Positions 1-64,000 of a DNA stretch of 64,000 nt are shown here, in pieces (the first letter of the stretch is position 1; each line of letters begins with the position of its first letter). The stretch is from positions 348,378,001 through 348,442,000 of the forward strand of contig OZ024742.1 in NCBI GenBank assembly GCA_964016885.1, read 5' to 3'. A program made the position numbers and the translations under genes. The notes under the pieces are model-generated. The model was not told the DNA's origin, ran no database searches, and saw only the letters and a list, made by a program, of their open reading frames with translations. Source of the stretch: Eledone cirrhosa (taxonomy: Eukaryota).

Positions 1-112
1 ACCAAAAAGAACAAGTCAACATCATTGGATACCATCAGGGTTGCAGGTGTTATATCAGAGTTTTCCTTCTCCTAGAATTCTGCCTTGACAAAGGCTAAGG
101 GGTCATCTCTCC

Positions 113-350
113 CTACATACATACATACATACATATATACACATACATATGTACATACACACACATACATACACACACACATACATGTATACATACACAC
201 ACACATACATTTATACACATATATACATAAATACTTATGTACATACACACATACAAACATATATATATACACATACATACATACACCCACATACATACAC
301 ACACATATAACATGCATACATACACACATACACACATACATACATAAATA
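113..350. repeat. Compound (TACA)n/(CA)n microsatellite
   Basis: Direct reading of the sequence; it explains the YIHT/MYVC-rich ORFs. Confidence 0.95.
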
Positions 351-351
351 C

Positions 352-1431
352 GTACATGTTATTGACGAAATAAGGGATGAATATTTACGACGGATAAAAA
401 CCCTAACATTTTGGCAAATCAACGCCTGTTTATATGCCTTAGCAACGACAGTGAAGCATTATCTTGGTGATAGCAGAGATATTAACAAGAACAAAACACC
501 ACCAAAAATACCATCATATATAACTAAAATAGAAAAAAAGATTGCTGACCTACGAAAAACCATAGGATATGTGACATGCAAACAAACACAAAAAAACCTC
601 ACTCTTCACCAACAAAGAGTGAAAAATAAAATAGAGACGATGTTTGGTAACAGTAGAACCAGAACTCTCTAATATAAGCTGATCACCCTCAAACAAGAAT
701 TGAGAGCTGTTAGCGAAACACGCCGATACCTGAAGAAGGTAGATGAAAGAAAAGTGCTTAATAAAAGATTCAGACGAAACCAAACATCGGTCTATAGAGA
801 TATGAAGGACAAAATAATAAGTGTCACTGAGGCCCCATCCCAGAAAGACATAGATCCCTTTTGGAGAAAAACATGGGGTGAAAAAAAGAATTTCAACCAA
901 GATGCAGTGTGGCTAAGAGAAATCTGAAAGAACTATTGCTCCTACACTACAACAAAAACATACAAAATAAGTGAGGGTACCCTTGAGACTGTGATAGGAA
1001 AACTCCAAGATAAGAAAACACCAGGAAGAGACATGATTGTCGGCTACTGGTACAAAAAACTGATATTCTATCGGAGGTATCTTACTGACCTCTACCAACA
1101 AGTTCTTAAGGGAGATACACTTATACCAGAATGGTTGACATTAGCACAAATATTACTGGTCCCCAAGAACAAAGATACCCACTTGGCAAAAAACTACTGA
1201 CCCATTGCATGCCAGAACCTGATATATAAGATGTATACAGCCTGCCTGAACCTATTCTTCCAAGATCACTGTGAAAATAATAACATCATCACGGATGAAC
1301 AAGCAGCTGGAAAGAAAGGGGTTTGGGGATGTGCTGAACAACTCCTAATCAACAAAACTGCGGAGGTGCGACAACTTAGGAGGAATATGGCTACAGTCTG
1401 GCTGGACTACAGGAAAGCTTTTGATTCTTGA
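352..1431 (+). mobile_element. Degraded R4/Dong-clade non-LTR retrotransposon (N-terminal region to RT domain)
   Basis: Broken ORFs give KTPGRDMIVGYWYKK, KNY*PIACQNLIYKMYT, EQAAGKKGVWGCAEQLLIN and VWLDYRKAFDS, matching RT motifs of RLE-type LINEs; several stops. Confidence 0.75.
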
Positions 1432-1547
1432 GAAGCTAGGCTTCACAGGAACAGAAAGAACACAACTAGTTAGGAAATTACAAGTACAATCCATTAATGG
1501 AAAAGTAAAAATATATAAAACATTCCAAAAATGTTGCATCTAATAAC

Positions 1548-1937
1548 TGCATATACACATGTACAGATACAAAGCATATGCACATGCACACATACAACTC
1601 AAAACATACACATCCACACATACAATAACATCCATATCTACACATGCATGCATACATACATAATCTACCTAGATGATGGTGTGTAAATTCCAATGAGAGA
1701 GTCTTGTGTCTTTATTAAAAACCGACTCTCTATTGATAAAAATTTGTGAAATTATAAAACCAAAAGAACATACACACACACATACATACACATATGCATA
1801 CAGACATACATACATGCACTCACATACATACACATACATACATACATGCATACACACACATACATACACATACATACACATACATACACACATATACATA
1901 CACACACATACACACACATACATACACACACATACAT
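1548..1937. repeat. (TACA)n/(CA)n microsatellite tracts
   Basis: Direct reading of the sequence. Confidence 0.85.
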
Positions 1938-2136
1938 TGAGAATAAATCATCAATAAATCATTATCTAAAGTCTATTCAACTAATCCATATATCAATAAA
2001 GATCTATTGTTGTATTGATATTTACTACTGTTGATTTAAGAAAAACTTTTCATCGATTTTATTTTTAAGTAAGTTTTTGTAAGTTTTATTGAACAGCATG
2101 CACAAAAGGCAACAGCATGGAAAAAAGGCAACACAT

Positions 2137-4788
2137 CTTTAGCATTTCAACTGGCTCATAGATTGAATATTATGTGAGATAATTTTATGAGATGAAGCTT
2201 TTACTGTGAAAATACAATAGTATATATAATGTAAATACTAAAGGGTTAAACCGGTTGTATCCAGTCAGAATTCTCTCACCTCTTTCTGTTCAAACCAGCG
2301 GTAACCAGTTAAGATATTGTTCACAAAATAAATAATATCAAAATCTCATAGATTCGATATTATGTGAGGTCAAGCCTTTACCATGAAAATATAATAGTAA
2401 ATATAATGCAAATACTAAAGGGTTAAACTGGTTGTATCCAGTCAGAATTCTCACACCTATTTCTGTTCAAACCAGCTGTAACCAGTTAAGGTATTGTTCA
2501 CAAAATAAATAATATCAAAATTTTATAGATTCGATATTATGCGAGGTCAAGCCTTTACAGTGAAAATGCAATAGTAAATATAATGTAAATACTAAAGAGT
2601 TAAACCGGTTGTATCCAGTCAGAATTCTCTCACCTCTTTCTGTTCAAACAAGCTGTAACCAGTTAAGGTATTGTTAACAAAATAAATAATATCAAAATCT
2701 CATAGATTCAATATTATGCGAGGTCAAGCCTTTACACTGAAAATACAATAGTAAATATAATGTAAATACTAAAGAGTTAAACCGGTTGTATCCAGTCAGA
2801 GTTCTCTCAACTCTTTCTGTTCAAACCAGCTGTAACCAGTTAAGGTATTGTTCACAAAATAAATAATATCAAAATCTCATAGATTCGATATTATGTGAGG
2901 TCAAGCCTTTACACTGAAAATACAATAGTAAATATAATGTAAATACTAAAGAGTTAAACCGGTTGTATCCAGTCAGAATTCTCTCACCTCTTTCTGTTCA
3001 AACCAGCTGTAACCAGTTAAGGTATTGTTCACAAAATAAATAATATCAAAATCTCATAAATTCGATATTATGCGAGGTCAAGCCTTTACAGTGAAAATAC
3101 AATAGTAAATATAATGCAAATACTAAATAAGAGGGATCAGATGTTGTTTACTCGACAGAAGGCTACGTTGGTATGGTCACGTGATGCGCATGAAAGACGA
3201 CAGCTGTATAGCAAAGTGCAGGGCAATAAAGATAGACGGTAGCCACGGAGTAGGCAGACCCAGAAAAACCTGGGACGAGCTGATAAATTCCGACCTCACA
3301 CACTTACACCTCTCCAAGACAATGTCGCTGGACCGAGACATTTGGCGGTACTCAGTAATAGAGAAGACCCGCCTTACCTAAATACAAAGTAAAACCTACT
3401 ACAGTCAGTAGGCATCTCTAACAAAATACACCCCCGTCCCACCACCCCACCCCATCCACACCACCCCTTTCAATGTAAAGTTATGTTGATGCGACAAAAT
3501 CCAGGCCGAAACAAATGAGATCGTGTAGGTGTCACGACAAAAAAAGCACACAGTCCACGCTGTAATGTGACCGTGTAGGCAACACGGTAAAAACCTCCCA
3601 GCCCCACACTGTAAATGTGGTTGGTGTTAGGAAGGGCATCCAACTGTAGAAAACCCGCCAGACAGTCCACGCTGTAATGTGGCCGTGTAGGCAACACGGT
3701 AAAAACCTTCCAGCCCCACACTGTAAATGTGGTTGGTGTTAGGAAGGGCATCCAACTGTAGAAAACCCGCCAGACAGTCCTATGCGAGCAAGACAACCAC
3801 TCTTGCCTCAAGTGGGAAAACTCCCGTCCAAACCCATGCAAGCGTGGAACATGGACATTAAACGATGATGATGATGATGAAAGGGTTAAACCAGTTGTAT
3901 CCAGTCAGAATTCTCTCACCTATTTCTGTTCAAACCAGCTGTAACCAGTTAAGGTATTGTTCACAAAATAAATAATATCAAAATCTCATAGATTCGATAT
4001 TATGCGAGGTCAAGCCTTTACAGTGAAAATATAATAGTAAATATAATGTAAATACTAAAGAGTTAAACCAGTTGTATCGAGTCAGAATTCTCTCACCTCT
4101 TTCTGTTCAAACCAGCTGTAACCAGTTAAGGTATTATTCACAAAATAAATCATATCAAAATCTCATAGATTCGATATTATGCGAGGTCAAGCCTTTACCA
4201 TGAAAATATAATAGTAAATATAATGTAAATACTAAAGAGTTAAACCGGTTGTATCCAGTCAGAATTCTCCAACTTCTTTCTGTTGAAACCAGCTATAACC
4301 AGTTAAGGTATTGTTCACAGAATAAATAATATCAAAATCTCATAGATTCGATATTATGCGAGGTCAAGCTGTTACCATGAAAATATAATATAAATACTAA
4401 AGAGTTAAACCGGTTGTATCCAGTCAGAATTCTCTCACCTCTTTCTGTTCAAACCAGCTGTAACCAGTTAAGGTATTGTTCACAAAATAAATAATATCAA
4501 AATCTCATAGATTCGATATTATACGAGGTCAAGCCTTTACAGTGAAAATATAATAGTAAATATAATGTAAATACTAAAGAGTTAAACCGGTTGTATCCAG
4601 TCAGAATTCTCTCACCTCTTTCTGTTCAAAATAGATGTAACCAGTTAAGGTATCGTTCACAAAATAAATAATATCAAAATCTCATAGATTCGATATTATG
4701 TGAGGTCAAGCCTTTACAGTGAAAATACAATAGTAAATATAATGTAAATACTAAAGAGTTAAACCGGTTGTATCCAGTCAGAATTCTC
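2137..4788 (+). repeat. 177-bp tandem satellite (about 10-11 units) derived from a TTAA MITE, interrupted by an RTE insertion
   Basis: The GTAACCAGTT landmark recurs at 2301, 2478, 2655, 2832, 3009 and at 3941, 4118, 4295, 4460 (12-bp deletion), 4637. Confidence 0.95.
3127..3880 (+). mobile_element. 5'-truncated RTE LINE (RT C-terminus, 3'UTR, (GAT)n tail)
   Basis: Encodes RRLRWYGHVMRM...GRPRKTW; (GAT)n tail; internal 112-bp tandem duplication (cagtcc at 3551/3663/3775). Confidence 0.9.
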
Positions 4789-4900
4789 TTCTTCTTCTTC
4801 TTCTTCTTCTTCTTCTTCTTCTTCTTCTTCTTCTTCTTCTTCTTCTTCTTTTTCTTTTTCCTTTTCTTTTTCTTTTTCTTTTTCTTCTTCTTCTTCTTTA
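4788..4900. repeat. (TTC)n microsatellite
   Basis: Direct reading of the sequence. Confidence 0.9.
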
Positions 4901-4904
4901 TTTA

Positions 4905-6345
<1,441 letters not shown>

Positions 6346-6573
6346 AAGCGATATATATATAGAGAGAATGTTTGAGCAGGACCTGTCTGGTCTCAGACCA
6401 CAACAATCTGTCTAACACATGCCAACATTGAAATCAGACATAACAAGAGAACAACGGTCATGATAATGATGATATATGTAAGCTCATTCTCATTTCAAGA
6501 GAAATATGTTGAAATATATTGAAATATAAAATATAAAATTAAATACTAAAGTTTTATCTGTAATATTTCTCAG

Positions 6574-6649
6574 CTCCTGAAGTTCTTCAAGGTTCCATGT
6601 ACAGTTTTCCTGCAGACATGTGGAGTGCTGGAGTTATTTTGTTTATTTT
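6574..6649 (+). CDS. CAMK4: CaMKIV-like kinase exon (subdomains VIII-IX)
   Basis: ttctcAG|...|GTgagt; (A)PEVLQGSMYSFPADMWSAGVILFI(L); phase fits the next exon. Upstream exons were not found in the window. Confidence 0.9.
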
Positions 6650-6786
6650 GTGAGTAAAGCAACCTTCCTACTTTAACCCTTTCAATACAAACCTGTCCAA
6701 AATGTCTGTGGTTCTGTGATAAAACTGAACATAAATTAAAACCTTCTGCCATAGTTTTATGCATCTATTTTCCCTGCTAGCAAGCA

Positions 6787-6839
<53 letters not shown>

Positions 6840-6844
<5 letters not shown>

Positions 6845-7166
6845 ATATTAAATAAATGGAAACTATATTTATAAAACTATATTTATTCTATTATATATAT
6901 TTCAAGGGTACCAGAACTTTGGTACGCTTTCATCAGATAAAATACAAAGTTTGTTTTATACATTTTGACATAACCAAGAAAAATACCTTAACGGTTCAAG
7001 TTTTCCTTGGATATATATAATAGAATAAATATGGTTTTATAAATATAGTTTCCATTTATTTAATATCATTGAATATTATACTCCAGAAAATCTGTCGAGT
7101 GCTCTGACTCAGTTATAAACATTTATATTTGTTGAATTACCAACAAATTGAATATCCCTTTTGCTT
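6840..7166. mobile_element. Inverted-repeat element (Penelope-like pLTR remnant) in (AT)n
   Basis: About 60-bp arms at 6840-6900 and 7011-7071; CTGATGA on the minus strand inside; tail ttatactccag...gagtgct resembles 61825-61860. Confidence 0.55.
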
Positions 7167-7179
7167 ATATATATATATA

Positions 7180-7520
7180 TCATCATCATTTCATTCATCA
7201 TCATCATTTTACGTCCACTTTTCCCTGCTTGCAAGGGTGGGACGGGAACTGATTCTGGCTTGATTTCTACAGCTGGATGCCCTTCTCATTTTACAGTGAG
7301 TGCTGGGTGCTTTTTTTGTCGTGGCACCTCCACGACCACTTTGCAGTGGAATGATAGGGACCCCAGTCCCTATCATCTCATTTCTACAGCTGAGTAAACT
7401 GGAGCAATGTGAAATAAAGTGTCTTGCTCAAGGAAACAACACGTCACCCGGTCCGAGAATTGTACTCACAACCTTTCGATTGCAAGCCCAATGCTCTAAC
7501 CACTAAGCCATACGCCTTCA
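7180..7520 (-). mobile_element. CORE-type SINE with RTE-derived tail
   Basis: tRNA-like head, CORE-like body, RTE 3'UTR homology and (TGA)n tail. Confidence 0.85.
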
Positions 7521-7544
7521 TATATATATATATATATATATATA

Positions 7545-9916
7545 TCTGGCAAGTTTTCTATGGCTGGATGCCCTTCCTAACACCGACCACATTTACAGTG
7601 TGGATTGGGAGCCTTTTTACCGTGGTACCTACATGATCACTTTACAGCGTGGACTGTGTGGTTTTTGTTGTGATACCTACACGACCACTTTAGTGTGAAC
7701 TGGATGTTCTGTGGTACCAACATAACTTTACAGAGGAAGTGTGGTGTGGGTGGGAGTGGGAGGATGGAGTAGGGGTAGTGGTTTGGGGTGTATATTTGGT
7801 TAAGAGGTGCCTACTGACTGTAGGTTTAACTTTGTACGTAAGGGAAGGCAGGTCTTCTGTATTACTGCGTAGCGGCAAAGGTCTCGATCCAGTGACATTG
7901 TCTTAGAGAGGTTCAAGTGTGCAAGATCAAATTTTATCATGTTGTCTCTGGTTTTTCTTGGTCTACCCACTCTGTAGCTTCCATCAATTTTCATTGCTCT
8001 GCACTTTTTTATACAGCTGTTGTCCTTCATATGCATCACATGGCCATACTAACACAATCTCCTTTCCAGAACACAACATTTGATACCTCTTATGCTTAGT
8101 CTCCCTCTCAATTTGTTTATGCTCTGCTGTTCGCGCACATTACTATTACACATCCATCGGAGTATGCAAGCTTCATTTCTTTCTAATCTACGAAGGTCTT
8201 CAGCACACAACACCCAGGTCTCACTATCATATAATATTGCCGTTCGTATACAAGCATCATATAATGCCTTTCACTTTTAGAGAAAATCCCCTTGTGGCCA
8301 ACAACAGTATTAGCTCTCTGAACTTTTTCCATCCCGTTTTAACTCTGGCTACTACACTTTCAGAGCACCCTCCTCCACTACTGATTTTGTCACCCAGGTA
8401 ACAGAAAATGTCTACTATTTCTATAGAACCATCTGGGCAGTTGAAGAAGATAGCATCCAGTGGGTCCTTGCTACTTACTGCACCTGAGCATCAGCCACAT
8501 ATAAAATCTACATTCTTTGGTAGCTTGCCTGTGATCCCACTACATCTTTTATGTACCCATAGTTTACATTTGGGGCATAGAATGGAATTTCTACCTATTC
8601 CTTTCCTACACACTGAGCAAGGCCATTTCCCAGAGAGAACCTGTGCTCTATTTTCTTTTCTACATACTAGAACTTTAGTCTTAGACAAGTTAACTTTAAG
8701 GCCTTTTGATTCTAGGCCATGCTTCCATGTTTGGAATTTCTTCTCTAGTTCTGCCATAGATTCAGCTATGAGCGTTAGATCATCTGCATATAAAGGTTCC
8801 CATGGGCAGACAGTCTTCAACTCATCTGTTATAGCGTGAAGGACTAAATAAATAGGAGGGGGCTAAGGACAGAGCCTTGGTGAACACCTACTTTTATGCT
8901 AAATTTTTCACTATTTTCATTGTTAATTCTAACCTTGCTGACTGTTCCTCTCACAAGCCACTCATCTACTCCTAGTTTTCTAAGAGCCCACCAGATAATG
9001 GAGCGGGGGACTCTGTCAAAGGCTTTATCCAAGTTGACAAAAGCTAAGTAGAGGGGTTTACTTTTAACTAGGTACTTTCCTGTAGTTGACGTACAAGGAA
9101 GAGAGCATCTGTGGTACTTTTACCTGGCACAAACTGCATTTCATCTAGATCAATTTGGTTCCTAATCAGCTGTGCGATAACTCTTTCTGAGACCTTCATG
9201 ACCTGGTCAACTTACTTAATGCCTCTATAGTTTCCTCTGTCTAGAGCATCTCCTTTACCCTTGTAGCAGTTAATGATGATGATGCTACGCCAGTCATTTG
9301 GTATGACCCCATTCTGTATTACTTGGTTTACTATCCGGGTGACCATAGTATGTCCTACCATTTCAGATGCCTTCAACATCTCAGCAACTATCCCCCGAAG
9401 GCTCAGCTGCCTTGTCTGCCTTCATATCTTTGATTGCCTTACTTACTATACTACCATTAACTTGCAGAGCTGGTCCCTCTGTTGGATCAATTTGGGGCAG
9501 ACTATCTTTATCCCATTCATTCTCCTCAGTTTAGTCGTCTCTCGTAGTGACACTTCCAAGCTACCTTCTTATCAGTGAGGGAAAGTACACCATCATCATT
9601 ACCATCATCACACTTCTCTCCAACAATATCACAATTTTCTTTGACACATTGCCTCGCAATTCCGAACACCTAATGTTTTTGGTCGTCGCATTGTAGAACA
9701 TGCTTGAATTTTCTAACCTCTGCTTCCCTTCTTGCAAAGTACGCTTGTCACCTAGCTTCTCTCCTAGCCACCTGGTAGTGTTCTTTACTTCCCCCATTCC
9801 GCCATTAATTGTCTCCTCCACCCTACTGTTCCACCACCATGCTACTCTCCTCCTGCCTAAGGGTCTGTTCCAGCCACAGATTTCATCTGTCGCCTTCAGC
9901 AGGTTAACTTTCAGGT

Positions 9917-9920
<4 letters not shown>
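7545..9920 (-). mobile_element. Degraded RTE LINE (RT domain to 3'UTR)
   Basis: DKAFDRVP, GVHQGSVLSPLLF, LYADDL and a C-rich CSVC..CPKC..HKRC segment; frameshifts and stops. Confidence 0.92.
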
Positions 9921-9951
<31 letters not shown>

Positions 9952-10130
9952 TGTAGAGTAGAGAAGGCCTTTCATTTGAGTTTATAATTGACAACATCTC
10001 TAGTGTTGGTACCACAAAAAATACACCTAGAATACTCTGTAAGGTGGTTGGTGATAGAAAGGGCACCCAGCTGTAGATACCATATCAAAAAGGTTAATAG
10101 AATGTTGGTGGTTTACAAGATGAATTAATA

Positions 10131-10985
10131 TTAATCCTTTTGACACCAAACCACTCCTGCTTCTATGGCACAGAATGTTTTAGTTTAAAGTGTTTGTCAA
10201 ATTATCTTCCAAACACCAGCTTAATAAAGAGAAAGTTAATTATTCTCCCTACACACGTATGTGTGTGTAACATGACTCGTACACTGTTCACTTTCCTGAC
10301 TTTTGTACATTATTCTATGTACAAAGGCGGGGAATTGGCAGTATTGGTAGAGGGTTGGACGCCATACTTTGCAGCAAAGAGTTACAGCGCTTTAAGATCT
10401 GAGTTCAAATCCCACCGAGGTTAACTTTGCCTTTCATCCTTACGGGGGTCGATAAAATAAAGTACCAGTAATGCACTGAGATAATTGCTGGCCTTGTGCC
10501 AAAAGTAGAAACAATTATTCTATGTACTATACATGCACCTTTGATGAGTTGTAGTGCACCTGAGCACTGTACACAATAATTTTCATTATTATTACCAAAT
10601 CCCACAAAATTCTTGATTATTTTCAAAAGATTTAAAAATCAAAAGCAGTGTCTTCCATTAAAATATAGTAACAAAAGGGTTGTTACAAACACCAACATAA
10701 TAATGAGAAAGTTAGCTATATTACTAAACCACTCCAAATTCTTGGTTATATTCAAAATGATATGAAAGTCGTACAGCATTTTTTTATTAGAAATATGGTA
10801 ATAAAAGGGTTAAATTGTTTATATTTATAAAAAAAAATTCTATTTTAATTTTATGTAAGAACCTTTAAGTTATGTTCCAAAATACGAGCTTAATGAGAAA
10901 GTTAGTTATATTACTAAATCCATCAAAATGATTTGAAAATCATAGGTAGTGTATTTATTTTAAAATACAGTAACGAAAGGGTTTA
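10131..10985 (+). mobile_element. TTAA MITE family 2 copy split by a SINE, with tandemly repeated right halves
   Basis: The left end ttaatccttttgacacc and the right ends ...aaagggtt near 10680, 10811 and 10983 match the complete copy at 56496-56730. Confidence 0.6.
10326..10595 (+). mobile_element. tRNA-derived SINE family B
   Basis: ggcggggaattggcag head, GAGTTCAAATCCC B-box, ctttcatccttacggggtcgataaaataaagtaccag body and (ATT)n tail. Confidence 0.8.
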
Positions 10986-11085
10986 TAGCAACTTGAAGTT
11001 TTTACTTTACAATAAAATCTCACTTAAGTTTTCTTTCTCTACAATAGATATTTCTGACAAATATCCAAATCCTTTCTCATTGCAG

Positions 11086-11203
11086 ACTAGTTGGTTATGA
11101 ACCATTTTTTGCGTCCAATGACCATAAGATATACAAGAGGATTATTCGTGTTGACTGGAAGTTTGATTCCCCATGGTGGGATGATATTAGTTCCAACAGC
11201 AAA
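11086..11203 (+). CDS. CAMK4: CaMKIV-like kinase exon (subdomain X)
   Basis: ttgcAG|...|GTgagt; LVGYEPFFASNDHKIYKRIIRVDWKFDSPWWDDISSNSK. Confidence 0.93.
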
Positions 11204-11332
11204 GTGAGTGTTGCTCTCAATCACATTATTTTGACCAACTTACATGTTTCATCTTTGTTTCATACTAAATAGGCAACGAGTAGGTCTGGGGGACTCTCCT
11301 TGGGTTATACACTTAGTTCATCACTTAGTTCC

Positions 11333-11716
<384 letters not shown>

Positions 11717-11770
11717 AATTCATCACCTAGTTTGTACGGTGCTCTACGTGTACAGCCAATCCACTGCCCT

Positions 11771-11809
<39 letters not shown>

Positions 11810-12364
11810 GTAAAAACGATGATGATGATTATTGTGCAAGGTTTTATAATCATATTTTTATGTCAAAAATAAGGGATAACATTGAACATGTTTGGGTGGG
11901 TTGGGATTGATGCACTTTCAATGACCTTAACCTACGACAGTCTAGGATCCATGACCCCTGAATTCCTGATGGAACTAATTACTGTCATGACATATGGAGT
12001 ATCTTGAACATTTTAAACCTGGCAGGACCCATCTCCTCTTCAGGAGAGCTGACTTCTTACAGAAAGACAGAAAAAGTAGGTGAAACAATCAACACCCCCA
12101 TTATCAGACTGGTACTTTTTTTTATTAACCTAAAAAAAATGAACGGCAACCTGAACCTCAGTGGTTTTTGAATTCAGAATGCAGACAGCCAGAACAAACA
12201 CCACAAAGCATTTTATCCAATGTTCTACCAATTTGATGCCTTTATAACAGTATAATTAGGTAACTTTAGTAGTACTAGTAAGCTCCTCTTTTGACCAGCA
12301 TCTTGTGACCTAGATTCCTTCTTTCTGGCGCTACATGAAAGACAAAACATCATTCATAATATAT

Positions 12365-12690
12365 GTAGTGGCCCTCCGTTACAATGACAAATGTTCTAGT
12401 TGATCCAATCAACAGAACAGCCTGCTTGTGAAATTAATGTGCAAGTGGCTGAGCATTCCACAAACATATGTATGTTTAATGTAGTTCTCAGGGAGATTCA
12501 GCGTGACACAGACTATGGCAAGGCTGGCCCTTCAAATTACAGGTACAGCCCATTTTTACCAGCTGAGTGGACTGGAGCAACATGAAATAAAGTGTCTTGC
12601 TCAAGGACACAACGTGCTGCCATGAATTGAACTCACAACCTTATGATTGTGAGCTGAATACCCCAGCCACAAAGCCATGTACCTTCATTT
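12365..12690 (-). mobile_element. CORE-type SINE, third tail variant
   Basis: The minus strand has gtgagttcaattc...gtgtccttgagcaagacactttatttc. Confidence 0.7.
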
Positions 12691-12769
12691 TACAATGTAT
12701 ATCAATGAAGAATTAACATTACTTATTTGCCAAAAAATGTGTCTAAGATTTTCTCCCAGATTTATTATG

Positions 12770-13070
12770 CAAGAGATACATGTCATACAGCTGACTTTTC
12801 ATTTGGAGAGAGAAACCTTTTGTTGTTACCTGAGGTAGTAACTCCCTAAACTTCTTCCATCCCATCCTTATTCTAGCTACTATGCTTTCAAAGCACATTC
12901 CTCCACTGCTAATTATATCATCTAGGTAACAGAAGCTATCAACCACTTCTATGGATCCTACGTGGAATTGGAAAAGGTTTATATCAACGTCACTCTTACT
13001 ATGAATTGTCTCAGAACATCTTACTACATACAAAGTCTTCCTTTCCCTTTAGTCTGTCTGTTATCCTACT
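12770..13070 (-). mobile_element. Old RTE fragment
   Basis: IEVVDSFCYL..RIRMGWKKFRELLP. Confidence 0.75.
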
Positions 13071-13214
13071 AACTTTTGTTAAGTTATGTTCCAACCACCA
13101 ACTTAATAATGAGAAAATTAGTTATATTACTAAATCCCCCCAAATTCTTGATTATTTTCAAAATCACAGGCAGTGACTTTCATTAGAAATATGAAAACAA
13201 AAGGAGAAATTGTT

Positions 13215-13568
13215 TATCATCATCATTTTCATCATTTCATTTTACGTCCGCTTTTTCCCTGCTTGCAAGGGTGGGATGGGAACTGATGCTGGCTTGATTT
13301 CTACAGCTGGATGCCCTTCCTAACGCCAACCTCATTTTTACAGTGAGTGCTGGGTGCTTTTTTGCCGTGGCACCTCCATGACCACTTTGCAGTGGAATGA
13401 TAGGGACCCCAGTCCCTATCATCTCATTTCTACAGCTGAATAAACTGGAGCAATGTGAAATAAAGTGTCTTGCTCAAGGAAACAACACATCACCCGGTCT
13501 GAGAATTGAACTCACAACCTTTCGATTGCAAGGCCAATGCTCTAACCACTAAGCCATGTGCCTCCATG
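13215..13568 (-). mobile_element. Full-length CORE-type SINE with RTE tail
   Basis: Same sequence as the other copies (18958, 24073, 33848). Confidence 0.88.
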
Positions 13569-13639
13569 TGTTTATATTTATCTAAAAACCTGCCATCACA
13601 ATTTTATGTAAGGACATTTGTTATGTCCAGTTAGAAACC

Positions 13640-14190
13640 ATCATCAACATCACCATTTTTATGTCCGTTCTTCCACACTAGCATGGGTTAGACAGGTTGT
13701 CCTGTTGTGGGCAGTGTCCAGTCGGCTGACCTTGTCTTACTCATACTGGAACTAATTCTGGCTTGATCTCTACAGCTGGATGCGCTTCCTAACACCAACC
13801 TCATTTACAGTGTGGGCTGGATGCTTTTTTGCTGTGGCACCTCCACGGCCACTTTGTAGTAGGAGGGGGTGGGGGCATATTGTCTATATGCTTCAGCTTC
13901 AGCTTGTTCCTGTGGGGGTCGGGTCTTCTGTATTACTGCGTGACGCCAGAGGTCACGGTTGTGTGTCATCGCCCTTAAGAGGTGCAATTGGGTAAGGTCA
14001 GCCTTTATCACCTCATCCCAGGTCTTCTTGGGTCTCCCCACTCCACGGCTTCCATCGACTTCTAGTGCTCTGCACCTTTTTATACAGCTGTTATCCTTCA
14101 TACGCATCACATGTCCATACCAACGTAATCTCTTCTCCTGCACACAGCATTTGATTCCTCTTATGCTCAGTCTCTCTCTCAGTTCGTTTG
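13640..14190 (-). mobile_element. 5'-truncated RTE LINE (second subfamily)
   Basis: RLRWYGHVMRM...GRPKKTW plus 3'UTR; ends about 50 bp before the kinase exon. Confidence 0.88.
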
Positions 14191-14240
14191 GTAAGAAAAG
14201 TGTTAAATATTGAAGCCTAAACCTTTTGTATTTTCTACAG

Positions 14241-14399
14241 GATTTGATTTCTAAAATATTGATCCGAGAACCTGCCAAACGTCCAAGTGCAACTGATGCC
14301 TTACAGCACCCCTGGGTAACAGGTGAAGCAGCTAAGGATGATAACATGGTGAAGACTAAACAGAGGTTGATATCTTTCAATGGACGCAGGAAGTTAAAG
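14241..14399 (+). CDS. CAMK4: CaMKIV-like kinase exon (subdomain XI plus autoinhibitory segment)
   Basis: ttctacAG|...|GTagat; DLISKILIREPAKRPSATDALQHPWVTGEAAKDDNMVKTKQRLISFNGRRKLK. Confidence 0.94.
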
Positions 14400-14569
14400 G
14401 TAGATTCTTTTCATTTTTTCCCTTTCTTTTGGAATCTTGAATTCTTCATTAATAAGGAATGAAATATTGTAGAAGATGCTTCTTTATTTTGAAGAAAAAG
14501 TTTGAAAAATCTTATTGTAATGTCTAATATTTTGGGTAGAAAAAAGCGCATCTTATACACCAAAAAATA

Positions 14570-14800
14570 CGGTACACATCTGGTGTTTACCTGTGGATTT
14601 TACCTCAGGTACACTTGTGGGTTTTACCTGCAGGTACACATGTGAGCTTTATTGGCAGGTATGCCTGTGGGCTTTTACCTGTGGGTTTCACCTGCAGGTA
14701 TACTTGTGAGTTTTATTGGCAAGTACATCTGTAGGTTTTACTGGCAGGTACACCTGTGAAGTTTTATCTGTTTTACCTGTGTATACACCTGTGGGTTTGC
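14570..14800. repeat. Degenerate ~25-bp minisatellite (cacctgtgggttttacctgcaggta)
   Basis: Direct reading; lies in the last kinase intron. Confidence 0.7.
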
Positions 14801-14943
14801 CAGCTCATGATGATGATAATGGCTATAATAAAATGACATCATCACATCATCATTCTCACCACCACCACCACCACCACCACCACCACCACCACCACCACCG
14901 TCATCATCTACAACAATAACAACTGTTTAAATCTCATTTTTAG

Positions 14944-15012
14944 GCTGCTGCCAAGGCTGTAATTTTGACCAACAGAGTTATGAAGTTTGCATCAAAGTCT
15001 GATTCCACGTAA
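14944..15012 (+). CDS. CAMK4: CaMKIV-like kinase terminal coding exon (CaM-binding helix end)
   Basis: ttttAG|GCTGCTGCCAAG; AAAKAVILTNRVMKFASKSDST*. Confidence 0.88.
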   Translation, partial: AAAKAVILTNRVMKFASKSDST

Positions 15013-15208
15013 CTGACCAATTAATGGCAATTGACTAACCAATCAATGATGGTTCAATAACCAGTCAGTGACAGTTGACTAACCAATCAATGATGGTTCA
15101 ATAACCAGTCAATGGCAGTTCACTCAACCAGTCAATGATGGTTGATCAAAGATGACAATTTTTTTTTTCGAAATCTGCTTTTTAAATCACAGTTCAGATT
15201 AATTTTAA

Positions 15209-15214
15209 AATAAA
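15209..15214 (+). promoter_or_regulatory. Candidate polyadenylation signal of the kinase
   Basis: AATAAA about 200 nt after the stop codon. Confidence 0.4.
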
Positions 15215-15218
15215 GGAA

Positions 15219-15289
<71 letters not shown>

Positions 15290-15291
15290 AA

Positions 15292-15900
15292 TAGGACAGT
15301 GGATTATCAGTAATCGGTAGAGTGCTGGACAACATGCTTTGCAGCATGTAGTTATGACCCTTTACATTCTGAGTTCAAATCCCACTGAAGTCAACATTAC
15401 TTTTCGTCCTTTTGGGATCAATTTAATTAGTGTTCCCCTCCCCCAAATTGCATGCTTCATGCCTAAATGAGAAACAAGGGGTAGTGGGTTGGCAGAATCA
15501 GTCAAGCGTCTAACAAATGCTTTGTAGCATTTAGTTACAGCTTTTGTTGTTCTGAGTTTAAATCACATTAACCCTTTACATTACTCTATATATACTATTA
15601 TATTTTCACAGTAAACCTCACATAATTATTTCACATAATATCAAATCTATGAGATTTTGATATTATTTATTTTGAGAACAATACCTTAACATCGGTATGA
15701 GTGACCAGTTACAGCCAATTTGAACAGAAAGAGGTGAGGGAATTCTGGCCGGATAAGGCTGGTTTAAATGCTTATGGGTTAAGGTCAATTTTGTCTTTCA
15801 TCCTTCCAGGGTTGATAAAACAAAATACCAGTAAAATACTGAGTTCAATTTAATCAACTTTCTCCTCCTTTAAAATTACTGGCCTCGTGCCAACATTACA
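15292..15900 (+). mobile_element. Tandem old SINE-B copies, the second split by a MITE
   Basis: tRNA-like heads near 15292 and 15480; body resumes at 15783. Confidence 0.6.
15568..15782 (-). mobile_element. piggyBac-type MITE (TTAA TSD, CCC...GGG ends); monomer of the 177-bp satellite
   Basis: TTAA|CCCTTTACATT...AATGCTTATGGG|TTAA, inserted into a SINE that resumes after the duplicated TTAA. Confidence 0.85.
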
Positions 15901-16316
15901 ATTATTATAAAGGCAACGTTTGTTAGAATATTTAATTTTGCTGTTTTATGTTTTGGGTTTAAATCTTGCTGTGATGATATTTACCTTCTATTCTTCCGGG
16001 GTTGACTACATACCCCACCTACACACCCTCTCATAAAAATATAACTTTGTACCAACATTAGAGATTGAGAAATTGCTATCATATACAAGTAGTGACCTGC
16101 AGAATCTGTAGAGCAACAGATAAAGTGTTTTGCAATATTTCGTTAGATTTATGTTCTGTGTTCAAATGTTGCCAGGGACAACTTTTGTCTTTCAACTTTT
16201 TGAGGATTGTTAAAATAAAGTACCAGTCAAGTACTAAGACTGATTAAACACATACATACCCCTCCCCAGTCATGGGTCTAAACTAGAAATTATTTTTATT
16301 ATTAGAAACAATCAAA

Positions 16317-16500
16317 GGCAGTGGGTTGGCCAGAGTCGGTAGAACATTGGACAAATGCTTATCACTATTTGTTCTGGCTGAGTTCAAATCCTGCCAAGGT
16401 TAGCTTTGCCTTTCATCCTTACAGGGTCGATAAAATAAAGTACCAGTAATACACTGGGATAATTGCTAACCTTGTGCCAAAAGTAGAAACAATTATTCTG
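16317..16500 (+). mobile_element. SINE family B
   Basis: Matches 10326-10520. Confidence 0.75.
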
Positions 16501-16629
16501 TTAGCTTGGGGTTAGTCTTTATCTCTTCTCTATTTGTCACTTCTATCTTTGTGGTTTCCATTCTGAATATTTCTAATTTTGTTAGTTTTTTTGTGTTCCT
16601 TATTAATATTTTCACAGCGTGTTCATCTT

Positions 16630-16850
16630 CAATTTACTTAGCTGTAGAAATGAGTTGCAATGTCCCTACCGAGCTGTATTGGCCTTTTCCTTTCCCTTGA
16701 ACAACATTGGTGATGTGGAGAGGGGAGACTGGTGTGTATGGGTGACTGCTGGTCTTCCACAAACAACCTTACCTGGACTTGTGCCTCAGAGGACAACTTT
16801 CAAGGTGTAAATCCCATGGTCATCCATGACTGAACGGAGTCTTTACCCTT
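16630..16850 (+). mobile_element. CORE-type SINE 3' part (alternative tail)
   Basis: Matches 6130-6345. Confidence 0.65.
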
Positions 16851-17534
16851 TACTTCAATTTCTGGTATTTGTTTAGTTTTTCATATGTATCTTATTAGAT
16901 TAACAAATCTGTTGGGTATACATCAATATGTGGACTATTTTTCTCCCAAATGTGATGTGGATATACTGTCATATTTTTGTTCTTATGGTAGAGTGTTGCC
17001 GTAAAATATATATATAGAATCAAAATATATTCCTTTCCTCTCATGTTCATATGTTTTTTCGATTTTATTTGTGGCACTTGAGGGCTAAAGTCCAGTCCGT
17101 TGTTTAGAATAAGTTATTGATCTTTTTGTTTCTAAGTTTCTAAAGATTTACACATTAAGGTCTTCGTATTTTTTCCCTTAAGTTCATTATCTGCCTCAAA
17201 ATTTTTATGTCCACTCTTCCATGTTTGTATGAGTTGGATGGGGTTTTTCCAGCACAGTATTCCTTCACTTACTGAATTCCTTCATCATATCTTCAGTGAG
17301 GTGCAGTATTTTGGGATCCACTCTAACCCCTTCGGTCCAGGTCTATCTTCACTTTCCTCTACTTCCTTTCATTGGGAACTCCTGGAACTTCTTTATCCAA
17401 CAATCATTAGCCACACATGTCCATACCAGAGCAGTCTTCTCATTTGATTCTTCTTTCCTCAGCTCAAATTAGATACTTCCAGCTTCTTATCTCTTATGTT
17501 TGAGTGTGGTGGTGTCTTATTTATTTCCAGACCT

Positions 17535-17770
17535 TGCCACACATGTAGCCATACCACACATGTAGCCATGCCACACATGTAGCCATGCCACACATGTAGT
17601 CATGCCACACATGTAGCTATGCCACACATGTAGCCATGCCAAACATGTAGTCATGCCACACATATAAACATGCCACACATGTAGTCATGCCACACATGTA
17701 GCCATGTCACACATGTAGCCATGGAACACATGTAGTCATGCCACACATGTGTAGCCATGCCACACGTAGT
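17535..17770. repeat. 17-bp minisatellite (gccacacatgtagccat)n
   Basis: About 13 tandem units. Confidence 0.9.
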
Positions 17771-17919
17771 TCAACGGTGCAGTTATTTGTAGGAGAGTAA
17801 TTTGTGATTCAATACCTTCTCCCCAGTTTTAGTGGTATCAAGCCCTAACGGGGCTGTCTTTTGTGATTTAAGGTCTATTTTATCAATACACCTTCCCAGT
17901 TTTAAAATATCAAGCCCTA

Positions 17920-18270
17920 ACCACTGATAACTGGAATCATCTTGATGTTGTTAGCTGGTATTGACTCCAGGCTATTTCATTCTTCAAGTCAATATATTGA
18001 GTTAATTCTTCAAGGCTATGTTATGGTTCCCTGGGATGGTAACATCAGTCATCTGGTATTTACAGCTATTTCTCTGCATAATTACAATATTAGGCCTATT
18101 GTATTCAAATCTGCAGTCCGTTTGGATAGTGAACATTTAGAGTGTCTTCAGTTTGTCTCTGTTATATATTAGAGTATATGTTGTGTTGGGACCACTTATT
18201 GGACACATGATATCAATGTCTTACACATTGACCACTGAAGGTACATACAGACCTTATCATGTCTTCCTTT
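17920..18270 (-). mobile_element. R4/Dong-clade restriction-like endonuclease fragment
   Basis: Minus-strand frames give HDKVCMYLQWSMCK and FTIQTDCRFEYNRPNIVI...TDVTIPG, the RHN and RPD-type motifs. Confidence 0.65.
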
Positions 18271-18397
18271 TATTATTATTATTATTATTATCATTTCTTT
18301 GAGTTTCTACTGTATAACCTGGTGCAGCTGTCTTCTTGGGGGGTAGCAGTTGTGTTCTTATTTTTGTGGGGACTGGGGAAATATAGACTCCTTTTCT

Positions 18398-18530
18398 TGG
18401 TCTACTACACCAGTCTTAGTTTGTTGGTCTACTACACCAGTATTAGTTTGTTGGTCTGCTATATCAGTCTTAGTTTGTTGGTCTACTATACCAGTCTTAG
18501 TTTGTTGGTCTACTACATCAGTCTTAGTTA
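18398..18530. repeat. 27-bp tandem repeat (ttggtctactacaccagtcttagtttg)
   Basis: About 5 units. Confidence 0.85.
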
Positions 18531-18769
18531 GTTATGAGGGTTTAGCTTGTTATTTCTTGTGTTATTTCAGTGTCTGTTCTGTTGTGTGTGTTGTGTGTAG
18601 TGTGTAATGTATGTTGTGTGTGTTGTGTAAGATGTGAGCTCTCCTAACAGACCTACCTTGGGACACTGTCAACTTCTGTCAACCCTGCCACACCATTTAT
18701 GCTTTTGTCCATGTTTCTATCTATATATATTAATGGCAATATTTTCACCATCATACACCTCCATTACTG

Positions 18770-18817
<48 letters not shown>

Positions 18818-18821
<4 letters not shown>

Positions 18822-19312
18822 CATCCAGCTGTAGAAATCAAGCCAGAATCAGTTCCCGTCCCATCCTTGCAAGCAAGGAAAAGCAGACGTAAAATGATGA
18901 TGATGATGATGATGATGATTGAGGCATATATATATATGGAGGGATATATATATATATATGGAGGCACATAGTGGTTAGAGCATTGGCCTTGCAATCGAAA
19001 GGTTGTGAGTTCAATTCTCAGACCGGGTGATGTGTTGTTTCCTTGAGCAAGACACTTTATTTCACATTGATCCAGTTTACTCAGCTGTAGAAATGAGATG
19101 CAGTGGAATGATAGGGACCCCAGTCCCTATCATTCCACTGCAAAGTGGTCGTGTAGGTGCCACGGCAAAAAAAGGCAGCCAGCACTCACTGTAAATGAGG
19201 TTGGTGTTAGGAAGGGCATCCAGCTGTAGAAATCAAGCCAGAATCAGTTCCCGTCCCACCCTTGCAAGCAGGGAAAAGTGGACAAGTGGACGTAAAATGA
19301 TGATGATGATAT
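18818..19312 (+). mobile_element. CORE-type SINE 3' fragment plus a near full-length copy (18958-19312)
   Basis: Matches the other copies of the family. Confidence 0.85.
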
Positions 19313-19397
19313 TATTATACATCCATTACTGTTATATATAAATATATATATTATTATACATCATACACCTCCATTACAGTTATATATATATATATAT

Positions 19398-21233
19398 CAT
19401 CATCATCGTTTAACGTCCATCTTCCACGCTTGCATGGGTTTGGATGGGAGTTTTCCCACTTAAGGCAAGATTGGTTGTTCTGCTCGTATAGGACTGTCTG
19501 GCGGGTTTTCTATGGCTGGATGCCCTTCCTAACACCAACCACATTTACAGTGTGGACTGGAAGGTTTTTACCATGTTATCTACATGGCCACATTACAGCG
19601 TGGACTGTGTTTTTTTGTCGTGACACCTACACGACCTCATTTGTTTCGGACTGGATGTTGTGGTACCAACATAACTTCACATTGAAGGGGGTGCTGTGGA
19701 TGGGGTAGTGGGACGGGGGTGTATTTTTGTTAGAGGTGCCTACTGACTGTAGGTTTCGCTTTGTACTTAGGTAAGGTGGGTCTTCTGTATTACTGTGTAG
19801 CACCAAAGATCTCGGTCCAGTAACATTGTCTTGGAGAAGTGTAAGTGTGTGAGGTCGGAATTTATCAAGTCGTCCCAGGTTTTTCTGGGTCTGTCTACTC
19901 CGTATCTACCGTCTATTTTTATTGCCCTGCACTTTTTTATACAGCTGTCGTCTTTCATGCGCATCACATGACCGTACCAACGTAGTCTTCTCTCGAGTAA
20001 ACAACATCTGATCCCTCTTATTCCTAATTTCTCCCTTAGTTCGTTTATGCTTTGCCGTTCACGTATATTACTATTACACATCCAGCGGAGCATGCAAGCT
20101 TCGTTCCTCTCCAGTCTGCGTATATCCTCTGCACACAATGCCCAGGTCTCACTGCCATGTAACATTGCTGTTCGTATGCAGGCATCATACAGCCTGCCTT
20201 TCATTTTTAGAGAGAACCCTTTAGCGGCCAATAGTGGTATAACCTCTCTGAACTTTTTCCATCCCGTTCTGACTCTAGCTACTGTACTTTCAGAGCACCC
20301 TCCCCCACTGCTGATTTTGTCACCCAGGTAACGGAAGGTGTCCACTATTTCTATAGAACCATCTGTGCAATGGAATGAGCTAGAATTCTGTGGGCACTTG
20401 CTGCTACTTATTACACCAGAGCACCGGCCACATATAAAATCTATATTCTTAGTTAGCTTACCTGTGATCCCACTACATCTTTTATGCACCCATACTTTGC
20501 ATTTGGGACATAAAATGGAGTTTCTGCCTACTCCTTTCCTACACACTGAGAATGGCCATTTCCCAGATGGGACCGGTGCCCTATTTTCCTTCCTACAAAC
20601 TAGAAATTTAGTCTTCGACAGGTTAATTTTAAGGCCTTTTGAGGCTAGGCCATGCTTCCATGTTTGGAATTTCTTCTCTTGTTCAGCCATTGATTCAGCT
20701 ATGAGCGTTAGATCATCTGCGTATAGGAGCTCCCATGGGCAGCCGGTCTTGAAGTCCTCTGTTATAGCCTGAAGGGCAATAATAAATAGTAGGGGGCTAA
20801 GAACGGAGCCCTGATGAACACCAACTTTTACGCTAAACTCTTCACTATATTTGTTGTTAATTCTAACCTTGTTGACTGTTTCTTTATACATGGCTTGTAT
20901 AGCTCTCACAAGCCATTCATCAACACCTAGTTTTCTAAGAGCCCACCAGATAATGGAACGGGGGACTCTGTCAAAGGCTTTCTCCAAGTCGATTAAAGCT
21001 AAGTATAGGGGTTTACTTTTAGCTAGGTACTTCTCCTGTAGTTGTCGTACAATGAAAAGAGCGTCTGTGGTACTTTTACCTGACACAAACCCGAACTGCA
21101 TTTCATCTAGATCAATTCGTTCTCTGATTAGTTGCGCTATTACTTTTTCTGTGACCTTCATGACCTGGTCGATTAATTTAATGCCTCGAAAGTTACCCCT
21201 ATCTAGGGCATCTCCTTTACCCTTGTAGCAGTT
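19398..21233 (-). mobile_element. Young 5'-truncated RTE LINE with an open RT frame of about 490 codons
   Basis: ORF 19767-21329 contains RT motifs NFRGIKL, QFGF, DLEKAFD, QGSVLSP, YADD and FRYLG; (GAT)n tail; 5' end lies in (AT)n. Confidence 0.95.
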
Positions 21234-21275
21234 AATATATATATATATATTATAATAATTATTATTATTTATTGT

Positions 21276-21440
21276 TAGGGCGGTGGATTGGCAGTATTGG
21301 TAGAGAGTCAGCACCATGCTTTCCAGCATAGAGTTACGTCCCTTTACGGTCTGAGTTCAAATCCTTACGGGGTCAATAAAATAAAATACCAGTAATGTAC
21401 TGGTTAATTGCTGGCCTTGTGTCAAAAGTAGAAACAATTA
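21276..21440 (+). mobile_element. SINE family B (internally deleted)
   Basis: Matches 22516-22705. Confidence 0.75.
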
Positions 21441-21449
21441 TCATTTATT

Positions 21450-21830
21450 ATTATACTTTGGTAGGGTCATGCTGGTAATAAAAACATATGCACCTGTTGT
21501 TTTCACTTTCATTTATTACAAATTTCCAGATGGTTGGTTTAATAACTGGATGGTTGTTTATTTATTGTTAAAGCTCTTTCGTCACACATTGTTACCTCCT
21601 CAGTGACTAATTTGTTATTTTGTGTCTCTCCTTTGTTCTGTCCTACACTGTCTTGTTTTTGTATGTTGTGTGCTGGTTATTAAACCAGCCACTGGAAATT
21701 TGTAATAAATTGAAGTGAAAACCAACAGGTGTGTGTGTGTTTTCAATAGCAGCATGACCCTACCAAAGTATAACAATACCTGTTTCAACACATTTTTAGA
21801 TAAGAAATCTTGCAAAACAAATACAAACAT
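21450..21830. mobile_element. Penelope pLTR in inverted configuration (same family as 4905-5895)
   Basis: Reverse pLTR at 21450-21672 including a hammerhead motif (21567-21607, minus: gtcaCTGAGGAg..gacGAAAgagctt), then the forward tail at 21673-21830. Confidence 0.75.
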
Positions 21831-21839
21831 GCAGTATTA

Positions 21840-22512
21840 TTATTATTTATATGTTAACCAAGTATTATATATATATATTATCACATTATATATTATTTAT
21901 ATGTTAACTAAGTATTATATATATATATTATCACATTATATATTATTTATATGTTAACTAAGTATTATATATATATATTATCACATTATATGTTATTTAT
22001 ATGTTAACTAAGTATTATATATATATATTATCACATTATATATTATTTATATGTTAACTAAGTATTATATATATTATCACTTTATTATATATTATTTATA
22101 TGTTAACTAAGTATTATATATATTATCACTTTATTATATATTATTTATATGTTAACTAAATATTATATATATTATCACTTTATTATATATTATTTATATG
22201 TTAACTAAGTATTATATATATATATTATCACATATTATATATTATTTATATGTTAACTAAATATTATATATATTATCACTTTATTATATATTATTTATAT
22301 GTTAACTAAGTATTATATATATTATCACTTTATTATATATTATTTATATGTTAACTAAGTATTATATATATATATTATCACATATTATATATTATTTATA
22401 TGTTAACTATGTATTATATATATTATCACATATTGTATATTATATTATATGTTAACTAAGTATTATATATATATATTATTAGGGCGTTAACTAAGTATTA
22501 TATATATATATT
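21840..22512. repeat. AT-rich ~45-50-bp minisatellite (atgttaactaagtattatat...)
   Basis: More than 12 units. Confidence 0.9.
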
Positions 22513-22515
22513 ATT

Positions 22516-22705
22516 AGGGCGGTGGATTGGCAGTATCGGTGGAGGGTCGGACGCCATGCTTTCCAGCATAGTTACGTCCCTTTACGATCTGAGTTCAAAT
22601 CCCGCCGAGGTTGACTTTGCCTTTCATCCTTACGGGGTCGATAAAATAAAGTACCAGTAATGCACTGGGTAATTGCTGGCCTTGTGCCTAAAGTAGAAAC
22701 AATTA
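22516..22705 (+). mobile_element. SINE family B (well-preserved copy)
   Basis: A/B boxes and conserved body; CpG dinucleotides retained. Confidence 0.85.
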
Positions 22706-23199
22706 TATATATATATTATCACATATTATATATTATTTATATGTTAACTAATTGCTGGCCTTGTGCCAAAAGTAGAAACAATTATATATATTATCACATA
22801 TTACATATTGTATGTCAAATAAGTATTATTATATATATATTATCACAAGCTTGCTTGGTGAGGAGGGTGATATTTGGACACCCTGCGGGTTGAAATACAA
22901 GACCCGGCAAAGGGTGGAGGAACTCAGCAGGGTCAATGGCCATCCAAATAGTATTTTTTTTATACGGAGAGGTTAAAATCTGAGGCATAAAATGCTGAGG
23001 GCTGTCGTATTTTCTGTTTCAAAAAGTGTGGTTGGTCCTACACAAGCCTTCACCACTTAAAACTTTGTGTGGGTAGTTCAACATCAGTTCACTTTCTCAC
23101 ATCAACTTTTGTTGGACACTCTTACGTCAGATATCAACGGAAGAGTCCATCATATATTATTTATATGTGATAATATAAATAATACTTAGTTAACATATA

Positions 23200-23440
23200 A
23201 GGGCTGGATGCCCTTCCTAATACCAACCTCATTTACAGTGAGTGCTGGTGCTTTTTTGCCATGGCACCTCCACGACCACTTTGCAGTGGAATGATAGGGA
23301 CCCCAGTCTCTATCATCTCATTTCTACAGCTGAGTAAACTGGAGCAATGTGAAATAAAGTGTCTTGCTCAAGGAAACAACACATCACCCGGTCTGAGAAT
23401 TGAACTCACAACCTTTCGATTGCAAAGCCATGTGCCTCCA
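23200..23440 (-). mobile_element. CORE-type SINE (partial)
   Basis: Matches the family. Confidence 0.8.
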
Positions 23441-23480
23441 TATATATATATAATATAAAATAATATTAAATATTCTATTA

Positions 23481-23718
23481 AATATAAAATAATTTTAAAC
23501 GATATATAGAAATATATCAATTGAGAAACTAACCAGACTATATATATATATATATATAGAAACAAATATAATTTATATGGCCATTTAAATATAATTTAAT
23601 CGTTATGTGAGTAATGATTTTATTTAACACCTTAAATTGTATTTGTTTCTATTTTTATTAAAGCCTGGTTGGTTTCTCAATTGATATCTCTATATGTCGT
23701 TTAAAATTATTTTATATT
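23481..23718. repeat. AT-rich foldback (imperfect inverted repeat)
   Basis: aatataaaataattttaaacga...gaaactaaccag pairs with ctggttggtttc...tcgtttaaaattattttatatt. Confidence 0.7.
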
Positions 23719-23800
23719 ATTGATGCTCTAAACAAAAGTTTTATTTAACTTTTTTTGAGAAACATTATCTATACATATCTTATATGTATTGATTAAACCT

Positions 23801-23833
<33 letters not shown>

Positions 23834-24072
23834 ACTGGTCCAACTTGATGCATATATGTAGGGATAAATTTTCAAATGAGTAGATTATGATTATGAAAAA
23901 ATATATATTTTCGTTTTCCCAGAAATTTCTAGTTGTTTGTCATCTTAAAACAGAGTTATCATAACCTATACATATAAATTATATAATATATATATAAATT
24001 ATATTATATTATATATATATATATATAAATTATATTATATATATATATATATAAATTATATTATATATATAT

Positions 24073-24412
24073 AAGGCACATGGCTTAGTGGTTAGAGCAT
24101 TGGCCTTGCAATCGAAAGGTTGTGAGTTCAATTCTCCAGACCGGGTGATGTGTTGTTTCCTTGAGCAAGGCACTTTATTTCACATTGCTCCAGTTTACTC
24201 AGCTGTAGAAATGAGATGATAGGGACTGAGGTCCCTATCATTCCACTGTAAAGTGGTCGTGTAGGTGCCACGGCAAAAAAGCACCCAGCACTCACTGTAA
24301 ATGAGGTTGGTGTTAGGAAGGGCATCCAGCTGTAGAAATCAAGCCAGAATCAGTTCCCGTCCCACCCTTGCAAGCAGGGAAAAGTGGACGTAAAATGAAA
24401 TGATGATGATGA
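24073..24412 (+). mobile_element. Full-length CORE-type SINE with RTE tail
   Basis: Matches the family; inserted in (AT)n. Confidence 0.88.
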
Positions 24413-24824
24413 TATATATATATATAAATTATATTATATAAATTATATTATATATATATATATAAATTATATAATATATATATAAATTATATAATATATA
24501 TATGAAATGTTAAAAACATCAATATCAAGAATAAAATATGTAAATTGATATAATTGTTTGATTATTTTTGAAATGTACTTGTTTATTCTGTATTCTTTTA
24601 CTTGTTTCAGTCATTACTGTGGCCATGCTGTGGCACCAGCTTGATTTTTAATCAATCCTATCAATATCCTTAGTACTTATTTTATTATGCTTTTTTTTTT
24701 GGTGAACTGCGAAATTAAACACAGAAACTGACAAATGTAAGCGTAAACTTGGATACGATACACACACACATACACACACACACAACCTTCTTCGTTAATG
24801 ACAGTCAATAATAATAATGATTGA

Positions 24825-25635
24825 TCATCATCATCATCATCACCGTTTTACGTCTGTTCTTCCATGCTAGCATGGGTTAGACGGGTTGTCCTGTCGTGGG
24901 CAGTGTCTGGTCGGCTGACCATGCCTTGCTCATACAGGAACTGACTTGGCTTGATTTCTACAGCTGGATGCCCTTCCTAACACCAACCTCATTTACAGTG
25001 AGTGCTGGGTGCTTTTTCGTGGCGCCTACACGTCCACTTTACAGTGTGGGCTGGGTGCTTTTTTGCCGTGGCACCTCCACGACCACCTTGCAGTGGGAGG
25101 GTGTGGGGGCATATTGTCTATATGCTTCAGCTTGTACCCATGGGAGGTCGGGTACTCTGTATTACTGCGTGACACCAGAGGTCACGGTCGTGTGTCATCG
25201 CCTTTGAGAGGTGTAATTGGGTAAGGTCGGCTTTTATCACCTCATCCCAGGTCATCTTGGATCTCCCCACTCCGCGGTTTCCATCGACTTCTAGTGCTCT
25301 GCACATTTTTATGCAGCTGTCATCCTTCATACACATCACATGTCCATACCAACGCATCTGCCTCTCATGCACACAGCATTTGATTCCTCTTATGCTCAGT
25401 CTCTCTCTCAATTCCTTTATGCTTTGTCGTTCGCGTATATTACTATTACACATCCATCGGAGCATGCAGGTTTCGTTTCTCTCTAATCTACGTAAGTCTT
25501 CCACCTTCAGCGCTCAGGTCTCACTACCATGTAACATTGCTGTTCGGATACACGCATCATACAGCCTGCCTTTCATTTTGAAGGAGAAGCCTTTTGCAGC
25601 TAGCAGTGGTAGTAGTTCCCTGAACTTCTTCCAGT
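24825..25635 (-). mobile_element. 5'-truncated RTE LINE
   Basis: RLERNETCMLRWMC...MRWYGHV; (GAT)n tail. Confidence 0.9.
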
Positions 25636-26489
25636 ACATATACTGATACCAGTACATATGTTTGATTACTTATTCTATTGATCTTTAGACTGTTTAGTCA
25701 TTAAATAGCAAAGCTGGCTTATTTCTTTGGTATAAAGGGACATAACTCAACACAGCCTTTGGCACTGATATTCTGACATATAGATACATCCTCATAATCA
25801 TCATGTTTTACAGTCTACCAACTTCCACATAAAGGAATGGTTAACCTAAGGCTACAGTAGAAGACATCCATGGTACCACACAGCACGACAGAGCCCTGAA
25901 TTATGGTTCTGAAACTCCCTAACTACACAGCCATACCTGTGCCTTTCATTTGTGTGAATTGTTGTCATTACACACAGGCAGCTAATTGGCAGAGTCGTTA
26001 GAATGTTGTATAGATTGTGTTGTAGTATTTCTATTAGCTCTCTCTACTCTGAGTTCAAACCCTGCTGCGGTCAACTTTACTTTATACTTCTGACGGGGAT
26101 AAAATATAGTACCAGTTTACTACTGTGGTTGATTTATTTCACCTCCACCAAATTGTTCACCTTGTGCCTAAATTAAAAGGAATTGTTATAGTTTTATTCT
26201 GACTAATATGTGTATTTCTGTCTTTGCACACGACTTCATGTTATTATTCAAGCAAGCAATACCATTTGTTTATGATTGGACTGGGTGGTATGGCCTGATC
26301 TGAAATAGACAGGCTGGTCAGGACAATAAGCTCAGCCTGGCTGGTTCAATTTGGTTGTGTTGAGCCAGACTGGCTGAGCTGAATGGTATGGCTTGGCCTG
26401 GACAAGTTGGCTAAGCTGAACAAGCTGTTTAGCTAGCCTGAAGGACAGACACAGCTCTCAGAGCTGATCTGTCTTGACCTAGCCAACTA

Positions 26490-29400
26490 GTGAAAGTGAA
26501 TGTGCTTCTATAGTTAAAGTGAGAGTAAAACTAAGGTGAATGTGAAACTAAAGGGAACGAAAAGTGATAGTGATATTGAAACTAAAGTGAAAGTGAAAGT
26601 GAAATTAAACTGAAAAGGGAATCTGAAGTGAAAGTAAATGTGAAACTAATGTAAAAGTGAAACTAATTTGACAGGGTAAGTAAAGTAAATGTGAAACTAA
26701 ATTGAAAGTAAAGGTGTAGTGAAAGTAAAGTGGAAGCTGAAACTAAAGTGAAAGTAAAGGGTAAATGAATCTAAACCGAAAAGAAAGTTCAGTGAAACTA
26801 AAGTGAAAGTGGAACTAAACTGAAAGTGAAAGTGGAACTAAAGTGAAAGTGAAACTAAATTGAAAGTGAAAGTGGAACTAAAGTGAAACGAAAGTGAAAC
26901 TAAAGTGAAAGTGAAACTAAAGTGAAAGTGAAAGTGGAACTAAATTGAAAGTGGAACTAAATAGAAAGTGAAAGTGGAACTAAAGTGAAAGTGAAACTAA
27001 ATTGAAAGTAAAAAAGAACTAAAGTGAAACTAAAGTGAAAGAAAACTAAATTGAAAGTGAAAGTTGAACTAAAGTGAAAGTGAAACTAAAGTGAAAGTGA
27101 AAGTGGAACTAAATTGAAAGTGAAAGTGGAGCTAAAGTGGAAGTGGAGCTAAAGTGAAAGTGGAACTAAAGTGAAAGGAAAATGGAACTAAAGTGAAAGT
27201 GGAACTAAATAGAAAATGAAAGTGGAACTAAAGTGAAAGTGGAACTAAATTGAAGGTGAAAGTGGAGCGAAAGTGGAAGTGGTGCTAAAGTGAAAGTGGA
27301 ACTAAAGTGAAAGGAAAATGGAACTAAAGTGAAAGTGGAACTAAATAGAAAGTGAAAGTGCAACTAAAGTGAAAGTGGAACTAAATTGAAAGTGAAAGTG
27401 GAACTAAAGTGGAAGTGGAGCTAAAGTGAAAGTGGAACTAAAGTGAAAGTGGAACTAAATAGAAAGTGGAAGTGGAACTAAAGTTAAAGTGGAACAAAAG
27501 TGAAAGTGAAAGTGGAACTAAAGTGAAAGTGAAACTAAAGTGAAAGTGAAACTAAATTGAAAGTGAAAGTGGAACTAAAGTGAAAGTGAAACTAAAGTGA
27601 AAGAGGAACTAAATTGAAAGTGAAAGTGGAGCTAAAGTGAAAGTGGATCTAAAGTGGAAGTGGAACTAAAGTGGAAGTGAAACGAAAGTGAAAGTGAAAG
27701 TGGAACTAAAGTGAAAATGAAAGTGGAACTAAAGTTAAAGTGGAACTAAATTTAAAGTGGAAGTGGAACTAAAGTTAAAGTGGAACAAAAGTGAAAGTGG
27801 AACTAAAGTGAAAGTGAAAGTGGAACTAAAGTGAAAGTGAAACTAAAGTGAAAGTGAAAGTGGAACTAAATTGAAAGTGAAAGTGGAGCTAAAGTGGAAG
27901 TGGAGCTAAAGTGAAAGTGGAACTAAAGTGAAAGGAAAATGGAACTAAAGTGAAAGTGGAACTAAATAGAAAATGAAAGTGGAACTAAAGTGAAAGTGGA
28001 ACTAAATTGAAGGTGAAAGTGGAGCGAAAGTGGAAGTGGTGCTAAAGTGAAAGTGGAACTAAAGTGAAAGGAAAATCGAACTAAAGTGAAAGTGGAACTA
28101 AATAGAAAGTGAAAGTGGAACTAAAGTGAAAGTGGAACTAAATTGAAAGTGAAAGTGGAGCTAAAGTGGAAGTGGAGCTAAAGTGAAAGTGGAACTAAAG
28201 TGAAAGTGAAATGGAATTAAAGTGAAAAGAAAATGGAACTAAAGTGAAAGTGGAACTAAATAGAAAGTGGAAGTGGAACTAAAGTTAAAGTGGAACGAAA
28301 GTGAAAGTGAAAGTGGAACTAAAGTGAAAGTGAAACTAAAGTGAAAGTGAAACTAAATTGAAAGTGAAAGTGGAACTAAAGTGAAAGTGAAACTAAAGTG
28401 AAAGTGGAACTAAATTGAAAGTGAAAGTGGAGCTAAAGTGAAAGTGGATCTAAAGTGGAAGTGGAGCTAAAGTGAAAGTGGAACTAAAGTGGAAGTGAAA
28501 CGAAAGTGAAAGTGAAAGTGGAACTAAAGTGAAAATGAAAGTGGAACTAAAGTGAAAGTGAAAGTGGAACTAAAGTGAAAGTGAAAGTGAAAGTGAACCT
28601 AAAGTGAAAGTGGAACTAAAGTGAAAGTGGAACTAAAGTGAAAGTGAACCTAAAGTGAAAGTGGAACTAAAGTGAAAGTGGAACTAAAGTGAAAGTGGAA
28701 CTAAAGTGAAAGTGGAACTAAAGTGAAAGTGAACCTAAAGTGAAAGTGGAACTAAAGTGAAAGTGGAACTAAAGTGAAAGTGGAACTAAAGTGAAAGTGA
28801 ACCTAAAGTGAAAGTGGAACTAAAGTGAAAGTGGAACTAAAGTGAAGGTGGAACTAAAGTGAAAGTGGAACTAAAGTGAAAGTGAACCTAAAGTGAAAGT
28901 GGAACTAAAGTGAAAGTGGAACTAAAGTGAAAGTGAACCTAAAGTGAAAGTGGAACTAAAGTAAAAGTGAACCTAAAGTGAAAGTGGAACTAAAGTGAAA
29001 GTGGAACTAAAGTGAAAGTGGAACTAAAGTGAAAGTGGAACTAAAGTGAAAGTGAACCTAAAGTGAAAGTGGACCTAAAGTGAAAGTGGAACTAAAGTGA
29101 AAGTGGAACTAAAGTGAAAGTGGAACTAAAGTGAAAGTGAACCTAAAGTGAAAGTGGAACTAAAGTGAAAGTGGAACTAAAGTGAAAGTGGAACTAAAGT
29201 GAAAGTGGAACTAAGGTGAAAGTGGAACTAAAGTGAAAGTGAACCTAAAGTGAAAGTGAACCTAAAGTGAAAGTGGAACTAAAGTGAAAGTGGACCTAAA
29301 GTGAAAGTGGAACTAAAGTGAAAGTGGAACTAAAGTGAAAGTGGAACTAAAGTGAAAGTGAACCTAAAGTGAAAGTGGAACTAAAGTGAAAGTGGAACTA

Positions 29401-30400
29401 AAGTGAAAGTGGAACTAAAGTGAAAGTGGAACTAAGGTGAAAGTGGAACTAAAGTGAAAGTGAACCTAAAGTGAAAGTGAACCTAAAGTGAAAGTGGAAC
29501 TAAAGTGAAAGTGGAACTAAAGTGAAAGTGAACCTAAAGTGAAAGTGGAACTAAATTAAAAGTGAACCTAAAGTGAAAGTGGAACTAAAGTGAAAGTGAA
29601 CCTAAAGTGAAAGTGGAACTAAAGTGAAAGTGAACCTAAAGTGAAAGTGGAACTAAAGTGAAAGTGGAACTAAAGTGAAAGTGGAACTAAAGTGAAAGTG
29701 GAACTAAGGTGAAAGTGGAACTAAAGTGAAAGTGAACCTAAAGTGAAAGTGAACCTAAAGTGAAAGTGGAACTAAAGTGAAAGTGGAACTAAAGTGAAAG
29801 TGAACCTAAAGTGAAAGTGGAACTAAATTAAAAGTGAACCTAAAGTGAAAGTGGAACTAAAGTGAAAGTGAACCTAAAGTGAAAGTGGAACTAAAGTGAA
29901 AGTGGAACTAAAGTGAAAGTGGAACTAAAGTGAAAGTGAACCTAAAGTGAAAGTGGAACTAAAGTGAAAGTGGAACTAAAGTGAAAGTGGAACTAAAGTG
30001 AAAGTGGAACTAAGGTGAAAGTGGAACTAAAGTGAAAGTGGAACTAAAGTGAAAGTGGAACTAAAGTGAAAGTGGAACTAAAGTGAAAGTGAACCTAAAG
30101 TGAAAGTGGAACTAAAGTGAAAGTGGAACTAAAGTGAAAGTGGAACTAAAGTGAAAGTGGAACTAAAGTGAAAGTGAACCTAAAGTGAAAGTGGAACTAA
30201 AGTGAAAGTGGAACTAAAGTGAAAGTGGAACTAAAGTGAAAGTGAACCTAAAGTGAAAGTGGAACTAAAGTGAAAGTGGAACTAAAGTGAAAGTGGAACT
30301 AAAGTGAAAGTGGAACTAAGGTGAAAGTGGAACTAAAGTGAAAGTGGAACTAAAGTGAAAGTGGAACTAAAGTGAAAGTGGAACTAAAGTGAAAGTGAAA
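26490..30400. repeat. 17-bp satellite (AAAGTGAAAGTGGAACT)n with higher-order structure
   Basis: Degenerate 6+11 mosaic on the left, homogeneous from about 28600; ctaagg variant at 29211, 29432, 29704, 30010, 30316 (spacings are multiples of 17). Confidence 0.97.
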
Positions 30401-30950
30401 GTGGTAGTGTTAGTGTTCAGGTTAATGTTCGTGTTAATGTCAGTTTTAGTGTTAGTGTTCAGGTTAGTGTTTACGGTAGTGTTAGTTTTAGTGTTAGTGT
30501 TATTTTTTCCATTAGTGTTAATGTTTTATTTTGTGTTAATGTTTGTGTTAGTGTTAGTGCTAGTCTTTGTTTTTCTGTTAATGTTAGTGTTTGTTTTAGT
30601 GTTGAGGTTAATGTTAGCTTAGTTTTCTGGTTAGTATCAGTTTTCGTGTTAGTTTTAGTGTTCAGGTTAGTTAGTGTTTTTTTGTGTTAGTTTTTATGGT
30701 AGTGTTAGTGTTAGTGCTCAGATCAGTGTTAGTGTTTGTGTTACTGTTTATGGTAGTGTAAGTTTTAGTGCTAGTGTTTAGGATAATGTTAGTTTTAGTG
30801 TAAGTGTTCAGGTTAGTAATAGTGTTAATGTTAGTTTTAGTGTTAAGGTTAGTGTTAGAGATTATGTTAATGTTAGTATTTGTTTTTGTGTTAATATTTG
30901 TGTTAGTATCTCTGTTAGCATTAGTGTTTGATGTTTCCTTTAGTGTTAGT
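30401..30950. repeat. (GTTAGT)-derived degenerate satellite, copy of about 36407-36925
   Basis: Shares unique variants such as gttcaggttaatgttcgtgttaatgtcag. Confidence 0.85.
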
Positions 30951-33900
30951 GACAGGTTTCCATGTCATAATTATTGATATGTGAAAAAAAAAAAGTAAAT
31001 TGGGAGCACCTTTAATGTCAGATTGGGTGGTAAGCACACAGAAAAAAAAAAGGAAACGGGAAGAAAATGTTTCACACCAAGATCAATAGCTGGGTGTGAT
31101 GTAGTATGGTGTATCTTGGTTTGGTGTGGTTTGGTTTGGTTTGGTGAAGTTATGAAATGGAAACCAATTGTAAACGATAGATTCCCATGTCATATTCATT
31201 GATAATGTGTGGGAAAATAGTCATTTGCAAGCACCTTTGATGTTAGTTTGAGGTGGTAACCACAAAAAAAAAAAAAAAGCAGGTAGCAAATTTGTCACAT
31301 TGATCTCCATACCATGGTGTGATGTAAATGGTAGTAGGTGTTCTGTAATAAATTTACCATATAGTGAAGTATATGGTGTGGATTGGGGTAGATTAATGTG
31401 CTGTGGTGTGCTTTGTTATAAGTGAGGATTTAAATTTCCACTTTGATTTATGTTAGAAAAAAAATTTTTTCTTCATTTTTGCATGTGCTATCAACTTCCA
31501 AGATGCTCGCAGTGGACTATGCTTTTAGCATATTAACAAAAAATATGACTTACGCTGCAATAAAAAATGACTAGCTTTGTAAATGGTATTTCCACCCACA
31601 TCCTCCCTCTTTTTTCTACAAAGCTAGTCATTTTCATCAGGTTTCCATGTAATAACCATTGATAATATGTGCATAAAATAGTAATTTGCAAGCACCTTTA
31701 ATGTCAAATTGGGTGGTAAGCACAAAATAAAAGAAAAAAGAAAAAATGCCAAATGAAAATTTGTCACACCAAAATCAATATCTTGGTGTGATGTAGAATG
31801 GTGTGGTTTGGTGAAGTTTCTACAAAGATAGTCATTTTCGACAGGTTTCCATGTCATTATTATTGATAAGTGGAAAAAAAATAGTCAATTGGGAGCACCT
31901 TTAATGTCAGATTGGGTGGTAAGCACACACACACAAAAAAAAGGAAACGGGAAGAAAATGTTCCACACCAAGATCAATAGCTTGGTGTGATGTAGTATGG
32001 TGTAACTTGGTATGGTGTGGTTTGGTTTGGTTAAGTTATGAAATGGAAACCAATTGTAAACGATAGATTCCCATGTCATATTCATTGATAATGTGTGGGA
32101 AAATAGTCATTTGCAAGCACCTTTGATGTTAGTTTGAGGTGGTAACCACAAAAAAAAAAAAATAAAGCAGGTAGCAAATTTGTCACATTGATCTCCATAC
32201 CATGGTGTGATGTAAATGGTAGTAGGTGTTCTGTAATAAATTTACCATATAGTGAAGTATATGGTGTGGATTGGGGTAGATTAATGTGCTGTGGTGTGCT
32301 TTGTTATAAGTGAGGATTTAAATTTCCACTTTGATTTATGTTAGAAAAAAAATTTTTCATTCATTTTTGCATGTGCTATCAACTTCCAAGAAGCTCGCAG
32401 TGGACTATGCTTTTAGCATATTAACAAAAAATATGACTTCCGCTGCAATAAAAAATGGCTAGCTTTGTAAATGGTATTTCCACCCACATCCTTCCTCTTT
32501 TTTCTACAAAGCTAGTCATTTTCATCAGGTTTCCATGTCATAACCATTATGTGCATAAAATAGTAATCTGCGAGCACCTTTTATGTCAAATTAAGCACAA
32601 AATAAAAATAAAAAAAAATTAAAAAATGCCAGACGAAAATTTGTCACACCAAAATCAATATCTTGGTGTGATGTAGAATGGTATGGTGAAGTTTCTACAA
32701 AGATAATCATTTTCGACAGGTTTCCATGTCATAATTATTGATAAGTGGAAAAAAATAGTCAATTGGGAGCACCTTTAATGTCAGATTGGGTGGTAAGCAC
32801 ACACGCAACAAAAAAAAAAGGAAACGGGAAGAAAATGTTCACACCAAGATCAATAGCTGGGTGTGATGTAGTATGGTGTATCTTGGTTTGGTGTGGTTTG
32901 GTTTGGTTTGGTGAAGTTATGAAATGGAAACCAATTGTAAACGATAGATTCCCATGTCATATTCATTGATAATGTGTGGGAAAATAGTCATTTGCAAGCA
33001 CCTTTGATGTTAGTTTGAGGTGGTAACCACAACAAAAAAAAAAAAGCAGGTAGCAAATTTGTCACATTGATCTCCATACCATGGTGTTCTGTAATAAATT
33101 TACCATATAGTGAAGTATGGTTATGGTGAATTTATGGTGTGGATTGGGGTAGATTAATGTGCTGTGGTGTGTTTTGTTATAAGTGAGGATTTAAATTTCC
33201 ACTTTGATTTATGTTAGAAAAAAATTTTTTCATTCATTTTTGCATGTGTTATCAACCTCCAAGAAACTCGCAGTGGACTATGCTTTTAGCATATTAACAA
33301 AAAATATGACTTCTGCTGCAATAAAAAATGACTAGCTTTGTAAATGGTATTTCCACCCACATCCTCCCTCTTTTTTCCTACAAAGCTAGTCATTTTCGAT
33401 AGTTTTCCATGTCATAATTATTGATAATATGTGCGAAAAATAGTCAATTGCAGCACCTTTGATGTCAGATTGGGTGGTAAGAACACACACAAAAAAAAAA
33501 AGAAACAGGAAGAAAATTTTTCACAGCGATCAAAAGCATGGTGTGATGTAGAATGGTGTAGTTTGTTATGGTGTGGTTTGGACTGTTGTAGTTATGACAT
33601 GGGAACCTATTGCAAATGATAGGTTTGCATGTTATATACATTGATAATGTGTAAAAAAATAGTCATTTGTGAGCACCTTTGATATCAGATTGGGTGGTAA
33701 GCACACACAGAAAAAAACAAAACAAGAAGAAAAATGTTCTCACTGAGATTAATAGCATGGTGTGATGTAGTATGGTGTAGTTTGATGTAGTTTAATATGG
33801 TATGGTTTTCCAACCTCCAACATGCTCACAGCCGACTATGCTTTTACCATCATCATCATTTTACGTCCACTTTTCCCTGCTTGCAAGGGTGGGACGGGAA

Positions 33901-34600
33901 CTGATTCTGGCTTGATTTCTACAGCTGGATGCCCTTCCTAACACCAACCTCATTTACAGTGAGTGCTGGGTGGTCTTTGCCCTTGCACCTACACGACCAC
34001 TTTGCAGTGGAATGATAGGGACACCAGTCCCTATCATCTCATTTCTACAGCTGAGTAAACTGGAGCCATGAGAAATAAAGTGTCTTGCTCAAGGAAACAA
34101 CACACCACCCGGTCTGAGAATTGAACTCACAACCTTTCGATTGCAAGACCAATGCTCTAACCACTAAGCCATGTGCCTCCATTACCATATTAACAACAAA
34201 TATGACTTTCACTTCAATCAAAAATGACAAGCTTTGTGAATGGTATTTCCACCCACTTTCCGCCCTCTTTTTTTCTACAAAGCTAGTCATTTTCAATAGG
34301 TTTCAAAGTCTTCATTGATAATATGTGCAAAAAATAGTTAATTGTGAACACTTTTAATGTCAGATTGGGTGGTAAGCACACACACAAAAAAAGTAGGAAG
34401 AAAATTTTTCACACCGAGTTCAATAGCATGGTGTGATGTAGTATGGTGTAGTTTGTTATGGTGAGGTTTGGTTTGGTGTAGTTTGGTATGGTTTAGTTTG
34501 GTGTAGTTATAACATGGACACCTATCATAAATTTACCAAGGTATGGTATAATCTGGTTTGGTGTAGTGTAGGTTAGTGTGGTGTGGAGTGTTATTGTGTT
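30951..34600. repeat. Complex tandem array of about 880-bp units built from shorter sub-repeats
   Basis: gacaggtttccatgtc at 30951, 31840 and 32715; recurrent gcacctttaatgtcagattgggtggtaagcac. Confidence 0.9.
33848..34180 (-). mobile_element. Full-length CORE-type SINE
   Basis: Matches the family; taccat-like flanks suggest a short TSD. Confidence 0.88.
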
Positions 34601-34699
34601 GCATCGTATAGCGTGATTCTCTTTAAATTAAAATCATTAAAATGTAATGACTATCTTCTATATCTTAAAGAGTGACCTTAAATGTGATTGCAAATGACT

Positions 34700-37600
34700 T
34701 TTTTCTCTGGGTTAATGTTAGATTTAGGGTTAGTGTTAGGGTAAGTTTTACTGTTAATGGTAAGTTTATTGTTAGTGACTGTGTTACTGTTAACATTACT
34801 GTCACGGTTACTGTTACTGTAACTGTAACTCTTATAGTTACTGTTTGCGTTACTGTCTGCATCAGCGTTAGCATTTGCATAAGCGTCTATGTAAGCTTTT
34901 GTGTTAGTGTCTATGTAGACTGGTGTTAGCATCTGCGTTAGTGTTTGCGTAAGTGTCAGCATCTATGTCAGCATTTGCGTCAGCGTCTGTATTGGTGATA
35001 GTGATTGTGTCAGCATTTCCCTTAGCGTCTGAGTCAACATTAGTGTTTGTTTCAGTGCCTGCGTCTACGTCAGCTTCTGAGTCAGCATTATCATTAGCCT
35101 CCGCATCAGCACTTGTGTCAGTGTCAGCATTTCCCTCAGTGTCAGCGTTTGCATCAGCGTGCATGTCAGCATTTGCGTTAGCGTCAGCATACACGTCAGC
35201 GCCGGCAAAACTGCCTCAACATTTGTGTCAGCGTTAGCTTGGCTTTGGCTTCAGCAATCCGCATCAGCAATTGCGTTTTGGAGATCAGCTTCGGCGGTAA
35301 GGGTAAATGCTAATTTCTACGCCTGCTTCTACGTAACAACTACGTCAGCGTTTTGTTAGCTTCTACGTCAGCGTTTACGTTAGCTTCTACGTCAGCATCT
35401 ACGTTAGCGTCTACGTTAACATCTACGTTCATCGTTTATGTTAGCTTCTACATCAGCATCTACATTAGCTTCTACGTCAGCGCTTACATTAGTGTCTGTG
35501 TCAGCGTTTGTGTTAGCTTCTACATCAGCGTCTGTATTTACATCTACATCAGCGTCAGCGTTTACATTTACGTCTGTGTCAGCGTTTACGTTAGCTTCTA
35601 CGTCATCGTTTACGTTAGCGTCTGTGTCAACGTGTGTTAGCATCTGTGTCAGCGTTTATGTTAGCGTCTGCGTCAGTGTTTATATTAGCATCTGCGTCAG
35701 TGTTTACGTTAGCATCTGTGTCAACGTGTGTTAGCATCTGTGTCAGCGTTTATATTAGCATCTGCGTAAGTGTTTACGTTAGCATCTGTGTTAACGTGTG
35801 TTAGCGTCTGTGTCAGCATTTTCATTAGTGTTTGCATCAGTGTTTTCTTTAGCTTCTACATCAATGTTTACGTCTGTGTTAAGGTTCACATTAGCATCGC
35901 TGTCATCGTTTGCGTCAGCATTTGCGTTTGCTTTAACATCTGCATCAGCATTTGCGTCTGTGTTTGCATTTGCTTTAGTGTTTGCATCAGCGTGAGCATT
36001 TGTGTCAGTGTCCACATCAGCGTTAGAGTCTGTGTAGCATTTACATCAGCGTGTGCCTCAGAGTCTTTGTCAGCATTCGCCTTTGCACCTGCATCAGTAT
36101 TCATTCACGTTAGTGTTTGTGTCAGCGTAAGCGATTGTGTCAACATTTGCGCTAGCGTTTGTGCCAGCATAGCCATCTTCATCAGTGTCAGCTTTGGCGT
36201 TAGTGTTTCCATTAGTGTTCGTGTTAGTGTTTGATTTTGTATTAGTGTTAGCATTTTTGTTAGTGTTAGTGTTAGCATTTTTGTTAGTGTTAGTGTTCAG
36301 GTTAATGTTGACTTAGTTTTCTTGTTAGTGTTAGTTTTCAGGTTAGGGCTCATGTTACTTTTTTTGTTAGTGCTCAGGTTGGTGGTTTATGGTAGTGTTA
36401 GTTTTAGTGGTAGTGTTAGTGTTCAGGTTAATGTTCGTGTTAATGTCAGTTTTAGTGTTAGTGTTTTATTTTGTGTTAATGTTTGTGTTAGTGTTTCCAT
36501 TAGTGTTAGTGCTAGTCTTTGTTTTTCTGTTAATGTTAGTGTTTGTTTTAGTGTTGAGGTTAATGTTAGCTTAGTGTTCTGGTTAGTATCAGTTTTCGTG
36601 TTAGTTTTAGTGTTAGTGATCAGGTTAGTGTTAGTGTTTTTTTTAGTGTTAGTTTTTATGGTAGTGTTAGTGTTACTGTTAGTGCTCATATCAGTGTTAG
36701 TGTTACTGTTTATGGTAGTGTTAGTTTTAGTGCTAGTGTTTAGGTTAATGTTAGTTTTAGTGTAAGTGTTCAGGTTAGTGTTAGTGTTCAACTTATGTTA
36801 GTGTTAATGTTAGTTTTAGTGTTAAGGTTAGTGTTAGAGATTGTGTTAGTGTTTGTTTTTGTGTTAATATTTGTGTTAGTATCTCTGTTAGCATTAGTGA
36901 TTGATGTTTCCATTAGTGTTAGTGATTGTGTTAGCATTAGTCTTTGTTTTTGTGTTAATGTTAGCATTAGTATTTCTGTTAGTGTTAGCATGAGTGTTTG
37001 TGTTAGTGTTCAGGTTAATGTTAGCTTAGTTTTCAGGTTAGTGTTCAAGTTAATGTTAGTTTTAGTGTTAGAGATTGTGTTAGTGTTTGTTTTTGTGTTA
37101 ATATTTGTGTTTGTATCTCTGTTAGTGTTAGTGTTCAGGTTAATGTTAGTTTTAGTGTTGAAGTTAATGTTAGTGTTAGTTTTAGTGTTAAGGTTAGTGT
37201 TAGAGATTGTGTTAGTGTTAGTATTTGTTTTTGTGTTAATGTTTGTGTTAGTATCTCTGTTAGCACTAGTGTTTGATGTTTCCATTAGTGTTAGTGATTG
37301 TGTTAGCGTTAGTCTTTGTTTTTGTGTTAAGGTTAGCGTTAATGTTAGCATTAGTATTTCTGTTAGTGTTAGCATTAGTGTTTATGTTAGTGTTCAGGTT
37401 AATGTTAGCTTAGTTTTCAGGTTAGAGTTAGTGTTCAAGTTAATGTTAGTTTTAGTGTTAGTGTTAAGGTTAGTGTTAGAGATTGTGTTAGTGTTTGTTT
37501 TTGTGTTAATATTTGTGTTAGTATCTCTGTTAGCATTAGTGATTGATGTTTCCATTAGTGTTAGTGATTGTGTTAGCGTTAGTCTTTGTTTTTGTGTTAA

Positions 37601-38500
37601 TGTTAGCATTAGTATTAGTATTTCTGTTAGTGTTAGCATGAGTGTTTGTGTTAGTGTTCAGGTTAATGTTAGCTTAGTTTTCAGGTTAGTGTTAGTGTTC
37701 AAGTTAATGTTAGTTTTAGTGTTAGAGATTGTGTTAGTGTTTGTTTTTGTGTTAATATTTGTGTTTGTATCTCTGTTAGTGTTAGTGTTCAGGTTAATGT
37801 TAGTTTTAGTGTAAGTGTTCAAGTTAATGTTAGTATTAGTTTTAGTGTTAAGGTTAGTGTTAGAGATTGTGTTAGTGTTAGTATTTGTTTTTGTGTTAAT
37901 ATTTGTGTTAGTATCTCTGTTAGCATTAGTGTTTGATGTTTCCATTAGTGTTAGTGATTGTATTAGCGTTAGTCTTTGTTTTTGTGTTAATGTTAGCGTT
38001 AATGTTAGCATTAGTATTTCTGTTAGTGTTAGCATTAGTGTTTATGTTAGTGTTCAAGTTAATGTTAGTTTTAGTGTTAGTGTTGAGGTTAGTGTTAGAG
38101 ATTGTGTTAGTGTTTGTGTTAGTGTTTGTTTTTGTGTTAATATTTGTGTTAGTACCTCTGTTAGCGTTAGTGTTTGTTTTAGTGTTGAAGTTAATGTTTG
38201 CTTAGTTTTCTGGTTAGTATCAGTTTTCAGATTAGTGTTTGTGTTACTTTTAGTGTTAGTGCTCAGGTCAGTGTTTGTGTTTACAGTAGTGTTAGTTTTA
38301 GTGCTGGTGTTCAGGTTAGTGTTAGTGTCAGTTTTAGTGTTCAGGTTAGTGTTTGTGTTAGTTTTCTATTTAATGTTAGTTTTCAGATTTTGTGTTTGTG
38401 TTAGTTTTCATGTTAGCGCTAAGTTCGCTGTTAGAGCCTGTGTGAGTGCAAGTGTTAGGGTAAGTGTTATTTTTAAAGTTTGGTTTTAGCTTAAAGTTAG
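34700..38500. repeat. Hexamer-derived satellite grading from (GTCAGC/GTTAGC) to (GTTAGT), with a ~648-bp higher-order repeat
   Basis: Direct reading; parallel ORFs starting at 37010 and 37658 show the 648-bp offset. Confidence 0.9.
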
Positions 38501-39764
38501 GTTTTCTACTTTCCAAGAAAAAAAAGTTGATCCTCTCTAACTTGAGTGGTGTGATATAGTGTGGTAAAGTATAGTGTTTCATAGTCTTGTGTGGTGTTGT
38601 CTATTGTTGTATAGTGTAGTATGGTATATTGTTTCATAGCATGGTCTGATGTGAGGTCATACAGTGTTTCGTAGTGTGGTGTTGGATAATGTGGTATGGT
38701 ATAATGTTTGTCAGTGTGGTGTGGCATGGTATGGTATAGGTTGATGTAGTGTGGCTTAGTTTGATTATAATAATACAAATAATAATAACAATAATAATAG
38801 TAATAATAATTGTTCTTCTTGTTCATTTTCTTTGTCTTCTTCTGTGCCTTTGTTTTCTTCTGTGCCTTTGTCTTCTTCTGTGCCTTTGACTTCTTCTCTG
38901 CCATCTAAATACCAAAAACAAAGAATGTAAAACATATATGTTGCCTATCTCTCAGACTTTACAAAGTTCTGAGGAGATAAAGTTAATTTAAAGAGCAGTG
39001 TGCTCATGCACTGTGATCCTATAATGTAGCTTATAAGCTATTTCACAACTAAAAAACAATGTCAACCATCAACAAAAGTATATACAAATATCTATGAATG
39101 TTTAAGTTAAACCTAAATAGATCGTTTCTACAGGTCATTAGGTTAAGGCTGAACTAAGATCATATCTATAAATCATTAGGTTTAGACTGAACTGAGATCA
39201 TACTTTCTTCTTCTTTTCGTCATCTTCGTTTCCCGTGTCTTCTTTGTCTTTGTTGTCATTTTCATTTTAGTTGTCTGCTTCGTCGTCTTTTTCTTCTTTT
39301 CCATCTAAATATAAAAAAAAATTGCAAACAAATATATAGCTGATCTCTCAGACTTTCACGAAACACCGAGGAGATACAGTTAATATAATGAGTGGGGAGC
39401 TCATATATATATATATATATATATGGTATAGCATGGTGTTATGTGGTCTGGTGTGGTACAACATGGTGTGATGTGGTGTGGTATGATATGGTGAGGCGGT
39501 GGTGGTGGGGGTGGGGGTGGGGGGCAACGTTAGATTAATGTTAACAATACACATGTAGCATCCACATGTGATGAGAAGGAGGAAACAGTGTTTAACTAAT
39601 TTTAACATTACATGTAGCATCCATCTACAGGTGATTAAGTTAAGACTGAGGTGTAATCATATGAAAAGGTCAATGAAGTGTTTACTTACTCAGATCCTTT
39701 GAAATAACTTTCTCTTACTGTAACTGGACATACCTACAAAATAGAAAACAGTCAAATAGACAGT

Positions 39765-40310
39765 GCTGTGGTGTAGTGTAGTGTAGTGTAGTGTAGTGTA
39801 GTGTAGTGTAGTGTAGTGTAGTGTAGTGTAGTGTAGTGAAGTGTAGTGTAGGGTAGTGGAGTGTGGTTTAGTGTAGTGGACAGTGGTGTGGTGTAGTGTG
39901 GTGTGATGTAGTGTAGTCTAGTGTAGTATAGAGTAGTGGAGTGTGGTTTATTGTAGTGGACAGTGGTGTGGTGGAGTGGAGTGTGGTTCAATGTAGGGTG
40001 AGGGATATGGTGTAGTGGAGTGTGGTGGGATGTAGTGTGGTAGCGTGTGGTGTGATGGCATGTGATGTGATGGGGTGTGGTGTGGTGAGATGTGGTGTAG
40101 TGTGGTGAGATGTGGTGTGATGTGATGTGATGTGGTGTGAAGTGGTGTGGTGAGATGTGGTGTGGTGAAATGTGATGTGGTGAAATGTGATGTGGTGAAA
40201 TGTGATGTGATGTGGTGAGATGTGGTGTAGTATGTGGTGTGGTGAGATGGGGTGTGGTATGGTGTGATGTGATGGTGTGCGGAGTGATTTGATGTGGTGT
40301 GATGTGATGT
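39765..40310. repeat. Pentamer repeats (GTGTA/GTGTG/GTGAT)n
   Basis: Direct reading of the sequence. Confidence 0.92.
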
Positions 40311-40315
40311 GAAAT

Positions 40316-41430
40316 TTTTTCCTCCTATTTTTCATGTACTATCAACTAATCCAATCTCCAAGATGCTTGAAACTGACTTCCCTCCCCACGAAAACGGCGG
40401 GGTGAGGTGGTTCCCCCTTCACCCGGATAACCCCCGCTTACTCGGAATTTTCTCTTTGATTCTATTTTCATGCGTTATCAGTGAATATGACTTCCAAACC
40501 AGTCAAAAACAACTAGCTTTGGAGAAAGAGGAGAGGGAGAGGGGGAAGAGTTTTGCAGATCTACACCCCACTCACATGTTGTGGGACTTAATCATTTTCG
40601 GTATATTTCCTTTGCTATTAATTTCCTATGCTATTTCCTGTGCTATTTCCTGTACTATTTCCTGTGCTATTTCCTGTGCTATTAATTAATCTGACCTCCT
40701 AAATGCTTCCAATCAACTTATTTCCCTGGGTTAGGTTTAGGGTTGGGGTAATGTTTAGGGTTTAGTTTTAGGGTTGCGGTAAAGTTTAGGGTCTAGTTTT
40801 AGGGTTGGGGTAAAGTTTAGGGTCTAGTTTTAGGGTTGGGGTAAAGTTTAGGGTTTAGTTTTAGGTTTGGGGTAAAGTTTAGGGTTTACTTTTAGGTTTG
40901 GGGTAAAGTTTAGGGTTTACTTTTAGGGTTGGAGTAATGTTTAGGGTTTAGTTTTATGGTTGGAGTATAGTTTAGAGTTTAGTTTAAGGGTTGGGGTTAA
41001 GTTTATATTTATATTTAGCTTGGTTTGGTTTAGATTTAGAGTTTAGGGTTGGGACTAGATTTAATTTTATGTTTAATTTAGTTTTAGTTTCGAAATCCCA
41101 GAAAAAAAAAATTGATTCAGAGCAACTAAAAGGTCAGATTAGTTGATAGCACTCAAAAGAAGACCGAAGAAAAATCATTAGGGTATATATCTACAAAACG
41201 ACAATGGTTTTTCCACATGCTTTACCCCTCCTTTTTCCTAGAACAACTAATCATTTCCAACTGATTTGGAGGTCATATTCGTTGATAACATACGAAAAAT
41301 CTAAAGAGAAAACTCTGGGGTTAAATGAGAGAAGTGCATCCACCTAAGTTTTCCATGAAGAGAGAGTCAATAACAAACATCTTGGAGTTCGGATTAGTTG
41401 ATAACACATGATAAAAAGATGAGGAAAAAA
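40316..41430. mobile_element. Foldback-type element: imperfect 330-410-bp inverted arms around a TTAGGG-like core
   Basis: Left tttttcctcc..catgtactatcaactaatcc..ctccaagatg matches the reverse complement of catcttggag..ggattagttgataacacatg..gaggaaaaaa; the core (40728-41090) has a 31-bp period. Confidence 0.7.
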
Positions 41431-41855
41431 TGTTGGGTGTTATGTGGTGTGGAGTAGTGTGGTGTGTTATTATGTGGAGTGGAGCAGTGTGGTGTGTTTT
41501 TATGTGGTATGATGTAGTGAGGTGTGGTGTTATGTGGTGTGGAGTAGTGTGGTGTGATGTAGTGAGGTGTGGTGTGTTGTGGTGTTATGTGGTGTCGAAT
41601 AGTGTGGTGTGTTCTTATGTGGATTAGTGTGGTGTGATGTAGTGAGGGGTTGTGTTGTGTTCGTATGTGGTGTGGAGTAGTGTGGTGTGATGTAGTGAGG
41701 AGTGGTGTGTTGTGTTGTGGTGTGATGTGGTGTGGAGTAGTGTGGTGTGGTGAAGTGTGGTGTGATGTGGCACGGTGCAGTGTGATGTGGTGTGGTGCGG
41801 TGCGGTGCAGTGTGGTGTTGTGCAATGCGGTGTGGTGCAGTGCGGTGCGGTGAGG
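41431..41855. repeat. Pentamer (GTGTG-type) repeats
   Basis: Direct reading of the sequence. Confidence 0.9.
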
Positions 41856-42961
41856 TTCTTCATATTTCTCTTTCTCTTCTTCATCTTTGTATTCATCTTC
41901 TTTGTTTTGTCTTCCATCTAAACAAAAAAAATATATATATAAAACATATATGTAGCCAATCTCTCAGATTTTTACAAAGCTCCAAGGAGATACATTTAAT
42001 ATAAGTGGTGTGTTCCTGAACAGAGATACTACAAAATAGCTTAAAAGCTATATATATATATATAAATAAATATACACGGGTGTGTATGATTGTGTATAGA
42101 AGATTATATTAATAAAAGGAATTCCAACTTTGTCTGATTTACTCGTTTTATTTACAATCCTTTAAAATTTATAATGGTATTAGAATGAAATAGTATGGTA
42201 GAGTGTTAAGTGTTAATTGAACAAGTACTTTCATGCTTTCGCAATCTTCAGGTTCATATTCTGTGGTGACAGTCAATTTGCAATTTTCAACTGTAATGAG
42301 ATGGGTAAATTTTGTGCCTCATATATAGTGAAAAGCGGCTACAGAATGCTACATTTTGCAAACTGTATTTCGACCAATCGGTGTGTAGTTTCACTGGATT
42401 ACTGAAGCTGATTGGTTTAGGCATCACGATTGGTTGAGCATGTCTAACGACTTCTATTTGGCCCTATTCAAAGCATCAATTGTTTTGCTATTTTTAGAAA
42501 TGATGTAAATAGCATTTTCTAGGATTTTTATACCCCTAAGAATTATTATTGTTCATCTATCCAGTCGTGAACCAACAAACCTAAATGAAACGTTCTGTTA
42601 AATGTTTTTCCATTCTTGAAAAAATTCTTTATAACTATTCGCTGGACATTCAATATCTACTTTGATTGTCGCATATAATACAGTTGCAGGTGTGTACGTG
42701 ATTGCTGTGGGTGTATTGTGCCCGTATGTATCACGCCTGCGCGAAACATGAGTGAGGGCAGCGAATACAGGTTGAGAGGGTGGCGACAGGGCGCGAATGG
42801 TTCAGTCATACAACCGCTTACCTCCTACAGTAGTAATTCTGATTTAAGAAACAACTTTGATTGGCAGGTAGCAAATGAAGGGAACCAAATATAGGACGGC
42901 CATGAGTGGCCAAAAATACCGATGACGTGTACAATTCTTGACCACTCATAGAATGACAACA

Positions 42962-43044
42962 ACAGGATCTAAGCTGTTTCATTCGTGAGAAATCATCAGG
43001 GGCTTCCTGATGATTTCTCACGAATGAAACAGTTCTAGTCCTGT
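42962..43044. ncRNA. Palindrome with hammerhead core motifs on both strands
   Basis: cCTGATGAtttctcacgaatGAAAc on + and on -; related minus-strand copy at 53670-53720; stems I and III unclear. Confidence 0.45.
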
Positions 43045-43067
43045 AGAAGTTTTATCATATTAAATAT

Positions 43068-43812
43068 CATCATCATCATCATCATTTAACGTCCATCTTC
43101 CACGCTTGCAAGGGTTTGGACGGGAATTTTCCCACTTGAGGCAAGATTGGTTGTCTTGCTCGTATAGGACTGTCTGGCGGGTTTTCTACGGCTGGACGCC
43201 CTTCCTAACACCAACCACGTTTACAGTGTGGACTGGGAGGTTTTTACCGTGTTACCTACACGGCCACATTACAGCGTGGACTGTGTTTTTTTGTCGTGAT
43301 ACCTACACGACCTCATTTGTTTCGGACTGAATGTTGTGGTACCAACATAACTTTACATTGAAAGGGTGGTGTGGATGGGGTGGGGTTAGTGGGACATTGT
43401 CCAGTGACATTGTCTTGGAGAGGTGTAAGTGTGTGAGGTCGGAATTTATCAAGTCGTCCCAGGTTTTTCTGGGTCTGCCTACTCCATGGCTACCGTCTAT
43501 TTTTATCGCCCTGCACTTTTTTATACAGCTGTCGTCTTGCATGCGCATCACGTGACCATACCAACGTAGTCTTCTCTCGAGTAAACAACATCTGATCCCT
43601 CTTATTCCTAATTTCTCCCTTAGTTCGTTTATGCTTTGCCATTCACGTATATTACTATTACACATGCAGCGGAGCATGCAAGCTTCGTTCCTCTCCAGTT
43701 TGCGTATATCCTCTGCACACAATGCCCAGGTCTCACTGCCATCATACAGCCTGCCTTTCATTTTTAGAGAGAACCCTTTAGCAGCCAATAGTGGTATAAG
43801 CTCTCTGAACTT
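43068..43812 (-). mobile_element. RTE LINE 3' part
   Basis: KFRELIPLL...RLRWYGHV; (GAT)n tail. Confidence 0.9.
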
Positions 43813-43832
43813 TATATATATATAAATATATA

Positions 43833-44026
43833 ACAAAGAAGGTGTGGTAAGATATCAAGTGGACCATAACGCACCAGAGTACTCGATACTTTGGGTAGTA
43901 GAGTGGTTAATAGGGAAAAGAGTCAGGAACCCGACAGCTGAGCTCCTGCTGTTTCGACAGCGAGATCAGTTCGGACCTAGCTGTCGAAATGGCTGCAGCT
44001 CAGCCGTCAGGTTCCTGACTCTTTTC

Positions 44027-44027
<1 letters not shown>
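43833..44027. mobile_element. Palindromic element (family shared with 59242-59435)
   Basis: Inverted arms at 43914-44027 plus an ~80-bp unpaired tail containing gagtactc. Confidence 0.6.
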
Positions 44028-44069
<42 letters not shown>

Positions 44070-44073
<4 letters not shown>

Positions 44074-44690
44074 AATTCCTGAAAGTTAACTTGTTGAAGG
44101 CTGCTGATGAAATTTGTGGCTGGAGCAGACAGTTAGGTAGGAGGAGAGTGACATGGTGGTGGAACAGTAAGGTGGAGGGGTCCACCAAGGAAAAAAGGAG
44201 ACTTGGAAAGAATGGCAGGATGGAGGTAGTAGAGAACTCCCAGATAGTAAACCAAGTAATACGGAATGGGGTTATACCAAATGACTAGTGTAGCATTATC
44301 ATCGTCAAATGTTACAAGGGCAAAGGAAACGCCCTGGATAGAGGAAACTATAGGGGCATTAAGTTAGTTGACCAGGTCATGAAAGTCACAGAAAGAGTTC
44401 TTACTCAACTGATTAGAGACTGAATTGATCTAGATGAAATGCAGTTTGGGTTTGTGCAGGTAAAAGCACTATGGATGTTCTTTTCTTTTCTTTGTACGGC
44501 TACTACAGAAGAAGAACCTTGCTGAAAGTAAACCCCTTTTGTTGACTTGGACAGAGTCTCACGCACCTTAATCTGGTAGGCTCTTAGAAAACTAGGAGTA
44601 GATGAATAGCTTGTGAGAGTTATACAAGCCACGTATAGAGGAACAGTCAGCAAGGTTAGAATTAACAATGAATATAGTGAAGAATTTAGC
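44070..44690 (+). mobile_element. RTE LINE internal fragment (opposite orientation to 43068-43812)
   Basis: LLKAADEICGWS..WWWNS, CYKGKGNALDRGNYRGIKL and INNEYSEEFS. Confidence 0.85.
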
Positions 44691-44961
44691 TACATCAATC
44701 ATGTTCGGTGAATCCATACGTACATATATATGTGTGTGCATATATGTATATATACATACTACTGTACGTCTGTATACATATATGTATGTACGTGTACATA
44801 CTTATATTTAAGTAACAGCCGTACTAAGAGTGGGAAATGAAATTTCGTTTCATTTTTTCCGTTTATCGTTTTCGGTGCACCCGGCCGATTAACCCACTCG
44901 ATATGCAGATTGGGCTACTCAGCCGTTAATATGCATAAGGTAAGTATATACATTCAACAAT

Positions 44962-45030
44962 CTGGCAGGAAGGTATACGTTGCTGATGATAGCTAATAAG
45001 CTTGAAACTAGTACAGCGTTCCTTTGTCAG
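44962..45030 (+). ncRNA. Type I hammerhead ribozyme, copy 1
   Basis: acgttg-CTGATGA-t-agct-aata-agct-t-GAAA-ctag-TA|cagcgt. Helix III is the palindrome ACTAGT with a GUA cleavage triplet; stem I extends (ctggc/agga with tcct/gtcag) around an aggtat bulge. Confidence 0.85.
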
Positions 45031-45381
45031 TGTTGATCAAACGAGCAACGATGGTTGCTGGATACTACGGCTTAATACGGGATGTTTGTTTACAAACACA
45101 CCGAACATTATAATAAATGTTCGGTGAATCCATGCGTACATATATATATGTGTGCATGTATGTATATATATATACATACTACTGTACGTCTATATACATA
45201 TATGTATGTACGTGTACATACTTATATTTAAGTAACAGCCGTACTAAGAGTGGGAAATGAAATTTCGTTTCATTTTTTCCGTTTATCGTTTTCGTTGCAC
45301 CCGGCCGATTAACCCACTCGATATGCAAATTGGGCTACTCAGCCGTTAATATGCATAAGGTAAGTATATACGTTCAACAAT

Positions 45382-45450
45382 CTGGCAGGAAGGTATACGT
45401 TGCTGATGATAGCTAATAAGCTTGAAACTAGTACAGCGTTCCTTTGTCAG
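45382..45450 (+). ncRNA. Type I hammerhead ribozyme, copy 2
   Basis: Identical to copy 1. Confidence 0.85.
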
Positions 45451-45627
45451 TGTTGATCAAACGAGCAATGATGGTTGCTGGACACTACGGCTTAATACGG
45501 GATGTTTGTTTACTAACACACCGAGCATTATAATAAATGTTCGGTGAATCCATACGTACATATATATATATGTGTGCATGTATGTATATATATATACATA
45601 CTACTGTACGTCTGTATACATATATGT

Positions 45628-46721
45628 ACCAGTAAGAAAAATGCGTACAGCAAAAATAAGTAATATTGTTGGAATATAAACCTTTAAAAATACAGGACAA
45701 GAAACTAAAATAAAACTTTAAAAGAATAGGACAAGAAACTAAAATAAAACTTTAAAAGAATAGGAAAGAAACTAAGATAAAACTTTAAAGAATTGGACAA
45801 GAAATAAAAAATTTTACAATAATATTAGTGGCAAAATTTTTATTGGTAAAAAATCGAGTTCCACATTCATAGGCTCTGGGTTCCCCATTCAGAAGTCGTC
45901 GTCAGACTGGGGGGATCATTTGATCCTGGTTTGAACACCAATTGGGCCATAACCATACCCCTATTTCATCATTCGGCGACACGCCTCATGTGTCATGCAT
46001 AATGTGAATGGACCCATGGGCCCATGAGCACAGATCTTGAGCAGCAGCGGACGGTCTTGTCGTCCCGCTCATCCTTGATCTTGACCAACCCGTCCATCTT
46101 CTCCTTGCATCTTGTCCTTGAGTTCAAGTCCGGCAGTCCAGATGAATGCGTGCCACAGCTTTCTGGTACAGGAAGGGGGAGCAGGAGGACTGGAGGGATG
46201 ACGGGACAGAGGGAGGGAGGACCGGTGGTTGAGGGATGTGCCGTAGTCGGTGGTCAGAGTCGACATCTTGTCCCGGTCGTCTTCTCCATCTTCGTCTGGT
46301 GTTGCGGGACCAGAAGTGCATTCTTGGAGGAGACCTGCAGCTGCATCGGCCAATTCTTCTTGCAATGGTCATTCTGACGGAGCAGAACTGCTCAGCCAAC
46401 CAACCCCAACCAGAACCAACCGCCCAGGGGCAACGCACAATGAGAGCATGACAATTATTATGCACTAATCAAGAAGATACTGGGGCATAGCACAGGAAAC
46501 GAATAAAAAAAATTTGCCACTAATATTATTGTAAAACTTTTTATTTCTTGTCCAATTCTGTAAAGTTTTATCTTAGTTTCTTGTCCTATTCTTTTAAAGT
46601 TTTATCTTAGTTTCTTGTCCTATTCTTTTAAAGTTTTATTTTAGTTTCTTGTCCTGTATTTTTAAAGGTTTATATTCCAACAATATTACTTATTTTTGCT
46701 GTACGCATTTTTCTATCTGGT
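45628..46721. mobile_element. Foldback/TIR element: ~217-bp inverted arms with 34-bp internal tandem repeats around a GC-rich core
   Basis: accagtaagaaaaatgcgtacagc... and ...gctgtacgcatttttctatctggt; no clear TSD. Confidence 0.8.
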
Positions 46722-46994
46722 CTACTATTTTTTAATGCAATGCAAGCAACAGCTATCTAATAATTAAATGATCATAGTGAATTACTGACAAGTGATTGAC
46801 ATTTTAAAGTTCTTTTGAGTATAATTGCAATCTAGTTGATGCAACTGGCTTAATGACAAAGCTAGTAAATCATGAATGCATTTGAGATGATTAGTGCATA
46901 ATAGTGAATTGGTGAAACTTGTGCATTTCAATGGTGTTACAACAATAGATGTAAGTTATATAGTAGTAATACTTTATCATTTTAACTTTTTAGA

Positions 46995-47354
46995 ATGGAC
47001 AAAAACCCATGCAAAGAAATGACTTTGACTGCAGTGATTCTCTCCAATTTACTTACAAAGCAAAACGTGGTCAAATACCTTATCATCTCTGATAAAATGC
47101 CCATTGAATCACTGAAAATCGGATGCATGGAATTCCTCATAAAATGCACCTATGAATCGGAAGCCATCACATATATCAATGGATATAGGGAGTTGTTCAC
47201 ACTGGAAGACGATCACTTCATTTGTGACTTCATCAGTTATCTCCACGATTATCTCAGACACCCAATGCCATTGATGAGAGGTGATCCAATGTGTGAGCAT
47301 GTAACTAATCTTATAGAAGTTGTTATCGATCACCTGGCTTTTAGTGACATTTGA
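46995..47354 (+). CDS. 119-aa ORF with a BACK/BTB-C-terminal-like helical motif
   Basis: LTKQNVVKYLIISDKMPIESLKIGCMEFL resembles the L.veNv..ll.lAd.y....Lk..cl.fi pattern; acceptor ttttAG at 46992-46993 and possible donor GTAAGT at 46951. Confidence 0.5.
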   Translation: MDKNPCKEMTLTAVILSNLLTKQNVVKYLIISDKMPIESLKIGCMEFLIKCTYESEAITYINGYRELFTLEDDHFICDFISYLHDYLRHPMPLMRGDPMCEHVTNLIEVVIDHLAFSDI

Positions 47355-47534
47355 CTGATTTGACTGATAATGATGTATTTTTAAAAAGTATGTGTACATT
47401 CTTGTTACTATTTTAAGGCAATGCAAGCAACAACTATTTAATAAAATTTAAATTTAAAAATGACCATTGTGCATTACTAGTATGATGACATTTTATTAAA
47501 TCACAAAATTAGTCAGTCAGCCATAGAACAAGGA

Positions 47535-48333
47535 TCAGGTGGCAAAAACATTGGCAAAAATTTGTGTCAATTTAAGATTTCCAACATTGTTCAAAGGAAT
47601 CATATCTGGTTTGAAGTCAGATTTGTCAAATTTTGACCAATTTTCAATGTTGTGAAGATTGGGCAAGTTCAATTTTTGAATCATTTCTTTCATGCAGTAA
47701 TTAAACTTTTTCAAACGAGAATTTCTCTTGCCCAAGTCATTTTTATTTTCAATTACACTTTGTGGACGTGGAATGACACCACTGTAGAAAATGGGTGTAC
47801 AGTGGTGCTTTTCCGCTATTTTCTGTAGCTTTGCAAAGAGACTCTTCCCCTGTTTTTCCGGTTTTGTGCCTCAACTGGGCACTTTGTCCTTAATTTACAA
47901 ATAAATGATTAATAAAAAATACTTGGGCAAAAATTATTGTATTACTTTGCACAGCTTTGTAGTGCCAACGGTGCGTCGAGGATTCAGATCATTAGAGCCG
48001 ACATGAACCACCAATACTTTCACAAAAGGACAACAGATAACAATGTTGGCGATTAACATTACCTGGCCATGACAGGCCCCAGGTATACAAAATATCTAAG
48101 TATTTTTGTTGGTATGATAAGTAAATACATTTGAATTATTAATATTTTTATACCTTCTGGTCATTCGATTTCGCCACATTTCTAATTATGGATTTGTAAA
48201 AACTGGCATGAATGTGAATTTGATCAGTCCAATTGCCCGATTTTAGTGAAAAGTTTTGATTCGAAATGGAAATACTCCATTTCCGTGCCATGGAAAAAAT
48301 GAATAAGCCGATCAAAAAGCCGCGAAACATCAT
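47535..48333 (-). pseudogene. Three-exon SGNH/GDSL hydrolase-like pseudogene (exons 48154-48333, 47946-48095, 47535-47888)
   Basis: Two GT-AG phase-0 introns (58 and 57 nt) join block I-like SIIRNV, block II IPGA, block III VVHVGSND, IFYSGVIPRP and block V-like DMIPLNNVGNLKL. In-frame TGA at 47871-47873; catalytic His reads Pro. Confidence 0.75.
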
Positions 48334-48544
48334 TTTTAATTAAGCGAAATTAGTGGATGCAAATCTCAGAAAATATTGTACACTATTCGCACCTATCGCA
48401 CTATTCGCACCTATCGGTACAAAAAATCGCACGACTGTTAATAATACTAGAAGTGCAAACTATCTGTTGAATACCTGTACGATCGGTCGGCGATAGGTCT
48501 TGAAAAAGAATGAAGAATGAAGTGAAATTTTGGTCTGGTTGTTG

Positions 48545-48690
48545 TCATCGGTGTTTCGCAGAGGTGCCGGCACGAACAAAGGTGTCAGTGACACAAAGTT
48601 GTCCGCTTGAACAAAGGTGTCGGTCCGACAAAGGTGTCAGTCAGACAGTGTCACAGTCGGTGCGACAAAGCGATCGATGCGATTAAAAAA
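48545..48690. repeat. Short degenerate tandem motifs (acaaaggtgtc)
   Basis: About 5 related motifs, resembling transposon subterminal repeats. Confidence 0.5.
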
Positions 48691-49227
48691 AATTTAACTC
48701 ACATGTTTACCTATATTTTCGCAAACTATTGATAGATTGGTACAAAAAATAGCTTTGATAATAAACATAAATTTAAGTATTTAAATTAAAGTATTTATAA
48801 AGCATTTTAGCAGTGAAAAGAGAAGTAATGTTTCACACTGACGCAAGTAGGGCCGTTCAGAAATGATGTAGTCAATTAGGAGGAGGGGATTCGGCGATTT
48901 GACTACATTTGACTAACGTAATCACAATCACAAGAGTTCCGCCGAAAAAAATTCGTCATTTCTGGATTACCTCCCCTAGCGTCACGCTTACTACTCACTC
49001 ACTTGAACACAAGATTTATCAGCAAACTTTGATTATAAACTTTTTCCCGCTGGACCAAATTTCTAGATTTTTAAGCCAAAAGATGTGTAATGATCTACTG
49101 TTCATGCTCATATAAGTTTTATCTCAGTTAAATAAAGTAGAGCCGCGCTGTACTGTCGTAAACAGACGATTGCCAACGAAAACACGACCACAACAATATT
49201 ACTAAACGGACTACCGTCCGTTTAGGA

Positions 49228-49293
49228 TGTACGTATGGATTCACCGAACATTTATCATAATGCTCGGTGTGTTTGTAAACAAACATCCCGTAT
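49228..49293 (-). repeat. Inverted partial copy of the hammerhead-bearing 420-bp unit
   Basis: Reverse complement of aatacgggatgtttgtttacaaacacaccgagcatt...gttcggtgaatccatacgtac. Confidence 0.9.
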
Positions 49294-49532
49294 TTCACAT
49301 TGCTCAAGTTTACTCAGCTGTAGAAATGAGATGATAGAGACTAGGGTCCATATCATTCCACTGCAAAGTGTTCGTGGAGGTGCCACGGCAAAAAATCCCC
49401 CAGCACTCACTGTAAATGAGGTTGGTGTTAGGAAGGACATCCAGCTGTAGAAATCAAGCCAGAATCAGTTCCCGTCCCACCCTTGCTAGCACGGAAAAGC
49501 GGACGTAAAATGAAATGAAATGAATGAAATGA
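49294..49532 (+). mobile_element. 5'-truncated CORE-type SINE
   Basis: Matches the family. Confidence 0.85.
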
Positions 49533-49547
49533 TATATATATATATAT

Positions 49548-52500
49548 GATGGCTGCCCCCTCGTTATCAAGTATGGCCATTGTGCAATAAAAAAAAAGAA
49601 AGAATACACATATATATATTAATAATTAACGGTTAACGGTGCTGCCATCGAATGTGGTTTTTTAGTCCAGCCACTAAGCTAAAATGTCTTGCACAGAGTT
49701 GGCAACCAAAACATTCACTGGCAATAGCCGGTAGTGGTTGGATTTCATATACTTTTGCATGTCATTTGAGCCCTCCTGCTGATCCTGTTATTTTCCACAT
49801 TCTTGACAGGTATGATGAGTAGCATCTCTGACAGCAGCCTGGTAGTCAACAACTGGTCTCACTTTATGACTGCGAAGATGACTTTTGAGTCCAGCTTTGC
49901 TGAGGCAAAGTCTTGCACAGATGCTGCATGTACAGTCTTTCCCCATTTATTACGATCAGCAGCTACGCTTTCCCATGTATCAGCAGAGATGTTAAGCATC
50001 TTTTAAGGAGGCTTTCAACGAATCCTTATACCTCTTTTTTGGTTTATGTGGAGGCAATTTTCCTTTAACTAACTCTCCATAAAAGAGTTGTTTTGGTATC
50101 CTAGAATCCTTAATCCTGGCAAGGTGACCACTCGATCAGAGTCTTTGCTTAAGCACAAGAGTTTCTATGCTTTCACACAGAGAGCTTTCCAAAATCTCGG
50201 ACATCACTGATGTGGTCCCTCCAGTGAATGTCATGAATACGTCTGAGACACATCTGATGGAAACGTTCCAACTGTTTAAAGTGGTATCGATATGCGACCC
50301 AGGTCTCACAGGCATAAAGAAGAGAAGCGAGCATACATACCCTGTACACCTTTGTCTTCTTGCATATGTCTCACCAACCCCAGAGGTGCCTTTTTAGCTT
50401 TCTGAAAGCATCACTTGCTTTCCTAATCCTGTGTGGAATTTCATTATCAAGATTGCTGTATTGATTGACAGTGCTTCCCAGGTAGACAAACTGATCAACC
50501 ACTCCAAGTGGTTTACCATACACATAGATATTTGGTTCATTGTACTGCTTACGGATTTCTTGAGACTGACAGTCAATCCTAGGGCAGTGTAAGCATCAGA
50601 AAATGCATTCAATATGTGCTGCATATCAATCTCTGTGTGCGCTACAAGATCGCAATCATCTGCATACAAGAGGTCTCTTATGATAGAGCTAAATACTTTT
50701 GTTTTTGCAGCAAAGTGCCTGATGTTAAATATGCTACCAGAAGTTCGACCGTAGATGTAAACACCATGCTTGCAATTCCTGAATGCAATATAGAAAATCA
50801 TTGCAAAGTATATGTCAAATAGGGTCGGTGCTGGAATTACCCCCCTGTTTCACTCCATTTTTCACTGAGATAGGCTCCGGCATGTTACCTCTCACATTAA
50901 CCCAAGCCTTCATGTCATCACGGAAAGACCTAACCAAAGCAAGGAACTTATTAGGGCAACCAAGTTTCTGGAGAACCTTCCACAATGAATTTCTGTTAAC
51001 AGTATTGAAAGCTTTTGTCAGATCAACAAAAACCTGATACAGATCCAAACCCTGTTCCACACACTTCTCCTGAAGCTGACTAGCTGAGAAGATCATATCA
51101 GTAGTGCCGTGTTCTGCACGAAAACCAGATTAACTTTCAGGAAGAACACAATCTGGAATGTATGTCAGCAGACGGTCCAGAATCACCCTACATAACATTT
51201 TTCCTACGACAGAAAGCAATGATATACCCCTATAGTTTCCACAATCGCCTTGCCTAAGTACAAAGCGAAACCTACAGTCAACACGCCCATCCCACTACCC
51301 CTACACCACCCCTTTCTCTGTAAAGTTATGTTGGTGCCACAACATCCAGTCCTAAATAAATGAGGGCGTGTAGGTGTCACGACAAAAAAACACACAGTCC
51401 ACGCTGTAATGTGGCCGTGTGTAGGTAACACAGTAAAAACCTCCCAGTCCACACTGTAAACGTGGTTGGTGTTAGGACAAACAAAGAGTGAATATGTCGC
51501 AGAAGTCTCTCACCACCATATTTTAAGAGCTCTGCATGTATGCCATCCATACCTGGAAACCTTCCACTGTTCAGCTACAAGACAGCTACTGCAACTTCCT
51601 CTAACGTCGGTGGTTCTGCGAGAGCTACTTTCACAGGTTTTTCAGGGATTAGATTGAGGAAATCTTCATTGACGACAGATGGCTGATTCAAAAGTTCATC
51701 AAAGTGCTCTTGTCACCTTCACACGAAGAAGTTCCCTGCCATCCCTGCTGCAAAGCGGTGTCCCCAGAGAACAAGATGGTCCATAAACTTCATGCAAGAA
51801 ATTGTACAACATTTTTGTGCTATTGGAATCTGATGCAGCTTGTATCTCACCAGCCTTCTCACTCCACTGCTTATCCTTCATCTAAGAGAGCCTCCGCTAC
51901 ACATGTGATTTCACATCCTTGTGTTCCTTATGCAACATATTCTTCTCCTTTGGCTTTGCTGCCAAATAGTGTGACAGAGCATGCCTCTTATCAGCCAACA
52001 AGTCTTCTATATGTTCATCATTTTCTTTAACCAAGTCTTGATGCTTTCTTTGTACCAGTCCCAGAACACGCCACCCAACATCATAAACGGACTTTTTAGG
52101 GGGTGGCCAATCCTCACCAATATCTGCAACATTTATTTCTTCACACTATTACCTCTAAGACAAGCAGCATTCAGTCTTTTAGGCAGGGTAACACCAGCAG
52201 CCTGGTTTTTACATTTTGTAGTTAATTTCACATTTACACGTATCAGGCAGTGGTCCATCCAACACTCAGCCCCACGAAGGACATGAACACACTGCACATC
52301 CCGTCTGTCACACACTCTGACAAGGATGTGGCCCAGATGCCATTCTTTAGATGCAGGATGCATCCATGTGGTCTTAAACTTATTCTTTTGCTGAAACATG
52401 GTATTGGTAACACATAGATCCAGCTCCTCACAAATCTGCAGCAGGAGCATACCATTGCTGTTACACTTTCCCACCCATGCCTTCTGATTACAGTCCATAT

Positions 52501-53000
52501 GTTAAAATCCCTACCCACTCTAGCATTAAAATCACCCAGCACGATAACCTTGTCTGCCTGAGAGATATTTCTTATAACACCTTTCAATGCATGGTGGAAA
52601 GATACTTTTTCTTCATCAACAGAATTCATAGTTGGAGCATACACATTCACCAGGGTCACATACCTTCCTTTGTCCAACAAAATTCTCATGAACATAAGAT
52701 GCTCACTAATCCCCACTGGGAATTCTTCCAACTTATCCACAAGAGCAGTCCTAACAGCAAATGCTATTCCAGCCTCTCTTCTAATCCCTTCATCTCTCCA
52801 TTTCCAAAAGAATGTATATTTTCCACAATATTTCATAAGACGACCATCTCCGGCTAACCCCGTCTTAAATAAAGCAACAATGTCAAGATCATAATGATGA
52901 AGCTCCTTCGCAACAAGAGCGGTCCTTTGTTCAGGACGTTCTCAGGAATCACTTTCAAGCTGTGTCCATAAATTCCAACAGCCAATATTCAATGTTTTGT
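49548..53000 (-). mobile_element. Near full-length degraded RTE (BovB-like) LINE: APE endonuclease plus RT
   Basis: NIGCWN, YAPT, LGDFNARVG, TWMHP, VDLTKAFNTV, GVKQG and LLYADD; many frameshifts. An RTE 3'UTR piece is inserted on + at about 51215-51477. Confidence 0.9.
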
Positions 53001-53341
53001 TTGGTTCTATCACAGTGGCATCTTTCTTGAAAGACTCTTCAACACTTAATTTTAAATTTTTAATTCCTTTTAATTGTAATATTCAACATTTGATAAGATG
53101 GTTTACACTGATACATCAAAACCGGTTATATTTTATATATATATATATATATATTTTATATACATTACGAAACTCCTTTTTTTTTAAAGAATTGTTCCTC
53201 TCATGTTTTCAATAATGTCAATTTGACGAATCAAAGAAGAAAAATAGAAAAACAAATCCTTAAATATATTTTCTGTGCTATTTTCAATTCCACTTTTTCT
53301 TTATAACCCCTGTTTTGTATAGAACCTAGCTCCCTTTTCAA

Positions 53342-53390
<49 letters not shown>

Positions 53391-53393
<3 letters not shown>

Positions 53394-53643
53394 TCCTTGA
53401 GCAAGACACTTTATTTCACATTGCTCCAGTTTACTCAGCTGTAGAAATGAGATGATAGGGACCCCAGTCCCTATCATTCCACTGCAAAGTGGTCGTGGAG
53501 GTGCCACAGCAAAAAAGCACCCAGCACTCACTGTAAATGAGGTTGGTGTTAGGAAGGGCATCCAGCTGTAGAAATCAAGCCAGAATCAGTTCCCGTCCCA
53601 CCCTTGCAAGCAGGGAAAAGTGGATGTAAAATGAAATGATGAT
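53391..53643 (+). mobile_element. 5'-truncated CORE-type SINE
   Basis: Matches the family. Confidence 0.85.
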
Positions 53644-54010
53644 ATATATATATATATTTAATATACAAAATGGCTTCTACAGGACTAGAATTGTTTCATT
53701 CGAAGGAAATCATCAGAGACGAGCTTGAATATTGAAGCATATCTGAGGATTTTTTTTATTCCAGAGTCAGGTTCGATCACTAATAGATTGTTACTTGAGC
53801 TGATCAACAGTGAAACATGTGTAATGTTATTAAATATGTTATGATGCAACACTGATTCTTTGTTCCTTTATTCTTATACTATATATACATACATATATGT
53901 GTGTTTGTAAGTACAGATTAAAGTTTAAGCAAAGAATCGTTGCGTTCAGCCTTTTACGGGATCTTCTGAAACTTTTTGCTGTACGGGTTTATATATATAT
54001 ATTTTATATA

Positions 54011-54054
<44 letters not shown>

Positions 54055-54164
54055 CTTATCGAGGACTCATCGGATTTTAGTCTTCTCATTTATTATTACT
54101 ATATATATATATATATTGTATGCACACACACACACACTCTCTTACTTACATATACACACACATA

Positions 54165-55085
54165 TCCTCTTAGGGTAGTTGTTGGCAAGATGGTTGATAA
54201 TCTTGTGGGTATCTACCAAGTATCTTGCCAGACAACGAAGCTTTAATGTATCCATACCCAGGGAAGCAAGACATTCAGAGTATGGTAGATGCCTGATGGA
54301 GGGCATTTGTTTGGTTGCACATTTCTGAACAGTTCCCTGATCAATATTCTGAGCAAGATAGGGGTTCCAGACTGGTGATGCAAATTCTAAGTGTGGATGC
54401 ACCATAGCTATATACAGCTTTAAATAGATAGCTGGAGAGTAGCTGTCAAAGGTCTTGCTGAGTGATGCTAAGACACCCTTGGCCTTCTTGTCAATTTTAG
54501 AGATGTGTTTTGTCCAACGCAAATCACTGTTGACAATAATGCCAAAGCCACGTTCACAAGACTTCTTGAGATTTGTATTGTGGAGGAAGTATATGAAAGC
54601 TGGGTTTTTTCTTTTCAAAATACATGGCAGTACACTTGACCACAGCCAGCTTGAGTTGCCAATCCATAATCCTTTGCTGCATTGTGTTCAGGTCTGATTG
54701 CAGGATCTGTCCTTTTTATTTCAAAGTACAGCTTGATGTCATCTACATATTTCAGCAGTGACATTCTTCAAGTTGGCATCTATGTCATTAATATATGCAA
54801 CAAACCAAGAATAGATCCCTATGGTACACCAGATGTCATCTCATAGGGTGAAGACTGCTGTCCAAGAACCGTGACTACCTCTTTTCAACTGAGAATGAAG
54901 GACTTTAACAAGTTATAAAGATCATCTCTCACATCAGAAAGTTTTGCCATAAGACTTTAGTGTGGCACAGAATTAAAAACTTTAGCAAAGTCAAAACAGA
55001 TAACATCCACCCATGAGCCGCCATCAGTGATTCGGGTAATGTCTTCAAAAAACTCGATGAATAGGCCACAGCAGCTGGAGTTTGG
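54165..55085 (-). mobile_element. CR1/L2-like LINE RT fragment
   Basis: DFAKVFNSVPH, YINDID, YVDDIKLY and LYIAMVHPHLEFASPVWNPY. Confidence 0.85.
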
Positions 55086-55856
55086 CATTTACTGATGTGA
55101 TGATGCCATACATGTATTACAGTTGTCTAAATTATATTTATCTTGGTTGACTGGTACTAGAATTTTCCAAGGCCAAGGATGCTGGAAACTAATCATCCAG
55201 TGAAGATTTTTATTTTCTGTATAACAGCACACATGCACACATGTCCCGCTGTAAGTTGAAGACACAACCAACACCCTAGTGTTGTAGGCTGGTGCCACGA
55301 TAAAATCCACCTAGATACTTGATAAAGTGATAGTGTGGTGCCCCAATAAATTACTCTACATTATAAAGTGGAAGTACTGGTGCCATGATAAAAATCACCC
55401 AGTTAACCCAATAAGTTGATTATGCTGGGGCCACAATTATAAGCACCCATCCCACACTAAAAAGTAGTAGTATTAGTGCCGTGATAAAAAATACCTAGTT
55501 TACTCTGTAAAGTGGTAGTGGTGGTGCTATGATAAAATTCTCCCAGAAGATTCTGTAAAATGGTTGGTTGGCATCAGGTAGAATATTCAGTCAGAGAAAC
55601 CATAAATGGAGCTAGACATAGACACAGAATATGGCAATATGTCTAACCCACACCAGCATAGATACTAGACATTAAATGGTAATGATGATGATGACACATA
55701 TACAGACATACTGAGTGACACAGACACACACACATATATACATGTGTGTGTCTGTATGTTCATTAAACCGTATTATTTAGTCTTTCAACAGAAGAATCAT
55801 TAAAACTGGTTGGATAAACAATATTATTTCCCTCCATAGCATTGAAGCAATGACAG

Positions 55857-55859
<3 letters not shown>

Positions 55860-55932
<73 letters not shown>
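55860..55932. repeat. (GA)n microsatellite
   Basis: Direct reading of the sequence. Confidence 0.95.
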
Positions 55933-55935
<3 letters not shown>

Positions 55936-56220
55936 TAACAACAACAATGACATAGACAATAATAACAACAGAGACAACAACAATAACAGCAACAATTCCA
56001 ACAACAGCAGTCGGTCATAATAACTTTTTTTGGGGGGGGGGGGAGGGTTGATATCAGGAATGTGTTGAGAGAGAGAAAATGATGATGATGATGATGATAA
56101 TGGTGATGATGAGGGGGGGGGGGGGTAAAGTGGTAGTTAGTACAAAGACTTGTGTGTTTGTTTATTCTGTTTTTATTTTTTTTGTTTTCCAGACAATTTT
56201 CTTATCACCTTATTGAGTCA

Positions 56221-56410
56221 CTAAACCACACCCATCCAGTGTTGCACACACAGCCTTACCTGGGGTGTTAAGGTTTCAAGGTTGTTAAATGTGCATGAAC
56301 CATTGGGGCAAACTAGAAGGTGCTCCATAGTGTGTAATTGCCCACATTGGCAGTTGGAATAATCATCAGTGGCATATCCCCATTTCTGAAGGTTGGCTAC
56401 ACCACATGCT
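56221..56410 (-). mobile_element. LINE C-terminal CCHC fragment (Ingi/I-group like)
   Basis: LQKWGY...CQCGQLHTMEHLLVCP. Confidence 0.6.
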
Positions 56411-56495
56411 ATTTTTCTGGTCAAAAAGGGGTGCACATTATACATGAATGAGCACAATACACAGAAAAATACAGTCTTTAGGTCAAGTCTTCAGT

Positions 56496-56730
56496 TTAAC
56501 CCTTTTGATACCAACCCACCTAAAACCAGCTCTGCTTCTATGGAAGAAAACCATTCATTTTAAAGTGTTCCTACTTAAATTAATTCTAATATACTTTCTA
56601 TAAGAACCTTTTGATAAGCTGTGTTACAAATACTATCTTAATGAAATAATTAGTAAATCCTTCTAAATTCTTCATTAATTTAATTCAAACACAATGTATT
56701 ATATTAGAAATATGGCAATGAAAGGGTTAA
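56496..56730. mobile_element. Complete piggyBac-type MITE family 2
   Basis: TTAA|CCCTTTTGATACCA...TGGCAATGAAAGGG|TTAA. Confidence 0.8.
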
Positions 56731-56873
56731 GAATAGCTTCTTCTCTCCATCTCACCCTGCCTCAGAAGCTTTTACAACTATCACAGGCTCTACTCTTTCT
56801 TCCCTGACTAAAGAAGTTTTTTATATATATATCATGAAAAATGGAAGTGAAGTAAAATATAACAACAGTTTAC

Positions 56874-56994
<121 letters not shown>

Positions 56995-57099
56995 CTATAT
57001 ACACACTGAAACTAAAAATTCCTAACAAGGACTGAACATAATAGAATCAAATTCCCATTGTCACTGCCACCATCTTTCTCGCTCTCCCCATCCCTTACT

Positions 57100-57312
57100 A
57101 TTATAAGCAAATGGGGGCCCACACAGTTGCAGCCCCGGTGGACAGAATAAAGAAGGCATTTCCCCATAGGATGGAGAGGGAGACACGTTAGAAGAGCTAT
57201 TCCAGCTCGCTAGGCTAACACCTGCAGGTAGCCAACTCCATGCCAATTGTGGGGAGTAGGGAGGTTGTCCTAGGGCCAACCAGAAGTCTCCACTGCTACG
57301 GGCTCAATACAA
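57100..57312 (-). mobile_element. CRE-clade LINE C-terminal endonuclease fragment
   Basis: IEPVAVETSG...; homologous to 63700-63880. Confidence 0.65.
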
Positions 57313-58214
57313 CAATCTAATAAATATTATTCTACTAATAATTGATCTCATATTGATCTCGTATTGACATACAAACTAATAAGATTAATATCGGTTGCTT
57401 TCTGTGTTGTATCTATTTTTAAAACCTACTTTTATTTCTGGTTATTTGGCAGTAAATTGGCAGCAAATCATTAAAGCATTGGATTAAATGCCTTGATATT
57501 TGTTCTGGCTCTTTGAGCTCTGAATTGAAATCCTGAAGAGGTCAACTTTGTATTTCATCCTTTCAGGGTTGATAATTAAAATACCAATTTAGAGGTGATG
57601 GATTGGTGGAATTGTTAAAGAATCAGATAGGATAATTTGTGGTACGTTTATTAGTTCTGTATGTTCAGAGTTCAAATATGGCCTTCCGTCATCTAAATAG
57701 TAATGATACTTCTGCCAGAAGTTGCAACAGACAAAAATTCCACAGATACATGTACCTCTGACATAATTCTCAGGAAGATTCAGTATGACACAGTGTTACA
57801 AGGTTGGTCCCTTGAATTAAAAGTATAGTTCATCTGACAGCCTTTCAAACAGTTTCTCTTTAATTTCAACACAAGACTGGAGTGATGCCAAGGTTATGGT
57901 AAATGACATTTTCCCAAGATGCCATACTCTGGGACCAAACTTGGAAGCTTGTAATTGTGATGTCAATTTCTTAACCATTCATAGTTAAAGTTTGTACCAA
58001 TCTCAGAGGCTCAACAGGCTGGAGCTTGCCCTAGTTTTATTAATGTTAATTGACTGAGAATACAAGACTTCCAACTGGAAAAGACATGAGTCTGTCATAA
58101 TGGTAACCCCAACTGCTGCTTATACTCATTATCCTTTTTTACAACTGAGTTGACTGGGCAACATGAAATGAAGTATCTTGATGTAATATAACATCCACTT
58201 AGGGAATCCAACCC

Positions 58215-58580
58215 ATGCTGAAGGGTCTTTGGAGTAACATTACTTGATAGAGGGCATAGCTTGGAGATGAGAAAGTCACTCCAGGTAGAGCCGCTACTTC
58301 TCCGAGTTGAGAGATCACAGCTCTGGTACTATGGACATGTGGTTAGAATGTCTCAGGAAAGAATCGCTGGACAGATTTTTTTGAGCAAAACAAAATGGCA
58401 GGAGACCCAGGGGTAGATCCCAAGCAAGATGGTCGGATAACATCCATAAGATCAGCTGGTCTCACTTGGGAATGTAGCCGGATCTGTTGGAAACAATTGC
58501 TTCTGACAGGATCTGCTGCACGGAGTGTTTGAAGACTCTGTCCCCACAACTCTCTCAGGAATAAGAAGGTGAAGAAGAAG
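58215..58580 (+). mobile_element. RTE (Expander/Rex3-like) C-terminal fragment
   Basis: GVTLLDR...VEPLLLRVERSQLWYYGHVVRM...RRPRGR. Confidence 0.75.
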
Positions 58581-59241
58581 ATATATATTTATGTATTTTA
58601 TATATGTAAATATGTATATACATATATATAATATATAAAAATATATATAATATATACATATATACACATAGTATATATGCACACACACACACATGCACAC
58701 ATATATATATATGAATATGGTACCAGGAAAAAATCAGGAAAAACTAGGCATGTAGATGTGGATAGATGGAGAAATTTATTGTGTTCAATCTTTAACATGT
58801 GTTTCTGTACAATTACATAACAGTCTACATCTGCTGACTACATTATACAATGTTCATTCCTATGCATTATGTGACTGAGATTACACTTTATCAGGAAGAG
58901 GAAAAGAAAAACAGATTTAACAGGGAAGAAGAAAAACTGGTTATATTCCTTGTTGTAGGTACCGCTTTTCTGCAATAAGCATTACTTACTGCTGACAGCT
59001 TTATCAACAGTAATAACTAATCACTTCCAGTTGTTCTGCATATGCATGTACCATTGTAACCATATTGAAACAGACGTAGAAATAAAAGAATGATCCAGGT
59101 TAATATTCCAGACCAGAATCCAGATCTGCCTGATCCTCAGACCAGTGCTATCACAACAAAATCCACATCGGATCTGTCAACAAACTAGCCAGTCACAAAC
59201 AAGTAGAGAGAATGTCCAATCAGGGCCCCATATATATATAT

Positions 59242-59434
59242 AACGAAGGAAGTGTGGTAAGGAACCAGATGGACCATAGCGCACTAGAGTACTCAATACA
59301 TAGGATAGTAGAGTGGGTAATAGGAAAATGTTTAACTCCGACAGCAGAGCTCAAGCCGTTTCGATGGCTATTTCTGGACAGAAATAGCCGTCGAAACGGC
59401 TTGAGCTCTGCCGTCGGGGTTAAACATTTTCCTA

Positions 59435-59435
<1 letters not shown>
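59242..59435. mobile_element. Palindromic element in (AT)n (family of 43833-44027)
   Basis: Near-perfect ~55-bp arms at 59320-59435 plus the shared tail. Confidence 0.65.
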
Positions 59436-59467
<32 letters not shown>

Positions 59468-59778
59468 CCAGGGAGTGTAACATGAAGTTACTGTAGGTTC
59501 ACCCAGTTGAGCACTTGATGTTTAGGTTCACGTCAGTGACGAGGTGTAGAGATAGACAGAGTATAATATAATAATACAAGGATAATTTGTTAAGCCTTCA
59601 TTACGTTTATTGATTGTGATGCGCATTTCACTATTAATCAGCTCAAGGTTCGATCTGTATCGATCTGAAATCGAAAGCTTCTCGGACCTCTGCTGTAGTG
59701 TCATTACTTTCCATATAAAGTGTGAAACTAATAAGACTTTTTGTATCTCTGTTTTGCCATTTCCTTTCTCCCCCCCCC

Positions 59779-59831
<53 letters not shown>

Positions 59832-59936
59832 CAGTTTCCCCTCAAAAATGTATACACACATCAACACCATTCTAATCAAAGTAGGTATAATTGTTGGAGG
59901 CACCCTCTATATATGTGTATATATATATGTATATAT

Positions 59937-60041
<105 letters not shown>

Positions 60042-60741
60042 CATTATCGGAGAAAGCTTTTAGCGATACTCCGGCCAAATTTCAACTCACTCAACAAACA
60101 TTAGGAAATAAGTGAGTTTATTCCTAATTAAACGTTCGGTGTGCTAACTAAATGTATTGTGTGGAAAATTGGCTGTATTATTTCAAATGAGATATATCGA
60201 ATATATCTCTTCTCAGACGGACGTCTCGTCTCATTATAAGATTCCTACAATGTAGGTGAAATTATACCAATTTATGTAGGAGCTTGTTTAGGATCAACAG
60301 ATAATATTCAAGTGGGCTCCTATAATTCATCAGTGGGTGCCCAATAATACTAATATTGATAATCTAACCAATATCAGTATTTAGGGTTAATCACCATCAG
60401 TGCCTGAGGTATCTGTTAGGTTGCTACTCCAGCAGTTCTAAAGAAATACTCAAACTGATTCAAAAATGAGGAAGTATATTACCGCCAAAAAAACAATACA
60501 TGCGCAGGACAATGAATTCTAAAAGGAATTCAGGCCACGTGCAAGAACTCAATTGGAATTTGAAAAAATATCTATGTGTGTACAACGTTTGATGACACAG
60601 ATATTTTCTCGGGCAAAATAACAGAATGAGATACAAGAAACAATCAATATTCATATCTAAAAAAAATAAACAAAGAGAGTTCAAACCTTATATCGGGAAT
60701 TTCATATCTGTTGCACCAAGAGTAAATAAATAAGTTATATA

Positions 60742-60772
<31 letters not shown>

Positions 60773-60773
<1 letters not shown>

Positions 60774-60990
60774 ACTGTTTTTACTTTAGAAACAAGGCCT
60801 GCAATTTTCGGAGGGTGGGGGAAGTCGATTAATCGAACCCAGTGCATTACTGGTGCTTTATTTTAACGACCCCGTAAGAATAAAAGGCAAATCTAAGCTC
60901 GGTGGGATTTGAACTCAGAATGTAAAGGGACGTGACTCTATGCCGTGAAACATGGTGTCCGACGCTCCACCGACACTGCCAATCCACCAT
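60773..60990 (-). mobile_element. SINE family B
   Basis: Reverse complement matches 22516-22705. Confidence 0.8.
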
Positions 60991-61329
60991 AACGTTTGTT
61001 TGAAACTATACTGAAATATATTTTTCTTTGTTCATAATTAAAATAAATTTTTAAAAGATTTGGGTTTTCTTTCTATCATTCAAAAATATAATACGATGTA
61101 TGATGTGAAGGAGATTTGGCTGTTATATTTAGCATTTTCTTTTATATTAGTTTCAATGTACATCTGCCATTTCTAGCATTTCTGTTAACCATTTATATGT
61201 CAACGAGCAGTGACGAAAGTTTCATATTTATGTTTAGCATATATGGACTAATGACATACAGGGATAAATGTTTGAGTAGCGTAGGAGAAATAACTTTTGA
61301 CAGGGCAAATGTAGGATTAGAAACCAGGA

Positions 61330-61445
61330 CTCTATCGAGTAATGTTACTCCAGAGAACCTTCAGGGGAAACCCATTTTGGCCGCTTGTATTTGCAATTGT
61401 ATTCTTTCGGTCATTACCCTAGATTCATAAACATTGGTAAGGGTT
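61330..61445 (-). mobile_element. RTE (Expander-like) fragment
   Basis: ESRVMTERIQLQIQAAKMGF..SGVTLLDRV. Confidence 0.6.
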
Positions 61446-61544
61446 AGCACTAATACCGAATTAAAGAGATCAATTTTGGATTTTACGCATATAAAGTGTG
61501 AAACTGATAAGACATTTTGTACCTCTGTTTTGTCGTTTCCTTGA

Positions 61545-61613
<69 letters not shown>

Positions 61614-61643
61614 AGATCAAAAGATGGTTAACAGAGTTCCATG

Positions 61644-61710
61644 TATTTTATTATGCGCATTTCAAAAACAAATATCATGGGATGATACTTGCGTTCTCAT
61701 CAGATAAAAT
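61644..61710 (-). ncRNA. Minimal type I hammerhead ribozyme (left arm of palindrome)
   Basis: Reverse-complement mirror of 61716-61786. Confidence 0.7.
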
Positions 61711-61715
61711 CTCCC

Positions 61716-61786
61716 TATTTTATCTGATGAGAACGCAAATATCATCCCATGATGATATTTGTTTTTGAAATGCGCATAATAAAATA
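61716..61786 (+). ncRNA. Minimal type I hammerhead ribozyme (right arm of palindrome)
   Basis: tattttat-CTGATGA-g-stem II-GAAA-tgcgca-TA|ataaaata; helix III is the palindrome ATGCGCAT. Confidence 0.75.
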
Positions 61787-61905
61787 CATGGAACTCTTTT
61801 AACCATCTTTTGATCTTATATTATTTATACTCCAGTCCTATAAACTGTTGAGTGCTACTTATCCGATATTTGCATTGCTTTATTGTGCTACAATAAAACT
61901 CACCT

Positions 61906-61976
<71 letters not shown>

Positions 61977-61987
61977 ACACATACACA

Positions 61988-63552
61988 CGAAAAGTACCTA
62001 GCTAAAAGTAAGCCGCTCTACCTGGCATTTGTCAATCTGGAAAAAGCCTTCGACAGAGTGCCCCGTGCTATAATCTGGTGGCCTCTTAGAAAACTAGGAG
62101 TAGATGAATGGCTTGTGTAAGCTGTACAAGCCATGTATAGGGGAGCAGTCAGCAAAGTTAGAGTTAACAATGACTATAGTGAGGAATTTAGCATACAGGT
62201 CGGTGTCCACCAGGGCTCTGTTCTTAGCCCTCTTCTATTTATTATAGTATTGCAGCTATAAAAGAGTTTAAGACCGGATGCCCATGGGAACTTCTGTACA
62301 CTTATAGCTGAATATATGGCGGAACTAAAGAAGAAATTCCAAAAATGGAAGAAGGGACTAGAAAGATGGGGGTCTCAAAGTCAACATGACAAAGACTAAG
62401 GTCCTCGTAAGTAGACAAGAAAACAGAACCTAGATCCCCTCAGGGAAATGGCCTTGCTCAGTTTGCAGGAAAGGTGTAGGTAGGAATACCATCCTCTAGC
62501 CCAAATGCAAACTATGAGTACACAAGAGATGTAGTGGGATCTCAGGAAGCTTAGTTAGGAATGTAGGCTTTACAAGTAGCAGCTACACAGGGACAGTAAG
62601 CAGCAACCAGCCACAGGAAACAAGCACTACCAAATTCTGGGAGTGCTCTGTAGAAACAGTAGACAGCTTCTGCTACCTAGGTGACCGAATTAACCACAGA
62701 GATGGGTGTTCTGAAAGTACAGTAACCAGGGTAAGAATGGGGTGGAAGAAGTTCATGGAGTTACTGCCACTGCTAGCTGCAAAAGGCTTTTCCTGCAAAA
62801 TGAAAGGCAGACTGTATGATGCGTGCATGCGAACAGCAATGTTGAATGGTAGTGAGACCTGGGTGCTGTGTGTAAAAGACTTGTATAGATTAGAAAGAAA
62901 CGAAGCTTGCATGCTTCGATGGATGTGTAATAGTAATATAAGCGACTGGCAAAGCTTAAACGAATTGAGAGAGAGACTGAGCATAAGAGGAATCAATGCT
63001 GTGTGCAGGAGAGGAGGATGCATTGGTATGGACATGTGATACGTATGAATGATGACAGTTGCATAAAAAGGGGAAGAACACTAAAAGTTGATACAAGCCA
63101 TGGAGTGGGGTGATACAAGAAGACGTGGGGTGCGGTGATAAAAGTGGACCTTACCTAATTGCACCTCTAAACAGCGATGACACAGGATCGTGACCTCTGG
63201 CGTCACGCAGTAATACAGAAGAATCGACTTCCCACGGGAACAAGCGTAAGCCGAAGCATATAGACAATATACCCCGATGCCCTCCCACTGCAAAGTGGTC
63301 GTGGACAACAAAGCACCCAGACCACACTGTAAAGTGGTCATGTAGGCACCATGAAAAAAAAAGTACCCAGCACTCACTGTAAATGAGGTTGGTATTAGGA
63401 AGGGCATCCAGCTCTAGAAATCAAGCCAAAATCAGTTCCAGTATGAGCAAGGCAAGGTCACCCGACCTAACATTACCCACAGCAGGACAACCCGTCTAAC
63501 CCATACTAGCGTGGAAGAATGGACGTAAAACGGTGATGATGATGATGATGAT
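61988..63552 (+). mobile_element. Degraded 5'-truncated RTE LINE
   Basis: LEKAFDRVP, GVHQGSVLSP and GWKKFMELLPLL; (GAT)n tail. Confidence 0.92.
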
Positions 63553-63650
63553 ATATATATATATATATATATATGGGCCTTCCAATTTCATTTTACATTA
63601 TTTACATATCAGTGTATATTTTAATTATTTAAAAATTACTTTTAAGTGAA

Positions 63651-63680
63651 CGTGACCCAACGAGTCACGGGTGGTCTAGT
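63651..63680 (+). mobile_element. Helitron-like 3' terminus
   Basis: Hairpin cgtgac-N7-gtcacg followed 6 nt later by CTAG|T. Confidence 0.45.
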
Positions 63681-63699
63681 TTCTTAATAAAAATGTAAT

Positions 63700-63880
63700 T
63701 CGTTGTAGAGCCTGTAGCAGTGGAGACTTTCGGCGTTTTTGGCCCCTGGGTCACAACCCTACTCACTGCTATTGGAGCGGAGTTGGTTGCCCGCAGGTGC
63801 AAGCCCCGTGAGGTGGAGTGGCTGTTCCAGCACGTCTCCCTCGCCGTCCTCTGGGCAATGTATTCTCCATCCTGTTGGTG
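63700..63880 (+). mobile_element. CRE-clade LINE C-terminal endonuclease fragment
   Basis: VEPVAVETFGVFGP...PREVEWLFQHVSLAVLW. Confidence 0.7.
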
Positions 63881-64000
63881 GTCGAGAGTAAGAGGTGGAG
63901 GGTAAGTTAATTGGAGGTGGAAGATGCTAGTTCTCATGTCACATATTTCCTCTTCACATCCCACTTTCACTCATTCTATGTATTGTGAATTGGCAGTATC

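What the first reader, a model, noticed from the sequence alone, without database searches (positions are those of the whole stretch)
44962..45450. Tandem type I hammerhead ribozymes 420 nt apart: retrozyme-like circular RNA generator
Both copies have an intact CUGAUGA/GAAA core, a GUA cleavage triplet, palindromic helix III (ACUAGU, suited to dimeric cleavage) and an extended stem I with a bulge. Read-through transcription would release a 420-nt monomer, the layout known for metazoan non-LTR retrozymes that yield circRNAs. Activity is inferred, not shown.
Basis: partly seen in the sequence, partly recalled or inferred. Interest (0 to 1): 0.75.

Follow-up and report, generated by a model that had tools for sequence, protein, structure and literature searches.

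The report
Hammerhead-ribozyme retrozyme repeat, high-copy family
Two intact type I hammerhead ribozyme motifs sit exactly 420 bases apart in a short tandem repeat that belongs to a family with more than 25,000 copies in this 3-Gb animal genome; it is a new member of the known "non-LTR retrozyme" class, which would likely release a 420-nt RNA that is predicted to be circularised and copied back into (TA)n microsatellites.

Summary
Window 44701-45628 is a 2.2-unit tandem repeat with a 420-nt period. Each junction carries a type I hammerhead (44962-45030 and 45382-45450), with predicted cleavage after 45013 and 45433. Rfam gives only a sub-threshold Hammerhead_HH9 hit (22.5 bits against a cut-off of 52). 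A structural descriptor finds the motif about 1000 times more often than in shuffles, and stem I covaries between subfamilies.

The duplication is not local. The cleavage-site 24-mer occurs 8,772 times in the genome, and a sister subfamily's 24-mer 16,809 times (reversed controls 0), on many chromosomes.

Arrays are 5'-truncated. They end at two fixed internal positions (217 and 273) that abut (TA)n, and in 13 of 24 sampled places they form head-to-head pairs. This is the insertion architecture described for Penelope-like elements, which are very abundant here and carry their own hammerheads.

Self-cleavage, circular RNA, expression and the autonomous partner remain inferred: no RNA run was on record, and no sequence similarity to 42 sampled loci around GIY-YIG hits or Rfam HH9 hits was found. 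Verdict: a new member of a known kind, of moderate interest. The insertion footprint is the most useful new piece.

The parts
44701..45628 (+). Retrozyme array: 2.2 tandem units of a 420-nt repeat (monomer positions 104-420, 1-420, 1-193)
   Evidence: TRF period 420, 96% matches; blastn of the monomer against the window; own-genome search
45014..45433 (+). Complete monomer between the two predicted cleavage sites. This is the 420-nt RNA that double cleavage would release.
   Evidence: Sequence. Linear MFE -136.4 kcal/mol against -98.6 +/- 5.6 for 100 shuffles, z -6.7. Circular MFE -132 kcal/mol and GC 36.9%.
44962..45030 (+). Hammerhead copy 1 (type I): stem I 44962-44982 with 45014-45030, core CUGAUGA 44983-44989, helix II 44991-45002, GAAA 45004-45007, predicted cleavage after 45013
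   Evidence: pair counts
45382..45450 (+). Hammerhead copy 2, identical to copy 1 over the motif; predicted cleavage after 45433
45007..45012 (+). Palindromic helix III segment ACUAGU of copy 1 (copy 2: 45427-45432). Too short to fold in cis; it would pair in trans in a double hammerhead.
   Evidence: Forming the 1-bp helix III in cis costs +5.4 kcal/mol (-11.6 vs -17.0), while the ACUAGU/ACUAGU duplex gives -4.8 kcal/mol
44701..44701 (+). 5' end of the insertion (monomer position 104). The upstream flank 44380-44700 reads like LINE reverse-transcriptase coding sequence (by eye, not tested).
45628..45628 (+). 3' end of the array at monomer position 193, atypical for the family. It abuts a MITE-like element (45629-46721), not (TA)n.
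49227..49294 (-). Isolated 68-nt fragment of the same repeat (monomer positions 61-128, 95.6% identity)

Best explanation
This is a 5'-truncated 2.2-unit insertion of a high-copy non-LTR retrozyme family; if transcribed, its two type I hammerheads would likely cleave, probably as a dimer, to release a 420-nt RNA.

Shown by the sequence and the calls:
- two intact hammerhead motifs lie 420 nt apart;
- the family has at least 25,000 dispersed units in two subfamilies, with units of 420 nt and about 466-538 nt;
- the ribozyme core is invariant between subfamilies while stem I changes in a compensated way;
- the monomer is predicted to be strongly self-paired, with its ends held together by stem I.

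Inferred life cycle. Arrays are transcribed as oligomers. The hammerheads cleave after GUA, probably as double hammerheads formed through the ACUAGU palindrome, because helix III is too weak in cis. A host RNA ligase circularises the monomer. A reverse transcriptase then copies the circular (or uncleaved multimeric) RNA by target-primed reverse transcription. This enzyme is most likely that of a Penelope-like element (RT plus GIY-YIG). Priming comes from nicked (TA)n DNA annealed to internal UAUA-type sites at monomer positions 217 or 273. The copying runs round the template one to many times and stops at random, which gives the variable 5' ends. Because (TA)n is its own complement, both target strands could prime. 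That would give the frequent head-to-head array pairs whose two outer ends both sit at 217 or 273.
For: Motif: see the observation check.

Family size:
- The 420-nt monomer gives 176 matches from only 40 of 2,646 candidates scored. They are mostly 95-98% identical and lie on 14 contigs, with arrays of at least 13 units.
- The exact 24-mer across the cleavage site occurs 8,772 times; the sister variant (CATCG) occurs 16,809 times; reversed controls give 0.
- 13,095 contigs of one run lie on the stretch.

Ribozyme conservation:
- 70 of 84 independently sampled copies keep the full core. 77 of 84 keep ACTAGT, 80 of 84 keep helix II and 81 of 84 keep the U-U.
- Subfamily B differs from the window monomer by about 20% overall, and by about 40% at positions 31-120. 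It is 97% identical over positions 391-420, which hold the core (9 B units).

Structure, from 53 distinct sequences (distinct among 171 motif matches in 60 loci; aligned and counted):
- 95.4% of cells are paired, against 32-48% when partners are slid.
- Covariation score is 0.097 against 0.063 +/- 0.004 (0 of 500 shuffles reach it).
- Two stem I pairs change on both sides: U-G 34, G-U 11, A-U 3, C-G 1, U-A 1; and A-U 39, U-G 4.

RNA fold: z -6.7. The hammerhead stem I and helix II are part of the global MFE.

Insertion footprint, from 30 loci representing 24 independent places:
- Of 43 independent array 3' ends, 18 lie at position 272/273 and 16 at 214-217.
- 29 of 43 are followed directly by a TA repeat.
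- 5' ends are scattered (positions 1-395).
- 13 of 24 places are head-to-head pairs with both outer ends at these sites.
- Loose ends 'ATATAT...' at the same two positions appear in run contigs.
- Arrays read through the 420/1 junction. Among the 43 ends, one lies at 416, and the two at 420 are internal breakpoints of a rearranged copy (L007). The template was therefore not a linear cleaved monomer primed at its 3' end.

Penelope-like element context:
- GIY-YIG gives 10,596 candidates, and 150 of 150 scored pass the cut-off.
- Single ORFs carry RT plus a C-terminal GIY-YIG.
- These copies carry their own hammerheads about 390 nt 3' of the ORF and end in (TA)n.
- Published PLE features are 5' truncation, partial tandems, an adjacent inverted 5'-truncated copy and (TA)n targets (PMC8557442, passages read).
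- PLEs have been proposed as retrozyme partners (PMC7229834 section 17; preprint 10.64898/2026.07.22.740005, Results read).
Against: - No experiment or RNA data: no listed run is on record as RNA, so transcription, cleavage and circles are all inferred.
- The Rfam score is far below the family cut-off (22.5 vs 52 bits).
- The U-U at the base of helix II and the 1-bp helix III both lowered monomer activity in the axolotl motifs (6% and 22% cleavage in 1 h; PMC7229834 section 15). Activity here could therefore be poor.
- The covariation rests on two pairs and on related sequences. The tested structure was also derived from these same sequences (caveat stated).
- No PLE with the same hammerhead or 3' end was found. 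blastn of both subfamilies against 42 loci around GIY-YIG hits or Rfam HH9 hits gave only three adjacent retrozyme insertions, about the number expected by chance; in the one read through, L093, the retrozyme lies in the (TA)n beyond the PLE's 3' end. Comparison of 3' ends gave a best score of 24 against a null 99th percentile of 22 over 38 tests.
- (TA)n could be a tail made by the enzyme and not the target. About half of the simple insertions have (TA)n on the 5' side as well, which favours a target but does not prove it.
- The window copy itself ends at position 193 without (TA)n, so it does not show the family footprint.
Confidence: 0.8

Rival explanations
1. A local tandem duplication of a dead Penelope pLTR, unique to this locus.
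For: The array has only 2.2 units. A 5'-truncated Penelope-like fragment with its own hammerhead lies 2.2 kb upstream at 42049-42521.
Against: There are 8,772 exact copies of the window-type cleavage-site 24-mer and 16,809 of the sister type genome-wide. Near-identical arrays lie on 14 contigs. The upstream Penelope fragment has a different hammerhead and no similarity to the repeat. No RT or GIY-YIG ORF flanks the array.
Confidence: 0.01
2. Ordinary satellite or minisatellite DNA that happens to carry a hammerhead-like relic. It would be amplified by unequal crossing-over or by segmental DNA events, with no RNA intermediate and no ribozyme function.
For: The arrangement is tandem and arrays reach at least 13 units. 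The Rfam score is below the cut-off. There is no RNA evidence.
Against: The genome holds thousands of short dispersed arrays with fixed 3' ends, random 5' truncation and microsatellite flanks. This is the signature of reverse transcription, not of unequal exchange. The core is invariant and stem I changes are compensated across subfamilies about 20% apart. 70 of 84 copies keep the core.
Confidence: 0.06
3. The same retrozyme, but mobilised by a LINE (non-LTR retrotransposon) and not by a Penelope-like element. The (TA)n would be a 3' tail added during reverse transcription, as with the simple-repeat tails of some LINEs.
For: LINE fragments are present in the window: an RT+PHD ORF at 19770-21356 and an APE domain at 52246-52941. 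The array sits in LINE-like sequence (by eye). No Penelope element sharing sequence with the repeat was found. PMC7229834 section 17 leaves 'LINEs or PLEs' open.
Against: Head-to-head pairs with two canonical outer ends occur in 13 of 24 places. Partial tandems and (TA)n flanks on both sides match the published Penelope architecture, not the usual LINE pattern. Penelope copies in this genome also abut (TA)n and carry hammerheads with the same unusual U-U at the base of helix II. There is no poly(A).
Confidence: 0.13

Closest known systems
Metazoan non-LTR retrozymes (Cervera & de la Pena 2020, PMC7229834), e.g. the mussel Mytilus galloprovincialis 350-390-bp repeats with about 5000 hammerheads
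   Same: Short tandem repeats, each unit with a type I hammerhead. No LTR, PBS or PPT. GC below 50% (here 36.9%). Predicted highly self-paired monomer. Thousands of copies. Co-existence with Penelope-like elements that carry minimal hammerheads.
   Different: The unit is 420 nt and the sister subfamily about 466-538 nt. This is at or above the 170-400 nt quoted for the RNAs, though within the 150-450 bp and 51-972 bp ranges quoted elsewhere (PMC7229834 section 13; preprint Results). Sequences are species-specific. Expression and circles were shown there and are not shown here.
Axolotl/newt hammerheads HHR_Amex1 and HHR_Amex2 (satellite 2-type repeats of 330-350 bp; PMC7229834 section 15)
   Same: The motif here combines both published weaknesses: a 1-bp helix III capped by a palindromic tetraloop (as in Amex1) and a U-U mismatch at the base of helix II (as in Amex2). 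Both axolotl motifs cleave poorly as monomers and well as dimers.
   Different: The host differs: relatives of the flanking LINE are commonest in Mollusca, which is a weak lead. The sequence is unrelated. Stem I is long, with a UAU/U internal loop. Dimer dependence here is only predicted from energies.
Penelope-like elements and their pLTR hammerheads (Craig et al. 2021, PMC8557442)
   Same: Insertion architecture: strong 5' truncation, head-to-tail partial tandems, an adjacent inverted 5'-truncated copy, and (TA)n microsatellite targets. Type I hammerheads with weak helix III.
   Different: There is no ORF. No detectable sequence similarity to 42 sampled loci around GIY-YIG hits or Rfam HH9 hits in the same genome. 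The (TA)n preference was published for Naiads, which lack canonical hammerheads. The copies seen here have a C-terminal GIY-YIG.
Plant LTR retrozymes (PMC4918200; search listing and abstract only)
   Same: Non-autonomous retroelements whose RNA is excised by flanking hammerheads and circularised.
   Different: The plant elements use type III hammerheads inside LTRs, have PBS, PPT and 4-bp TSDs, produce 600-1000-nt circles, and are thought to be mobilised by Gypsy elements.

Membership tests
Hammerhead ribozyme, type I (Rfam clan CL00010) | Conserved catalytic core: C3 U4 G5 A6 N7 G8 A9, G12 A13 A14, A15.1-U16.1, H17 | tested here: met
   CUGAUGA ... GAAA ... U-A|C in both copies. N7 is U in 43 and C in 39 of 82 family copies, and 70 of 84 copies keep the whole core.
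Hammerhead ribozyme, type I (Rfam clan CL00010) | Three helices around the core, with helix I open and helices II and III capped | tested here: met
   Stem I has 16 bp with two compensated pairs. Helix II has 4 bp (AGCU/AGCU) and never varies. Helix III is only 1 bp in cis, or 6 bp in trans. 95.4% of cells are paired, against 32-48% for slid controls.
Hammerhead ribozyme, type I (Rfam clan CL00010) | Score at or above the Rfam gathering threshold | tested here: not met
   Hammerhead_HH9 gives 22.5 bits against 52, and nothing at gathering. The alignment loses score in the deleted helix III and at the U-U mismatch.
Hammerhead ribozyme, type I (Rfam clan CL00010) | Self-cleavage at the predicted site | not testable with these tools
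   Needs in vitro transcription of monomer and dimer constructs.
Metazoan non-LTR retrozyme | [quoted passage not shown] | tested here: met
Metazoan non-LTR retrozyme | No LTR, PBS, PPT or coding capacity; GC below 50% | tested here: met
   The unit is a plain 420-nt repeat with GC 36.9%. No ORF of 120 aa or more overlaps 44701-45628. PBS and PPT were not searched for formally.
Metazoan non-LTR retrozyme | Stable, highly self-paired predicted circular RNA | tested here: met
   z -6.7 with 0 of 100 shuffles as stable; circular MFE -132 kcal/mol.
Metazoan non-LTR retrozyme | Expressed as linear and circular monomer RNA | not testable with these tools
   No RNA holder is listed, and contigs cannot show ends or circles.
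Metazoan non-LTR retrozyme | Co-existence with autonomous Penelope-like elements | tested here: met
   10,596 GIY-YIG candidates; RT plus GIY-YIG ORFs with hammerheads.
Penelope-like element pLTR | Terminal repeat of an element encoding RT plus GIY-YIG, or sequence similarity to such an element | tested here: not met
   No such ORF lies beside the array. There is no similarity to 42 sampled loci around GIY-YIG hits or Rfam HH9 hits beyond three adjacent retrozyme insertions, one of them read through.

The most novel reading that the evidence does not exclude
The family preserves a clean genomic footprint of how animal retrozymes integrate. Copying starts at two fixed internal UA-rich sites of a circular or multimeric RNA, primed by (TA)n target DNA. 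It runs through the ribozyme junction one to many times. It is often primed from both strands of the self-complementary microsatellite, which gives head-to-head arrays. This would be the first direct sequence evidence for Penelope-type target-primed, rolling-circle reverse transcription of ribozyme-made circular RNA. I found no such description in the papers searched: (6 papers hold both 'retrozyme' and 'microsatellite'); passages of two of those six (the Penelope paper PMC8557442 and the 2026 preprint) read, plus the Discussion of PMC7229834 (not among the six).
Probability: 0.45. Interest if true: 0.6.

Novelty: new member of a known kind. Interest (0 to 1): 0.4.

Why it matters
Retrozymes are the ribozyme-based route to circular RNA in animals, but how they get back into DNA is still a hypothesis. 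This genome offers tens of thousands of young copies (95-98% identical) with sharply defined 3' junctions. It also has two subfamilies for comparison and a very large resident population of Penelope-like elements.

That makes the proposed steps directly testable here: circular RNA as template, (TA)n target priming, and a Penelope enzyme as partner. The hammerhead combines two known weakening features, so it is also a natural test case for dimer-dependent cleavage. For annotation, about 0.4% of this genome (roughly 25,000 units of 420-500 nt) should be labelled as retrozyme, not as unclassified satellite.

Tried and rejected
- **Rfam at gathering score**: no hammerhead reached the cut-off. Searching the whole genome with RF02275 scored only 58 of about 177,000 candidates. 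It returned a different repeat (GGCCTTGATAAGCTT...GCGAAAC, 31-36 bits) whose core reads CUUGAUAA, so it is not a canonical hammerhead. The search did not help with this family.
- **RNA evidence:** no RNA holder is listed. The four runs laid are contigs of unknown kind and cannot show starts, ends, strand or circles.
- **Earlier notes of this scan:** none for this genome.
- **Looking for the autonomous partner:** Pfam on window ORFs found only LINE domains. ORFs next to the HH9-like repeat in L033 had no Pfam hit, and the Atlas lead was weak. blastn of both subfamilies against 42 loci around GIY-YIG hits or Rfam HH9 hits found only three adjacent retrozyme insertions, about the number expected from copy density. 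In the one read through, L093, the retrozyme lies in the (TA)n beyond the PLE's 3' end. Local alignment of PLE 3' ends with the two retrozyme 3' ends was not significant: best score 24 (L086, shared TTTTCCGTTTA) against a null 99th percentile of 22 over 38 tests.
- **A shared 5' 'tail' (GAGCTCTG):** this turned out to be a fragment of another repeat fused to one insertion, not a family feature.
- **Continuation of the array beyond the MITE-like element** at 45629-46721: not found, so the atypical 3' end of the window copy stays unexplained.
- **Taxon:** only a weak lead, since relatives of the LINE RT are commonest in Mollusca or Nematomorpha. I did not pursue the identity of the record.
- **Timed-out script:** the first fold script timed out and was re-run in smaller parts.

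Full report
**1. What is in the window**

Reading 44700-45800 shows a repeat of period 420. TRF places it at 44701-45628 with 2.2 copies and 96% matches.

Two identical 69-nt segments, 44962-45030 and 45382-45450, have the full anatomy of a type I hammerhead:
- a long open stem I (6 bp next to the core, a UAU/U internal loop, 4 bp, a GG bulge, then 6 bp);
- the core CUGAUGA;
- helix II, AGCU/AGCU, closed by AAUA and sitting on a U-U mismatch;
- GAAA, followed by ACUAGU;
- the cleavage triplet GUA, followed by C.

In cis, helix III can only be one A-U pair closing a CUAG tetraloop. The six-base palindrome can form a 6-bp helix only between two motifs.

**2. Is it more than chance?**

- Rfam at gathering score reports no hammerhead in the window.
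- At an E-value threshold, both copies align end to end to Hammerhead_HH9 at 22.5 bits. The cut-off is 52. The E-value is 0.016 in 2.2 kb and 7.3e-4 in 101 nt. The alignment loses score where helix III is deleted and at the U-U mismatch.
- A structural descriptor of my own finds 5 hits in the window, against a mean of 0.005 in 200 dinucleotide shuffles. It requires the core, helix II of at least 3 bp, the 15.1-16.1 pair and stem I with at least 5 of 6 pairs.
- The other three hits are different hammerhead families tied to Penelope-like elements (see section 6).

**3. It is a large dispersed family, not a local duplication**

- The 420-nt monomer finds 176 matches in the 3.0-Gb assembly, although only 40 of 2,646 candidates were scored. 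Identities are mostly 95-98%. The matches lie on 14 contigs and include arrays of at least 13 units.
- The exact 24-mer spanning the cleavage site occurs 8,772 times. The variant with CATCG in place of CAGCG occurs 16,809 times. Reversed-pattern controls give 0.
- Spacing in the second set is 466-538 nt, which defines a sister subfamily B.
- In one public run, 13,095 contigs lie on the stretch. Two other coded organisms hold parts of it.

**4. Evidence that the ribozyme is the conserved part**

*Within the window-type subfamily.* Among 84 independently located copies, 70 keep the complete core, 77 keep ACTAGT, 80 keep helix II and 81 keep the U-U. Position 7, which is free in hammerheads, is U in 43 and C in 39 of the 82 copies of full length.

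*Between subfamilies.* Nine B units aligned to the window monomer give the following identities:

| Monomer positions | Identity to subfamily B |
|---|---|
| 31-120 | 57-62% |
| most other 30-nt windows | 78-90% |
| 181-210 | 96% |
| 391-420 (holds the core) | 97% |

*Pair counts.* The 53 distinct hammerhead sequences come from 60 loci (distinct among 171 motif matches in 60 loci; aligned). Counting them against the hammerhead structure gives:
- 95.4% of cells paired, against 32-48% when partners are slid;
- covariation score 0.097 against 0.063 +/- 0.004, reached by 0 of 500 shuffles;
- two stem I pairs changed on both sides: pair 2.3-1.3 is U-G 34, G-U 11, A-U 3, C-G 1, U-A 1, and a distal pair is A-U 39, U-G 4.

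The run contigs show the same two columns varying at about 40% each.

*Caveats.* The sequences are related, the structure was read from them, and helices II and III do not vary, so they are uninformative.

**5. RNA properties**

- The monomer folds to -136.4 kcal/mol, against -98.6 +/- 5.6 for shuffles (z -6.7).
- The circular fold is -132 kcal/mol, and GC is 36.9%.
- Stem I and helix II of the hammerhead are part of the global minimum-energy fold. The 5' and 3' ends of a cleaved monomer would therefore be held together.
- Closing helix III in cis costs +5.4 kcal/mol. The trans ACUAGU duplex is worth -4.8 kcal/mol.
- This fits the published behaviour of the two axolotl motifs whose weaknesses this motif combines. 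Those are a 1-bp helix III with a palindromic tetraloop, and a U-U at the base of helix II. They cleave 6% and 22% in 1 h as monomers, and efficiently as dimers (PMC7229834, section 15 read).

**6. How the copies got where they are**

I chained blastn hits of the monomer in 30 loci, which represent 24 independent places.

- Of 43 independent array 3' ends, 18 lie at monomer position 272/273 (...TTTTCCGTTTAT|) and 16 at 214-217 (...ACATACTTATATTTA|).
- 29 of 43 are followed directly by a TA repeat.
- 5' ends are scattered over the unit.
- In 13 of 24 places, two arrays lie head to head. Their truncated 5' ends are joined in the middle, and both outer ends sit at the canonical sites in (TA)n.
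- Several simple insertions also have (TA)n on the 5' side (L008, L020, L024/L029, L027).
- Contig loose ends 'ATATAT...' pile up at the same two positions.
- Arrays read through the ribozyme junction. Among the 43 ends, one lies at position 416, and the two at position 420 are internal breakpoints of a rearranged copy (L007).

From this I infer target-primed reverse transcription that starts at internal UA-rich sites of a circular or uncleaved multimeric RNA. It would be primed by nicked (TA)n and would end at random. Because (TA)n is self-complementary, both strands can prime, which would explain the inverted pairs. This is inference from footprints.

The footprint is the architecture published for Penelope-like elements: 5' truncation, partial tandems, an adjacent inverted 5'-truncated copy and (TA)n targets (PMC8557442, passages read).

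Penelope-like elements are very abundant here:
- There are 10,596 GIY-YIG candidates, and 150 of 150 scored pass the cut-off.
- These elements carry hammerheads about 390 nt downstream of the ORF and abut (TA)n.
- Two of their hammerhead types occur in the window itself. One is at 42223-42251 on the minus strand, inside a 480-nt 3' fragment. The other is at 43001-43051. Both share the U-U at the base of helix II.

I could not find a Penelope copy that shares sequence with the retrozyme. In 42 loci around GIY-YIG hits or Rfam HH9 hits, the only matches are three neighbouring retrozyme insertions, about the number expected from copy density. In the one read through, L093, the retrozyme lies in the (TA)n beyond the PLE's 3' end. 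The comparison of 3' ends is not significant. The partner is therefore inferred from architecture alone.

**7. The window copy itself**

The copy starts at monomer position 104 (44701), inside sequence that by eye reads like LINE reverse-transcriptase coding. It ends at position 193 (45628), directly against a 1.09-kb MITE-like element with ~54-bp terminal inverted repeats (45629-46721). The array does not continue beyond that element, so its 3' end is atypical and unexplained.

It holds two intact ribozymes and one complete unit. Read-through transcription would therefore release a 420-nt RNA. Nothing shows that this copy is transcribed.

**8. Comparison with what is known, and verdict**

The thing works like a metazoan non-LTR retrozyme, and by every sequence criterion I could test it is one (PMC7229834). 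It sits in a genome where the proposed Penelope partners abound (preprint 10.64898/2026.07.22.740005, outline and Results read).

It fails only the Rfam score threshold. Cleavage and circular RNA cannot be tested here, and no RNA holder was listed.

It is a new member of a known kind. What may be new is the clean insertion footprint. In the library searches I made, I found no paper that describes (TA)n-anchored fixed 3' junctions or head-to-head arrays for retrozymes (passages read).

Interest 0.4. Confidence in the main reading 0.8.

Noticed in passing
window 42049-42521 (-), hammerhead at 42223-42251 (-): The 3' terminal ~480 nt of a canonical Penelope-like element family, 85% identical to L048, whose ORF has RT plus a C-terminal GIY-YIG. 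It carries a minimal type I hammerhead: CUGAAGA / UUGC-GAAA-GCAU / GAAA / GUAC / UU. This has a U-U at the base of helix II and a 1-bp helix III with a palindromic tetraloop.
   Followed up: partly
window 42962-43064; full motif 43001-43051 (+); second, 5'-cut copy 53642-53716 (-): A head-to-head inverted pair of another hammerhead-bearing repeat: GGCUUC-CUGAUGA-UUUCUCACGAAU-GAAA-CAG..CUG-UA-GAAGUU, with a 4-bp helix III. The same motif occurs twice, 6.5 kb apart, beside GIY-YIG hits in L090, so it is probably a Penelope pLTR.
   Followed up: partly
window 45629-46721: A MITE-like element of about 1.09 kb with ~54-bp terminal inverted repeats (CCAGTAAGAAAAATGCG...) and 34-bp subterminal tandem repeats in inverted orientation (45676-45809 and 46544-46673). 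It abuts the 3' end of the retrozyme array.
   Followed up: no
window 19770-21356 (-), 52246-52941 (-), 44380-44700 (+): LINE remnants: a 529-aa ORF with RVT_1 plus a PHD finger, an AP-endonuclease fragment, and RT-like coding sequence (by eye, not tested) that the retrozyme array interrupts.
   Followed up: partly
window 6892-6936 (-); L089:6051 (+); L048:893 (-): A further repeated hammerhead-like motif, CUGAUGA plus a long helix II plus GAAAUAUAUAUA. It passes my descriptor, but its helix III/cleavage part lies in TA repeat. Status unclear.
   Followed up: no
own genome, e.g. L031 (C2:207,697,000-207,706,999), L032, L033: An abundant repeat, GGCCTTGATAAGCTTCAACAAAAGCGAAACATGTTATGTCGGC, scores 31-36 bits on Rfam Hammerhead_HH9, higher than the retrozyme. 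Its core reads CUUGAUAA, so it is probably a decayed or non-canonical hammerhead relative.
   Followed up: partly
L024/L029 (C5:63,516,0xx), 5' junction of a 6-unit array: The retrozyme 5' end (position 55) is fused to a ~42-nt fragment of another repeat (...AGCCGTCGAAACAGCTTGAGCTCTGCAGT|CGGCTTAAT...), which follows (TA)n. This looks like a template switch during reverse transcription.
   Followed up: no
L007:463-1130: A complex palindromic copy of a diverged subfamily, centred on the GUUUGUUU-ACAAAC hairpin of the unit. This suggests strand switching at a hairpin.
   Followed up: no
window 34114-34171 (-): A tRNA-like match just above the Rfam cut-off (30.5 vs 29 bits) that covers only model positions 8-63. 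It may be a tRNA-derived repeat.
   Followed up: no
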